In this document: piece by piece, positions 1 through 57,562 of the stretch
Position numbering within the stretch: position 1 is the first letter of the stretch
How the letters are laid out: every line of letters starts with the position of its first letter
Origin: Candidatus Omnitrophota bacterium
GTDB lineage: Bacteria > Omnitrophota > Omnitrophia > Omnitrophales > Aquincolibacteriaceae
Assembly (NCBI GenBank): GCA_043803685.1
Contig: JAZDJU010000100.1
Location: forward strand, 1-57,562
Reading direction: 5' to 3'
Length of the DNA: 57,562 nucleotides
Translations under genes and position numbers: made by a program
The notes under the pieces: generated by a model
What the model was told of the DNA's origin: nothing
Seen by the model: only the letters and a program-made list of their open reading frames with translations
Database searches by the model: none

Positions 1-1
1 A

Positions 2-748
2 GCCAAGGCCGGAAAGCTCATCCGTACGAACTTCGGTAAGGAGCAAACGATCACGAAAAAGGGCGAATTCAACCTCGTGACCGAGATCGACAAGGCTGCC
101 GAGAAGGCGATCGTTGCCCTGATCCTGAAACGCTTCCCAGATCACTCGATCCTGGCTGAGGAATCCCCTGCCGTGGCAGGCTCCGGGTGCCGCTGGATCA
201 TCGACCCCATCGACGGGACCACGAATTTCGCGCACGGCTTTCCTATTGTCTCGACCTCGATCGGGTTCGAGAGAGACGGACGGCTTGAAATGGGCGGCGT
301 CTTTGACCCCATCCGCAAGGAGCTTTTCTTCGCAGAGCGCGGGCTAGGCGCGACCTTGAACGGAAAACGCATTCATGTTTCCAAGGTCAAAACTCTTTCA
401 GAGTCTTTACTCGCGACCGGTTTTCCCTATGACCGCAAAAAGAACCCGGAGGATTATCTCGGGATGCTCCGCGTTTTTCTCACACGCATTCAGGGCATTC
501 GCCGCGGAGGATCGGCGGCGATCGATCTGTGTAACGTGGCTTGCGGCCGTTTTGATGGCTATTATGAAATGAAACTTTCTCCGTGGGACAAGGCGGGCGG
601 CATGATGATCGTTGAAGAAGCGGGCGGTAAGCTCACTGATTTCTCGGGAACGCCCTTAACCCTTGCGGGGAGGCAGAACCTCGCCACCAACGGTCTCATT
701 CACGCGGAAATGCTCAAGGCTCTCGAGCCGTTTCAACATCTGAAGTAA
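2..748 (+). CDS. suhB: Inositol monophosphatase family protein, 5' end outside the window
   Basis: Motifs WIIDPIDGTTNF, RRGGSAAIDLC and WDKAGG. The frame is open back to base 2 (AKAGKLIRTNFG...NLVTEID). Confidence 0.93.
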   Translation, partial: AKAGKLIRTNFGKEQTITKKGEFNLVTEIDKAAEKAIVALILKRFPDHSILAEESPAVAGSGCRWIIDPIDGTTNFAHGFPIVSTSIGFERDGRLEMGGVFDPIRKELFFAERGLGATLNGKRIHVSKVKTLSESLLATGFPYDRKKNPEDYLGMLRVFLTRIQGIRRGGSAAIDLCNVACGRFDGYYEMKLSPWDKAGGMMIVEEAGGKLTDFSGTPLTLAGRQNLATNGLIHAEMLKALEPFQHLK

Positions 749-757
749 GTTCCTCAA

Positions 758-795
758 GCCACGATGCACGGGCCACGTGGTGCGTGGCTCTTGGC
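758..795. repeat. Heptamer-repeat hairpin (GCCACGR family) with no enclosed gene
   Basis: GCCACGA TGCACGG GCCACGT ggt GCGTGGC TCTTGGC. Bases 770-777 pair with 783-790. Same unit as the arrays flanking the four-helix-bundle gene. Confidence 0.7.
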
Positions 796-832
796 CCAGA
801 GGCATACCGCCCGGGAGGAGACGCCGGATACC

Positions 833-985
833 ATGAAAGAAAAGAAGCCCTCTTTAAAGATACCCAAGCCGCGTCACGGTTGGACCATCAATCCCAAAAC
901 ACGTGTCACGCCCTCCAGGAAGAACGACCTTCGAAAGACCGGGGAAAATGCCGGGAAGGATTGGGTCGACGAGCTTTTTGACTGA
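833..985 (+). CDS. Small basic hypothetical protein (50 aa)
   Basis: GGAGGAG upstream of ATG 833; MKEKKPSLKIPKPRHGWTINPKTRVTPSRK...; followed by a terminator. Confidence 0.5.
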   Translation: MKEKKPSLKIPKPRHGWTINPKTRVTPSRKNDLRKTGENAGKDWVDELFD

Positions 986-1004
986 GGCGGTAGGACTAGA
1001 AAGC

Positions 1005-1037
1005 AAAAACGCCCTGCCATTACGGCAGGGCGATTTT
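1005..1037. terminator. Bidirectional intrinsic terminator
   Basis: AAAAA-CGCCCTGCC-attac-GGCAGGGCG-ATTTT between convergent genes. Confidence 0.8.
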
Positions 1038-1056
1038 GAAAGGAAATCTCGAGTGA

Positions 1057-1392
1057 TTACTTCTTGTCACCGCTGAGATTCACATCGCTCGGGATCGGAA
1101 TATCCGCCGGGATCACGAACGTGACCAACTGCGCGGCACCGAGGACCGTCGTAACAACGGTATCCATCACGCCCTGGCCAACGCCAGACCACACATTCTT
1201 GCCTTCATTGGAATATTCGTTAGGGGTCGAGAAAAGCTTCGTCCAACCGAGAACGGTGTTGGTCAAGCCATACCCTAACTTACCGACGGCCTTTTCGCCG
1301 TAGGTCTTCTCTTCCGTCCACGGGCTAGCCGCAAACGCCATCGGGGCGAGAAGCATGGAAAGGACTACCACGAGACTCATGATCTTCTTCAT
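1057..1392 (-). CDS. Secreted protein, TIGR04073 (putative exosortase-associated)-like
   Basis: Signal peptide MKKIMSLVVVLSMLLAPMAFA; KLGYGLTNTVLGW...GVGQG...QLVTFVIP pattern; AAGGAGG RBS. Confidence 0.7.
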   Translation of the reverse strand: MKKIMSLVVVLSMLLAPMAFAASPWTEEKTYGEKAVGKLGYGLTNTVLGWTKLFSTPNEYSNEGKNVWSGVGQGVMDTVVTTVLGAAQLVTFVIPADIPIPSDVNLSGDKK

Positions 1393-1580
1393 TGAATTTC
1401 CTCCTTGGTTTTTAAAGCCTGCGCACGGCGCCACTTCTTAATTTATTGTGCCATAACCCGACGCCGCCAACAACCTTTAAGATTCCCAAAGTTTATCGTC
1501 CTCCCACGCATTTCCTTTATCTTTTTTTATCATTTATTCCGCCTCTTGCGAGCCTGTCCCTGACCCGATATGATACGCCC

Positions 1581-2636
1581 ATGGATCCCTCTCCCGTTTT
1601 ATCATCAAAAATCCGTCTTGCGCTCCTTCGTTGGTACTCCCGGCACAAAAGAGACCTCCCCTGGCGCCACACCCACGATCCTTACAAGATCTGGGTTTCT
1701 GAGATCATGCTCCAGCAAACGCAGGTCGCGACGGTCATTCCCTATTACCACCGTTGGCTCAAGGCTTTTCCTTCGATTTCCGCGCTAGCGCGAGCCCCCC
1801 TATCCAAGGCGTTGGAATTGTGGGCAGGCCTAGGCTACTACCGGCGGGTCCGAATGTTCCACCAAGCGGCGATCTATGTTCAAAAGGAACTTCAGGGGAA
1901 ACTCCCCGGAAGCGCGAAGGAGCTGAAAGAGCTCCCCGGCATCGGTCGTTATACGGCAGGGGCGATCGCGAGCATTGCCTGGAACGAAAGAACGCCGGTG
2001 CTAGACGGCAATGTGATCCGTATTCTCACTAGGATCTTCGCGATAGCGCAAGACGTGGACCGTCCCGCAACGCTAGAAAAGCTTTGGTCTGCCGCCGCCG
2101 CGCTTCTCGCGAATAAGAACTCCGGAGATCTCAATCAATCGTTGATGGAATTGGGCGCCACGGTCTGCTTCCCTTTAACTCCGCAATGTCCGAAATGCCC
2201 CGTCAAAAAATATTGCCGCGCTCTTCGAAAAGGAAAGCCGCTTTTTTATCCTGTCCGCACCAGAAAAGAACGTCAGGAAAAATTAAAAATGGCGGCCTTG
2301 GTATTGCGGGCTCCCAAGGATCAAGTTTGGCTCGAAAAACAGGCGGAGCGGGAACGTTGGGGTGGGCTTTGGATGTTCCCGTTCTGGCCACGCAAAAAAG
2401 AAATGCTTGCGGTATTACCTTTCGCCTGTCCACGACCGGTTCGTTTGGGGATCGTTCGGCATGCCTTTACAAAATACCGGATCACATTAGAAGTTTTTGA
2501 ATTAGGAGGGCAAAAAGGCCCTTTTTTGAAAAGGGCCCATGGAAAGTGGTTTGCGGTCGCGGATCTGGCCCAACTAGCCCTGCCTTCTCCTCACAGGAAA
2601 ATAGCCCAGATGCTCACATCGAAAATGAGAGACTAA
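1581..2636 (+). CDS. mutY: A/G-specific adenine glycosylase
   Basis: RDLPWR, WVSEIMLQQTQV, HhH LPGIGRYTA, Fe-S motif CxxxxxxCxxCxxxxxC. Confidence 0.95.
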   Translation: MDPSPVLSSKIRLALLRWYSRHKRDLPWRHTHDPYKIWVSEIMLQQTQVATVIPYYHRWLKAFPSISALARAPLSKALELWAGLGYYRRVRMFHQAAIYVQKELQGKLPGSAKELKELPGIGRYTAGAIASIAWNERTPVLDGNVIRILTRIFAIAQDVDRPATLEKLWSAAAALLANKNSGDLNQSLMELGATVCFPLTPQCPKCPVKKYCRALRKGKPLFYPVRTRKERQEKLKMAALVLRAPKDQVWLEKQAERERWGGLWMFPFWPRKKEMLAVLPFACPRPVRLGIVRHAFTKYRITLEVFELGGQKGPFLKRAHGKWFAVADLAQLALPSPHRKIAQMLTSKMRD

Positions 2637-2736
2637 CTCCCCGTACGTCTAAGAGGCCCCCCTGCAAGAGGCCTCGGGACTCGACTCACCCGGTAATCGT
2701 AGGGATTATTGACAACCCCCGCAATTCAACGACCTC

Positions 2737-2958
2737 TTACGAATTCATGCGGTCCGTCAGCCAAGTATCCAATACATCCTTTTTGAAGCGCCACTGCCCG
2801 CCGATCTTCGTCGCCGGAACTTCGCCCTTTTTCAGCAACCGGTAGATCGTCACGAGATGGAACCCAAGATACTTTGCGGCTTCCTTGGGCGTCATGATCT
2901 GAGACCGCTCTCTTTTAGGATACTGATGCTCCTGATTCTGCTCTTTTGTCTGTTCCAT
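2737..2958 (-). CDS. Excisionase-like/BldC-like helix-turn-helix DNA-binding protein (HTH_17)
   Basis: IMTPKEAAKYLGFHLVTIYRLLKKGEVPATKIGGQWRFKK; AAGGAG RBS. Confidence 0.88.
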   Translation of the reverse strand: MEQTKEQNQEHQYPKRERSQIMTPKEAAKYLGFHLVTIYRLLKKGEVPATKIGGQWRFKKDVLDTWLTDRMNS

Positions 2959-3019
2959 TCTAGCTCTCCTTGTCTATTAATGCTATTTTTGAGTTAGTTA
3001 TAGCTACATCCTACAACAC

Positions 3020-3048
3020 AATCTATCTTACATACTATAAATTGTCAA
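3020..3048 (-). promoter_or_regulatory. Sigma70-type promoter for the HTH gene
   Basis: Minus strand TTGACA (3048-3043), 17 nt spacer, TAGATT (3025-3020), in an AT-rich divergent intergenic region. Confidence 0.65.
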
Positions 3049-3248
3049 TAGTTGCTAGTTTTTAGCACTTTGGCTTGTTTTTGTAACTCCTTACCCTTGA
3101 AGCGCTTATAAAAAACAGGGGTATTCAAAAAAAATATTATTGCTTGTTATTTTTATTCATTGTACTATCTACGCCTGTTCGCGTTTCGGATAGTTTTTTT
3201 CGCGCCGGATAGCCATTTTTCAATTCTTATAAAAAAGGGAGGTTGTTT

Positions 3249-3779
3249 ATGAAGAAAGTAAAGGTACTGTTGGCTCTTGTGATCTGCGCTTCTATGTTGG
3301 CCCCGCTGAGTTTCGCAAAAGACACTTGGGAAATGGCTGCGTCGGACCTCTATAAAGAAAAGTCGGGCGGAATGTTGGGTCGTGGTTTAATTAATGCCGC
3401 GACAAGCCCTGTCGATATTTTTGTCCAGACTGTGAACCGCTCGAAAGAAGGCCCGGCCCTTATCGGCACCCTCACCGGTTTGGCGGGAGGTCTCGGATGC
3501 ACCGCGCTTCGCGCGAGTTCGGGGATTGTGGACGTTGCCCTCTTCTGGGTCCCGGGATTCAATGGTTTTCCTGTGTCGCGCTCTTATGACAACTGCTTAG
3601 AGGAATCCTCCACTGTCGCCGAGACGGTCCAGGCCCCAGTAATGGCTCAGCAGGCCATCACACCTGGCGTCACCGAAGTGGATTCGCAAGAGCCTCTCGT
3701 GACGGTCGCTGAAACACCCGCGCCGGTCCGCAAGCACGTGACCAAGAAGCACAACGCTTACGATTACGTAAAAAAGTAA
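3249..3779 (+). CDS. Secreted protein, TIGR04073-like, with low-complexity C-terminal tail
   Basis: Signal peptide; MLGRGLINAATSPVDI...GLAGGLG..LRASSGIVDVALFWVP; GGGAGG RBS. Confidence 0.7.
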   Translation: MKKVKVLLALVICASMLAPLSFAKDTWEMAASDLYKEKSGGMLGRGLINAATSPVDIFVQTVNRSKEGPALIGTLTGLAGGLGCTALRASSGIVDVALFWVPGFNGFPVSRSYDNCLEESSTVAETVQAPVMAQQAITPGVTEVDSQEPLVTVAETPAPVRKHVTKKHNAYDYVKK

Positions 3780-3802
3780 GATAGCATTACAATCTTTCAG
3801 AA

Positions 3803-3840
3803 ATAAAAAAAGCCCCGCTTTTTGGCGGGGCTTTTTTTAT
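3803..3840. terminator. Bidirectional intrinsic terminator
   Basis: ATAAAAAAAGCCCCGC-tttttg-GCGGGGCTTTTTTTAT between convergent genes. Confidence 0.92.
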
Positions 3841-3846
3841 GAGAAG

Positions 3847-4392
3847 TTATAACCCGAGATCGCTGAGATTGAAGATCGGCGAGTAGGAATATCCGGCAAG
3901 CGTTTCAGAAGCCCCTTCATGGCGATCTACGAGACAGATCGTTTTGACGATCTTGGCTCCGAGAGCTTCCACCTCTTTAATAGCTTTCAAGACTGAGCCC
4001 CCCGTCGTGATCACGTCTTCGAGCATCACTACTTTGTCGCCCGGAACAAGCGCGGGGCCTTCGATCATTTTTTGCATCCCGTGGGCCTTCGCTTCTTTTC
4101 GGACAATGAAAGCCTTGAGCGGTTTTCCGCTCTGGGAACTCAGGACCGAGACCGCGGCCGCAAGAGGGTCCGCTCCAAGCGTCGGCCCGCCGATCGCGTC
4201 CGCCCCTGCCGCCTGAGCCATGTGCAGGATGACCTTGGCCGCATAGAAAAGACCCTGCGGGTCCAGGGTGACCTGTTTGCCATCAATGTAGTATTGCGAG
4301 ATCTTTCCGGAGGCCAGTTTTCGCTCGCCGCGCACAACGGCCTTTTCCTGGATCAGTTTGAGCAACTCCTGTTTCAGCGCTTGTTCATCCAT
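3847..4392 (-). CDS. pyrE: Orotate phosphoribosyltransferase
   Basis: LASGKISQYYID, VRKEAKAHG, PRPP-binding VVMLEDVITTGGS. Confidence 0.95.
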   Translation of the reverse strand: MDEQALKQELLKLIQEKAVVRGERKLASGKISQYYIDGKQVTLDPQGLFYAAKVILHMAQAAGADAIGGPTLGADPLAAAVSVLSSQSGKPLKAFIVRKEAKAHGMQKMIEGPALVPGDKVVMLEDVITTGGSVLKAIKEVEALGAKIVKTICLVDRHEGASETLAGYSYSPIFNLSDLGL

Positions 4393-4395
4393 GGT

Positions 4396-5154
4396 TTATG
4401 ACTCCTTTGGGTTAATTCTATTCGCCGGATGCGTGGACTTCAAAACCTTTTCACGGATCTTTCGGGAGAGCCCCTTAAGCATCTGGGCTTCGGGTTCCAA
4501 AAGACCGCTTCGCTTGATGAGACCTCGCAAGGTCCGAAGGATCCTCGGTAAAAGGTCTGCTCCGCCCCGCCGATATCCTAACACCTTTAGCGCTTCCTCG
4601 AAATGCGCGATCGCGACCTCGATCTCTTTTTTATTCAGGGCCCTCTCCTGCGTAACGCTCTCTTCCGGCCCGCGTTCCCGGGAAAGGGCAAAGAGCATGA
4701 CCATGACGGCCTGCGCAAGATTGAGCGACGGATAGGTAACACCCGTGGGAATCGTCACCAGGTGATCACACAGGTCGCTCTCTTCATTCGCAAGACCTTT
4801 GGATTCACGTCCGAAAACGATCCCGACCTTCCGGGAGCCAGAATCCGCGCGAACTTTCGAGATCGTTCGCTCAAAAGGAAGAAAAGCCCCTCGCTGCCCG
4901 CCTGCGCGTCTTGTCGTGCCGATCACGACCCCCAGGTCCCGGATCGCATCCTGAAGAGAATTAAATTTCCTCCCGCTTTTTATGATGTCGACTGCCGACA
5001 CCGCCATTTTTTTGGCCTTGGTGCGCCAGGCCTTGGGAGGGTTCACAAGACGCAGGTCGGAGAAATCCATGTTCTTGACAGCGCGGGCCACCGCCCCGAT
5101 ATTGTCGGAGTTCTCGGGGGAAACAAGGATGATCGCGATATTTTCTTTCTTCAT
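4396..5154 (-). CDS. trmJ: SPOUT RNA methyltransferase, TrmJ/LasT family
   Basis: NIGAVARAVKN, IVFGRESKGL, SLNLAQAV. Confidence 0.85.
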   Translation of the reverse strand: MKKENIAIILVSPENSDNIGAVARAVKNMDFSDLRLVNPPKAWRTKAKKMAVSAVDIIKSGRKFNSLQDAIRDLGVVIGTTRRAGGQRGAFLPFERTISKVRADSGSRKVGIVFGRESKGLANEESDLCDHLVTIPTGVTYPSLNLAQAVMVMLFALSRERGPEESVTQERALNKKEIEVAIAHFEEALKVLGYRRGGADLLPRILRTLRGLIKRSGLLEPEAQMLKGLSRKIREKVLKSTHPANRINPKES

Positions 5155-5191
5155 CGTGGGACCTGAAGATCCAGCCGGAAAAAGCGCCGGC

Positions 5192-5641
5192 CTATTCCTT
5201 CTGCCAAACGTAGTCCGGAAGCTCGAAACGCCGCGTCAAGGGAGTGTCGTCGCTCACTGCCACGTACCACGGAAGCACGATCAGATCATTGACGCTGGAT
5301 CCAATCCGTATCATCATTTTTGTGAAAAAGCTCGGGATATAGGTCAGCGGCCACGCCTTGGGATGATCTGCCTTTTCCTTTTTGAACGCATAGAACAGCT
5401 CCGCGGGCGAGGACGCGAAATTGATGACCCCGCGTTTTTGAACGAAAACGATCTGTTGGAAAGTGGTTTGTTTCTTTGCGCCTTCGGCCGCCGCAAAAAG
5501 AGGGCTTGTCCCAAAACATAAAAGCCCGATAAGAATTAAGATTATCCTTGCCCTTCTTTCGTTCCTAAAATGGCTGGCAAGGATTGCCCCGATTTCATAT
5601 TTGATGAAATGGATAAGTGTTGGAACTATCTTTTTTTCCAT
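5192..5641 (-). CDS. Membrane/secreted protein, divergent TIGR04073-like
   Basis: Hydrophobic leader, then KRGVINFASSPAEL...RIGSSVNDLIVLPW, which aligns by eye with 3249-3779. Start uncertain. Confidence 0.55.
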   Translation of the reverse strand: MEKKIVPTLIHFIKYEIGAILASHFRNERRARIILILIGLLCFGTSPLFAAAEGAKKQTTFQQIVFVQKRGVINFASSPAELFYAFKKEKADHPKAWPLTYIPSFFTKMMIRIGSSVNDLIVLPWYVAVSDDTPLTRRFELPDYVWQKE

Positions 5642-6957
5642 GTTGGCTTCCCCTCTATTTTTCCTTCATTGATTTTCTTGAAGACTGCAAGAAAGAATCC
5701 GTCCGTTCCCGTCTCCGGAGGCCAGAGTTTGAGGAATTTCTCCCCCGCTTCCCCGCAGGGAACGATCTCGAGCTCTGGATGGGCCGCTAAAAATGCCTCT
5801 GCGACATTTTCGTTCTCAGCGGCTTCCACCGAGCAGGTCGCATAAAAGAGTTTGCCGTGTTCGGCCAGATAGGGCAAAGATTTTTCAAGGATCCCGAACT
5901 GCTCTTTCGGAAGCGCCTCGAACCAGGAAGGATCCAGTTTCCATTTCGCGTCAGGATTGCGCCCGAGCGTCCCGGTCCCGGAACACGGCGCGTCCACCAG
6001 GATCCTGTCGAACCCCCGCTGGGCCAGCTTAAGATCCGCCATCCGGTCGAGCTCCGCGGGAAAGACATTAAAGACCCCGGCCCGTTTGGCCCTTTTTTTC
6101 AACTCCTCCAACTTATAGGAACGCAGGTCCGTCGCCACAATGCGCCCCTTGTTCTCCATCATCGCCGCCAGAAGCAGGCTCTTCCCGCCGCCGCCCGCGC
6201 AAACGTCCCAGATGCTCTCTCCGGGTTGGGGATCCACCTTTTGGCAGACCACTTGACTGCCTTCGTCCTGAACCTCGAACCATCCGTCACGAAAGGCCTG
6301 CGTGTCAAACACATTGCGCCGCTCCTGAAGGATCAGGCCGTAATAGGACAGGGCCGTTTGGTTGGCCTCGACCCCAAAACGACGGAACATATCCACGAGT
6401 TTTTTCCGGCTGATCTGAAGCGTATTGGCGCGAAGCACGAGAAGCGGTCTTTGCTGAAAAAATCCAAGCAACCGTTCCGTTTCCTGAACGCCAAATGTCT
6501 CGGCCCACCGGTGGACAAGCCACAAGGGAAAAGAATAAAGGAGCGCCATCATTTCTTCTTTGGATTTCGGCCCGCTGTCTTCGGGCAGGAGATGTTCCCG
6601 CAGGGCAGCATAGACTTTTTCGCTTTGTTTGAAAAACTCGCGAAAATCTTCTTTGCTGATAAGACCTTCCTTGGCGGCTGCGTAAAGACAAAGACTTTCG
6701 TCCTTCTCCTGGTCGGTCATGACCGGCCGCGGTTTGGCTTTCTCGACCCAGGCCTCCAGGAAGCTTTTATTGCGAAAGATCGCGAAGATCGTTTCGGACA
6801 GGAATTTCCGGTCGCGGGAACCGACTTTTTTCCGGTTCTGATAAAAATAGCGCGCGAGCCAGCGGTCCGAAGGAATGGGGTCCTTCACAACGCCCCGCCA
6901 AACTTCGGTCGCCATGCGAAGCTGAGAAAAAAGAAGCCTTCTTTGACTGTCTTTCAT
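5626..6957 (-). CDS. RsmB/NOP family SAM-dependent RNA m5C methyltransferase
   Basis: FEVQDEGSQ, DVCAGGGGKS, ILVDAPCSGTG, YATCS, TDGFF. Confidence 0.92.
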   Translation of the reverse strand: MKDSQRRLLFSQLRMATEVWRGVVKDPIPSDRWLARYFYQNRKKVGSRDRKFLSETIFAIFRNKSFLEAWVEKAKPRPVMTDQEKDESLCLYAAAKEGLISKEDFREFFKQSEKVYAALREHLLPEDSGPKSKEEMMALLYSFPLWLVHRWAETFGVQETERLLGFFQQRPLLVLRANTLQISRKKLVDMFRRFGVEANQTALSYYGLILQERRNVFDTQAFRDGWFEVQDEGSQVVCQKVDPQPGESIWDVCAGGGGKSLLLAAMMENKGRIVATDLRSYKLEELKKRAKRAGVFNVFPAELDRMADLKLAQRGFDRILVDAPCSGTGTLGRNPDAKWKLDPSWFEALPKEQFGILEKSLPYLAEHGKLFYATCSVEAAENENVAEAFLAAHPELEIVPCGEAGEKFLKLWPPETGTDGFFLAVFKKINEGKIEGKPTWKKR

Positions 6958-6973
6958 AGATCTCTCGTGTTAG

Positions 6974-7016
6974 AAAAAAAGCCCCCGCTCTTGCTTTTGC
7001 AAGAAAGCTCGGGGGC
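6974..7016 (-). terminator. Intrinsic terminator of the 7084-7527 gene
   Basis: GCCCCC/GGGGGC stem with an inner TCTTGC-TTTT-GCAAGA hairpin; the A7 run reads as U7 on the minus strand. Confidence 0.65.
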
Positions 7017-7083
7017 CTTTCGCAATCTTAATAAATCACAAAGCCTGGGGACTGCCCTGATGACCCTTTGATATTAATGAGAA

Positions 7084-7527
7084 TCAGGACTGCTCGCCGG
7101 CCCTCAAGATCCTTTGACGAACGTCGGACTCCCGGTCAAAGCGATTCTGCCGCGAGACATCCAGGGTTCGCTGGGCCGAAGTCAGTTGCTGCTGGATGTA
7201 AGGATCGTTACTGTTATTACTACTGCGCGCGGTCTTGAAAGCGTCCGCGGCACTCCAGGCGTGGTTGGCCAACAAGGGGCCGAGACCTACCCAGAAAAGA
7301 CCTCCGGTCGTCAATGTGGCAAGAAGGATCGTCGCCGTTACGGCTGCCACTTCAATTCCGGCCATAATTTTTGTCTTGGTCGCTCCGATCTCGCCGTTCA
7401 GAGCTTGCCCCGTCGTCGGCAAAAGCAGCGAAGCTCCGAATTCCTTGCCTCCCAACGCAAAAGCCGACGGGCACAAAGACGCGAAAACCATCGCAAAGGC
7501 CAAAAGATAAGAAAGGTGTTTTTTCAT
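7084..7527 (-). CDS. Hypothetical membrane/secreted protein (DUF5683-like SLLLPxxGQ motif)
   Basis: Signal peptide, ASLLLPTTGQALNG, two hydrophobic helices, WSAADAF; AAGGAG RBS. Confidence 0.6.
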   Translation of the reverse strand: MKKHLSYLLAFAMVFASLCPSAFALGGKEFGASLLLPTTGQALNGEIGATKTKIMAGIEVAAVTATILLATLTTGGLFWVGLGPLLANHAWSAADAFKTARSSNNSNDPYIQQQLTSAQRTLDVSRQNRFDRESDVRQRILRAGEQS

Positions 7528-7787
7528 AGGTTCTCTCCTTCCAAAAATTAATGATTTTCCCGATGTTAATCTAACGACTTCCAAGGGGAAATCTTTACCC
7601 TGTTAGTACCGCATGAGAATTAAAATTAGCGGGTATGCGGTACAATACTGTTAACCCCTATCAAATGGAGAACAGTATTAGAGTCTCGGCCAACACACGC
7701 CTGGCAACGCCTCCTTCTTTAAAAAAAGTCGCAAAAGATATAAAGAGCGCGCGTTAGGTTAAGACTCTAACGGGGTGAACCCACTCT

Positions 7788-9311
7788 CTACTTCTTGGAA
7801 ACGTTCTCGGGGCTCCACTGGGAAAGGAGTTCGGCAAAGAGCCGCACGCCGAAACCGTTCGCGCCTTTCGGACAATCAAAACGGTTCGCGGAGCAATAGG
7901 CCGTCCCGGCGATATCCATATGCACCCACGGCGTTTTCTCCGGGACAAATTCCTTGAGGAACATCGTCGCGGTGATTGTTCCGGCATAGCCGTCGCCCGT
8001 ATTTTGAAGATCCGAGTGATGCGACTTGATGCATTCTCCGTATTCTTCCCAAAGAGGCAGCTGCCAACAGCGTTCTCCGACCTTTTCGCCGGCCTTTTGG
8101 ATGGCGTCGATCAGCTTCTGATCCGTTCCGAGGATCCCGCACGTTTTGTCCCCGAAGGTGTGATGGCACATCCCTGTCAGCGTGGCCGCGTCAATGATCG
8201 CCATGGGCTTGAACTCCGCGCAATAGGACAGCGCATCCGCCAGAATAAGACGCCCTTCGGCGTCGGTATTCATCACTTCCACCGTTTTTCCGTTGTACAT
8301 CCGGATGATATCTCCGGGGCGCTGCGGGTCCGCGGCAACGTTATTTTCCACGGCAGGCGCGAGACCGACGATGTGGAGCGGCAGTTTCAGGTCCGACACA
8401 AGCCCCATCGTCGCGATCACCGCGATCGCGCCGGACTTGTCGTATTTCATTTCTTCCATGCCTTTCGAGGGCTTGATGGAAATGCCACCCGTATCAAAGG
8501 TCACGCCTTTTCCAACTAGACAGACCGTTCCTTGGTCTTTGTATTCCTTGCCGTGTTCCATGATGATCAGGACCGGCGGCGTCACGCTCCCTTGGTTCAC
8601 GGCCAGAATCCCGTTCATGCCCAGTTCTTTAAGTTCGGAAAGTCCGAGGATCTTGCACTCTAGCTTTTTCTCGGCCGCGATCTTCTGGGCCTCTTCGGCA
8701 AGTCGGGGCGGGTTCATAACATTCCCAGGCTCGTTATTGAGATCCCGCGCCAACACCACGGCCCGCGCGATCTTTTCAGAGCGGACCATCGCCGGACGAA
8801 GCGAGGAAACCAGTTCTTTCTTTTCCGTCACAAGCTCCACAAGCTCAACCGCCTTCGACGGCTCATCTTTCTTTTTAGTTTTATACTGTGTAAATTTATA
8901 AGAAGCTAAAAAAGACATCTCCGTAAAGATCTTCACTGCCTCTTCAGCAGAAACCGTTTCGCTCAGAAAAGAATCGAGCAGCACGCGAACCTTTGCGGCC
9001 TTGCGCCCGCCAGCAAGCGCGATCAAAGCTGCGGCAGATTTTCTTAAGGAAACGATCGTAAGCGCTTTCTTTTCACCCAATCCTAAAAGCGCCATTTCCG
9101 GGGCCTGGCGGTATCCGCTCTGGTAAGAGCTAAAAACTTCTCCCGTTTTTCCTGCAAACCTTTTGTTCGCGATCGCGGCCTGCGCCGATCTCGCGAACGC
9201 GGGATCGATCTTCTTGAGCGACTTCAGATCCTTTTCCCCTTTGAAAAAACCGGCCACGAAAAGGTCCGCCTTCGGTGCGGTGCGGACGAACGATGCCAAA
9301 GAAACCTTCAT
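7788..9311 (-). CDS. pepA: Leucyl aminopeptidase (M17)
   Basis: VGKGVTFDTGGISIK, NTDAEGRLILAD, WVHMDIAG. Confidence 0.95.
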   Translation of the reverse strand: MKVSLASFVRTAPKADLFVAGFFKGEKDLKSLKKIDPAFARSAQAAIANKRFAGKTGEVFSSYQSGYRQAPEMALLGLGEKKALTIVSLRKSAAALIALAGGRKAAKVRVLLDSFLSETVSAEEAVKIFTEMSFLASYKFTQYKTKKKDEPSKAVELVELVTEKKELVSSLRPAMVRSEKIARAVVLARDLNNEPGNVMNPPRLAEEAQKIAAEKKLECKILGLSELKELGMNGILAVNQGSVTPPVLIIMEHGKEYKDQGTVCLVGKGVTFDTGGISIKPSKGMEEMKYDKSGAIAVIATMGLVSDLKLPLHIVGLAPAVENNVAADPQRPGDIIRMYNGKTVEVMNTDAEGRLILADALSYCAEFKPMAIIDAATLTGMCHHTFGDKTCGILGTDQKLIDAIQKAGEKVGERCWQLPLWEEYGECIKSHHSDLQNTGDGYAGTITATMFLKEFVPEKTPWVHMDIAGTAYCSANRFDCPKGANGFGVRLFAELLSQWSPENVSKK

Positions 9312-9332
9312 GGTGTCCTCCTGGATTTAAAT

Positions 9333-9692
9333 TTATTTCGAAAAGATCATTTGCATGGAAACGACCAACAAAAAAACGCCGAACATTTTTTTCAGCATCG
9401 CTTCCGGAATTCCTTGAACCAGTTGCGCGCCCAAAAGACCGCCAACCAGAAAACCGAGACAAATGAACGCGGCCATGCCGAGCTTCACGTTACCGCTTTG
9501 ATAATACCGCCATGCCGCAAGAAGCCCGATGGGCGGCACCATGATGGCCAATGCCGTCCCCTGAGCCTGGTGCTGGGTGAGACCGAAAAAGAACACCATC
9601 GCCGGAACGAGGATCGTCGCGCCGCCGATCCCGAACGCCCCGCCAAACACGCCGGCGACAAGCCCCAGAAGAATGTAGGCCATTTGCGTCAT
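9333..9692 (-). CDS. Half-size TauE/SafE (TSUP) membrane transporter
   Basis: GLVAGVFGGAFGIGGATILVP, QHQAQGTAL; 119 aa; GGAGG RBS. Confidence 0.85.
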   Translation of the reverse strand: MTQMAYILLGLVAGVFGGAFGIGGATILVPAMVFFFGLTQHQAQGTALAIMVPPIGLLAAWRYYQSGNVKLGMAAFICLGFLVGGLLGAQLVQGIPEAMLKKMFGVFLLVVSMQMIFSK

Positions 9693-9707
9693 AGAAACCT
9701 CCAAGTG

Positions 9708-10121
9708 CTAATAGATCGCCTGGTCGAGCGCCAGATTCACGAGCCGGTCGACAAGCTTGATCTTTGGATGCTCACGCGGCACGTGAAAATAGGTGATCCG
9801 TTTGAACTTTTTCTCGAGCTCTTTGACCCGAATAAAGAACGGCTTGAGATGCTCGGCCTTGAGCTTGTAAATGCCCGAGAGTTGGCGCTGGACAAGTTCG
9901 CTGTCTAAAAAATAATCCGCTTCCGAGAGACCCAGTTCCGCCGCGAGCGTCAGACCGCGCACGACCGCGGTGTATTCCGCCACGTTGTTGGTGGTCTCCC
10001 CGATCGTTTCGCCGTGGTCGCCGAGCTTGATGTCTTTATCGTCGCAGACAAGCACGCCGATCGCCGCAGGTCCCGGATTGCCGCGCGCGCCGCCGTCCGA
10101 ATAGATTTTCCCTTTTTTCAT
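9708..10121 (-). CDS. rnhA: Ribonuclease HI family protein (archaeal-like type)
   Basis: YSDGGARGNPGPA, TNNVAEY, DSELV, HVPRE. Confidence 0.88.
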   Translation of the reverse strand: MKKGKIYSDGGARGNPGPAAIGVLVCDDKDIKLGDHGETIGETTNNVAEYTAVVRGLTLAAELGLSEADYFLDSELVQRQLSGIYKLKAEHLKPFFIRVKELEKKFKRITYFHVPREHPKIKLVDRLVNLALDQAIY

Positions 10122-10157
10122 AAGCGGCAGACAGCGGCCAGCGCGTAACAAAAATAT

Positions 10158-10862
10158 TTACGAGGCATCGTTTTTTCCTTTACCCGTTGCCCGTTGAGCG
10201 TTGCCCTTGCTTTTATGAAACGCTTCGAGGGCTTCGACTTCTTTTTGAAGTTCGCGGACGCGATTCTTGAGTTCTCTCACGGGGTCCGGAAGATCGCCGT
10301 GTTCAAGATCGACCTCCTCGACTTTCTTACCGTCGATCCGCACGATCTCGGCCGGTACGCCAACGACGGTGCAGTGATCCGGCACCGGATGGATCACGAC
10401 CGAGCCGCCGCCGATCTTCACATGGTCGCCGATCTTGATATTCCCGAGCACCTTAGCGCCCACACCCACGACCACGTTATGTCCCAGCGTCGGATGCCGC
10501 TTGCCGCGCTCTTTGCCCGTCCCGCCGAGTGTCACGCCCTGGTAGATCGTCACGTTCTCGCCGATTTCGGTGGTCTCTCCGATCACAACGCCCATGCCAT
10601 GATCGATGAAAAAGCCCGGAGCGATCTTCGCGCCCGGATGGATCTCGACCCCGGTCAGGAACCGGGCGATCTGGGAGATGAGCCGCGGAATGAACGGAAT
10701 GCGCCACACATAAAGAACATGCGCGAGCCTGTAAAAGATCACGGCATGAAGTCCGGCATAGAGAAAGATAACTTCCAGAGCGCCGAACGGCGTCCTGGCG
10801 GCCGGATCGCGCTCAAAGCAAGCTCTGAAATCGCGGTAGATGGCGTAGAAGGGGTTTGTCAT
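10158..10862 (-). CDS. cysE: Serine O-acetyltransferase
   Basis: RDPAAR, IHPGAKI, FIDHGMGVVIGET, GKRHPTLG. Confidence 0.93.
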   Translation of the reverse strand: MTNPFYAIYRDFRACFERDPAARTPFGALEVIFLYAGLHAVIFYRLAHVLYVWRIPFIPRLISQIARFLTGVEIHPGAKIAPGFFIDHGMGVVIGETTEIGENVTIYQGVTLGGTGKERGKRHPTLGHNVVVGVGAKVLGNIKIGDHVKIGGGSVVIHPVPDHCTVVGVPAEIVRIDGKKVEEVDLEHGDLPDPVRELKNRVRELQKEVEALEAFHKSKGNAQRATGKGKNDAS

Positions 10863-10876
10863 AGGGGCATTATATG

Positions 10877-10967
10877 CGGGAAACGGGGAGCGGGGAACGC
10901 AATATTTTTTAGAAAAATATCAGGTTTTCGTTTGCCGTTCCCCGAGAAACGTTCTGCGCTTTTCCGG
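10877..10967. repeat. Heptamer-repeat hairpin (CGGGGAA family), copy 1
   Basis: CGGGAAA CGGGGAG CGGGGAA CGCA ... GCCGTTCCCCGAG; homologous to the reverse complement of 20594-20668. Confidence 0.6.
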
Positions 10968-10968
10968 T

Positions 10969-12063
10969 TCAGACACTGAACCGGAAAAGCATCACATCGC
11001 CGTCCTGGGTCTCGTATTCCTTACCCTCGACGCGGAGAAGGCCTTTTTCCTTCACGGCCGGCTGGGAGCCGTATTTAAGAAGATCTTCGTAGCGCATGAC
11101 CTCGGCACGAATGAATCCCCGCTCGAAATCCGTATGGATCACGCCTGCGGCCTGCGGCGCCTTCGAGCCCTTGCGAACGGTCCAGGCGCGGACTTCTTTT
11201 TCTCCGGCCGTAAAATAAGTGATGAGCTGGAGAGATTTATATCCCGTCCGGATAAGCGAATTGAGCCCCGGCTCTTCAAGGCCGAGGTCTTGCAGAAAAA
11301 CCTTCTGATCTTCTTCTGAAAGATCGATCAGCTCAGACTCCACCTTGCCGGAGATGACGACGACTTCCGCGCCTTCCTTGGCCGCTCGCGCGCGCAAAAG
11401 ATCAACGTAAGGACCGCCACCCGGAAGATCTTTTTCCGCCACGTTCGCGCAGTAAAGCACGGTCTTGAGGGTCAGGAACGCCAAGTCCTTCACGAGCTTT
11501 TTTTCCTCGTCCGTCAGTCCGATGTTGCGAAGCGGCGTGCCATCTTCAAGCGCCTTTTTCACCCGCTCATAGACCGGCATCTTTTCCTTAGCATCCTTGT
11601 CGCCGCTCTTGGAGAGTTTCTCGGTCTTGTCGTAGCGCGTGTTGATGGTGTCCAGATCTTTCAGGCACAATTCTGTATCGATCACATCAATGTCGCGCGC
11701 AGGATCGATCGAGCCAGAAACATGGACGATATTGGTATCTTCAAAACAGCGGACGACATGGAGAATGGCTTCGACTTCTTTGATATGCCCCAGAAATTGA
11801 TTTCCGAGGCCTTCCCCTTTGGACGCGCCAGCCACGAGTCCCGCGATGTCGTAAAACTCCACCGTAGTGGGCGTGGTCTTTTGGGGTTTATAAAGTTTGC
11901 TTAATTCCCACAGACGCGGATCGGGGACAGGCACCATTCCGACATTGGGCTCGATCGTGCAGAAAGGATAATTCGAAGCCGCGGCGTGCGCCTTGGCGAT
12001 CGCGTTAAAAATAGTGGATTTACCCACATTCGGCAGACCGACGATACCGCATTTAAAACCCAT
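10969..12063 (-). CDS. ychF: Redox-regulated ATPase YchF
   Basis: [42 protein letters not shown]-terminal TGS domain. Confidence 0.97.
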
Positions 12064-12397
12064 AGTCCCGATACCTTTCACTTTATGTGAAGCAAAAATT
12101 GGGGCGCTCCCGCCGGCGGCGGGATGAAAAGCACTGGGACTATATCAAAAAAGACCCTCCCGCACAATGCGAACCTGGCCGACTCTGCTTTTGCTTTAGG
12201 GAGAACTAATAGCAAGATTTCAGCCTCCCAAGCAGCCCGGGGGGATGATCCGAAAAACATATTATCAAAGGCTTAAATAGCCATCTCAGCGCTTTTAAAA
12301 TGCTTATTCAAAGGTCTTGATTGCCAACAATGCCTTCTATATAAGTTTTTTTTCAAGGGGCTTCCTAGAGTGAATTTTAAAATAGCGCAACTCGCTA

Positions 12398-12426
12398 TTG
12401 ACTTTATTGCATATTGTGTATATATT
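12398..12426 (+). promoter_or_regulatory. Sigma70-type promoter
   Basis: TTGACT (12398-12403), 17 nt spacer, TATATT (12421-12426), upstream of AGGAGG and ATG 12459. Confidence 0.65.
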
Positions 12427-12458
12427 AAATGACTATTATGAATATAGGAGGCTTTCCC

Positions 12459-14123
12459 ATGGGTTTCTCGTTAAAACGCTCGGCCGGGTGGAGCATGATC
12501 CTTTTGTTTCTTTGCATCGCGGGCTTTCAGGTCCAGGCCCCGGCGGAGTGGCAAAAAACACTCCAGCCATCACTCGCAGGCGGCGCGCTCACCTGCCTTG
12601 CTCCCCACCCATTCGACCGATCAAAATTCCTGGTTGCATCCGGACGGCAAGTTTTCGAAGCTGGAAAAGAAGTTTTGTGGCGGCCTCTTTGGTCGCAAAC
12701 CGGCGGACGTTCGCCGATCACGAAATTGATCTCCGCGGCCATCCTCCCGGATTTCGTGTTTGTGCTCGCCGGAGAGAATGTTTTCATGGGAAATCTAAAA
12801 GATCATTCCTGGCGGACGATCTACCAAGACTCAGGCAGAGAACCTCTCTCGTTCGCAGTCCATCCTCAGGATCCGAACCGATGGTTCCTGGGAACCCGAA
12901 AAGGCCTTTGGGAGACGGCTGACGCCGGAAAAAAATGGTCGCGCTCTTCTCTTTTTTCCGCCGCGAGGCCTGTCCCGTTCGTTTTTTTTCATGATGAGCG
13001 TTTTTTCCTGGCAACCGAGAGCGCCCTTTTTCTTTCACTGGACGGAAACATCTCCCAACAGGTCTTCGCCCTTCCCGCACGCGAGAACGGATCCGCTGAA
13101 ACAAGCGACGGCTCCTTGGTCGAATCGCCTTCCTATCTTTTCAAAATCCACGACCTGCTCCCCGCAAGGCGCGGTGCGCCGGATCTATTTCTCGCAACCT
13201 CGAACGGTGTTTTCCTGAGCCGTGACCATGGCCATCAATGGGAGCCGCTCCCTCAGAGCGGCCTTCAGAGCGCTGAGATTCTTCAGCTGGCATCCTCGGA
13301 AAGAACGGGTCTTCTTTACGCCGCGACCTCCCGCGGGATCTACGCCTACGATGCCCGCGCACAAAGGTGGACCTGTCTTTTCGAGGGCTTGGCCCGCACC
13401 CGAACGCAGAGCATTGCCGTTCTGAACGAGGAAAAACTCCTCGCGATCACCGGAGAAGGGTTCGTGCAGTATCTGCTCGGACCCCTGACGCCTGAGGCGG
13501 GGCCGACGCTCGCGATCTATCAACCGTCCGAAGAGATTCTCTCGCTTCTTAAGGAACTCCTCACGCTAGAGCCTTCCGTCCGGGAGGTCCAGAAGCGTGT
13601 CATCCGATACGCCAATGTCTCGAACAGCAAAACTCAGCGCTGGCACGCGGAGTCGCGACTCGCAGGATTTTTGCCGACCTTTTCTTTTGGCAAGAACCTC
13701 GACCGCAGCCCCTCCATCAGCACCTACAGCGGCAAATACATCACGGGCCCCGAGGATGTGAGCAAAGGCTGGGACGCGGATGTCGCCTGGGACCTCGGTG
13801 ATATGATCTACAGTTCGGACCAGACCTCGATCGACTCCCGCGAAAAGCTCATGGTGGAGCTCCGTAACGATCTTCTGGCTGAAGCCACGCGCATCTATTA
13901 CGAGCGCCGCCGCCTCCAGATCGACCTTCTCTACACGCCGCCAGCCTCCGAACAGGAACATCTGGAAAACCTTTTGCGCATGGATGAGCTCACCGCGCTC
14001 CTCGACGGCATGACAGACGGATTTCTTTCAAAACGACTCGAGAAGATCTATGACGAGAAGCCCTCGCTAAACAAATTGTGGAGTTTTGATCCAAAGGGTG
14101 AACAGACCGCGGGGAACGAGTAA
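12459..14123 (+). CDS. Secreted BNR/YCF48-like beta-propeller protein with a C-terminal TolC/OEP-like helical half-domain
   Basis: Signal peptide; Asp-box motifs ETADAGKKW and LSRDHGHQW; C-terminal EPSVREVQ...WDLGD...TRIYYERRRLQ...RMDELTALLDGMT. Confidence 0.6.
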   Translation: MGFSLKRSAGWSMILLFLCIAGFQVQAPAEWQKTLQPSLAGGALTCLAPHPFDRSKFLVASGRQVFEAGKEVLWRPLWSQTGGRSPITKLISAAILPDFVFVLAGENVFMGNLKDHSWRTIYQDSGREPLSFAVHPQDPNRWFLGTRKGLWETADAGKKWSRSSLFSAARPVPFVFFHDERFFLATESALFLSLDGNISQQVFALPARENGSAETSDGSLVESPSYLFKIHDLLPARRGAPDLFLATSNGVFLSRDHGHQWEPLPQSGLQSAEILQLASSERTGLLYAATSRGIYAYDARAQRWTCLFEGLARTRTQSIAVLNEEKLLAITGEGFVQYLLGPLTPEAGPTLAIYQPSEEILSLLKELLTLEPSVREVQKRVIRYANVSNSKTQRWHAESRLAGFLPTFSFGKNLDRSPSISTYSGKYITGPEDVSKGWDADVAWDLGDMIYSSDQTSIDSREKLMVELRNDLLAEATRIYYERRRLQIDLLYTPPASEQEHLENLLRMDELTALLDGMTDGFLSKRLEKIYDEKPSLNKLWSFDPKGEQTAGNE

Positions 14124-14141
14124 ACAAAAAGGAGAGCGAAC

Positions 14142-14744
14142 ATGAACGATCACAGGAGCTTCCGTGCCATGAGCCACGGGCCACGAACCACGGAGAAACC
14201 TTTAACCCAAACATCAGTCGATCAACAAAAAAATCCGGGGGCAGAGCCTCGCTTTTCAGGACGCTCCCCTGCGCCGGAAAACCGTGAAAACAAGAAAGTG
14301 CCCCTTAGAAACTTTCGGGATCTGAAGGTCTGGCAAATGGCAAAAGAGATCGCCGTGGACACCTATAGGGTCACGCAACAATTTCCCCGTGAAGAGATCT
14401 ACGGCCTCAGCTCCCAAATGCGTCGGGCAGCGATCTCTATCTCGTCAAACATCGCGGAAGGATTCAACCGATTTTACAAAAAAGATTATCGAAGATTCTT
14501 AATGATCTCCCTCGGCTCTTGCGGAGAACTCGAATCTCAAATAGAGGTCGGGACAGCGTTGGGCTACGTGCCAGAAAATGCGCTTAAGAGTTTGCTCGAA
14601 AAGTTGGATCATGAGAACAGGATGCTGCGCAAGCTTCATTCTGCGATGGATGAGAAAAAACGCCCTGAGGATAGCTCTCCGGACTTAACAGCCCAAAAGA
14701 ATTCGCCTTCCCCAAATGCGCATTCGGACCCTTTTGATTATTAA
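14142..14744 (+). CDS. Four helix bundle protein (TIGR02436 / 23S IVP / bAvd-like)
   Basis: FRDLKVWQ...FPREEIYGLSSQMRRAAISISSNIAEG...FLMISLGSCGELESQ. An alternative GTG start near 14298 is possible. Confidence 0.9.
   Translation: MNDHRSFRAMSHGPRTTEKPLTQTSVDQQKNPGAEPRFSGRSPAPENRENKKVPLRNFRDLKVWQMAKEIAVDTYRVTQQFPREEIYGLSSQMRRAAISISSNIAEGFNRFYKKDYRRFLMISLGSCGELESQIEVGTALGYVPENALKSLLEKLDHENRMLRKLHSAMDEKKRPEDSSPDLTAQKNSPSPNAHSDPFDY
14166..14193 (+). repeat. 4x heptamer array (GCCAYGR), left arm
   Basis: GCCATGA GCCACGG GCCACGA ACCACGG. Confidence 0.8.
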
Positions 14745-14772
14745 TCGTGGCCCGTGGCGCCTGGCTCGTGGC
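14745..14772 (-). repeat. 4x heptamer array, right arm (inverted)
   Basis: TCGTGGC CCGTGGC GCCTGGC TCGTGGC, starting immediately after the stop codon. Confidence 0.8.
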
Positions 14773-14776
14773 CCTC

Positions 14777-15853
14777 TCAGACTTGCCGCATTGAGCGGTC
14801 AAGTCTGAGCTGTCCACACGCGGCATCGTTGTCGCGGCCGACGGTCTGGCGGAGCGTCACGTGAAGGCCGCGGCGCTTGAGGGCTTCACAAAAATATTCC
14901 GTGTCCTCGGGCGAGGGCGCTTTATGCGGGAATTCCGCGATCGGGTTGTAAGGGATCACGTTGATCTTGGCCCGGAGAGGTTTCGCGAGAATGGAAATGC
15001 CTTCGATCTCTTCTTCCGAGTCGTTCACACCGGCGATCAATGTATACTCGAACGTAATGTCGCGCTTCAAGTCCTGATTGACCCTCCTCAGAGCGCTCGC
15101 AAGGTCCTTCAAAGGATAGCGCTGATTGATCGGAACAAGGGAGCTCCGGACTTCGTCGATCGAGGAATGAAGCGACACGGAAAGCCGGACGCGTCCGTCG
15201 ACCGCCTTCACGAACTCAAGAATCTTCGGGATGATCCCGGAGGTAGAGACCGTCACCCTGCGAGCTCCGAAGGCAAACCCCCAGGGTTCAATCAGAATGC
15301 GGACCGCTTTGAGCGTCTCGTCAAAATTATCGAGAGGCTCACCCATCCCCATAAAAACAACGTTCGTGATCTTTTTTCCGGTCATGCGGGCGATGCGCGC
15401 GACTTGTTCGACGATCTCACCGGCTGTAAGGTTGCGGATGAATTTCCCCTGTCCGCTCGCGCAGAACGCGCACTGGACCTTGCATCCCAATTGCGTCGAA
15501 ACACACACGGTTTCCCTTCCCCCGCGAACGTCCGTTTCGTCCTCAGGGTCCTGAACGTCCTTATGCGAGATCAGAACACTTTCGAGCCAATGTCCGTCCC
15601 CGGTTTTGAAAAGGAATTTTGTCGGACCTTCGCCTACAGCTTTTTTTTCTTCGGTGGGCTCAAGCGCGGCAAGGCGGGTCTCCGCGGAAAGTTTTTGAAG
15701 GAGATCTTTCGGCAGGTTCTTCATTTCTTCCCAGACCAACGCGTTCTTCTGGTAGATCCAGCCTAGAAGTTGGGCCGCACGGTATTTCGGAAAGCCGCGC
15801 GCGATGACAAAGGCTTCCATGTCATCTGGAGTCATTCCGTAGAGGGAGTTCAT
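14777..15853 (-). CDS. rlmN: 23S rRNA/tRNA m2A methyltransferase (radical SAM)
   Basis: CVSTQLGCKVQCAFC, FMGMGEPL, VSTSG, DAACGQL. Confidence 0.95.
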   Translation of the reverse strand: MNSLYGMTPDDMEAFVIARGFPKYRAAQLLGWIYQKNALVWEEMKNLPKDLLQKLSAETRLAALEPTEEKKAVGEGPTKFLFKTGDGHWLESVLISHKDVQDPEDETDVRGGRETVCVSTQLGCKVQCAFCASGQGKFIRNLTAGEIVEQVARIARMTGKKITNVVFMGMGEPLDNFDETLKAVRILIEPWGFAFGARRVTVSTSGIIPKILEFVKAVDGRVRLSVSLHSSIDEVRSSLVPINQRYPLKDLASALRRVNQDLKRDITFEYTLIAGVNDSEEEIEGISILAKPLRAKINVIPYNPIAEFPHKAPSPEDTEYFCEALKRRGLHVTLRQTVGRDNDAACGQLRLDRSMRQV

Positions 15854-15884
15854 GAGAGGGCCTGCGTCCTGCCGCGGAAAAAGA

Positions 15885-16865
15885 CTACATCCACTTTTTG
15901 ATCTTCATCCAGCAATACATGCCAACGGTGACGACCGTCGTAACGATGACAATGCCCCAAAAACCATGTTCCTGGTTCGCGTAGGGAAGCACCCTGAAAT
16001 TCATGCCATAAATGCTCGCGATCATAATCGCCGGCATGGTGAGCGTGGCCACCACGGTCAGACGCTTCATGACCACGTTCAATTCGCTTGAGAGGTAGGA
16101 GAAGTAGACTTCCATCATGCTCGTCAGATGGTCGTACATCCCGTTGGCGAGCGCGGAGATGCGAAAGAGATGGTCGCTGATGTCGCGAAAATAGATCAAG
16201 TGTTTTGCCTTGATAAAGCGGCCAGCGTTCCGCGTCAGAAAATGCAGGGTGTCGCGTTGGGGCCCGACGATACGGCGAAGCGTCGAGATGTCCTGCTTGA
16301 GCTGCAAAAGCGTCGCCAGCTTTTCGCGGGAAGGGCTTTTGTCGAACATGTCCTTTTCAAGAACGTCCGCCCGGGATTCGTACTGGTGATAGACCGGAAG
16401 ATATCCGTCCACGAGGTGGTCCAGGAGCGTGTGGACCAGAAGATCCGCCCCCGAGCTCATCATCCCAGCGGGTTTCTGCTGGGTCCTGAGTAGATCCTGG
16501 GTCACGCTTTCGATCGGAGCTTTGTGGAAGGTCACTACGTAATTGGCCCCCAAAAAAAGATTGAGCTCGATCGTCGAAAGCTCCCGGTCCCCGTTGTCGC
16601 GAAGCATCTTGAGGGCATGAACGACGAGGAAAAGATATTCCTCATAGTCGTCCACCTTGGGCTCGGAATGATCGGTGATACAATCCTCGACAGCAAGAGG
16701 ATGGAAATTGAAGATCTCGACCAGCATGTCGCTCTCGAATTCGCTAGGATCCTCGAAATCGACCCAAAGGATACCCTCTTTTTCTCCAAGTGCCGTAAAA
16801 AGCCGCGCCCGGGAAAGATTGGTCTCGACCTGTCCGCCTTTTTTATAAAAAAAACTTGTGATCAT
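15885..16865 (-). CDS. corA: Magnesium/cobalt transporter
   Basis: FHPLAVED, PKVDDY, YGMNF signature and two C-terminal TM helices. Confidence 0.93.
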   Translation of the reverse strand: MITSFFYKKGGQVETNLSRARLFTALGEKEGILWVDFEDPSEFESDMLVEIFNFHPLAVEDCITDHSEPKVDDYEEYLFLVVHALKMLRDNGDRELSTIELNLFLGANYVVTFHKAPIESVTQDLLRTQQKPAGMMSSGADLLVHTLLDHLVDGYLPVYHQYESRADVLEKDMFDKSPSREKLATLLQLKQDISTLRRIVGPQRDTLHFLTRNAGRFIKAKHLIYFRDISDHLFRISALANGMYDHLTSMMEVYFSYLSSELNVVMKRLTVVATLTMPAIMIASIYGMNFRVLPYANQEHGFWGIVIVTTVVTVGMYCWMKIKKWM

Positions 16866-16983
16866 TGTAGGCTCCGTCGTCTCTGAACTCGGGTTATCTT
16901 ACCAACCCTTATGCGGATTGGCGATACAAAAATCTATTTATAGCGGCGGTCTTGTTTTATAATGACTCAGGAAGGAGGATGTG

Positions 16984-17355
16984 ATGCCCAACAAAAAGAT
17001 CCTCATCATCGACGACGAACCCGAGATCTGCAAAATGCTGGCCGAGTCCCTTTTCGATGCGGGATACTCGACCTCTTATGCCTTGAACGGTCCCGAGGGG
17101 CTCGCCATGATCAAAAAAGACCTGCCTTCGCTGGTCCTCCTGGACATTGGAATGCCGGGCATGGGCGGGATCGAAGTAATGCGCCTCATCCACGAACAAT
17201 TCCCCGATCTTCGAGTGGTCGTTCTCTCCGGCCAACTCGACCCGGACATCGTCAAAAAGATGGGCGAGCTGGGGGTCTCGGAATATCTGACGAAGCCGAT
17301 CAGCCCGGAAACCCTACTCAATCAATTCGTGAAGGATTTGATCGGAGCACCCTGA
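16984..17355 (+). CDS. Single-domain response regulator (receiver)
   Basis: ILIIDDE, LLDIGMPGMGG, YLTKP. Confidence 0.9.
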   Translation: MPNKKILIIDDEPEICKMLAESLFDAGYSTSYALNGPEGLAMIKKDLPSLVLLDIGMPGMGGIEVMRLIHEQFPDLRVVVLSGQLDPDIVKKMGELGVSEYLTKPISPETLLNQFVKDLIGAP

Positions 17356-17405
17356 CCGCGAAAGTTTTTCCGTTCCACATTCCCCGAGGACCGGTCCCCG
17401 AGAAA

Positions 17406-17771
17406 TTATTTTTTTCTGCAGGACGCGACATGGGCACGGAGAGCGCGAAGGTCTCTTTTTGAGATCTCTGAGAATTCCACACCCGACCGGAAAAGCTCCT
17501 TGTCGAAAGGTTCCGTGTATCGAACGATCCCCTTTACAGAAGTGAACCGGTCCTTATCCCCCGGCAGGATAAAGCTCATCGCGATCTCGGCCCCTAGCGG
17601 AGCGCCTTCCGAAAAGGTCATGAGGAGCGCTCCCGATTCCGAAAGGTCCGAGATCCGGGCCTGGACCCCGACCTCCATGTCGCGAAATGGGCAGAAATAT
17701 CTCGTGATCGTGTAAATGCTCACACGAACAAATCGCCGCCGGTCTGTAAATCCGCCTTGCACCTCGGTCAT
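17406..17771 (-). CDS. PilZ domain protein (c-di-GMP receptor)
   Basis: RRRFVR (RxxxR), DLSESG (DxSxxG), GVEF. Confidence 0.88.
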   Translation of the reverse strand: MTEVQGGFTDRRRFVRVSIYTITRYFCPFRDMEVGVQARISDLSESGALLMTFSEGAPLGAEIAMSFILPGDKDRFTSVKGIVRYTEPFDKELFRSGVEFSEISKRDLRALRAHVASCRKK

Positions 17772-18132
17772 GAGATCTCCTGGAGGTCGTTATCGGTGAT
17801 AGGCGAAGGAAAGGCTGCGAACGAATCTTCACAACCCCCACGCTTGCAGTAAGATATGCGAAAGCGCTTTGATTATCAAGGGCTTAGGGTTTTGGGATCG
17901 CGTCAACAAAAACCGGGAAGATCAGAGACCCTGAGAGATGGATCCTTCGGACGGGTTAGAAACAAAAATCTTCAAACATCGGATCAGGCTCTGGAAAACT
18001 TTGAATCGTCGGACGTAGCCCGATTGCGGCCATGAAAATCCAACTTGTTGAACGTTGGGTTCGCTATTCATTAAGTTTGCTGTCTTAATGCCGATTAGGT
18101 CCAAAGGGTTTTAGAAAGGAGCCCCTTAAATC

Positions 18133-19797
18133 ATGAAACGGAAAATCTTGGATAGGTTCGGAGCCGTAGCGATCTTTTATGAGAATTATATTTTGCCTTG
18201 GACCTCCCTCGTCATCATTTATGGGATCGCTGCAGAGGCGTACATTAATCGGGAACAAACCCTGCTTTTACTGCAAAACTTTCTTTCGGGAGGACTCCCG
18301 CCGAGCCAAACATCTTTGCTCCTGCGCATCCCATTCCTTATCGCGCTGTTAACCTACAACCTGACCCTCGCGTGCGGCTTGCTCATACGAAAAAAAGCGC
18401 CTCACGACTTTGAGAGCTTTCAGGAGATCCTGCTTCCGTTCGCTGCCTGTTTTTATTTTTACATTTTAAATCTTTCCGTCTTCTTGCCCCCAGAGATGAG
18501 TATCAATCTAATGCCCGTCTTTCTTCAGCGCTTTTTTATGCTCTTCGGAGTCACGCTGATGGTCATGGGATTTCTTATTGCCGCCATCGGGATTTTCGAT
18601 CTCGGCAACTCCTTCGCCATATTTGTGGAAGCCAGAGGCCTGGTAACGCGCGGACTCTATCGGTTCTCCAGGCATCCGGTCTACTTCGGTCATTTTCTCC
18701 GAACAGTGGGCATGTGTTTGGCTACCAGTTATTTGTTCCACGTCACAATCAATGTGCTCATGATCTACTTGCTTGTTCAAAGAGCGCTTTTGGAGGAGAA
18801 AAAGCTGCTCTCCCATTATCCCGAGTACCAGACCTATCTGGAAAAAACACCTTCTTTTTTTCTTATGCTCTTCGGGAAGGATCGACACGCCCTTTTAAAG
18901 CCAACAGCGATCATCCCTAAAAAAATGTCTACGAGAAAAAAGGTCGGCTGGGCCGTCTTTCTGCTCCTGTCTTTCGCCATCGGATATTTTGCCGTTACCT
19001 ACGGAAAGGGCAAAGCCGGCGTCGCCGCGTCTCAAGATGGCGTGCCCATTTCTTTCACCGTTTACGGTCAAGGCGATCCCACCTTGGTTTTTGTCCATGG
19101 TTGGGGCGGTGATCGCTCATTTTGGGAAAAGCAAATCCCTTATTTCCGAAAGAAATATCGCGTCGTTACGTTAGACCTGGCCGGCCGTGGCAGATCGGGA
19201 AGAAAAAGAACTGTTTATTCGATGAGATCTTTCGGCGAGGATGTCGCAGCAGTCGTGCGAAAGCTCCAGGCATCGAAAGTGATCCTGATCGGGCATTCTT
19301 CGGGAGGGCCGGTCATTGTGGAGACAGCGGCGATCATCCCTGACCGCGTTACGGCTTTGATAGGCGTTGATGCCTTGCAGGATCTTGAAACGACATACAC
19401 TCCGGCGCAGATCCGCTGGGTGGAGGCTCCTTTCAGGACAGATTATAAAAAAGCCATGCGGTCTTTTGTCCAAAGCCTGTGTTTGAGTGGAGCAGATTCC
19501 AGCTTTGTCGATGACGTCACGGAAAGAATGTTGAGAACGCCCGTGGATGTGGGTGTGAGCTCTATGGACGAATTGTTGAAAACCTCCTATATCACCCATC
19601 CGCCAAAGATCACCGCTCCGGTCTGGTGCCTTAATTCCGATCTATTACGTACCAGAGCGAAGAACAACCGTAAATACATCCCCGAGATCAACGTTCGAGT
19701 TATACCGGGCGTTGGCCATTTTATGATGCTGGAAAATCACGAGGAATTCAACCTCCAGCTCGATGCTCTTCTAGAAGAGATCAAAAAAACAAGGTAG
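18133..19797 (+). CDS. Fusion of an ICMT/PEMT-type membrane methyltransferase and an alpha/beta hydrolase
   Basis: LVTRGLYRFSRHPVYFG...EEKKL...YxxY, then a TM helix, FVHGWGG, GHSSGG, GVGHF. Confidence 0.75.
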   Translation: MKRKILDRFGAVAIFYENYILPWTSLVIIYGIAAEAYINREQTLLLLQNFLSGGLPPSQTSLLLRIPFLIALLTYNLTLACGLLIRKKAPHDFESFQEILLPFAACFYFYILNLSVFLPPEMSINLMPVFLQRFFMLFGVTLMVMGFLIAAIGIFDLGNSFAIFVEARGLVTRGLYRFSRHPVYFGHFLRTVGMCLATSYLFHVTINVLMIYLLVQRALLEEKKLLSHYPEYQTYLEKTPSFFLMLFGKDRHALLKPTAIIPKKMSTRKKVGWAVFLLLSFAIGYFAVTYGKGKAGVAASQDGVPISFTVYGQGDPTLVFVHGWGGDRSFWEKQIPYFRKKYRVVTLDLAGRGRSGRKRTVYSMRSFGEDVAAVVRKLQASKVILIGHSSGGPVIVETAAIIPDRVTALIGVDALQDLETTYTPAQIRWVEAPFRTDYKKAMRSFVQSLCLSGADSSFVDDVTERMLRTPVDVGVSSMDELLKTSYITHPPKITAPVWCLNSDLLRTRAKNNRKYIPEINVRVIPGVGHFMMLENHEEFNLQLDALLEEIKKTR

Positions 19798-19845
19798 CCG
19801 GGGCCAGCCCCTTGAGATCCTTATCGGGAACAAGAACAAACCGCG

Positions 19846-20259
19846 CTATTCACCGTAGATCGCGGCAACGATCATTCCCTCGAGCGGCTTCTGGACCAGC
19901 CCGAGAAGCGTCCAGTAAACCACCACCGTGGTGGCGACTGTCATGAAAGCATGCGTCGCCAACATTCCAGGAAGCATTCCAACCGCAAAGACACACAACC
20001 CGAAGACAAAGCCTTTTTTCAGTTTATTTCCCCCGGGAAGGCCTTTCTGGATCAGCGCGTAAACGAACGAAAGTACAACATTCAACACAAGACTGCCGAC
20101 CATAAACGAAGCGCCCGGACCGCCTTCCATGGGTCTCCACACATTCACCGGCTCCAACTTGTACACCCAGTTAAAAATGCCGCCGCAAGTTACCATCCCT
20201 ACGATCACGTTGAAAACAGTGACCCCAAAACCCGCTATAAGTATTTTCCCGATCTTCAT
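19846..20259 (-). CDS. Hypothetical 4-TM membrane protein (DUF1761-like)
   Basis: Four hydrophobic segments, KKGFVFGL; AAGGAG RBS. Confidence 0.65.
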   Translation of the reverse strand: MKIGKILIAGFGVTVFNVIVGMVTCGGIFNWVYKLEPVNVWRPMEGGPGASFMVGSLVLNVVLSFVYALIQKGLPGGNKLKKGFVFGLCVFAVGMLPGMLATHAFMTVATTVVVYWTLLGLVQKPLEGMIVAAIYGE

Positions 20260-20308
20260 CGCGTTATCTCCTTTTTATGGACGTTCATGAAGCTTGGCTG
20301 TGGCTGTA

Positions 20309-20500
20309 GGATTCGGCGCCCCCCCACTCGCCTCATAACACGAGGCAAGTTCCGGGTCGGCCACCCGTCGCTTCAAACATGACATTCCGTCATGTTTGAG
20401 AACAGCGCCTCCCTTCGAATCCCTCCTCGAAGCCTGCGGCGGTCATCGTACGAGACCTCCTTGCGTCTCGACGATGCCGTCGTTGCTTACAGAAGCAACG
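20309..20500. other. Densely structured intergenic element directly 3' of tRNA-Ser
   Basis: Outer stem GGATTCG/CGAATCC encloses three hairpins (including an 11-bp TCAAACATGAC/GTCATGTTTGA); two more hairpins at 20439-20500. Confidence 0.55.
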
Positions 20501-20585
20501 GAGAGGGAGGGATTCGAACCCCCGAAGCCCTTGCGAGCTTAGCAGTTTTCAAGACTGCCGCATTCAACCGCTCTGCCACCTCTCC
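20499..20585 (-). tRNA. tRNA-Ser(TGA)
   Basis: GGAGAGGTGGCAGAGCGGTTGAATGCGGCAGTC-TTGAAA-ACTGC..., long variable arm, GGTTCGAATCC, acceptor CCTCTCC-G; CCA not encoded. Confidence 0.96.
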
Positions 20586-20593
20586 GTGAAAAA

Positions 20594-20668
20594 CCGGGAA
20601 ACGCTACTCGGGGAACGGCTAACGTTACAGCTTTTACGTTCTGCGTTCCCCGTTTCCCATTCCCCGCG
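20594..20668. repeat. Heptamer-repeat hairpin (CGGGGAA family), copy 2
   Basis: CCGGGAAACG..CTCGGGGAACGGC ... CGTTCTG CGTTCCC CGTTTCC CATTCCC CG. Confidence 0.6.
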
Positions 20669-20670
20669 CC

Positions 20671-21177
20671 TCAGCGCTTCTCTTTCCTCAAATTCTTAAA
20701 GAACTCCGAAAGCAGGAACTTCGCATCGTCGGCCATCAGACCCCCAGTGACCTTCACTCGGTGGTTCAGCCGGTCATCTTCCGTAATCCTGAAAAGGCTG
20801 TGGCACGCCCCGGCCTTCGCGTCGCAGGCGCCGTACACGAGGTTCGTGCACTTGGTCATCACCAGCGCTCCCGCGCACATGGGACACGGCTCAAGCGTCA
20901 CATAAAGCGTCGCGCCTTCGAGAGATCCGCGATGTTCTTTCCTGCCGGCCGGTTTCGCCTCCGGGAGCTGACTCAAAGTTTCGGAGGCCTGCGTCAGCGC
21001 GATCATTTCCGCGTGCGCGGTCGGGTCATGAAGCATTTCCATTTGATTGTACGCCCGGGCGATGATCCTCTGCTTCCACACCACCACCGCGCCCACCGGC
21101 ACCTCGCCCTTTTCAAGCGCGATAACCGCCTGCTTGATGGCTTCCTTCATGAAGTGCTCGTGATGGGGCTTTTCCAT
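20671..21177 (-). CDS. tadA: tRNA-specific adenosine deaminase
   Basis: GEVPVGAVV, HDPTAHAEM, TLEPCPMCAGA, LNH. Confidence 0.93.
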   Translation of the reverse strand: MEKPHHEHFMKEAIKQAVIALEKGEVPVGAVVVWKQRIIARAYNQMEMLHDPTAHAEMIALTQASETLSQLPEAKPAGRKEHRGSLEGATLYVTLEPCPMCAGALVMTKCTNLVYGACDAKAGACHSLFRITEDDRLNHRVKVTGGLMADDAKFLLSEFFKNLRKEKR

Positions 21178-21265
21178 AGATCCGCTTTCTGCGATAAGGA
21201 ATGACTGCGATAAACGGGGCTTATTATAAGAGTTTTTGAGAGACGGTCATTACAAAAACATCCAT

Positions 21266-21302
21266 AAAAAAAGCATCGTCTTCTTTCGAAAACGATGCTT
21301 TT
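21266..21302 (-). terminator. Intrinsic terminator after tRNA-Arg
   Basis: AAAAGCATCGT/ACGATGCTTTT stem followed by a U-run on the minus strand. Confidence 0.75.
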
Positions 21303-21308
21303 AAAAAA

Positions 21309-21382
21309 CGCGCCCGGCAGGATTCGAACCTGCAACCTTCGCATCCGTAGTGCGACGCTCTATCCAGTTGGGCGACGGGCGC
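21309..21382 (-). tRNA. tRNA-Arg(ACG)
   Basis: GCGCCCGTCGCCCAACTGGATAGAGCGTCGCA-CTACGGA-TGCGAAGGTTGCAGGTTCGAATCCTGCCGGGCGC-G. Confidence 0.96.
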
Positions 21383-21413
21383 TAGTAATCTTAATATTTC
21401 TCTATTGAGGCTA

Positions 21414-21480
21414 CCGCACTCAATTCTGTTAATTGAGCACGGCACCGTCGAAGCCTAGGGATGCTTCGTACGGTGACCGC
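21414..21480 (-). repeat. Double-hairpin motif in the tRNA-Arg leader, homologous to 20439-20500 (+)
   Basis: 42-nt ungapped alignment with compensatory base changes; a TATAAT -10 lies at 21498-21493 on the minus strand. Confidence 0.65.
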
Positions 21481-21582
21481 TAGAGGGGCGTCATTATACG
21501 CATTATAAGGGGAAATGCTAAAAACAATGCTTTCGGGAGATTAAGGCTCCGGGGCAACCTCTCCCCGCGGATAGCAGACGGT

Positions 21583-22026
21583 TTACGACCAGACGAACTT
21601 GACGTTCTGGGCCCGGACCTTCACGCCGTCGAGATCCTGGTCGCGGCCGTAGGGATACTGACCCTGGCTCTTCATGTCCAGCAAACCGAAAAGGGTTTTG
21701 TTATAGCGAGCCAGGGGAACCCTGTGGTTTTTTTCTACGCCGGGCTCGATCGGGACATTCAGAACTTTTTTAACTACGCCAGTCTGGATCACGCTCCCGT
21801 CTTTGGCGTAATATTCAATCTCGAGATCCAGGTTCTTGGCGAGACGGATGCCTTTATTCCACAACCGGATATGAAGCACCTTGTCGCCGTTGTCCACTCC
21901 GTCCGGGCCCATCTGCCGGGCTCCGGGCTCGATCGAGACGTTGGTCACCTCGACCTCCCGCTCTCCGGCAAAAACCGCCGTGGCGCTGAGAAACATCCAT
22001 CCAACCAAAAAGATCGTCCGTTTCAT
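21583..22026 (-). CDS. Secreted hypothetical protein (Ig-like/FxLYD-like)
   Basis: Signal peptide MKRTIFLVGWMFLSATAVFA; NLDLEIEYYAKDG, IEPG. Confidence 0.6.
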   Translation of the reverse strand: MKRTIFLVGWMFLSATAVFAGEREVEVTNVSIEPGARQMGPDGVDNGDKVLHIRLWNKGIRLAKNLDLEIEYYAKDGSVIQTGVVKKVLNVPIEPGVEKNHRVPLARYNKTLFGLLDMKSQGQYPYGRDQDLDGVKVRAQNVKFVWS

Positions 22027-22168
22027 TTTCGTTCCCTTGTTTGATCCGTTCGCAAGAGTATAGCCTTCCTCATTTTACCAATCCAGAAGAACCTCTTCGC
22101 GCTGAAATCAAAGTCGTCCGCGGGCGGACCCATTGAAGATTTACGCGACGTCGCGTTTTTTTACTCTC

Positions 22169-23818
22169 TCAGGGGATCTCGATGATCAGCATGCTGTAGC
22201 CGATCCTTGCCTTGATGGGATACTGCTTTAGATAGCTATAATAAAAGGGCGGCACGCGAACGAGGCTGGAATCCTCCCTGAGAGCCAGATAGGGATATCC
22301 TTGATAATAATTCACGCTCACCGCGACTCGCTTCCCCCGGGTCCCCTTCTCCAAAAGCCTGTAACGGATCCCATAAATGGCGGGGTCGGCGTTGCCAAAG
22401 TAGGCCAGATCAATGGAGTCCATTTTCTCACGGTCCATATATTCCTTTAAGACCGGCAGGTCCTGCCCCCAGTCGATATTCGAATCGATCAGAAAGTGAT
22501 AGCCGTTCTTCGGCCCGCCCGCCAGTAAATTGAAAAAGGAAAGGAAATGCGGGGCCACGGAAAGGGTTTCCGCGGCATAAAGCAGGGCGACGAGCGAGAA
22601 GAGGGCGGTCTTCGTCGCGGTCTTGAGTTTGATCAGGACAACGCGGGAAACTAGCACATAGATCAGCGGCAGTGTCGGCAGCATGTACCGGAAACCTACA
22701 TTGAGCTTGCCGAAGGCCGTCATGAGGGCATAAAGGGCGATCGCCAAAAAGATCAGCTGTTCGCCGGAGGAAAGCCGGGGGAGTTTGTTCGAGAACCGCA
22801 GAGCGACGCACGCCACCAGCAGGACCAGGAGCGTGACGGGGACTTTAAAAAGAAAGGCGACCTGGTAGTAATACCACCAGCCGTCTTCGGAAACATGTCC
22901 AAGCAGGAACTGGAAATATTTGGCGGACTCGTTCTCGGTCTCGAATTTCTGAAAATCAAATCCCGCCACGTAATCATACGGAAGCGGCAAGCGGAACCCT
23001 CCCGGAAGGTTCTCGGACAACCCCCGCATAATCCCGCTCGAAAAATGAAAATCCCGAATCGGCGAGAAGGAGCCTTGGAATAAATATCCCGCGTTGAGGA
23101 CCACGACCGAAAGAACGACGATGAGCGCCAGTTGCAGCCAGTCTTTGCGGGTGAAGTTCTTTTCCCTTACTGCCAGAAAGAGAACGTAGCTCGGCAGGAT
23201 CACATAAAGGATCAACTCGGTGAATTTCATGAGTTGGGCTAGTCCGATGAAAACGCCCGCGATCACAGCCCTCGACCAGGTCCTGCGGGTCATCCATCGG
23301 AAGATGAAGTAAAGCGCGGCGATGAAAAAAGCGCTCGCGGCCACATCGGTGGTGACCAGGTGGCTGTGGGCCAAAAGATTCGGGCATAAGGCGTAGAGAA
23401 AAAGCGCTAGCCAGGCCGCGTGAAGACCGTACAATTCTTTGGCCCACAGGAACACGAACCACCCTCCCAGGACGCCGAGCAAAAGGATGATGAGCCGGGC
23501 ATCCCTGAAGAGCCGGATATAATCCGGCTTGTGGTTTGACATGAAATCGTCGCCATAGGCCCAGGCATTTCCCTCGGCCAGGGAGGCGGTCCTTGGGAAT
23601 TCCGCGTCCCTTATCCAAAGGGGAATGGCGGCAAGCATTTTCGCCAGAGGAGGGTTATTGTTGCCGAGATGGAATGTGCCGGTCTTAAGATAAGAATATC
23701 CGGACGGCAAATGGTAGAACTCATCGACGGTGACGGATTCCTTGAGCGAGCTCCCGAAGGAAAGGCAAAAAAAGATGCCGAGCAAGACGGGCGGAATGTA
23801 TTTCGTAAGGTATTTCAT
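22169..23818 (-). CDS. GT-C glycosyltransferase (GT39/ArnT-PMT family)
   Basis: TVDEFYHL acidic loop motif, PPLAK, HSHLVTTD, LMKFT, RYMLP, DSNIDWGQDL; about 12 TM helices. Confidence 0.85.
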   Translation of the reverse strand: MKYLTKYIPPVLLGIFFCLSFGSSLKESVTVDEFYHLPSGYSYLKTGTFHLGNNNPPLAKMLAAIPLWIRDAEFPRTASLAEGNAWAYGDDFMSNHKPDYIRLFRDARLIILLLGVLGGWFVFLWAKELYGLHAAWLALFLYALCPNLLAHSHLVTTDVAASAFFIAALYFIFRWMTRRTWSRAVIAGVFIGLAQLMKFTELILYVILPSYVLFLAVREKNFTRKDWLQLALIVVLSVVVLNAGYLFQGSFSPIRDFHFSSGIMRGLSENLPGGFRLPLPYDYVAGFDFQKFETENESAKYFQFLLGHVSEDGWWYYYQVAFLFKVPVTLLVLLVACVALRFSNKLPRLSSGEQLIFLAIALYALMTAFGKLNVGFRYMLPTLPLIYVLVSRVVLIKLKTATKTALFSLVALLYAAETLSVAPHFLSFFNLLAGGPKNGYHFLIDSNIDWGQDLPVLKEYMDREKMDSIDLAYFGNADPAIYGIRYRLLEKGTRGKRVAVSVNYYQGYPYLALREDSSLVRVPPFYYSYLKQYPIKARIGYSMLIIEIP

Positions 23819-23968
23819 AGCTTAAAGTATTTTCTCATAAGCCGGGTGGCGCCTTAAAATGTTTTTTTGCCAGGCGATACAAACCTGATCTTTACCCGAG
23901 AAACAATTTCGCGACCCGCCGCGAATTCCTACGGCATCGCGCAAGCAGGCGGCGGAAAGCCCGCGGGA

Positions 23969-25960
23969 TCAAAGATCCTTCTGCGAGAACGAAGACCGGC
24001 GGTAAATATCGATGGAAGAGCCGTCCGCCACCGCGATCTTTCCGGCGGGGGCGAAGGCTCCTTGATGAAAACGCAGGCCTTCCTTCAATCCATCCTCGAT
24101 TGACTGAACAGCCTTGGAAAAATTCCGTGGCGTTTCACCGGACTTTGTCACGATATAATCGGCGCGTAACACCTCCTCCCGATCGCCTTTCCAGGGCCAA
24201 AGCGCCAGGCCGGACTCGTACATTTCGGTCGGACAAACAATGTCATAGTGGATCTTTTCCAGCAAACACTTCAACCGGACGGTCCCGTAAATTTCCGGAA
24301 TATTGAACAAGAAAAGAACGATCTCCTTTCTGGGAGTCTGCTGAGGATAAAGAGCTTCCAGGATCTTTCTTTTCAAATGCTGCCCCTCGGGCATCCCCAC
24401 CAGAACCTCCCATCGCTGTTCATCAAGAAGTTGGCGCACGCGAGGACTGAAGGTAAGGATCACAGCGCGGATCAGATTCGCTTGCCCGGCATTCAAGCGT
24501 CCGGCGGTCATCTCGCTAAAGAAAAACATGAACGGCAACAGAGTCTCGTTAAGCCAGGTGACAGCCTCGGGAACAGAAAGGGCGCCCGAAGGAACTTTTT
24601 CTCCCGCGTCCTTACAGATACGCCGCACAAGCTCTCCCGCCATCCCAGGGTCATGATCAAATTCGACTTCTAAGAATTTTAAGGATCCGACTATATTTTT
24701 CAGATGTGTGCGATCCTCCTTCGCTTTGAGTATTTCGAAAATATCATCGCCGGCAGTCACAAGGGGTTCCGGATGAAAAGCCAGTCGACCGACCGTATAG
24801 GAGACCTGAGGAACTTTTATTTTAGGGGTATAACCGATCTTGCCCGCATTGTAGGCCCCATACTGGATCAAAGCCACGCTGATCACGATGCCCGACAACG
24901 CCCAAAACCATACGCGGCGCGGAAGAACTAGAGCAAGTCCCCCGGCGCTCACGAGCGCGACGGCCGGAAAGATCGGCAGAATATACCGCGGGTATTGAGC
25001 CGGAAGTAGGCTATAAAATGTCAACGGACAGAAGATCCAGAAAAATAAAATCATGCTGTCTTTATGCCGGCGCCAGAAAACGATCGACAGCGCCATCAAA
25101 GGCAGACACAACCACCCTAACCACACCCCGGTAAAGTTCTCAAAATTAAAAGCATAAAACCCTATCGAGGGATGATTGGCTTCCTGGGCAAGGGCAAAAT
25201 ACTGGCTAAAGGCATACCTGTTTTCGGGGCGAAAATAAACAAACCCGGCGATAGCTCCTGTCACCAGCACGGTGATCAGCGCATTGGCCCAACGTTGCCG
25301 CCGGTCCTTACGGAACGAGGCAAGGATGAAACAATACACGGCCGGCGGCAATAAGAAGATCACGGCCGTTTCTTTGGTGAGTTCGGCCAGGGCCGCGCAA
25401 ACCCCGAGCCAAAAACTATACTTCCTCGAGGAAAATAATTCTGTTTTTAAAAGAATCAGAACCGTCAGGGACACCATGGCCATGAGCGGAATATCCAGCA
25501 TCAACACCCGGCTATGCGCGAAGATGAAGGGGAAGCACAACAGCAGAAAAGCGGCTAGCGCCCCTGCCGCGCGGCCATAAACGATCCGTCCGATGCCATA
25601 AACACTCGCTGTGATCAGGGCCGCGAAACAGGTATTCACCCCCCAGATCATCCACCGGAGATCCGCAAGTCCCAACTTCCTTAACACCTCGAGGATCAGG
25701 GCCGAAAAGATCTCGACCAGAGGCGAATGGCCCTGGGGCACGGACAAATGCAGAATCGCATCCCATTTTTCATGCCACCCGTAATGGCCGGAGAACAAAA
25801 GATCATTAAAAAAAAGGGCCCTCACCATGCGGGCATTCTCATCGAAGACGTGCGCCAAAACACCGTGCTTGAAAAAAAGGAGGTTCCCGGCCGCATGGCC
25901 GATAAAAACCAGCAACAGCAGAAAAAACCACCCCGACCTGTTAACCGCGCGATCCTGCAT
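23969..25960 (-). CDS. GT-C glycosyltransferase (ArnT/GT39-like) with an inserted helical domain
   Basis: FDEN, HSRVLMLDIP, LTKET, RYILPIFP; paralog of 25941-27578. Confidence 0.8.
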   Translation of the reverse strand: MQDRAVNRSGWFFLLLLVFIGHAAGNLLFFKHGVLAHVFDENARMVRALFFNDLLFSGHYGWHEKWDAILHLSVPQGHSPLVEIFSALILEVLRKLGLADLRWMIWGVNTCFAALITASVYGIGRIVYGRAAGALAAFLLLCFPFIFAHSRVLMLDIPLMAMVSLTVLILLKTELFSSRKYSFWLGVCAALAELTKETAVIFLLPPAVYCFILASFRKDRRQRWANALITVLVTGAIAGFVYFRPENRYAFSQYFALAQEANHPSIGFYAFNFENFTGVWLGWLCLPLMALSIVFWRRHKDSMILFFWIFCPLTFYSLLPAQYPRYILPIFPAVALVSAGGLALVLPRRVWFWALSGIVISVALIQYGAYNAGKIGYTPKIKVPQVSYTVGRLAFHPEPLVTAGDDIFEILKAKEDRTHLKNIVGSLKFLEVEFDHDPGMAGELVRRICKDAGEKVPSGALSVPEAVTWLNETLLPFMFFFSEMTAGRLNAGQANLIRAVILTFSPRVRQLLDEQRWEVLVGMPEGQHLKRKILEALYPQQTPRKEIVLFLFNIPEIYGTVRLKCLLEKIHYDIVCPTEMYESGLALWPWKGDREEVLRADYIVTKSGETPRNFSKAVQSIEDGLKEGLRFHQGAFAPAGKIAVADGSSIDIYRRSSFSQKDL

Positions 25961-27578
25961 CCCCGCTCCTTTCGCGCCCCAACCCTTGAGAAACCTGCCG
26001 CGCCCTCTTGTAGACCTCAACGACCGTACCTTCCGGGGCCGGGACCTCGGCCACTTTGGTAAAATGGTCACGATACTCCGCGAACCCGCGCCGTAAACCA
26101 TTTTCAATATCCTGAAGAGACTGCGTGTAAGCCCGAGGCGTTCTGCCCGTCTTGAACCATAGATAATCCGCCTTCAAAACCTCCCGCGGATCGCCTTTCC
26201 AAGGCCAGCTAGACAATGCTTCGGGAAAGATCTCCGTCGCGCAGACAATATCGTAAGGTAACTCTTCCAAATAGGCTTCCCGGCGCGCTACCCCGTAGAT
26301 CTCCGGGATATTAAAAAGGCAAAGCACGAGCTTCTCCGGCTGGCCCGAAACGCGCTCCTTTTTGAGCACCGCCAAAAGATCCTCGCCGGTCCTGAGCGCC
26401 GGGTCATCACGATAGGTCCAACGACCCACTTCATATCCAAAAGCATGGACTTGGAGTCTCGGGGTATACTTCAAAAATCCGGACGCGTAAGCGGCGTATT
26501 GTCCTAAGGCAACGACAAGCACAAGGAACAAGAAAACACGTCGCACCATAATCAAGCGCCCAGGGGCCGTCAGCGCACCCGCCATCAATAAGGCTACCGC
26601 CGGAAAGATCGGCAGGATATACCGCGGCCATTTCGATGGGGGCAAACTATAAAAGATCAAAGGGACCAGCCACCAGCACCATAAGGCAATGTCCTTTCCT
26701 CTAAAACGCCAGGCCGCCACAGCCAAAAGCGGCACGCAAACCCAGATCAGCCATAAACCCACATAATTTTCGAAATTCAACAGGTAAAAAAAGAACGAGG
26801 GATGATCCTTAGCCACGGCCATCCCGAAATAATGTCTGAACGCGTACAGATTTTCCGGGCGCAGATAAATAACCACTGAGAGAAGCACCGCGACTCCCAG
26901 CGCCAGCCCTGCATGCGTGAGACATTTTCTTTTATCTGTCACGGACCGAGCCTGAAAAAAGTATCCAACGGCCGGCGGCAACAGGAAAATGATGGCTGTT
27001 TCTTTGGTGAGTTCCGCCAGCGCCGCGCACAGCCCGAGTGCCAGGCTGTAGCGCCATGACGAGAAATGACGCGTTTTTAAAAGCATCCACACCGATAAGG
27101 ACACCATGGCCGTCAATGGGAAATCCAGCACGAAGGCCCGCGTATGGGCTCCTACGAAAGGGAACATCAAAAACAAAAAAACCGCTGTAAGCCCCGCGGT
27201 CCTGCTATAGAGCAGTTGTCCGATCGCAAAAACACTCATAGCCGCAATGAGCGAATACAGCGCGTTCACCGCCACGATCAGCCAGCGCACCTCCGCTAAC
27301 CCGACAGACCTAAGCGCCTGAAAAACAAAAGCCCCGCACGCATCAAACAAGCGCGGATGCCCCTGAAAGTACGAGAGGCGAAGCGCCGGCGCTGCTTTTG
27401 CTGCCCAGTAGCCCGGCTCAGAGGAAAAAAATATGCGATTAAGCGTGAGCGACCCCATGATGCGGCCATTTTCGTCGAAAACGTAGGCGAAATGACCGTT
27501 TTTAAAAAATGCGATATTAAAGACGATCGTCCCTGCCACGATCCCAAGCAACAAACCCCAGGCAACGAGTTTACGCAT
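25941..27578 (-). CDS. GT-C glycosyltransferase (ArnT/GT39-like)
   Basis: FDEN, HTRAFVLDFP, LTKET, RYILPIFP. Confidence 0.8.
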   Translation of the reverse strand: MRKLVAWGLLLGIVAGTIVFNIAFFKNGHFAYVFDENGRIMGSLTLNRIFFSSEPGYWAAKAAPALRLSYFQGHPRLFDACGAFVFQALRSVGLAEVRWLIVAVNALYSLIAAMSVFAIGQLLYSRTAGLTAVFLFLMFPFVGAHTRAFVLDFPLTAMVSLSVWMLLKTRHFSSWRYSLALGLCAALAELTKETAIIFLLPPAVGYFFQARSVTDKRKCLTHAGLALGVAVLLSVVIYLRPENLYAFRHYFGMAVAKDHPSFFFYLLNFENYVGLWLIWVCVPLLAVAAWRFRGKDIALWCWWLVPLIFYSLPPSKWPRYILPIFPAVALLMAGALTAPGRLIMVRRVFLFLVLVVALGQYAAYASGFLKYTPRLQVHAFGYEVGRWTYRDDPALRTGEDLLAVLKKERVSGQPEKLVLCLFNIPEIYGVARREAYLEELPYDIVCATEIFPEALSSWPWKGDPREVLKADYLWFKTGRTPRAYTQSLQDIENGLRRGFAEYRDHFTKVAEVPAPEGTVVEVYKRARQVSQGLGRERSGDAGSRG

Positions 27579-29019
27579 CCATGCTCCTTTTTTGCCGGCC
27601 ACGCCAAGATTCTCGACGATCGCCCACCACAAACCATTTCCATGCAACCCGTACAAACCGGAACAATTCATCCCAGGATTTCACGGACATCAACCTGCGC
27701 CCTATATATCCCGGGCGCAAATAAAATGACCTGTAGAACCATTTGATATATTCGTCCGCTTCACGGCGCGAGAACAATGTCCATGGAGTCGGGAAAGCAG
27801 TGACTGCGTCCTCGTTAAGGATATACTCCCGCCAATAATCCCGCCCGCCGCTTGCGATCATCCTATCGTTCAAGCCGGTGTTAGGCTTGGCGATTGCCCG
27901 ACACACCTGGACATAATCAAGTTTCAGCTCCTTGGCAAAATCGATCGTTGCTAAAATACTTTTCCGGTCGTCCCCCGGATTCCCGACCATAAAAAAACCC
28001 AGCGTGCCGATCCCCGCCGCTCTTGTCCATGCGACCGCATCCCTGACCTGCCCCGCATGGATCCCTTTACAAACATTCTTTAAGACATCCTCCTCGACAG
28101 ATTCAATGCCATAATAAATTTTCCGGCACCCTGCCGCATAAGCCTCCTTTAAAAGCTCTTTGTCGACCTGATCCACGCGGCTACGGCACGACCACTCCAC
28201 CTGGATACGCCGCCGTGTCATTTCACGGCAAAACTCCATCACAAAATCCTTTGACACAAAGAAAGACGCTGAAAAAAAATCGATCTCTCGCACGTTATAA
28301 TCGTTATAGCACTCCTCAACCTCATCCACCACGGACCGGGCGGACCGATGTCGAAAAGGGTTCCGGCTTATGGCGCAAAACGAACACCCGCAAGGACAGC
28401 CGGTGCTCGTTAACATGATCGTAAAATTCTTGCGCTGCGATGTAAACGAGCTGTAAATATGATTCGGCAACAAGTGCCGCGCGGGGAACGGATAATCATC
28501 AAAAGCGATCATGTGGAGCGCTACCGGATTAACCAGAACCTCACCCTCAGCACGATATGCCAGCCCCGGCACAGAGGCTAAAGGCGTGCCCTTTTCCAAC
28601 GCCGTCAACAATTGCGGTAACGACTCATTGGCCTCGCCGAGAACGCCATAATCAAAACAGGGATGCGCCAGTGATTCGCGCGGATACAACGCCATATTAA
28701 TACCACCCACAACAACCGGCACCTTCAGCCGCTCCTTGAAAAAAGAAGCCCATTCTACAACCCGATGGAACCAATAGGTGTCCACGCGGAACCCCAGCAA
28801 ATCCGGAGAAAAATCCTTCAGGATGCGCAAGGTCTGCTCTCGCGACAACTTTAACGCGTTGGCCTCAACAATAAGCACCTTATGCCCGGCCTTTTCCAGA
28901 ATTGCCGCAACATACGCCAATATAATGGGGGGCGCATGGCAGAACTCCCTATCGACCACAGCCAAATTCTCGGAAAAACTCCTGTGATCAAAAGGACAAT
29001 GTACCAGCGCTACTCGCAT
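27571..29019 (-). CDS. B12-binding radical SAM protein
   Basis: PPIILAYVAA, VVVGG, GEANE; CPCGCSFC; YGIES, FFMVGNPGD. Confidence 0.9.
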   Translation of the reverse strand: MRVALVHCPFDHRSFSENLAVVDREFCHAPPIILAYVAAILEKAGHKVLIVEANALKLSREQTLRILKDFSPDLLGFRVDTYWFHRVVEWASFFKERLKVPVVVGGINMALYPRESLAHPCFDYGVLGEANESLPQLLTALEKGTPLASVPGLAYRAEGEVLVNPVALHMIAFDDYPFPARHLLPNHIYSSFTSQRKNFTIMLTSTGCPCGCSFCAISRNPFRHRSARSVVDEVEECYNDYNVREIDFFSASFFVSKDFVMEFCREMTRRRIQVEWSCRSRVDQVDKELLKEAYAAGCRKIYYGIESVEEDVLKNVCKGIHAGQVRDAVAWTRAAGIGTLGFFMVGNPGDDRKSILATIDFAKELKLDYVQVCRAIAKPNTGLNDRMIASGGRDYWREYILNEDAVTAFPTPWTLFSRREADEYIKWFYRSFYLRPGYIGRRLMSVKSWDELFRFVRVAWKWFVVGDRRESWRGRQKRSMDA

Positions 29020-29034
29020 ATCAAACGCCCCATT

Positions 29035-30723
29035 TTAAGACTCAGCCCGTTTTATTTTATAGAGAACAACTTCATCGTGAAAAAAGCGCCCTATCGGCTC
29101 TAACCCGGCATACGGACACCCTCCCACAGACCCTTGGACCCTGCCAGCCTCATATTGACCTCTGTCCGACACAAGATATCCCTGGATTACCGGCGCCCAG
29201 TCCCGTGGATCCACATGGTCCTCAAACCCCACATTAAGAACTTTTCCGTCTTTCCAGCGTGTCTGGAGCAAGAAAACAACCGTATGATGTAAGACATGTT
29301 CTTTTAAATCCACCATGAGCGTCGCTTTTGTCCTGGGCATCGTGCCCAAAAACGGGCTCACCCCCGTCATAATAGACTCCAGCTTCTGTTTATCAGCTGT
29401 TCCAAAACAGTCCCATGAAAAAAGTTTTGGAATTCTTCGCGCGTGCATCGCCTCAAAATTGTTACTGAACAAGATCTTCCCCAACACCCCTTGGGGAACA
29501 AAGATATGCCCCAGATGAAGCGCGGACAAAACGATAAGTAGCGCCACGACCCACCGCCGCCATCCCTGATGCCGAATGAAAAAAATCCCCATCACGGTAA
29601 CCATCGCGAACCAAAGGTATAACGGCATGATAAAAAGATAGTGCTTCTTAATACACACGACAAAGAAAGCCGCCGGCAGCGACAGCATGACAACGAAAAT
29701 GAGAAAACTTCGATGCCGCCTTAACTGCCATAAGCCGATCGCAAATAATGCCGTAAATCCATATCCCAACAACATATCCGGCAAAGAAACGAAATAATAC
29801 AAAAGATGCGCCTGCAACTTCTCAAAATCCCACAACACTAGCTGATAGCTTTCCAAAACCCCGATATGATCACCGGCAATATCAAAAAAATCCACTAGCC
29901 CGTCTGACCAGTCCAAGGCGCGGATCCACTGATAATAAAAAGGCCAGATGCAAGCCAAGACCACCACCAACATGCCCGCCATATGTAGCCAGGATTTCTT
30001 GTGCCGGAAATTTTCTGGAATAAACAAAACCATCGATAAAAAGAATCCTCCCGACCAACGATCGCTATAAAAAGCCAGGATCAAAAAAAGCCCGACCCCG
30101 ACCGTCGGCCAAAAACGTGTAAAAAACTCAGAACGCAAGTACCAGTAAAAACCCCATATGACGCTGGCCCAGACAGCCAGCAACGCCTCGCAAGAGACCA
30201 ACTGCATCCATGCTAGCGGATAACATGAGAAAACGCTTGCGGCCAACAGGCTGTAATAACGATCGCCGATCAAAAACTTTGTGGCGCAATAAATGCCGGA
30301 CATGATCACGATCAAATAAAAGAAATTGACGAGAAGGATCCCTTGGTGAGGGGCCAGGAACATGGCAAAAAGATAAATTTTAGGAATAAGCGCCGGCCGG
30401 TAGTCGCCAAGGCCGTGCCCGAGATTGCGGAAAACCAAACTAGAAAAACCTTTCCCCTCATAAACGATATCCCTATACGCTGCGGAAAGCGCGGTAAGGT
30501 TTGCATGAGAGTTATTGAAGCGCAGAAAAAAATTCTGCCCTACCCACAGCTTGGCCAAGATCCAATGCGTAAGGCCTATGACACCCAAAAGGATCGGCGG
30601 CAACCAACGCTGAAAATATTGTTTCCACGCACCCTCGTTCGACCGTGCGACACAACATTTTAATTTGGATTTATTATCTGCTGAAAACATGCTCCATCCC
30701 TCAGAAACGCCTGCCGACGTCAT
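29035..30723 (-). CDS. Divergent GT-C-fold membrane protein
   Basis: Multi-TM topology like the adjacent ArnT-type proteins (YRPALIP; YLFIMPL), but catalytic motifs are degenerate. Confidence 0.55.
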   Translation of the reverse strand: MTSAGVSEGWSMFSADNKSKLKCCVARSNEGAWKQYFQRWLPPILLGVIGLTHWILAKLWVGQNFFLRFNNSHANLTALSAAYRDIVYEGKGFSSLVFRNLGHGLGDYRPALIPKIYLFAMFLAPHQGILLVNFFYLIVIMSGIYCATKFLIGDRYYSLLAASVFSCYPLAWMQLVSCEALLAVWASVIWGFYWYLRSEFFTRFWPTVGVGLFLILAFYSDRWSGGFFLSMVLFIPENFRHKKSWLHMAGMLVVVLACIWPFYYQWIRALDWSDGLVDFFDIAGDHIGVLESYQLVLWDFEKLQAHLLYYFVSLPDMLLGYGFTALFAIGLWQLRRHRSFLIFVVMLSLPAAFFVVCIKKHYLFIMPLYLWFAMVTVMGIFFIRHQGWRRWVVALLIVLSALHLGHIFVPQGVLGKILFSNNFEAMHARRIPKLFSWDCFGTADKQKLESIMTGVSPFLGTMPRTKATLMVDLKEHVLHHTVVFLLQTRWKDGKVLNVGFEDHVDPRDWAPVIQGYLVSDRGQYEAGRVQGSVGGCPYAGLEPIGRFFHDEVVLYKIKRAES

Positions 30724-31874
30724 GTGGCATAAAAAGCTTCCAATTTTTGGGCGGAAATATCCCAGTCAAAAATACCCGCCCTGGAGCGGGCCTTGGCCGA
30801 CAAGGCCTTGCGCAAGTCAGCGTCCGCGACAAGCTGAAGCACCCCCCGGGCCAGAGCCTCAGCATCCCCGGGCGGGACACAAATACCGGCGTCCCCTAGC
30901 ATATACGGCACCTCGCCGACCGCGCTTGCCACCACAGGTTTTCCTGAGGCCAGATACTCGACGATCTTGAGCGGGCTCTTGCACCGGGTCACTTCATTAT
31001 CTTCGAACGGGGCCACGCAAATATCGGCGGCGGCAATATAGGCCGCGATCTCCTCATGCGGCACAAATCCGGTAAACATAACGTGCTCGCTGACGCCTAG
31101 CTTTTCCGCGGCCTTCTTGAGGCGGTTCAGGTCCGTACCGTCTCCCACGATCATGAACCGCATCGGCGCCAGGCCCGGTGAAGGGCAAATGATCTTGATC
31201 ACCTCCAGAAATAGATCGCCGTACTGGCAGGAATGAAGCTGGCCGTGATAGAACACCAGCAACTCCTCTTTGAGGCCGAATTTTTTTCTTACCGCGAGAC
31301 GATCCGTCGCGGGATGGAACTGCCGCATATCCGCCCCCACGGGGATCCACACCACCCGTGATCTCTTCCCGCCCCGGCGCAGTGCCAGATCTTCCAAAGA
31401 CCTGCTCGCCACGGAAATGCTGTCGGCCATGACCGGAAGGAAGCGTTCGAGCAGATAGAAAGAAATGCTGGTCAGCCAGGTGGAAAGCCCTTTTTTCTCA
31501 ATGGCCCGGTCAAAGATCCTTTCCTCCCAATCATCCCAGTCATAATGCAGCCGCTTCCCTGCCATATACGCTGCCAGAACCGATGGCAACGCCGCGTAGA
31601 ACTGGCATTTTTGAAAGTGAACCATGTCCACTTCCCGTGCCAGGGTATACAATGCTCGCGTGTTATCCGCGAAGGCTCGAAGCGACATAACGCGTTTCAG
31701 CTCCACAATGCGTATCCCCGGCAAGGATATCCCGGACCCCGCCTCGTACGGAAAGTGTGCTAAAACCACCTGATGCCCTCTAGCCGCCAAAGCCGCAGCC
31801 AAGCGGACAATGCGAACTGTCCAGGGCTCCAGAGAGGAGCCGATGTCATGCGGGTGCACCATCAGGACCTTCAT
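30720..31874 (-). CDS. Glycosyltransferase family 4
   Basis: IVGDG, FTGFVPHEE, SPLKIVEYLASGKPVVAS, VPPGD. Confidence 0.9.
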   Translation of the reverse strand: MKVLMVHPHDIGSSLEPWTVRIVRLAAALAARGHQVVLAHFPYEAGSGISLPGIRIVELKRVMSLRAFADNTRALYTLAREVDMVHFQKCQFYAALPSVLAAYMAGKRLHYDWDDWEERIFDRAIEKKGLSTWLTSISFYLLERFLPVMADSISVASRSLEDLALRRGGKRSRVVWIPVGADMRQFHPATDRLAVRKKFGLKEELLVFYHGQLHSCQYGDLFLEVIKIICPSPGLAPMRFMIVGDGTDLNRLKKAAEKLGVSEHVMFTGFVPHEEIAAYIAAADICVAPFEDNEVTRCKSPLKIVEYLASGKPVVASAVGEVPYMLGDAGICVPPGDAEALARGVLQLVADADLRKALSAKARSRAGIFDWDISAQKLEAFYAT

Positions 31875-32023
31875 GAGTCACACCCCTTGAAGATCTCTGT
31901 GCGTCTTAACGTCTTCACACATTGCAAATAGAGCGCCAGAAAAAGGTGATAGCCCAACAGCAACAAAAGCGCGGGGATCCAAGCGATCCTGCGAAACGAT
32001 CTTAAAAAGGCATCCTGTGTCAC
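31871..32023 (-). CDS. Small single-pass membrane protein (50 aa), absent from the ORF track
   Basis: MTQDAFLRSFRRIAWIPALLLLLGYHLFLALYLQCVKTLRRTEIFKGCDS; GTGA overlap with the upstream stop and ATGA overlap with the downstream start. Confidence 0.65.
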   Translation of the reverse strand: MTQDAFLRSFRRIAWIPALLLLLGYHLFLALYLQCVKTLRRTEIFKGCDS

Positions 32024-34392
32024 GACCTGTTCTCCCTTTCAATCATCTTCTGTGCCACGATCGTCTTAAAGATGTTCTCCGCCAAAAAAACATACCCCCG
32101 GTCATTTGGATGCCAATTGTCTTCCGAGAGATAATCCTTTAAAGGAGTCAACCGGCTGAAGGCGGCCCCGTTATCCACCACAGGAACACCATAGGTCTTG
32201 CCGAGATCGCGAATGATCTGATCGCGGTCTCTTTCTCGAACGGGATAAGTGCACAGCAGAATCTCGATATGATTCGCACGCAGGATCCGAATCATCTCTC
32301 CGACATCATGCTTGAGCAGTTTGTCAAAAACATCCCGTCCTATCAAGCCATCGCGCTGCTCGATCTTTTTCCACCCATCCGGCGGGAAGTTATCCATCAA
32401 GCGTTCCGGATAGACCCCCAAAGAAAATACGATGTTCTTTAATAATTTCCAGATCCTGAAGCCGTCCAGAAAGATCATGGCTTTGAAACAGAATTTATGA
32501 AAACCGCTCTTGCCGAACAGGAAGATATTGCTTGTCTCCATATTCCAGTAATTATTGGCCCCCACCATGAGAATGACCAGATCGGGTCTGTATTTCCGAA
32601 GATACTTTGGCAGCTCAAACAAAATCATGGAGGTGTTTTGCCCTATGGCATTTTCGAAGGAACACGCGGCATTGATGCCGGGGAAATCCCTGTTTAAGAG
32701 CTTCTCAAGTTGGGCGGGATAGCCGTTTTTCAAAGGATTCGTTGCCCCAACCCCCCAGGTTGAGGACTCCCCGACACAGAAAACACGAAAACCGGCCTGA
32801 GAATCTTGTGGCGGACGATAATAAAGATCGTACCCGAAGCCTGCCACACGTAGCGCCAGCTCCAGAAGAACCAATGCCAGAATAACTCCCAGAAAAACAG
32901 AAAAAATTTTATGCCAGAAAAATTTCTTGGCGGAAAGGCTCTTCATCTCAACGGGCGTTTCGACTGGCTCGATGTTCCTTTTAATCCCCGCAGCCTGCAC
33001 AGCGCGCTCGATATCTTCCTTGCGCCGCTTCCGAATTTCCAGATTATTAGAGCCGTCGACGGTCGCCCAATCGTCAGACATCTCCGCTCCCGTCTTGCAG
33101 GCTATACCGAAGCGCTCAAACGAAGATTCAATGGGAGAATCCGCCATAAGACGGCAGCAATTGATGTTGGCCACAGAATCCAAAGCGGGAGCCAGGATCG
33201 CCAACCTCTCAAGCGTTAAGCGGTGATCTTCTTCGCTTTCGCCGGGAAACCCTGCGATCAGATTGATGTGCGTCCTGATCCCGGCAGCCTTGGTCCGCCG
33301 CAAGACAAGCAAAACATCCTCGAATCTGAAGGGTTTGCCCATTTTCTCCAGAACAGGGTCTGATAAGCTTTCGACGCCGTAAACAATATCCCGAAGGCCC
33401 GCCTCCCGCATCCGCTGAAGCAACCGATCGCTCATATCCGTCCGGATAACCCCTTGCCCCCCCCAATTTACATCGATCCCCGACGCAATAAGAAGGCCGG
33501 CCAGCTCATCCAGAACCTTAAGATCGCCATTGAACATAAGGTCATTGCAGCGCAAGGACCTCTTTGCAAAACGGCGGTTCATCATCTTCATTTCCAGAAA
33601 AATATTCTTTGCCGAACGGTAACGGTACTTACCGCTCCAGATCAACCAGTCATTGCAAAAAGAGCAATGATTCACACACCCGCGGCTAAAAAGGATCGGC
33701 AGCTCGGCGCGCACAGCGTATTGGTTCAAGGAGAATTTCTCCCATGCGGGAAAGGGGAAATCATCCAAACATTCCAAGAATGCAAGTTTACGGTCAAACT
33801 TCTTGGCGTCCGTGGTCATAACGCTGGGATTATCCACCATGCGCCCGGCCTCACGAGCTTGAACAATATCCAGCATGGCCCGCTCGCCTTCGCCCAGAAC
33901 AATATAATCCACCGTCGCGTTATCTACCAAAAGCTCTCCGGTCGTGGGCGACGACAAGAACCGGAAAGGAAGCTCAGACTTGTAATGCTTCACATGCGCT
34001 GTGGGGCCGCCATAAACAATACAAACAGATGGCTTTACGGTCTTGATCTTACGGCTTAAAGCGATCGCAAAAAGAAGGTTGCCTCCGGTCAATGAAAAAC
34101 CAACCGTCCGGTATCCTTGCTTGATCACATGATCGGCCCAGCACTGGATCTGATCGCTAAATACCGCTTCGATCTCGCGGAAAAACCGCTCATCCTCCCA
34201 TCGAGGGGAATTTTCCTCATCCCACAGACGCCGATTTTCCAACTTACTACGCGTATAAAACAAAACATTGAGATCGAGCACATCGCACGCGATCCCGTGC
34301 GCTTCCAGATACGCCGCAATATAAGCCACCCCCATGGGCGGCAAACTGACCGAAGCGAAAGGGCAATGGATCAACAGCACGTTTTTGGACAT
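32020..34392 (-). CDS. B12-binding radical SAM protein fused through a TM helix to an SGNH/GDSL domain
   Basis: PPMGVAYIAA, GEGE, CVNHCSFC, YGVES, GFPGE; then LLELALR, CVGESSTWG, MVGANN, DNWHPNDRGY. Confidence 0.85.
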   Translation of the reverse strand: MSKNVLLIHCPFASVSLPPMGVAYIAAYLEAHGIACDVLDLNVLFYTRSKLENRRLWDEENSPRWEDERFFREIEAVFSDQIQCWADHVIKQGYRTVGFSLTGGNLLFAIALSRKIKTVKPSVCIVYGGPTAHVKHYKSELPFRFLSSPTTGELLVDNATVDYIVLGEGERAMLDIVQAREAGRMVDNPSVMTTDAKKFDRKLAFLECLDDFPFPAWEKFSLNQYAVRAELPILFSRGCVNHCSFCNDWLIWSGKYRYRSAKNIFLEMKMMNRRFAKRSLRCNDLMFNGDLKVLDELAGLLIASGIDVNWGGQGVIRTDMSDRLLQRMREAGLRDIVYGVESLSDPVLEKMGKPFRFEDVLLVLRRTKAAGIRTHINLIAGFPGESEEDHRLTLERLAILAPALDSVANINCCRLMADSPIESSFERFGIACKTGAEMSDDWATVDGSNNLEIRKRRKEDIERAVQAAGIKRNIEPVETPVEMKSLSAKKFFWHKIFSVFLGVILALVLLELALRVAGFGYDLYYRPPQDSQAGFRVFCVGESSTWGVGATNPLKNGYPAQLEKLLNRDFPGINAACSFENAIGQNTSMILFELPKYLRKYRPDLVILMVGANNYWNMETSNIFLFGKSGFHKFCFKAMIFLDGFRIWKLLKNIVFSLGVYPERLMDNFPPDGWKKIEQRDGLIGRDVFDKLLKHDVGEMIRILRANHIEILLCTYPVRERDRDQIIRDLGKTYGVPVVDNGAAFSRLTPLKDYLSEDNWHPNDRGYVFLAENIFKTIVAQKMIERENRS

Positions 34393-36212
34393 GCTTGATC
34401 CTTTCGCGAATGATAAACAGAATTTTTCATAAAACGTTCAAAGAGGCCGTGCTCCATCATTTCACTGATGTACTGGTTATTCAGATCATGATTATCACAA
34501 TATTCACAGCGCTCGGAATAAAGTAAGTCGCCCCGCGGTTCGTCTTTATGATAATCGGTCTTTTGAAACGCCATATCCCTGTTCTGGGAAAGATGTTTCG
34601 CGCCCACGCGAGCCTGACCATAGCGGGAAGACATCCAAATGTCGTAAAAGGACCGTTCTCTCAGATTGTCGACCACTTTTAATCCGCAGCACAAACCGAC
34701 ATCTCCGTTGGCCTTGATGATCGAGAAAAAGAAACCGATCGGACAACCGTGCTGCAAATAATAACCCCGGCTCCAATCGCCGCTTGGCACCGACATGTTC
34801 GAAAGCTGGAAATGAAGGGCCGAACTCAGCGCCACCTTGCCTTCCACGGCCACGGCTTTGACCTCGGGCAGTTTTTCGTTCAAAAAATCGACCTGGCCTT
34901 GGTTCAGCTGTAAAAAACGGTTGTCTTTATCCAAATGAATGAGCTGAAAACGCATCTCATCCACCCCGAGTTCCACCGCCATCTTCGCCATCTCCAAAAT
35001 CTCATGATAATTTTCGGAATGTAAAACGAACGCGAGGATGCAATAAGGCTGAAAACGCCCCTTGCGCTCCGGATATTGCCCGTGCTTTTTTCCAAGAAGC
35101 GCAGAAAATACATCGTAACTTTGCTTTAACGCTTTTTTAAGCCGGCACAGATAAGCGATGTTTTGCCGGATCCTTAAAAAATCTTCGCCCCTTTTTGAGG
35201 GACAAACCTTCCGGTACGTTGCCGCGCTCGCCGCGGGAACGCTGAACCATATCTCATTCAGCCCCGCAGAGACAAGCTCCCGGCTCATGTGAGGCGTAAC
35301 CGCTAATCCGTTGGAAAACGTCATCACGTTGATATTGGAATTGGCTTTCTTGATGCGCCAGAGTATTTTCAGAAAATCCGGGTTAAGCACGGGCTCACCG
35401 TCGCCTAAAAGCGTGATCGCGTCGACGGCAAGAGCCGCGCAATCATCCACCACGCTTTTCATCCGGGAATAATCCATTTTCTGGGATAAAAATTCATCCG
35501 TCAAAAGCTTCCTCGCCCGGGGGCTGTGCATCCAGCAGTGCACGCAGTCGGCGTTGCACTTATGGTAAATATCCATAACCACCACTTCCGGCCCCACCAC
35601 GACCTCCTCCGCGAACAACCCCACAAATCTTCCTGCGCGCGCAGGCGAAAACCGCTTGGCATCTTCCAGGACCATAACCTTTCGATTGAAAGACGACCAA
35701 CTATCCGGCCTTTCCGTAATTTTCCGGTCAATGCCATTCAAGATCCTGTTGATCAGAACCTCCTCGCCTTTTTCGATCTCGATCTGAACATTGTAAGAAG
35801 CCAGATATTCGTTTAAATTATCAATAAACCTCAAATACGCTGCCCAGAAACGTTTGTCCTTGTCATAAAATCGATGTTTATCAATGAACTCAACCCCTTT
35901 TAAAGATAAACAATGACGGATCATTTCGGGGATATAAAAATAATTGAGCCGATTGATCCGGACACTCACCGCCGTCCTGCACCCCAACCATCGAGCGAGC
36001 CCGATGGCCCAAACCGTCAGATCAAAGCCGAATTCATCATGCCGGACAGAAAGACGGTAAAGATAATCGTTGTGGGCGTAATAATGAATGCGAAAGATCC
36101 TTCCGCGCAAAGCGCTTCCCAAAAGGGCCAACGCAAGCCCACTAAAGCGAAAAACAAAAACCGCCTTGCGCCTGAGCCTCCCCGAAAAATACATCAAAAC
36201 GCCCCGCCACAT
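34371..36212 (-). CDS. Radical SAM/SPASM(Twitch) protein
   Basis: CNADCVHC, GDGEP, FSNG, CPIGFF...GDVGLCC...CEYCD; paralog of 47401-49203. Confidence 0.88.
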   Translation of the reverse strand: MWRGVLMYFSGRLRRKAVFVFRFSGLALALLGSALRGRIFRIHYYAHNDYLYRLSVRHDEFGFDLTVWAIGLARWLGCRTAVSVRINRLNYFYIPEMIRHCLSLKGVEFIDKHRFYDKDKRFWAAYLRFIDNLNEYLASYNVQIEIEKGEEVLINRILNGIDRKITERPDSWSSFNRKVMVLEDAKRFSPARAGRFVGLFAEEVVVGPEVVVMDIYHKCNADCVHCWMHSPRARKLLTDEFLSQKMDYSRMKSVVDDCAALAVDAITLLGDGEPVLNPDFLKILWRIKKANSNINVMTFSNGLAVTPHMSRELVSAGLNEIWFSVPAASAATYRKVCPSKRGEDFLRIRQNIAYLCRLKKALKQSYDVFSALLGKKHGQYPERKGRFQPYCILAFVLHSENYHEILEMAKMAVELGVDEMRFQLIHLDKDNRFLQLNQGQVDFLNEKLPEVKAVAVEGKVALSSALHFQLSNMSVPSGDWSRGYYLQHGCPIGFFFSIIKANGDVGLCCGLKVVDNLRERSFYDIWMSSRYGQARVGAKHLSQNRDMAFQKTDYHKDEPRGDLLYSERCEYCDNHDLNNQYISEMMEHGLFERFMKNSVYHSRKDQACPKTCC

Positions 36213-36226
36213 GTCCTGATCTCCCG

Positions 36227-37513
36227 TTATATTCCGGCTGCCTCGATCTTTTGGTAAACATTTTCTGCCATGAGCCCATAACCGGCGTCGTTGCAGTGAT
36301 TGTCCGGTATAAATAATTTTTCCCGCGGCACTCCTTCGCGCATCTTCTTCTCAAAAATTGCGAAGTGGTCTACAAACAACAAGGAGTCCCGTTCTGCGAT
36401 CCTCCTAAGAAGATCGTTTTCCGGGATCCCTACCGGGTAATTCTGCAAAACCACCACTGCGCCGCTCGCCTGGATCTTCCGGACGATCTCTCGGACATCC
36501 GAGGCGACCCATTGTTCCAGCTGGAGGGGGGCCAATAAAAACAGGTTTTCCGCCAGACCAGGGTTCTTCAGGTTGAATTCCTTGATAAAGGTATCTATCT
36601 TTTTATTAATAACATCATTGTCACGCCCCTTATCTTCCAGGCGCATCTCTCGTATTTCTTTATAGCCTTCATTGATCTCGTCGGCAGACCTGAACCTGGC
36701 GTTCGCCTCCACGCCCTTTATAAACCAGCTCAAGGCCTCTTCATAATTTTTTTGGAAACGATAAAGGTTCCCCACATAAACATAATTCAAAGGATGCGCA
36801 GGGTCCTTTTTCATAACGCCCATAAAGACACCCATGGCCTCGCGACTCGCTGGAGCATCCACGACAAAATCCTTATTCCCGCATAAGACCGCCGTATTTC
36901 TAATGAACTTCTTCGCCTTCCGGTATTCAGGACTTCCACGATAACTGATATCCACCGAGGCCTGCAACGCGGACGCGGTGTTTTTATTGCCGCGGCCATG
37001 GTTCCACCCTAATAAGAATAGGCGGTAAACGCTGCTCGAATACATCATCTCGCTGGCAAGATACCTGATCCTTCCCGCCCAGGAAACCGCCCGTCCTTCT
37101 CTTTTTAAGTAGTCCGTATACCCTAAGCGATTCCAATAATTAGCCTGCCCCGTCTGCAAAAGAACCATGTCCGGCTTAAATCGCTGCAAGTTGGCGTCAA
37201 GCTCCGCGAGCAGTTCGGTCGTATTCTGAATAGAACGACCGAGGTTGAGGACCACAACTCTCTTTTCCGGCCTTCTGATGAATAGCATGCGCTGCAATTG
37301 CTCCGGATAACTCATGCCAGCCGCTGAACCAATGCCTTTGGTATACGAGTTCCCGAGGCACAAAATAACAAACGAGTCCCTTGCCGCGTCGGGGACATCA
37401 GTCCGGGAAGATTTCGCCTGCAGGCGATAAACAACGCCCAACCCTCTTAAACCAGCTTCAAGACAAAGCAATCCCAAAACAGCGCCTATCAAAAAAACTC
37501 CGAGTCGTTTCAT
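36227..37513 (-). CDS. Membrane-anchored SGNH protein with TPR insert, paralog A
   Basis: N-terminal TM LEAGLR; GNSYT, GQAN, TPR-like YEEALSWF, DNHCNDAGY. Confidence 0.8.
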   Translation of the reverse strand: MKRLGVFLIGAVLGLLCLEAGLRGLGVVYRLQAKSSRTDVPDAARDSFVILCLGNSYTKGIGSAAGMSYPEQLQRMLFIRRPEKRVVVLNLGRSIQNTTELLAELDANLQRFKPDMVLLQTGQANYWNRLGYTDYLKREGRAVSWAGRIRYLASEMMYSSSVYRLFLLGWNHGRGNKNTASALQASVDISYRGSPEYRKAKKFIRNTAVLCGNKDFVVDAPASREAMGVFMGVMKKDPAHPLNYVYVGNLYRFQKNYEEALSWFIKGVEANARFRSADEINEGYKEIREMRLEDKGRDNDVINKKIDTFIKEFNLKNPGLAENLFLLAPLQLEQWVASDVREIVRKIQASGAVVVLQNYPVGIPENDLLRRIAERDSLLFVDHFAIFEKKMREGVPREKLFIPDNHCNDAGYGLMAENVYQKIEAAGI

Positions 37514-38940
37514 AGAAAGCTCCCGATAAAACGTGGTCTGCGTTTAAAATCCAGCATCAACGATCCCCTGGTAAACATTTTCTGCCATGAGCCCATAACC
37601 GGCGTCATTGCAGTGGTTGTCCGGCACAAATAATGCTTCGCGGGGCACTCCTTCGCGCATCTTCTTCTCAAAAATTGCGAAGTGGTCTACAAACAACAAG
37701 GAGTCCCGTTCTGCGATCCTCCTAAGAAGATCGTTTTCCGGGATCCCTACCGGATAATTCTGCAAAACCACCACTGCGCCGCTCGCCTGGATCTTCCGGA
37801 CGATCTCTCGGACATCCGAGGCGACCCATTGTTCCAGCTGGATAGGCGTCAACAGAAGAAGGTTTTCCGCCAGATCAGGGTTCTTCCGGTTGAATTCCTT
37901 GATAAAGGCGTCGATCTTTTCGTTAACAACCCGTTGGTCACGACCTTTATCTTCCAGACGCATCCCTATTATTTCCCTATAGCCCTCATTGACCTCGTCA
38001 ACAGACCTGAACCTCACGTTGGCATTCACGCCCTTTACAAACCAGCGCAAAGCCTCTTCATAATCTTTTAGAAAACGAAAAACGCACCCCACATAAACAT
38101 AATTCAATGGATGCGAAGGATCCTTTTCCACCGCACTCATAAAAACCTTCAAGGCCTCACGGCCTTCTGGCACATTAACGACAGAATCTTTCCTCCAGAA
38201 AAAAGTCGAGGTTTTTCTAACGAAGCCCATCGCCTTCAGGTATTCAGGGCTTCCACGATAACTGATATCCACCGAGGCTTCCGGGGCCATTGCGGTGTTT
38301 TTCTTCCCGCTGACATGCTCCCGCCACAACAAGAACAGACGGTAAACGCTGCTCGAATACACGATCTCACTGGCAGAATACCTGATCTTTTCTGCCCAAG
38401 AAACGGCCCAGCCTTCCCTCTTTAAATAATCCGTGTACCCTAAATGGTTCCAGCAATTAGCCTGCCCCGTCTGCAAAAGAACCAGGTTCGGCTTAAATCG
38501 TTGCAAGTTGGCGTCAAGCTCCGCGAGCAATTCGGTCGTATTCTGATTAGAACGACCGAGGTTGAGGACCACAGCGTTCTTTTCCCGCCTTCCGTTGAAT
38601 AGCAAGCGCTGCAATTGCTCAGGATAGCTCATGCCATCATTCGAACCAGAGCCTTTGGTGTACGAATTCCCGAAACACAAAACAACAAATGGCTCCCTTG
38701 ACGCCTCGGGGACATCAGTCCGGGAAGATTTCGTCTGCAGACGATAAACAACGCCCAACCCTCTTAAACCAGCTTCGAGGCAAAGCAACCCCAGAACAGC
38801 GCCGATCAAAAAAACTCCGAGTCGTTTCATAGAAAGCTCCCGATAAAACGTGGTCTGCGTTTAAAATCCAGCATCAACGATCCCCTGGTAAACATTTTCT
38901 GCCATGAGCCCATACCCGGCGTCATTGCAGTGGTTGTCCG
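37488..38940. repeat. Direct repeat 37488-37623 / 38805-38940 (136 nt, 1 mismatch)
   Basis: Covers a gene start, the intergenic spacer and the 3' end of the upstream paralog; period 1317 nt. Confidence 0.9.
37544..38830 (-). CDS. Membrane-anchored SGNH protein with TPR insert, paralog B (tandem duplicate of A)
   Basis: Same length (428 aa) at a 1317-nt offset from paralog A; long near-identical nucleotide tracts. Confidence 0.8.
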   Translation of the reverse strand: MKRLGVFLIGAVLGLLCLEAGLRGLGVVYRLQTKSSRTDVPEASREPFVVLCFGNSYTKGSGSNDGMSYPEQLQRLLFNGRREKNAVVLNLGRSNQNTTELLAELDANLQRFKPNLVLLQTGQANCWNHLGYTDYLKREGWAVSWAEKIRYSASEIVYSSSVYRLFLLWREHVSGKKNTAMAPEASVDISYRGSPEYLKAMGFVRKTSTFFWRKDSVVNVPEGREALKVFMSAVEKDPSHPLNYVYVGCVFRFLKDYEEALRWFVKGVNANVRFRSVDEVNEGYREIIGMRLEDKGRDQRVVNEKIDAFIKEFNRKNPDLAENLLLLTPIQLEQWVASDVREIVRKIQASGAVVVLQNYPVGIPENDLLRRIAERDSLLFVDHFAIFEKKMREGVPREALFVPDNHCNDAGYGLMAENVYQGIVDAGF

Positions 38941-40174
38941 CCCCAAAATAACGATCCCTCGATGGGTCCTGCATCAACCTTCGATCAAAGATCCTTTTTT
39001 GATCCACAAAAGACAGGCGCATGCTTTGAACGGTCTTCGCCACGGCATTATTCGCCATCGTGTCGATCGGATAATTCTGGACAAGAAAAGGGATCTTTCT
39101 CGCCTGAAGGATCCCTACGATCTCGCGCAGATCGGATTCGATCCATGACATGACGTGATGCGTATCTAACGAAAAAAGAAGCTTCGCTTTCTCTGAGTGC
39201 CTTTTCTTAAAGCTCTTGATAAAATCATCGATACGTTGATTCAATTTTTCATTGTCCGCGCCCTTATCCTGATGCCGAGCTTGACGTAAAGCATGATATC
39301 CCCGATGCAAAACATCGCCTCTTCTCAATTCTGGATCGACCTCCAAGGATCTAATATACCAGGAAACGGCCTGCTCATACTGCTTCTGAGAACGATACGT
39401 ATCCCCGATCAAAATATAATTCGAAAAATTCTCGGGGTCTTTTTCGATCGCTTGCAACAACACGCGCCGGGTCGTCAAGACGCGCTCCGCGTCAAAAGGA
39501 ATGCGCGTCAGGTCCACGAAGGGGGAGTTCAGGTTCGTCACATACTGAACTGCATCTCGATACGCCTCATCTAACAAATAGCTTTGATCTGAGCCGAGAG
39601 AGGGTCTTCTCAAAAAATCCCGGTTTTTAAGGTGCTCCGAGGCAAGGACTAATAGGCGATACACCCTGCTCTCGTAAAAAATCCGACGCAACAGCTCCTG
39701 AACTCCATCCGTCCAAGACAACAAACCGTTTTCTCTTTTCAAATAATTCTCATACCCTAAATAATTCCATTGGTTCGCCTCCCCTGTCTGCAAAACGACC
39801 AGGGCCGGCATAACTCTGTCCAAGTTCCGAGGAAGGTCCGTCAACAACTCCGATGTGCTTTGAGCCCCATGCCCCTCATTGACGACAACAAATTTCGAGC
39901 CCGGCTTTCGAAGATCGAGCATTCTTTGTAGCTGCTCTGGATAGCTCATCCCTGAGGAAGCTCCGACTCCCTGGGTATAAGAATTCCCCAAACACAACAC
40001 GACCTTGGCGTCCTGGCCATGGATGGACGGCATCCGATGGTCTTGGCCTTCCATGATCCCATGGACCAGCCCGACTATCCGTAACCCGGCCTCGAGCACC
40101 AGGAGCGCCACGAGAATGCCTATCGAAAAAACAAGCGCTCTCTTCATCCATGAGATTTCTTTATTATGGATCAT
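38861..40174 (-). CDS. Membrane-anchored SGNH protein with TPR insert, paralog C
   Basis: LEAGLR, GNSYT, GEAN, DNHCNDAGY. Confidence 0.8.
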   Translation of the reverse strand: MIHNKEISWMKRALVFSIGILVALLVLEAGLRIVGLVHGIMEGQDHRMPSIHGQDAKVVLCLGNSYTQGVGASSGMSYPEQLQRMLDLRKPGSKFVVVNEGHGAQSTSELLTDLPRNLDRVMPALVVLQTGEANQWNYLGYENYLKRENGLLSWTDGVQELLRRIFYESRVYRLLVLASEHLKNRDFLRRPSLGSDQSYLLDEAYRDAVQYVTNLNSPFVDLTRIPFDAERVLTTRRVLLQAIEKDPENFSNYILIGDTYRSQKQYEQAVSWYIRSLEVDPELRRGDVLHRGYHALRQARHQDKGADNEKLNQRIDDFIKSFKKRHSEKAKLLFSLDTHHVMSWIESDLREIVGILQARKIPFLVQNYPIDTMANNAVAKTVQSMRLSFVDQKRIFDRRLMQDPSRDRYFGADNHCNDAGYGLMAENVYQGIVDAGF

Positions 40175-41463
40175 GACAGAAGCTTCTCCGCCAAGATCTT
40201 ACGGTAAACATTTTCTGCCATAAGCCCGTATCCGGCATCATTACAATGCCCGTCCGGGACAAAAAGATCTTCTCGTTTTACGCCCTCGGCCATTTTCTCT
40301 TCGAATGCTTTTTTATTATCCACAAAAGGGATCCCATTCCGTCCGGCGACTTCCATCAAAACCTCATTCGCGCGCATCGTGACCGGATAATTCTGCACCA
40401 ATAAACGGGTTTTCCTTCCTCGGAGAATCCGTAGGATCTCCTCCATATCGGACTTCATCCACGATAAGATCTCCAAATCTTTTAACAAAAAAAGGAATCT
40501 CGCCTTCTCCGAATATTTTCCCATAAATTGTTCGATAAAATTATCGATATGCTCGTTCAGACGGTCATTGCTGGCGCCTTTATCCTGCTGCCTCGCTTCA
40601 CGTAAAGCTTGATATCCGGGATGCAAAGCATTGCCCCTTTTCAGCGCAGGGTCAACCTCCAAGGACTTGATATACCAGAAAATAGCCTCTTCATGTTTGT
40701 TCTGAAGATAGGCCATGTTGCCGAGCAAGATATAATTCACCGGATTTTTCGGATCTTTTTGGGTCGCGCGCAACAACACACGGCGAAACCTCAAAACGCG
40801 TTCCCGGTCAAGGGGCTCACGTTTTGAATTACCGTAGGGAGAGGTTGCGCTCATAATATACTGATTTGCTTCTTGATGCTCCCCATCTAAAAAATAACTC
40901 TGATCGGGACTCGGTAGCCTCCTTTTCAAAAAATCTGGAGCCTTTACATGCCCCGCCACAAGCGCCAGTAAGCGGTACGCCCGGCTCTGATAAAGAGCCC
41001 AGCGCAACAGCTCTTCAACCCCATCCCTCCAGCTTAGAGAACCGCTTTCCCTCTTTAAGTGTTTTTCATACCCTATATAATTCCATTCGTTGGGCTGACC
41101 TGTCTGCAAAATAACCAGATCGGGCAAAAACTTGTCCAGGTTCGATGGAAGCTCCGCTAGCAACTCCGCGGTGTTCTGAGAACCTTTTCCCTGATTGATC
41201 ACCCGCACTCGGGTTTTTGGCATCTGTCCTTTGAACATTCGCTGTAACTGTTCGGGATAGCTCATCCCCGCAGAAGCCCCGGTGCCTTGGGTATAAGAAT
41301 TCCCCAAACACAAGATGACATAAGAGCCCCGGCCAGACAAAACCCCCGGCCGGCGATCACCGCCCTCCATAAGGCCATACCCAAGGCCCAAAAGCCTTAA
41401 GGCCACCTCCAGAGCGATCAAGGCCACTAAAAAACCTAAAAGAAAAACGATGAGCCTTCGCAT
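40171..41463 (-). CDS. Membrane-anchored SGNH protein with TPR insert, paralog D
   Basis: Start MRRLIVF in TGATG overlap; LEVALR, GNSYT, GQPN, DGHCNDAGY. Confidence 0.8.
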   Translation of the reverse strand: MRRLIVFLLGFLVALIALEVALRLLGLGYGLMEGGDRRPGVLSGRGSYVILCLGNSYTQGTGASAGMSYPEQLQRMFKGQMPKTRVRVINQGKGSQNTAELLAELPSNLDKFLPDLVILQTGQPNEWNYIGYEKHLKRESGSLSWRDGVEELLRWALYQSRAYRLLALVAGHVKAPDFLKRRLPSPDQSYFLDGEHQEANQYIMSATSPYGNSKREPLDRERVLRFRRVLLRATQKDPKNPVNYILLGNMAYLQNKHEEAIFWYIKSLEVDPALKRGNALHPGYQALREARQQDKGASNDRLNEHIDNFIEQFMGKYSEKARFLFLLKDLEILSWMKSDMEEILRILRGRKTRLLVQNYPVTMRANEVLMEVAGRNGIPFVDNKKAFEEKMAEGVKREDLFVPDGHCNDAGYGLMAENVYRKILAEKLLS

Positions 41464-42902
41464 CAATCCCTTACCTTCATCTGGTGCCATTCCGGGGATC
41501 GGGCATACCAGTCCTTCGCCGGCATCCCGTTCAATAAACCGGACGCCAATTCCCGTCCCATCATCATGGCATGATCCATATTGCAATGAAGGAACAAGCC
41601 TAATCGACCGCTCGAATAAACATAGGGGTTCTTTAAAGCCAGGAAATCCAGCATCGTTTGAACGCTTTTTTCCCAGCCCAGAAAATACACCGCATAAACC
41701 TCCGGCATAAGCCATGTGAAATTCAAAGATTCATCCATCGTGGTCTCTGGCGATACAAGCTCCGCCTCATGCAGGGCTTTAAAACATATCTGTCCGATAT
41801 CCTTATCCGGCATCTCCCACCAGGGATCCCCCGGACTGCAAGGAACTTCGCAAATATAGCTTACCGGAAAACCGTCAGGTTGCAGAAGCGAAGAAAATCT
41901 TTGCGGGATAGAAACCCTGCCAAAAGGGTATTTTGATTCCGGGTAATAAAACGTCTCCCCGGTCAAGGCGGGGGGCTTGCTCAGGTGAAGGAAAACCAGG
42001 CGCAGGCCTCGCCACATCCGGCGCTCCACATCCGCCTGAAATCCCAACTTGCGGCATAAGGCATCGATCGGCATGGTTGAAACAAGCGCATCATAAGCAA
42101 CCGTGTGCCGTTCTCCGTCCGGCAGGGCAAAACTGATCTCTCTGGGACCTGAGGATTCGCTGATCCCAAGCTCTCGCGCCTCGGTCATGATCGCCCCTTG
42201 ATGCTCCACAATCTTTTGCTCCAGAGCCTTCGCTAAAGATCCGATCCCGTGACTGAAATAATAGAATTCGCCGGAGCTTTGTCCGCCCCATAAATGCCGC
42301 AGAATTTTTTTCAAAAATGCCAGCGGACACAACATCGATACTCTCTTTTTGGCCGCCAGAACAGAAATTAGGGCCGGATCCAAACCAAAAACCTTGCGAG
42401 CGTACGGCTCATAAAAAAGACGGTAGACCCGATCGCCCACCTGGCGTCTCAAATAACCTTCGTAGGTGTCGGAACCGGCCAAGGCGTCCCCGGACAGCTC
42501 TTGACCCGATTTCCGCCTCGCCCACGAGACGACAAATTCCCAAAGTTCCTTAATCCCTAGCGCTGAAAAAAACTGCAGCGTTTCGATGGGATAATCAAGG
42601 TGCTTGGTCCCGAACCTCAGCTTGCCAGCGCGCTGCCGGACCATTAGCTCCGGTCCCATCAACTGCTGCAAATAACACAGCTCTTCCTCCCCGATGTCCT
42701 TATGAATGCGATGCGAACCCAGATCATATTGATAGCCTTGGCGCGAAAGGGTCCTGGCCATGCCACCGGCCTCTGCTTCGCGCTCCAAGACAAGGACCTC
42801 TCCGGGATGCGCCTTTAAAAGTTCGCACGCCGTCGTAAGGCCGCTGATGCCGGCGCCTATAACAACGTATTTGTATTTCTTCTTTAACGGAACGCCTTGC
42901 AT
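41463..42902 (-). CDS. FAD-dependent oxidoreductase (UDP-galactopyranose mutase/HemY-like family common in glycan loci)
   Basis: VIGAGISGL, ERE..AGGMART, DLGSHR, GRLG..F...NMDHAMMMG. Confidence 0.8.
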   Translation of the reverse strand: MQGVPLKKKYKYVVIGAGISGLTTACELLKAHPGEVLVLEREAEAGGMARTLSRQGYQYDLGSHRIHKDIGEEELCYLQQLMGPELMVRQRAGKLRFGTKHLDYPIETLQFFSALGIKELWEFVVSWARRKSGQELSGDALAGSDTYEGYLRRQVGDRVYRLFYEPYARKVFGLDPALISVLAAKKRVSMLCPLAFLKKILRHLWGGQSSGEFYYFSHGIGSLAKALEQKIVEHQGAIMTEARELGISESSGPREISFALPDGERHTVAYDALVSTMPIDALCRKLGFQADVERRMWRGLRLVFLHLSKPPALTGETFYYPESKYPFGRVSIPQRFSSLLQPDGFPVSYICEVPCSPGDPWWEMPDKDIGQICFKALHEAELVSPETTMDESLNFTWLMPEVYAVYFLGWEKSVQTMLDFLALKNPYVYSSGRLGLFLHCNMDHAMMMGRELASGLLNGMPAKDWYARSPEWHQMKVRD

Positions 42903-42940
42903 ATAAAAAACCGGCCTTTCTTGCCCCTAAGAGATCGATC

Positions 42941-44218
42941 TCAACACCAACCCGCGGCCTTCATCCCCTCGAACACGTTTTCCGCCATAATGCCATACCC
43001 CTTGGCGCTGCAATGAGTGTCCGGACCGTACAGGTCTTCCCGGGCTATCCCCGTCGCAAGCTTCTTCTGAAAGACATCGAAATGATCCACTAGCGGCAAG
43101 CCCCTTTCCCCCGCGATCTTCTCAAGGATTCTGTTCACGGGCGTTTCAATAGGATAATTCTGCAACATCAGCGGGATCCTGCGCGCCTGGAGGATATCCA
43201 CGAGGGTATTCATATCGGACTCGACCCATTCTTCAACCTGGCTAGACGTCAGCATAAGAAGATTGGCCGCCTCTTGCGGGTGCCGCTGATTGAGCTGACG
43301 GATGAAATCATCGATTTTTTGATTTAACCGTTCGTCATCAACTCCCTTGTCCATCCGGCGCATCTGGCGTATCTCCCGATAACCTTTATGCAGCTCTTCT
43401 CCCGTGCGGCTTCGCGCGTCCACTTCCACGGAGCGGATGAACCAATCTACAGCCTTTTCATAATCTCCCCGATGCCGGTAAATGTGCCCGATAAAAACAT
43501 AATTTTCAGAATTCCCGGGATCAGAAACCAGTGCGCGCCAAACCACCTGAAGAGCCCAAAGGCTTTGACCGGGATCAAGCGTTACTTTCTGCGCGTTAGC
43601 GTCTCTGGTGAGTTGCGTCGCCTCGAGGTAGCTCCGGCTCATTCTATAGCGCCGGTTTTCACCTAAAGAAAAACCTTCACATGCGGCGCTCTTCTGCCGG
43701 AGATTATCACGCAACAAAACAATAAGCCTGTAAACGCGGCTTTCATAAAGAAGGTCTCTTACAACATAGGTCCCATGGCGGGGCCAGGAAAAATCCTTGT
43801 CTTTGCGCCTTAAATGATCCGTATACCGCAGATAATTCCATAGATTGGGCTGCCCGGTCTGAAGCAGCACAAAATCCGGTCTGTAGCGGTCCAGCTCCCT
43901 GGAAAGAACTTTGATCAATTCGGAGGTGTTCTGTCCTCCTTTTCCCTGATTGAGGACCTCAAACTTTCGGGAGGGCAACCGCTGGTCCAACAACCTTTGC
44001 AACTGGGCGGGATAACTCATCGAAGCCTCAGCCCCGTCGCCTTTGGTGAAGGAATTCCCGAGGCATAAGATCACCTGTTGGGACCCTGGCGCCGCCGCTG
44101 GCTTGGGGTCCAGAAAATCCCTCGCTGAAGCGTGAAGAAAGCTCACGCTCCTTAAGGAGATCTCCAGAACCATTACGACGGATAGAAGCCCTAAAAGAAA
44201 AACGAGGAGTTTTTTCAT
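42941..44218 (-). CDS. Membrane-anchored SGNH protein with TPR insert, paralog E
   Basis: LEISLR, GNSFT, GQPN, DTHCSAKGY; ATGA-coupled to the carbamoyltransferase. Confidence 0.8.
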   Translation of the reverse strand: MKKLLVFLLGLLSVVMVLEISLRSVSFLHASARDFLDPKPAAAPGSQQVILCLGNSFTKGDGAEASMSYPAQLQRLLDQRLPSRKFEVLNQGKGGQNTSELIKVLSRELDRYRPDFVLLQTGQPNLWNYLRYTDHLRRKDKDFSWPRHGTYVVRDLLYESRVYRLIVLLRDNLRQKSAACEGFSLGENRRYRMSRSYLEATQLTRDANAQKVTLDPGQSLWALQVVWRALVSDPGNSENYVFIGHIYRHRGDYEKAVDWFIRSVEVDARSRTGEELHKGYREIRQMRRMDKGVDDERLNQKIDDFIRQLNQRHPQEAANLLMLTSSQVEEWVESDMNTLVDILQARRIPLMLQNYPIETPVNRILEKIAGERGLPLVDHFDVFQKKLATGIAREDLYGPDTHCSAKGYGIMAENVFEGMKAAGWC

Positions 44219-45918
44219 GCCGTCAGGGCCTGGCTCCTTTTCTTCGCCACCACATGATTCCCAAGGACCAAAAGATCCATGTCGCTCTCAAAAAAACAAC
44301 GCAGCGCGTCTTCCGGCGACCCCGCCACCGGCTCTCCCCGGAGATTGAACGATGTGTTGATGATGACCGGAACTCCCGTGATCGCTTCAAACGCCTTGAT
44401 CAACTGCCACAGTTTAGGATTCGTGTCACGTCCGACCGTTTGAACTCGCGCGGAACCATCGACATGAACGATCCCGGGGATCAGGCTTTTTTTCTCATCT
44501 CTTACCTGAGGCGCCAAAAGCATGAAGGGCGAAAGACATTCGAGATCGAAAAATTCCCGGGCTCGCTCTTGGAGCACGACGGGAGCATAGGGCCTGAAAG
44601 GTTCTCTTTTTTTAACCTTGTCATTGAGGATCTCCTTCATCCCCGGATGGCAAGGATTCCCTAAGATAGACCTGTTGCCCAAAGCCCTCGGGCCAAACTC
44701 CATGTGCCCCTGAAACCATCCAACAACCTTGTTCTCCGCGATCTGTTTCGCCACAAAAGAAGCCAAGGCCTCGTCCTCGTACACTTCAAACGCCGCGTCA
44801 TGATTAAGAAGAATGCGGTGGATCTGCTCCTCAGAAAAAGAGGGCCCGAGATAGGCGTGGGACATGCTGGAGTGTTTGGGATTCTTTAAAACGCAACGGT
44901 CGATATACGCGGCCACTCCTAATGAACCGCCGGCGTCCCCTGCGGCCGGCTGAATAAAGACCTCCTTGAACAAGCCCGCTTCAAGGATTTTCGTGTTCGC
45001 CACACAATTGAGGAACAACCCTCCCGCCAGGCACAAACGGTCCATGCCGGTGTCCTGACGCACCTGACGCGCCACCGCCAGAAGGACCTCTTCGGTCAGC
45101 TTCTGCACACTTGCCGCGATATCACAATGCCGCGGCTCGATCCTCTCCTCCGGCTTTCTGTCAGGTCCGAACATCTTTACAAACCGGCGGCTGTACATTC
45201 TTCCGCCGTGATTAAATCCGAAAAAACGCTGATCCACAGCAAAGCTGCCGTCGGCTGAAACCTTCACAATGTCTTTGAGGGCCTTTAAATAGGTTGGTTT
45301 CCCACAACCGGCCAGCGCCATCACGGTACCTTCTCCCTCATGTGCCGCAAACCCAAGGTAGGTCGTGATCGCGGTATACACCAATCCCAAAGAATGGGGA
45401 TATGAAATTTCCTTCGAGATCTTGATATTGGAACCGCGTCCATATCCATAAGCCATGGTCGTCCATTCGCCCACGGCATCGGAGGTGAGGATCGCGGCCT
45501 CATCAAAGGGAGACACAAGAAAAGCGCTCGCGGCGTGGGAGAGATGATGTTTAATGAAAAACACCTTGCCCTGATAACCCAGGTCCTTTTCAAGGGTCAG
45601 CGGCAAAAGAAGTCTGTCTTCGAGCCAATGGGGCATGGTCTTCAGAAAATGCCCCAACGAGTGCGGCCAAGCCCTTAGATGATCGATCAGAACGCGTGAG
45701 AATTTCAAAAAAGGTTTTTCGTAAAACCCGATATGATCAATATCCGCGAAGGTGATCCCCGCCGCCTGGACGCAGTAGTTGATCGCATGGACAGGAAAAG
45801 CGGAGGAATTCTTCCGGCGGTCAAAACGCTCTTCCTGCGCCGCCGCAACGATCTCTCCGTTACGGACAAGACATGCCGCCGCATCATGGTAATGACAGGA
45901 TATCCCGAGTATATTCAT
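44215..45918 (-). CDS. O-carbamoyltransferase, NodU/CmcH/TobZ family
   Basis: ILGISCHYHDAAA, AAQEERF, HHLSHAASAF, DAVGE, EFGPRALGNRSIL, KKREPFRPYAP, HVDGSARVQT, NTSFN. Confidence 0.95.
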   Translation of the reverse strand: MNILGISCHYHDAAACLVRNGEIVAAAQEERFDRRKNSSAFPVHAINYCVQAAGITFADIDHIGFYEKPFLKFSRVLIDHLRAWPHSLGHFLKTMPHWLEDRLLLPLTLEKDLGYQGKVFFIKHHLSHAASAFLVSPFDEAAILTSDAVGEWTTMAYGYGRGSNIKISKEISYPHSLGLVYTAITTYLGFAAHEGEGTVMALAGCGKPTYLKALKDIVKVSADGSFAVDQRFFGFNHGGRMYSRRFVKMFGPDRKPEERIEPRHCDIAASVQKLTEEVLLAVARQVRQDTGMDRLCLAGGLFLNCVANTKILEAGLFKEVFIQPAAGDAGGSLGVAAYIDRCVLKNPKHSSMSHAYLGPSFSEEQIHRILLNHDAAFEVYEDEALASFVAKQIAENKVVGWFQGHMEFGPRALGNRSILGNPCHPGMKEILNDKVKKREPFRPYAPVVLQERAREFFDLECLSPFMLLAPQVRDEKKSLIPGIVHVDGSARVQTVGRDTNPKLWQLIKAFEAITGVPVIINTSFNLRGEPVAGSPEDALRCFFESDMDLLVLGNHVVAKKRSQALTA

Positions 45919-45928
45919 GCGCGCCCGT

Positions 45929-46090
45929 TCAGATCCCTGCGTAAATAAAAGTAGTCACCACCGCCGGACCGACATAGCACGCCAGGAAGACCAGCAGCGT
46001 CATGACAATAAAAATGGGCAGCAAAAAAGCGATCTTGTGCTTCTTGATCAGATAGAATATTTCCCTAAAAACATACCGGAGCTTGTTCAT
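45929..46090 (-). CDS. Small membrane protein, SxtK/DUF5989-like (53 aa), absent from the ORF track
   Basis: MNKLRYVFREIFYLIKKHKIAFLLPIFIVMTLLVFLACYVGPAVVTTFIYAGI; AAGGGGG RBS; typical position beside a carbamoyltransferase. Confidence 0.8.
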   Translation of the reverse strand: MNKLRYVFREIFYLIKKHKIAFLLPIFIVMTLLVFLACYVGPAVVTTFIYAGI

Positions 46091-46110
46091 CAGCATCCCC
46101 CTTTTTTAAA

Positions 46111-46341
46111 TCACGCCTGCCTTAGAAGATCATCCTCATCGGGTTCATACCCGGCGGCATCAAGCCAGCGGGCCTGGCCCTCCGCGCAAGGCCTGGGTAA
46201 AAGATCCCGTCGGAACAGCTTTAAAAATACGGCGGTGGGCCCAAACACGAAAATGTACGCGAGGACCAGAAGGGACACCATCAGTCCCTTTTTGACAGCC
46301 CTGATGACAGGTCGCATGAATTTCTGTATTTTTTTAAACAT
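46111..46341 (-). CDS. SxtJ-like small membrane protein (C-terminal half type)
   Basis: LLVLAYIFVFGPTAVFLKLFRRDLL...ARW...LLRQ pattern. Confidence 0.65.
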   Translation of the reverse strand: MFKKIQKFMRPVIRAVKKGLMVSLLVLAYIFVFGPTAVFLKLFRRDLLPRPCAEGQARWLDAAGYEPDEDDLLRQA

Positions 46342-46342
46342 A

Positions 46343-47371
46343 TCAGGCCTCCGCCGGCAACCCGAGATTCTTTCGCACCCTTTCAAGGGCTTCCCTGCCA
46401 AAATTGACCTCCAAAAGTCTTAACGCCTCCTGCCGCGACAAAAGAGATTCGCGGATCATTTTACTCATTTCCACGTGGTAATGCGTGTAGCCGAAATTTT
46501 TCATCGAGCGATAGACGGAAAGAAAATTCAAATCGCAATTGGTCGACGCCGCAGGATAGCTCTGCTCTGGGGACTTCCACTTCAATTCTTTTTTCAGAAT
46601 GTCCACATACTCGCTGGAATCGATCGGCAAAAACCAGTGCGGAGAAACCACGATAGCCTTATGCCGTTTTTGGGCCCGGGCGACAACCTCCTCCATGCTT
46701 CGCGGGAAGCCTTTGTACTTAGGATTCTCCCGGGTATATTTATCAAGAAAATCCTGTGTCGCCTTGGACATGGACACGAACTCGGCCTGACGCAGATCGC
46801 AGCCCATGGACTGCTGAGAACTCTGCCCTTTGGTCCATCCGGCCACAATGATCGGAATATCAAAACGCGCCGCCATATCAAAGGTCAGCCCCATGTACCA
46901 AAGTGAACACGGATGACATATCACGGCCTTGTCATCGCGCCTATCAATCTCGGCGAACATTTCTTTCATGTGGTCTGACTTGAAAAAAACAAAATCGACG
47001 CCGAGGATCTCGACCGCATGACGGATGTTGGCTAGCGCCTCTTCGGTTTCAAAACCATGGTCAAAAGTGAAAGCCAAAGGATTCAGTTTGTACCGCTTCT
47101 TCATGTAATAAAGCGCCGCCGTGCTGTCCTTGCCGCCGCTGCACATGACAAGACAGTCATACGGCCCTTTACGCTTGTGCTGATTCAGGATCTTGACAAA
47201 ATCACTTTCCAGAGGCTTCGCCCGGAAGTCCTTTTTTTGTTTCTCAAACTCACGGCAAATATTGCAAATCCCCTCTCCATCAAGCGATATATCCGGCCGG
47301 CTTTCAGGCAGGACGCACCTCTTGCAAAGGGTTCTGCCGCCCAATTCCCGCTTCATCTCCGGAATGCTCAT
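46343..47371 (-). CDS. N-acetyl sugar amidotransferase-like PP-loop ATPase (WbpG/WbuX type)
   Basis: CKRCVLP...CNIC, YDCLVMCSGGKDS, CHPC, STNC, SKMIRESLLSRQEAL. Confidence 0.75.
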   Translation of the reverse strand: MSIPEMKRELGGRTLCKRCVLPESRPDISLDGEGICNICREFEKQKKDFRAKPLESDFVKILNQHKRKGPYDCLVMCSGGKDSTAALYYMKKRYKLNPLAFTFDHGFETEEALANIRHAVEILGVDFVFFKSDHMKEMFAEIDRRDDKAVICHPCSLWYMGLTFDMAARFDIPIIVAGWTKGQSSQQSMGCDLRQAEFVSMSKATQDFLDKYTRENPKYKGFPRSMEEVVARAQKRHKAIVVSPHWFLPIDSSEYVDILKKELKWKSPEQSYPAASTNCDLNFLSVYRSMKNFGYTHYHVEMSKMIRESLLSRQEALRLLEVNFGREALERVRKNLGLPAEA

Positions 47372-47400
47372 GCCGCCCCCCCTCTTTCCGCCCAAGGCTT

Positions 47401-49203
47401 TTATGAGGTTTGTTCCTTAAAAGGATCTGCCAGTTTGACACGCGACAAACACTGGATCACCTCATTATTCATGTCATGATTGTCACACAGCTCACATCTT
47501 TCAGAATACAGATAATCCCCCCGCGCCTCGTCCTTGTGATACCCCGTCGGCAGAAACACCTGGTCCTTGTTGTCCTTAAGATGCTTGGCGCCCACCCTCG
47601 CTTGATGATACCGCTCGGAAAGCCAGATCTCCTTGAAGCTTTTTTGATGGACGTTGTCGACGACTTTGAGGCTACAGCAAAGCCCCACATCTCCGTTCGC
47701 CTTGATAATAGAGAAAAAGAAACCGATCGGACACCCATGCTTAAGATAATATCCCCGGCTCCAATCTCCCGTCGGCGCATGCATGTGCGACAGTTGGAAT
47801 TCCAGAGCCATCCCAAGCTCCACATGGCTTTGCTGAGCGACGGCTCTGATCTCCTGAAGCTTGCTGTTGAGAAAATCCACCTCTTTTTGATCCAGCTGCA
47901 GCCATTTGTTGTCCTTGTCCAGATGGATGAGCTGAAAACGCATCTCATCCACGCCGAGCTCCACCGCCATCTTCGCCATATCGACGACCTCATGATAATT
48001 CAATTGATGCAGCACGAACGTGATCACGCAATGCATGGGAAAGGTCTTCACGCGAGCGCAGCGCTGGATGATCTTGTTTTTTTCTTCGAGGCCGCACCTC
48101 TGAACGATGTCTCTCACCTTATTCTTGAGCCGGCACAAGTAGCGGATGTTCTTTTTGATAAGTTCAAAATCGCGGGCTTTTTTGGAAGGACATATCTTTT
48201 GATACACCTCGGCGCTCGCCGCCGGAACGCTGAACCAGATCTCGTTGAGCCCGGACTTGATCAGCTCCTGGCTTACTTTTTCCGTGACGGTCAACCCATT
48301 GGAGAAGGTCAGCACATCAATATAAGGGTTCCGTTCCTTGATATACCGGACGATCTTTAGAAAGTCGGGGTTCAGGATCGGCTCCCCATCGCCTAAAAGA
48401 GTGATGATGTCCACCCCGAGCTCAAAGCAATCGTCCACAATACCCTTGACCGTGCCAAAATCCAATTTCTCGGCCGCGAATTGCTGGGTCAACATCTTGC
48501 GGGCCACGGGACTGTGGATCCAGCAATGCACACAATCCGTATTGCAGCGGTGATAAAGATCCAACACCACCTGACGCGGCCCTAGCAAAAGCACTTCGGA
48601 CAACAAGCTTAAATACCTGTTGGTTGTCGGCGTCGAATGTGGCTGCTCTTTGATGTCCTTCAAAAGGTTGAAAACCATCGAGAGGTCATTCTTAAATCCA
48701 GGGAAAGACTTCCCTTTGAGTTCCAGGCTGTCGAATACTTTCCTGATGAGGTCGCGATCTTTGTCATCGATCATCAGGCTCATCTTGACGGGGGCTAGCT
48801 CACGGTCCAGCAGAGAAACAAGCGCTTCATAGCGCTCAAAAAGCGTTTTGCTCGTATCCGCGTCCCCGCGGTTGACATTGATCAAACGAACACCGATGGC
48901 CCCCAGGCAATAATTGATGATCTCTTCGAGATAACAAAAGTTAACCCGGTCGAGCTTGATGTCAAAACCCACCTTGTTGCCTAGCGTTCTATTCATTTCA
49001 ACGGCAAGGACAAAAAGTTCGAAGTCATTCTTCTGGGATGAAAGAATATGCAGATACGCGTGCTGTCCGTAACATCTGAAGATAACATCCCGGCCCATGA
49101 CGCGCGCCCACAGCGCCTTGAAAAAGATGCCGGACAGAAAGAAGCTCCGCTTAAGCTGTTTAAGCGCCCAATGCGCGAAGTAAGCGACAAGCCCATTAAA
49201 CAT
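47401..49203 (-). CDS. Radical SAM/SPASM(Twitch) protein
   Basis: CNTDCVHC, GDGEP, CPIGFF...GLCC...CELCD. Confidence 0.88.
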   Translation of the reverse strand: MFNGLVAYFAHWALKQLKRSFFLSGIFFKALWARVMGRDVIFRCYGQHAYLHILSSQKNDFELFVLAVEMNRTLGNKVGFDIKLDRVNFCYLEEIINYCLGAIGVRLINVNRGDADTSKTLFERYEALVSLLDRELAPVKMSLMIDDKDRDLIRKVFDSLELKGKSFPGFKNDLSMVFNLLKDIKEQPHSTPTTNRYLSLLSEVLLLGPRQVVLDLYHRCNTDCVHCWIHSPVARKMLTQQFAAEKLDFGTVKGIVDDCFELGVDIITLLGDGEPILNPDFLKIVRYIKERNPYIDVLTFSNGLTVTEKVSQELIKSGLNEIWFSVPAASAEVYQKICPSKKARDFELIKKNIRYLCRLKNKVRDIVQRCGLEEKNKIIQRCARVKTFPMHCVITFVLHQLNYHEVVDMAKMAVELGVDEMRFQLIHLDKDNKWLQLDQKEVDFLNSKLQEIRAVAQQSHVELGMALEFQLSHMHAPTGDWSRGYYLKHGCPIGFFFSIIKANGDVGLCCSLKVVDNVHQKSFKEIWLSERYHQARVGAKHLKDNKDQVFLPTGYHKDEARGDYLYSERCELCDNHDMNNEVIQCLSRVKLADPFKEQTS

Positions 49204-49227
49204 GATCCGCTCCCAATCCTTGGCCGC

Positions 49228-51925
49228 TCACCGTCCGCGTGCCATCATTTTTGCCAACGCCTTCAATCCCATTCTTTGCAAGAAGGATAACCGGGCCAGG
49301 CGTTCCTGGACGATCCTGTTCCTCCCGATATCATCACAGCTTTTGTAGCAACCCACCTTGCATTGTTCGTCGTTGCCGATTTGATGAAAAAAATCGTCAT
49401 TTTTGTCGAATTTCAGCGCTTTCCGGCGAAACTCCCGCTGCTTCGCGGAATTCCAGATAGCCCTAAAGGAGTTCTGATACAAATTCCCAACGGGAGCCCT
49501 GTGCGCTTTCAGACAAAAATTAACATCGCCATCCGACATGATACGGCTAAAAACCCATCCGACATAGCAGGAGTACTCCTTAAACAGGCCGCTGTCATAT
49601 TCCGCCTTCCCCGCACTGGTATCGGAAAGACGGCGGACCAGGGTTTCCATGTTAAGAACCTTGACTTTATAGTTCCCTGACAAAATACGTTCACACTGGG
49701 CAAGAACATCCAGACGCTGTTCGCCGTCCAGGATCAGTGAGTCCGTGGCCCCGGGAATCGTATCCACCAAAGCAAACTCCACGGATTCAGAGCCGGTGTC
49801 TTCAGCAAACGCGACCATCTCTTCGAGCTCACGATAGTTGAGATTGGAAATGACATTGTAAACCTTGACGCTAGGCTTATGGTCGTCTTTAACCGTATTA
49901 AGCATGCTGAGCATTTTCGCCATGCGCTCAAATGTGGCCGCATCCTTGTTCGGATGGGTTCGCCCGTACGATGCGGCGTTAGCAGCCCAAAAACTCACCG
50001 TCAAAGCGTCCACGCCAATATCCATCAACTGCTTAACGGCGACCTCATCCACCAGTGTAAAATTCGTATTGATGCCACAATATAGCCCCTGAATCTTGGC
50101 GTGTCTGAGAATCGTCATAAGGTCCGGGTGCATGAAAGGCTCCCCGCCGCCGGAAAAATAAAGCTCCCGTGTCCCAAGGCCCACCAGATCATCGATGAGA
50201 GAGATGACCATCGGGGTTGGGAGCGTCTTATGCTTTTTGGCGCCACGGTACTTCCGCGAACGCAATAGCGGCGAATTGCACCAACAGCTAATGCAATTAT
50301 TATTGCATTTGCTCGTCAGATCGATCTGCACACTATCCGGCCCTTTAAACGCATAAGAGCCATGCTCAACTCCCAACAAATTTAAAAAATTGCTTTTGAT
50401 TTTCCTAAGAGTCTCATTCCGCGGTGACAACCTGCCGCAGAAGCATAGGATCCGGTCCCTCAAGCGAAGCCGAAATAAGCCCCGCCACAGCACAACCCAA
50501 GGATAAACGATCTTTTTCTTAAGGAACATCACCAGTTTTTCAGCCGCCGTGGCATTTTTCCTTACGTCGCTGCGTGTTTCCCACGCATGTTCCTGCCAAC
50601 GTCTTTCAGCCTCCTGCTTAGCGACCTTTAGCTCTTTGGCCTCAAGGGCCTCCGTTCGGAGCATGGCTCTTGAATTTCCATCATAATCTCTCGGGTCTTT
50701 TGAAACGATATGACCCCTCGCCTCCAGATCTTTATAATGTTGGGTCCCCGGGAATGCCGTGGTGATCGAAAATTGGACGGTGTCCGGATCCAGCGCCTTG
50801 GCAAATTCAATGGTCTTATGGATCGTCTCTTGCGTTTCTCCCGGCAAACCGAATGTGAACGTTAAATGGGTTTTGATCCCGAGGGACTTCGTGAAACGGA
50901 CCATCCGCTCGAGCTTCTTGAGATCGAGCTTCTTCTGTATGCGATCCACCAGTTTCTGGTCGGCGGATTCGACCCCATACTTGACCGCCGCAAGGCCCGC
51001 TGAAAAAAAGGTTTTCCAGAAGATCCTCTTCCATAAGATCCGCGCGCGCCATCATGGCCCAGGGCACATTCACGGCTCTGCGCTTTATTTCATCGGCAAG
51101 CTCCATCATCCTGTGCTTACCGATATTCATGGTGTCATCATCAAAATAGACCGACTTGAACCCCTTCTCGTTGACGAGATATTCCATTTCATTAACGACG
51201 TCCACCACGCTGCGGATCCTGTAGCGATGGCTTTGATACATCAGCTGCGGCCAACTACAAAACAGACACTGGTAAGGACATCCCCGGGAAGACCACATTT
51301 GAACGCTCGGAAAAGGAATGCCTCCCGGCGCGTCATTATATTTCTCCATTACGTGCCCGTCACGCAAAGGCCAGGGTAACTCATCCAGATTCTCGAGAAG
51401 AGGCCTTGCGGGATTCACTTTGCACTCCCCCTCTTGACGATAGATCAACCCCTTAACGCCCGAAAGATCCTTCCCGGCGACCAAATGCTGGACGAGCTCC
51501 AGCAGGGTGATCTCATACTCTCCCACCATGACGTAGGTGATCCGGGGATGACGTCCCAAAAACTGCACGTCCCGAATATGAATCTCAGGCCCACACAACG
51601 CTACAGGAATTCCCGGAGGCAATTTTTGTATCATCGAAAGATCATGGGGCAAAGAAGGTGTGGATGTTTCGGCGAGAAGCAGATCCGGTTTTTCATCGCG
51701 GATCAGGGACAACAGGCGCGGCATCGGCATCTCTTCGGCCAAAGCGTCGATCAGCCGGACCTCAAAACCTTCGCGCTTAAGCAACGCCGCCGCATACGCC
51801 ATAAAGAAAGGGAATGGCAAGTAGTGCCGTTCGCGGGCCGTTTTAATATGAGGCCAGCGGGATCCGGCGCGAACCCCCCACAACCCCCCTCTTTTCCAGG
51901 GTAAATTGACCAGAAAAACTTTCAT
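49228..51925 (-). pseudogene. Frameshifted two-radical-SAM fusion (HpnJ-like B12-radical SAM plus radical SAM/SPASM), 898 aa if repaired
   Basis: ORF 50816-51925 (AGSRWP, CPYQCLFC) and ORF 49228-50949 (CNNNCISC, SPASM) join if one base is removed from the A7 run at 51003-51009, restoring LFSAGLAAVKYGVESADQK. Confidence 0.8.
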
Positions 51926-52218
51926 GCGGCGTCTTTATCCACCTTGGAATCGATCAGATCCCTTATCTCTTGAGCCGAGGCGTTCAGCTGATACAAAGAG
52001 CGCTCTACTTGAATAAGAACGCGGGTAGCGTCATTACGCATTTCGTAAAGAAGCTGTCCCATAATGGCCAAAAGTCTCAGCACAAGCCAAAGAACAAAAA
52101 AAGCCAGAAGCGCCCACCAGAACAAGGCTGAGCCCACAGGATATCTCCCCAGAGCCGTAGCTACCCCTAACAACAACACCAAGTTCGCCGCGTGTTTCAA
52201 TAATGATGCAGTCCTCAT
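51922..52218 (-). CDS. Small 2-TM membrane protein with a coiled-coil tail
   Basis: Two hydrophobic segments then an amphipathic helix; ATGA-coupled to the downstream gene. Confidence 0.6.
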   Translation of the reverse strand: MRTASLLKHAANLVLLLGVATALGRYPVGSALFWWALLAFFVLWLVLRLLAIMGQLLYEMRNDATRVLIQVERSLYQLNASAQEIRDLIDSKVDKDAA

Positions 52219-52262
52219 TTTTATCCCCCTTCTTGAGTCTGGCCTCCACCAAGAGGCGTCCA

Positions 52263-53405
52263 CTACTGTTTTTCTTTTTCCAACCTGGCTTTTTCCGCTT
52301 CACATTTTCTGGCAAAAGCCGTCTGCCATTCACGCTCCTGAAGCTCCCGGCGCTGTTGTGCCGCCAAAGCCCAGGCCTCGTCATCCGCGTCCCGCCTTTT
52401 CCCCACCTCCACCGCCCACTCCAGGCCCTCGGCATCGCGCCGCCGCTTGACCTCTTGAAGCCAATCGGCCTCTTCCTTGGCTCGCACCCTGGAAAACTCC
52501 TCATCCCAGGCCCGTTCATCCTTCTGGCGCCTCGCGATCGCTTCTTTTTCCCACCGGAGATCATCCTCGCGGCGTTTTTGCCCCACCGCCTCATCCCAGC
52601 GGGCCTTCTCTTCCTCACGCCGGAGCGCCAATAGTTTCTCGTAATTTTCCATCTCATCGATCCTGGCCTTAAGAAAGCGGTAGTGCTCCCTGTCCGTCTC
52701 AGAAAAAGTCAGATACCGGGAGATGGCTTGGTCCACTGTGCCATCCAAGGCAACGCCATGATCTTTGATAAAGATCCCCCGCTCACACAACTGTCTTGCC
52801 AAGGTAAAATTGTGCGTTACAAAAACGATCGTTTTTTGCTGCGCCTTCAATTCCAGAGCCTTATCAAGGCTCTTGAGCTGAAAAGCATCATCCCCCACGG
52901 AAAGACAATCGTCGATCAGAAGGATCTCCGGGTCCACATGGATGGCTAGACTAAAAGCCAGGCGGACATACATCCCCTGGGAATAGCACCTCACCGGCAC
53001 GTCGATGAATTTTCCGATGCCGGCAAAAGCCAGAATGCTCTCGTATTTTTTTTCGAACTCCCGCCTGTCAAATTTGTAAAAATCCGCGTTCAGACGAAGG
53101 TTCTCCCGCCCCGTCAATTCCGGATGAAACCCGGCTCCCAGGTCCAGCAAACTACCGACCACGCCGCTTACCCTCACCTTCCCTTGATCAGGCTTTAAAA
53201 GCCCAGCCATGATCCTCAGAATCGTGGATTTCCCCGCTCCGTTCGCGCCAAGGATCGCGACCGATTCTCCGCGGCGGATGGTGAAGGAGACATTTTTCAA
53301 CACTTCGGTCTTTTCGCGAATAACCTTGTCTTCTGTCTTGATGTCGATCTCATAGGTTTCGCCGACATCCTTGAAATCGACCGCTACATCATCTTGCTCG
53401 TTCAT
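52263..53405 (-). CDS. wzt: Wzt/TagH-like polysaccharide ABC transporter ATP-binding protein with a repetitive charged tail
   Basis: [40 protein letters not shown]. Confidence 0.85.
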
Positions 53406-53501
53406 AGTTCCTTTAAAGATCTGCCTTTTTTATGAAGTTTCCAAGCGCCACTCCAAAAAAATCGGGAGACCGTGGTCTTAGTCTCCTTATTGCCAACGCT
53501 C

Positions 53502-54923
53502 TCAAATCCGCAACATCCCTTTGATAGCGTCCGCTATGTTCCTGGCCAAAAGCTCATTCCCAGCATCCGTACAGTGCCCCCACATCCCGCCCATCGTATC
53601 CATAAAATACCGCAAATACCCGTCCCGCTGTACCGCTGATTTGAAAGTCTCCTCATTATCGACAAAAACAATGCCCTTGCCGCTCCCGACTACCTTTTTC
53701 AGCGCGCTCACCTGCAGGGTCGGATACTGGACACAGATCCACCCTAGATCCCTCCCTAACAAAAATTCCTTGGTCTTCCTGTAGTTAAACCTAGTCATCG
53801 GGCCGTAAACATCATCGGACATATCCTTGACCTTATTGGAATATTCCCGGCACAAGTCTTTGTTCCCCGTCTCGCAATACAAGATCGCCAACCCTGCGAC
53901 GGCGCGGCTATTTGTTGGATCTGTTTCAATCGCTTTTTGGAAGAAAACTTCGGCCTGATCTTTATTCCCACGTTTCAACAAAAACAAGCCCAGATTCGCG
54001 TACCCTGCGTTCAAGCGCGGATCGGCCTCCGTCGCTTTTCTAAAAGCCTCTTCCGCTTGAGGATACAATCGGCGGCTTTGATAAGTTGCTGCCAGAATAT
54101 CCCAAACTTTGGCATTGTGGGGATTAATCTCCGTGGATCTTTTAAACGCTTCCTGCGCTTCTGCCATCCGGTTATGAGCGGCATACAGCCAGCCAAGTTC
54201 CGCGTAAGCCACATCATTCGTTAAGTTGATCTCAACGGCTTTCTTGAAGAATCGCTCCGCTTCTGAGATCTTTTCTTGGTCTTTATACACAAGCCCCAGG
54301 TCGACATAAGCCTTATCATCTCCGGGTTGACGCCGGAGATGCTCTTTTAAAGTGTTTTCCCGGACTTCCAGATCTTTCTTGAAATCATATTCCCCAACGG
54401 ATCGTTTGTCGCTCGGCGATTCCTTGAACCACCCCGCCTCACGCCCCTTGGCCACAAGACGCATCTCGATCCAACGGAATAATTGATAGGTCTTAAGATG
54501 ACTCAAACCTCTCGATACCCCATATCCCTTTTCATCCAGCGCGGGCATGCGGGCGCTACGATCATTGACCCCCATCATGGTCACGACCAGGTCCGGTTTG
54601 TATCGATCGATCTTCTTTTCCATTAAAGATACGATGACTCCGGTATTTGTTCCTGGAAGCCCCTCATCGATCACCGTGAATTTTAATCCCGACCGATTGG
54701 CATTCAGAAATTTTTCGAGATAGCGGGGATACTGCCCGTACGTGGTCGACTCCCCCAAGCACAGGACCCGGACATCTGCTTTTGTCCGAAGATGACGCTC
54801 ATTGCGCCAGTCCTGCCAGGTTGTAAGCGCAAAGCCGGCCGCGCGCAACCCAACCTCAAGGATTACGAGACTCAAAAATACGCCAAAACAAACAAGCAAA
54901 GCTTTGCTAAAAACGGATCTCAT
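53502..54923 (-). CDS. Membrane-anchored SGNH protein with multiple TPRs
   Basis: LEVGLR, CLGESTT, MGVND, about five TPRs, WGHCTDAGN. Confidence 0.8.
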   Translation of the reverse strand: MRSVFSKALLVCFGVFLSLVILEVGLRAAGFALTTWQDWRNERHLRTKADVRVLCLGESTTYGQYPRYLEKFLNANRSGLKFTVIDEGLPGTNTGVIVSLMEKKIDRYKPDLVVTMMGVNDRSARMPALDEKGYGVSRGLSHLKTYQLFRWIEMRLVAKGREAGWFKESPSDKRSVGEYDFKKDLEVRENTLKEHLRRQPGDDKAYVDLGLVYKDQEKISEAERFFKKAVEINLTNDVAYAELGWLYAAHNRMAEAQEAFKRSTEINPHNAKVWDILAATYQSRRLYPQAEEAFRKATEADPRLNAGYANLGLFLLKRGNKDQAEVFFQKAIETDPTNSRAVAGLAILYCETGNKDLCREYSNKVKDMSDDVYGPMTRFNYRKTKEFLLGRDLGWICVQYPTLQVSALKKVVGSGKGIVFVDNEETFKSAVQRDGYLRYFMDTMGGMWGHCTDAGNELLARNIADAIKGMLRI

Positions 54924-56359
54924 GACCATCCCTGCCGAACCACGCGCAACCCGAAAGACAAAATAGTCCTCCAGCGGTTCCTTATCCCGTATTTCTTGAT
55001 TTGTTTCAAAATGAAAAAGGGTCTCATGTAAAAATTCCGGACCATCTTTTTTCGCCAACGCTCCAACATCCTCGCCGAAACAAATTTTGTATGCACACTT
55101 GCTTCGACGTATGGCAAACGGGAAAACGGCTCTTCTTCTAAAAGCCCACTTTTGCGACACAGCTCATAAAATGCGGTTCCTGGGAACGGGTAGGCGATAT
55201 AGAAGTTGGCCGCGTCAAGATCCAGGCTGGTCGAAAAGCTCATGGTTTCTTCGATCGTTTCCTGGGTATCATCGGGAAAGCCTATCATAAAATACCCGAC
55301 GGCGATCAATCCGTGTGACCGCAAAAGCTGAACAGCGCGGCGAACCTGACTCGTGGAAATTCTCTTTTGCGCCTGATCAAGAATGCGTTGATTTCCGCTT
55401 TCTATGCCTACAGAAACAGCATAACAACCCGCCCGCTTCATCAAAACGATCTGTTCTTCGTCAAGGGTGTCCACCCTCGCATTGCACACCCAGCGAATTT
55501 TTTCCTTTTGTTGTATCAATTCATGACACAGCCCACAAACCCATGCTTTATCGAATGTAAACGTGTCTGCGCGAAGAAAGAAACTCCTGATCCCGTGTTT
55601 GTTCACACATTCTGTGATTTCCTTTAAAATATTCTGGTAAGACCTGACGCGAGGAACAGTACCCGCCACGGCCGAGGCGACACAAAACATACACGCGCTG
55701 GAGCATCCTCGGGCCACCTGGATGCTTGTTTCGCGTTCGTGTGTGTAGGCGTTGAGATAAAGATCCAGATTCATACAATTTCTAGCAGGGAACGGCAGTG
55801 CATCAAGGTCCTGGCACCATTCGGCGGGTCGCGTCACGCGAACCGTGTCTTGGTCCCGATAAGCAATCCCGGGGATATCCGCCAAAGGTTTTCTCTCGGC
55901 TAGCTGTTTCGCGATCCCCTCGGGCTCAGCGCACGCGACCACGTCCAAAGCGCTGTGTTGCTCTAACAGCGCCTCAGCGAACATCATGGGATAAAGACCC
56001 CGCGCAAGGGTCAGGATCCCTGGAGAGAGTTCCTTCGCTATCGCGCACACCTTAAGGTCATCATGAACCGTCTTCACGGTCGTATTGATCACCAAAAGAT
56101 GCGGCCGAAACGAAGCAAGGTCGCGCCGCACGTCTTCCCACGTCATCTTCTCGGCAGGATAATCTTTCATAGAACACACACAGCCGGCGGCCTGAAACGC
56201 CCCGGCCATATAAGCCAGTTCAATGGGCGGACGCATCTCCGCCACCCCGATCTGGGGAATAGGCGCCTGGCAACGGTCTTCCCGGATAAAAAGCCCCGTC
56301 GGAGGGTCGATCAGGGCTACGCGCAAAACCTCAGCAGCATTCCACGCTTCCTTATTCAT
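54920..56359 (-). CDS. B12-binding radical SAM protein (HpnJ-like)
   Basis: REDRCQ, PPIELAYMA, RGCSSACMFC, GIESG, FMIGFP, PFPGT. Confidence 0.9.
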   Translation of the reverse strand: MNKEAWNAAEVLRVALIDPPTGLFIREDRCQAPIPQIGVAEMRPPIELAYMAGAFQAAGCVCSMKDYPAEKMTWEDVRRDLASFRPHLLVINTTVKTVHDDLKVCAIAKELSPGILTLARGLYPMMFAEALLEQHSALDVVACAEPEGIAKQLAERKPLADIPGIAYRDQDTVRVTRPAEWCQDLDALPFPARNCMNLDLYLNAYTHERETSIQVARGCSSACMFCVASAVAGTVPRVRSYQNILKEITECVNKHGIRSFFLRADTFTFDKAWVCGLCHELIQQKEKIRWVCNARVDTLDEEQIVLMKRAGCYAVSVGIESGNQRILDQAQKRISTSQVRRAVQLLRSHGLIAVGYFMIGFPDDTQETIEETMSFSTSLDLDAANFYIAYPFPGTAFYELCRKSGLLEEEPFSRLPYVEASVHTKFVSARMLERWRKKMVRNFYMRPFFILKQIKKYGIRNRWRTILSFGLRVVRQGWS

Positions 56360-57192
56360 GCTAGCCCTTTTTTCCGTGCCGCTTGGAAATACTCCGCCAT
56401 CGTGCAAAAAGAAAATTCTTTCATAAGGCGAACCAGCTTCTGCAAAACCGTATGTCGCCCCGCATAATGAAACACGCGCTGCGGCCACGGCAATGGTAAG
56501 GGAGAAAAATCCACGTCGAGATCCCATGGATGGACATATAAAACAACGGCTCGTCCGCGAGAATTGCACCAGGCCACAAGACGCCGCGTCACTTCATACG
56601 GATACAACCTAAGCGCCGCACCGCCCGCCACCGGAACGCGGGCTAGCCCAAGGGATACAGAGGTGGGAGGGATTTCCATAATACGTTGGCTCGAATCAAG
56701 CCAGAAAGGATCCGCCGTGTTCCCTGTCGCGCGCCAAACGAACGGGACAGAAAAAGCCGCGCAGCTTGAATCGTATTCAATCCCGCAAGAGCTCAAGCTC
56801 TCTATCAGAACCCTTCGCTCCCGTGGTAATGACCACGCCGGCGCGCGGTAACCTTTCACAGGCGTCCCTGTCACGTTTTCCAATATCCTGCAAGACGTTT
56901 GGATGTCGTTAAGAACTTCTTGCCCTTGCATGGTAGAAAGAACCTGGTGCCCGTACCCGTGGCTGGCGATCTCATGTCCCTGATGATGCAGCTTCCGCAC
57001 AAGTTCAGGTATTCGTTCGGCAATCTGTCCCAAGACAAAAAAGGTAGCTCGGACACCGTACTGATCCAAAACAGAACTCAACGCGTCCGTATTCCTAATA
57101 ACGCGCGCTTCCGAAAAAGACACCGCCGCCTTTTGTAAATAGATCGAATGGCACCAGTCTTCCAGATCCACCGTAAAAACATTTCGAATCAT
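56356..57192 (-). CDS. Polysaccharide deacetylase (DUF3473 / PEP-CTERM-locus type)
   Basis: FTVDLEDW, ATFFVLG, HEIASHGYGH, GYRAPAWS, YDSS, YVHPWDLD. Confidence 0.9.
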   Translation of the reverse strand: MIRNVFTVDLEDWCHSIYLQKAAVSFSEARVIRNTDALSSVLDQYGVRATFFVLGQIAERIPELVRKLHHQGHEIASHGYGHQVLSTMQGQEVLNDIQTSCRILENVTGTPVKGYRAPAWSLPRERRVLIESLSSCGIEYDSSCAAFSVPFVWRATGNTADPFWLDSSQRIMEIPPTSVSLGLARVPVAGGAALRLYPYEVTRRLVAWCNSRGRAVVLYVHPWDLDVDFSPLPLPWPQRVFHYAGRHTVLQKLVRLMKEFSFCTMAEYFQAARKKGLA

Positions 57193-57288
57193 AAGAAATC
57201 GTACGCCCTCAAGCCGCGATAGGCGCCATTGGTTTGCGCTTTCCCGTGATGTGGAGGCGCGCTTCCTTGAAGGGGGACTTTCTCGTCG

Positions 57289-57528
57289 TCAGCCCGCGGT
57301 CTTTGGGGCCGCTTTTTCCGCTTCTTTTTCGGCGCAGGCGGCGAGTTTGTTGGCCCGGCGCGCGGCGATGTTCCGGGTCTTTGCTTTTTCCTTCTTGCCA
57401 ATATTGCCGAACCAGTCTCCGAACTTCTCGACTAGATTGTCCTTCGTGCAATCTCCCGCATGAACCGGCGCCGTAAAACCGCCAAACATGAGCATGAAAA
57501 CAAAAAAGGTTATCGTGTGTTTGCGCAT
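57289..57528 (-). CDS. Small secreted hypothetical protein
   Basis: Signal peptide ending VHA, two Cys, charged helix; AAGGAAAG RBS. Confidence 0.6.
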   Translation of the reverse strand: MRKHTITFFVFMLMFGGFTAPVHAGDCTKDNLVEKFGDWFGNIGKKEKAKTRNIAARRANKLAACAEKEAEKAAPKTAG

Positions 57529-57562
57529 AAGGCTTTCCTTTGGGGTTCTCTTTTTTTTGCGG

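Follow-up and report, generated by a model that had tools for sequence, protein, structure and literature searches.

A candidate tyrosine relay for a carbamoyl-derived group, encoded by a five-gene cassette without a membrane acyltransferase

A stretch of 57,562 nucleotides from an Omnitrophota genome (the window) carries genes for a DUF5989 peptide, a carbamoyltransferase (CT), an SxtJ-like protein, an SGNH protein and a PP-loop enzyme, which together form a conserved five-gene cassette. The reading that we favor, with somewhat better than even confidence and on grounds of sequence and analogy, is that the cassette encodes an MBOAT-free tyrosine relay, in which a group would pass from the CT to the peptide, from the peptide to the SGNH protein and from there to an acceptor in the envelope; the PP-loop enzyme may modify what is carried. 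The peptide likely passes a carbamoyl-derived group across the membrane without a membrane acyltransferase, and the acceptor is probably a surface sugar. The first-pass annotation, which had drawn the module from the SxtJ-like gene to the SGNH gene, stopped one gene short: the PP-loop gene at 46343–47371 belongs to it as well. The features concerned are these:

46343–47371, minus strand: PP-loop ATP pyrophosphatase of a WbuX/NASAT-like subfamily, cassette member (by TIGR03573 and synteny)
46111–46341, minus strand: half-length SxtJ-like membrane protein, 76 aa (by HMM match and CT–SxtJ fusions elsewhere)
45929–46090, minus strand: DUF5989 peptide of the FIYAG subtype, 53 aa, with Tyr50 as the proposed carrier residue
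44215–45918, minus strand: NodU/CmcH-family O-carbamoyltransferase of the SxtJ/DUF5989-linked group (Carbam_trans domains)
42941–44218, minus strand: membrane-anchored SGNH protein with a TPR insert, ATGA-coupled to the CT
41463–42902, minus strand: FAD-dependent oxidoreductase within the SGNH array, context and not a conserved cassette member
40171–41715, minus strand: SGNH-TPR paralogue, which probably starts near 41460
38861–40174, minus strand: SGNH-TPR paralogue
37544–38830, minus strand: SGNH paralogue
36227–37513, minus strand: SGNH paralogue

The ORF at 45929–46090, missed by the ORF track, is indeed the gene that had been proposed: its product begins with a basic, amphipathic stretch, contains a single hydrophobic helix and ends in TTFIYAGI-stop. 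It is coding because its differences from seven homologues cluster at the third codon position (97, 49 and 234 at positions 1, 2 and 3), and it is a DUF5989 gene, matching Pfam DUF5989 (PF19451) at 28.1 bits against a gathering threshold of 27 and having DUF5989 clusters as its Atlas neighbors. It starts at the second ATG, directly 5′ of which a GGGG run resembles a ribosome-binding site. A homologue search returned only four close relatives; the family comprises 5450 cluster representatives and is present in 180 of 301 genomes of this phylum and in 65 of 301 of a second phylum. Across 58 DUF5989 sequences the segment ahead of the helix has a net charge of +3.7, and the one after it contains no Lys or Arg. 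Hydropathy and charge thus predict a single-pass peptide with its N-terminus inside and its C-terminal tail outside.

In DltX and PatA, the tyrosine-bearing FXYXXF motif has been proven to shuttle the acyl group (PMC12148441). The tyrosine fourth from the C-terminus, which had been predicted to be invariant, is the most conserved column of DUF5989: it occurs in all 63 peptides of a non-circular set (80 loci chosen by the CT alone, peptides found with an HMM lacking the tail) and in 20 of 20 peptides of the subtype to which the window's copy belongs. FXYXXF ends 59 of the 63. A pooled and partly motif-selected set gives Tyr −4 in 218 of 218, Phe −6 in 209 and Phe −1 in 197, and counts of the tyrosine from an FIY-containing pattern or a tail-containing profile (top 150) were set aside as circular. 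As a measure of chance, Phe −6 plus Tyr −4 occurs in 3 of 2395 genome ORFs of at least 200 aa. Subtype tails read FIYAG[I/F/V], with a final Phe in 3 of 20 copies. The window's peptide, which lacks the full hexapeptide, ends in FIYAGI and therefore fits F-X-Y without the final Phe; the register with DltX that had been claimed for it stands to that extent, and the missing residue counts against a DltX-like relay.

The CT at 44215–45918 contains both Carbam_trans_N and Carbam_trans_C with their conserved His, Asp and Lys residues, invariant in 74 of 74 CTs, whose roles we take to be those in TobZ. It has no signal and no transmembrane helix; a conserved amphipathic segment lies at residues 68–101. 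As first described, it sits beside the peptide gene and is coupled to the SGNH gene 42941–44218 by an ATGA overlap. The SxtJ-like protein at 46111–46341 consists of an amphipathic helix and one hydrophobic segment, flanked on both sides by basic residues and predicted to be re-entrant. Its homology to SxtJ, claimed from the outset, is borne out (HMM E-value 2.8e-7 at Z=1000), and only the C-terminal half is represented (positions 80–129 of the 133-position HMM): the protein lacks the four-segment, full-length form of SxtJ (PF19588), and a Pfam scan gave no match, so it falls below that family's cut-off. Natural CT–SxtJ fusions occur at 3 of the 20 loci fetched, in three genomes, and the short SxtJ is predicted to anchor the CT to the membrane. 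We rejected long 'PEP' and 'J' ORFs as further fusions, since they proved to be upstream open frames; only the CT–SxtJ fusions held.

The SGNH protein 42941–44218 has Ser56, Asn125, Asp400 and His402, with conserved Glu19 and Arg23 at the anchor end. Among 53 such proteins, which carry an N-terminal anchor, Ser and His are each intact in 52, and 43 have another residue in place of the block II Gly, as do the transferase-type PatB and OatA. The copy adjoining the CT keeps the hydrolase-type Gly, which counts against the relay. So too does the ranking of folds for the SGNH model, in which esterases come first (CE3, Z 20.9, rmsd 1.9, 171 aligned; VIA-align) and PatB and OatA stand 27th (Z 16.4) and 29th (Z 16.1). 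A PDB search with the SGNH family profile returned mostly TPR proteins.

Gene neighborhoods place these proteins together. No MBOAT had been seen in the window, and none was found among the 24 ORFs scanned. The co-occurrence expected of CT, SxtJ, peptide and SGNH without an MBOAT was likewise found: SGNH genes are present in 31 of 80 CT-picked loci versus 3.9 expected, and an MBOAT in 1 of 80. Subtype loci have an SGNH gene within 3 kb in 18 of 20 cases and an MBOAT in 0 of 20. Canonical genome loci have an SGNH gene in 25 of 80 and an MBOAT in 1 of 80, so that SGNH adjacency in the canonical family is enriched, not obligatory; that 55 of 80 have no nearby SGNH counts against the relay, as does the lack of any match to GDSL/SGNH Pfam families among 96 further flanking genes. 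The same holds for viral loci with distant CTs and neither SxtJ nor peptide, where 8 of 26, largely one near-identical group, have an SGNH-type match. A CT is missing from 19 of 80 peptide loci (several on short contigs), and 7 of these 19 still have an SGNH gene within 3 kb. In one genome, SGNH and peptide are duplicated in tandem as a unit (locus L307, order CT-J-SGNH-peptide-SGNH-peptide, the SGNH pair 73% identical).

The locus is a distinct subtype of the CT/SxtJ/DUF5989 module. The FIYAG[I/F/V] tail, the half-length SxtJ, a separate CT clade (support 0.987, 21 of 21 members from FIYAG loci, with Y197G and A302F relative to canonical copies) and the PP-loop gene travel together: the last is present in 19 of 20 subtype loci, and in the reciprocal search all 20 PP-loop matches of at least 47% identity lie at FIYAG loci. 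The enzyme has an SGGKDS loop, an N-terminal CxxC-CxxC, an extra CxxC at 152/155 and Cys279, and matches TIGR03573 with an E-value of 1e-50 at 173 bits, below the cut-off of 203.2. C152, C155 and C279 are invariant. A TtuA/TtcA-type Fe-S sulfur transferase would call for a three-cysteine cluster site together with a supply of sulfur; HisH/HisF-linked copies also carry the three extra cysteines, and we rejected this triad as proof of sulfur transfer. An IscS-like gene lies upstream in 5 of 20 subtype loci. Sister PP-loop proteins occur in Dlt-like operons of a Tyr-tailed MBOAT, an SGNH-like protein, an acyl-carrier protein and a ligase (4 of 11 loci), as if MBOAT and carrier had been replaced by CT, SxtJ and peptide. 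The window's copy being a special subtype coupled to this enzyme, its cargo may therefore not be plain carbamoyl. The subtype flanks, a mixture of housekeeping and glycosyltransferase genes, do not single out an acceptor, which counts against the relay. Two contigs of this genome, C119 and C18, show no sequence overlap at their ends, and their join rests only on gene order in locus L309.

The relay would run as follows. The cytoplasmic CT forms carbamoyl-AMP from carbamoyl phosphate and ATP, as is established for the family. SxtJ and the CT's own amphipathic helices would hold it at the membrane beside the peptide, whose hydrophobic tail may then dip through a locally thinned membrane, have Tyr50 carbamoylated and return outward; this is the weakest step, and the predicted topology, with the tail outside, the CT inside and no multi-pass channel protein, counts against it. 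By analogy with DltD and PatB, the extracytoplasmic SGNH serine would take up the group and transfer it to an acceptor in the envelope, most likely a glycan. In the FIYAG subtype alone, the PP-loop enzyme may, before export, turn the carbamoyl C=O into C=NH or C=S. The DltX-like carbamoyl shuttle originally proposed is partly supported, by the invariant tyrosine, the MBOAT-free co-occurrence, the SGNH–peptide duplication and the CT–SxtJ fusions; what it missed was the PP-loop subtype.

Solved relatives of the CT modify small molecules directly, and such direct cytoplasm-side carbamoylation, as in TobZ, NovN and GdmN, would need no membrane crossing. SxtJ and the peptide would then be structural subunits that fix the CT to the inner face of the membrane, the tyrosine tail only a docking motif and the SGNH protein an esterase or decarbamoylase editing the product. 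We judge this unlikely. In its favor, the CT–SxtJ fusions show anchoring, esterase folds come first for the SGNH model, 55 of 80 canonical loci have no SGNH gene, SxtI has been described just as working 'in conjunction with' SxtJ/K and SxtL has been called a decarbamoylase. It leaves unexplained why the tyrosine is never Phe (63 of 63; 218 of 218) while neighboring Phe residues vary, why the tail is in register with FXYXXF and points to the side opposite the CT, and why peptide and SGNH are duplicated jointly and linked even without a CT.

The topology problem would also vanish if an unlinked MBOAT or AT3 loaded the peptide with an ordinary acyl group and the CT served that pathway in another role, a reading we consider very improbable. 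The genome does have an MBOAT, 19 of 80 peptide loci (several on short contigs) have no CT, and one peptide locus, L160, has an AT3 neighbor; but that MBOAT, the genome's only match, lies unlinked on another contig and already has its own tail, FIYFQF, MBOATs occur in just 0 of 20, 1 of 80 and 1 of 80 loci, and tail type tracks the CT clade. A third alternative shares the four earlier steps with our preferred relay and differs at the last, the cargo being plain carbamoyl and the PP-loop protein a standard WbuX-type amidotransferase with a nucleotide sugar as its substrate, linked only through the same glycan; we hold it improbable, counting only what falls outside the wording of the preferred relay. 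Its closest named family, N-acetyl sugar amidotransferase, fits this, and the three extra cysteines also occur in HisH/HisF-linked copies. Yet the 76 genes examined beside subtype loci include no HisH or HisF, the genome already holds a separate canonical WbuX-HisH-HisF set, sister PP-loop proteins are accompanied by acyl-carrier systems, and the PP-loop gene is coupled one-to-one to the FIYAG tail, the short SxtJ and the CT clade even without nearby glycan genes.

Among known systems, the peptide resembles DltX, which works with the MBOAT DltB and the SGNH protein DltD in teichoic-acid D-alanylation (PMC12148441): both are single-pass microproteins with a C-terminal hexapeptide and an invariant Tyr −4, a likeness of features, not of alignment, and beside both lies a gene for a membrane-anchored SGNH partner with catalytic Ser and His. 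In contrast to DltX, the cassette has neither MBOAT nor acyl-carrier protein, its donor would be a soluble NodU-type CT with SxtJ and its cargo carbamoyl-derived, and the subtype tail is FIYAG[I/F/V]. PatA–PatB and AlgI-type MBOAT–SGNH pairs share the FXYXXF register (59 of 63 canonical peptides) and an SGNH protein that is anchored and has Ser-Asp-His; their tail is fused to the MBOAT, whereas here it is on a free peptide, and unlike PatB, only 27th by fold, the cassette SGNH has a TPR insert. The CT has both domains and the conserved residues of TobZ, NovN, GdmN and NodU, and differs in segment 68–101, its tight linkage to membrane partners, Y197G and A302F. The PP-loop protein resembles WbuX/NASAT (PDB 8WEX, PMC10607449) in its PP-loop and N-terminal four-cysteine motif, and differs in scoring below the family cut-off, in having no nearby HisH/HisF and three extra invariant cysteines, and in its coupling to the CT cassette.

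The saxitoxin cluster has the same gene set and sizes in sxtI-sxtJ-sxtK-sxtL (CT of ~610 aa, SxtJ of ~134 aa, a 54-aa ORF and a GDSL protein of ~425 aa; PMC2679770), and neighbors at canonical loci match Pfam SxtJ; the window's locus differs in its half-length SxtJ, its additional PP-loop gene and its setting outside a saxitoxin cluster. By size and gene order against the published table, not by alignment, we infer that SxtK is DUF5989. SxtL was proposed as a decarbamoylating hydrolase (PMC2679770), which counts against the relay. The relay is supported by L. wollei, since this organism, with no intact sxtI, no sxtJ/K/L listed and an acyltransferase, has acetyl in place of carbamoyl (PMC3037375). 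Papers on saxitoxin clusters give no mechanism for SxtJ/K. The literature covered, from which subscription journals were largely absent, yielded no description of DUF5989 and no carbamoyl Tyr-shuttle peptide, and the PatAB paper does not mention carbamoyl.

More doubtful than the relay itself is the full proposal of a third trans-membrane acylation route beside MBOAT and AT3, in which a soluble CT would load a Tyr-tailed peptide without a membrane acyltransferase and the subtype's PP-loop enzyme would rewrite carbamoyl to amidino or thiocarbamoyl before SGNH transfer to the envelope, a modification of which we found no report in the literature. If the relay holds, the acyl-Tyr shuttle would be broadened by a donor chemistry and a mode of membrane crossing that are both new, the uncharacterised DUF5989 family would gain a function, and the long-unexplained small partners of SxtI-type CTs, together with many 'GDSL lipases', would be recast as parts of a transferase.

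The cassette lies on the minus strand of the window:

46343-47371, minus strand, PP-loop gene
46111-46341, minus strand, 76-aa membrane ORF (short SxtJ), corresponding to the C-terminal half of SxtJ
45929-46090, minus strand, 53-aa peptide with the tail TTFIYAGI, which passes the DUF5989 cut-off
44215-45918, minus strand, carbamoyltransferase (CT)
42941-44218, minus strand, SGNH-TPR gene, ATGA-coupled to the CT gene

An FAD oxidoreductase and four further SGNH paralogues are encoded downstream. Protein homologues whose source is named indicate Omnitrophota. The peptide ORF is coding, with differences from seven homologues falling 97/49/234 by codon position, and the full-length counterparts adjoining in other genomes of the 76-aa ORF match Pfam SxtJ. 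The Tyr-tailed peptide cassette is genuine and well above chance: only 3 of 2395 long ORFs in the window's genome combine F-6 with Y-4 (counted from the C-terminus), and of these three only the genome's MBOAT (membrane acyltransferase of DltB/PatA/AlgI type) has the full FXYXXF.

The first-pass annotation had likened this tail to that of DltX and made its Tyr at -4 (Tyr50) the carrier, and the residue proved invariant across DUF5989 homologues. All of the best 30 DUF5989 loci in the phylum end in FIYTLF, fitting FXYXXF, the acyl-shuttle motif of DltX and PatA (PMC12148441). These loci, 80 genome loci and the best 150 of 5450 cluster representatives had been selected by queries that included the tail; a separate, non-circular test was therefore run on 80 metagenome loci chosen by CT patterns alone, using an HMM without the last nine columns. 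It recovered 63 peptides in 62 loci; Tyr -4 is present in 63/63 and is the top-conserved column among 49 positions, and 59 have the FXYXXF tail. The flanking Phe vary and Tyr -4 stays constant in the weakest Pfam DUF5989 matches, and pooled peptides (some loci counted twice) have Y-4 in 218/218, F-6 in 209 and F-1 in 197. Among the representatives, 25 of 150 (within P0044-P0193) have unrelated sequence after the tail and may be read-through gene calls, and two comparison loci (L093, L317) hold tandem peptides with slightly different tails.

The same CT-picked loci contain SxtJ in 67/80, SGNH in 31/80 and MBOAT in 1/80, with SGNH calls made by local HMMs that distant types may escape. The expected number of SGNH-holding loci is 3.9, from length-matched windows of the SGNH-rich window genome; where both flanks reach at least 900 bases, 25 of 44 loci have SGNH. 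The 80 peptide-picked genome loci contain CT in 61, SxtJ in 61, SGNH in 25 and MBOAT in one, and SGNH lies within 3 kb in 7 of the 19 without CT. None of 96 other flanking genes encodes a GDSL/SGNH protein by Pfam, which speaks against an obligatory SGNH link. Of the MBOAT-free association proposed earlier, the linkage of CT, SxtJ and peptide holds, and in the canonical family SGNH is enriched but not obligatory. Three of 20 further loci encode CT-SxtJ fusions of ~740 aa, each immediately preceding a peptide gene:

L314:6150-8381, CT-SxtJ fusion
L320:6202-8418, CT-SxtJ fusion
L322:6191-8407, CT-SxtJ fusion

The L314 fusion has several conserved CT motifs altered and may be inactive. Another of these loci, L307, reads CT-J-SGNH-peptide-SGNH-peptide, its SGNH pair 73% identical. 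The 26 viral control loci have distant CTs that lack the conserved segment 68-101; SxtJ and the peptide are absent from them, and eight have an SGNH-type match. On viral contigs L274-L279 the CTs belong to the SxtJ-linked group, and five of the six loci have a minimal SxtJ-like ORF of 48-57 aa; the HMM found no peptide there.

The window locus is a distinct subtype. The window peptide has 20 strong homologues in 301 genomes, all ending FIYAG[I/F/V], and their loci contain CT in 19, short SxtJ in 19, the PP-loop gene in 19, SGNH within 3 kb in 18 and MBOAT in none. Their CTs and the window's form one clade (21/21, support 0.987; FastTree, 58 sequences) and share fixed changes, among them Y197G and A302F. 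Reciprocally, the 20 PP-loop matches of at least 47% identity are all at FIYAG loci, the others being at most 35% identical except one contig-end fragment. The cassette neighbourhoods are unrelated to one another, some containing glycosyltransferases, and HisH/HisF is absent among 76 flanking genes. Immediately before the cassette, 5/20 loci (L062, L063, L066, L077, L078) have a gene for an IscS-like cysteine desulfurase, of which no close copy was found in the window's genome. The extra cysteine triad of the PP-loop protein is invariant; HisH/F-linked copies carry it too, so it does not discriminate ammonia from sulfur chemistry. The related enzyme of solved structure, a Zn-binding PP-loop amidotransferase, has TtuA and LarE as its nearest folds (PMC10607449). 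The nearest sister proteins are encoded in operons that also specify an AMP ligase and an acyl carrier protein; of 11 sister loci fetched, four have the gene behind an anchored SGNH-like gene and an MBOAT ending KY[YF]YFQF. Such Dlt-like operons (L357-L360, L366) comprise MBOAT, SGNH-like protein (330 aa, anchored, weak DUF1574 match), PP-loop sister, AMP ligase and acyl carrier protein; asparagine synthase is present in some.

Most likely, a relay runs from CT through Tyr50 and the SGNH Ser to an envelope acceptor. Beside the genes, conservation, linkage, fusions and catalytic residues, which are observed directly, we infer the chemistry at each step, the acceptor, the membrane crossing and the complex itself. 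SxtJ would hold CT at the membrane, where CT would carbamoylate Tyr50; the tail would offer the group to an outward-facing SGNH Ser, which would pass it to the acceptor, and in the FIYAG subtype the PP-loop enzyme may alter it before transfer. The main rival gives SxtJ and the peptide an anchoring role, with direct carbamoylation inside the cell and SGNH as a hydrolase. No signal or TM helix was found in CT, whose most amphipathic 15-mer of 552 begins at residue 68; the family His/Asp/Lys positions, whose roles we take to be those of TobZ, are kept in 74/74 CTs. Esterases rank first against the SGNH model (pLDDT 84), which predicts an N-terminal anchor helix and SGNH fold, with PatB at Z 16.4 and OatA at Z 16.1. 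Ser56 and His402 are conserved in 52/53, Glu19 is invariant (53/53) and Arg23 is found in 47/53. Another residue takes the place of the block II Gly in 43/53, but the CT-adjacent copy retains the Gly. The peptide's tail is predicted to face outward, since net charge is +3.7 before the helix and Lys/Arg are absent after it (58 sequences). Basic residues on both sides (3.4 and 3.2) of the single hydrophobic segment of short SxtJ suggest a re-entrant helix.

In layout and tail the peptide resembles DltX (as presented in PMC12148441), but the cassette falls outside the Dlt/Pat systems because MBOAT and the final Phe are missing. We lean modestly towards an acyl-Tyr shuttle in a variant form, DltX-like in layout and tail. 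Saxitoxin clusters carry sxtI-J-K-L; according to PMC2679770, PMC2684587, PMC12300590 and bioRxiv 10.64898/2026.06.11.731795, SxtI acts with SxtJ/K, which are given no function, and SxtL is named a decarbamoylase. SxtK would be DUF5989, from size and gene order. In L. wollei, sxtI is truncated, sxtL is absent, the gene table omits sxtJ and sxtK, an acyltransferase is present and products are acetylated (PMC3037375); this is compatible with loss of one four-gene machine and also with the authors' own reading. Our literature search found no paper naming DUF5989 or describing a carbamoyl shuttle.

A second module, of canonical type, lies at the ends of two contigs in the window's genome, with CT and full SxtJ at one end and SGNH-TPR with a FIYTLF peptide preceding a heptosyltransferase-like gene at the other (G000:C119:11-2325, minus; G000:C18:2-1819, plus). 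The order is intact, CT-J-SGNH-peptide, in a locus of the same genus (L309). The genome's only MBOAT (G000:C119:42720-44279, minus) ends in FIYFQF, making three Tyr-tail systems in one genome. In the window, four SGNH paralogues stand in tandem at 36227-41715. Stretches of identical sequence are shared by the 36227 and 37544 copies and, at the C-terminus, by those at 37544 and 38861, a pattern that points to gene conversion or a recent duplication. At 32020-34392 an SGNH domain is fused C-terminally to a B12-dependent radical SAM protein, and at 49228-51925 an HpnJ-like B12 radical SAM gene is apparently split across two overlapping frames, the second running on into a radical SAM/SPASM protein.
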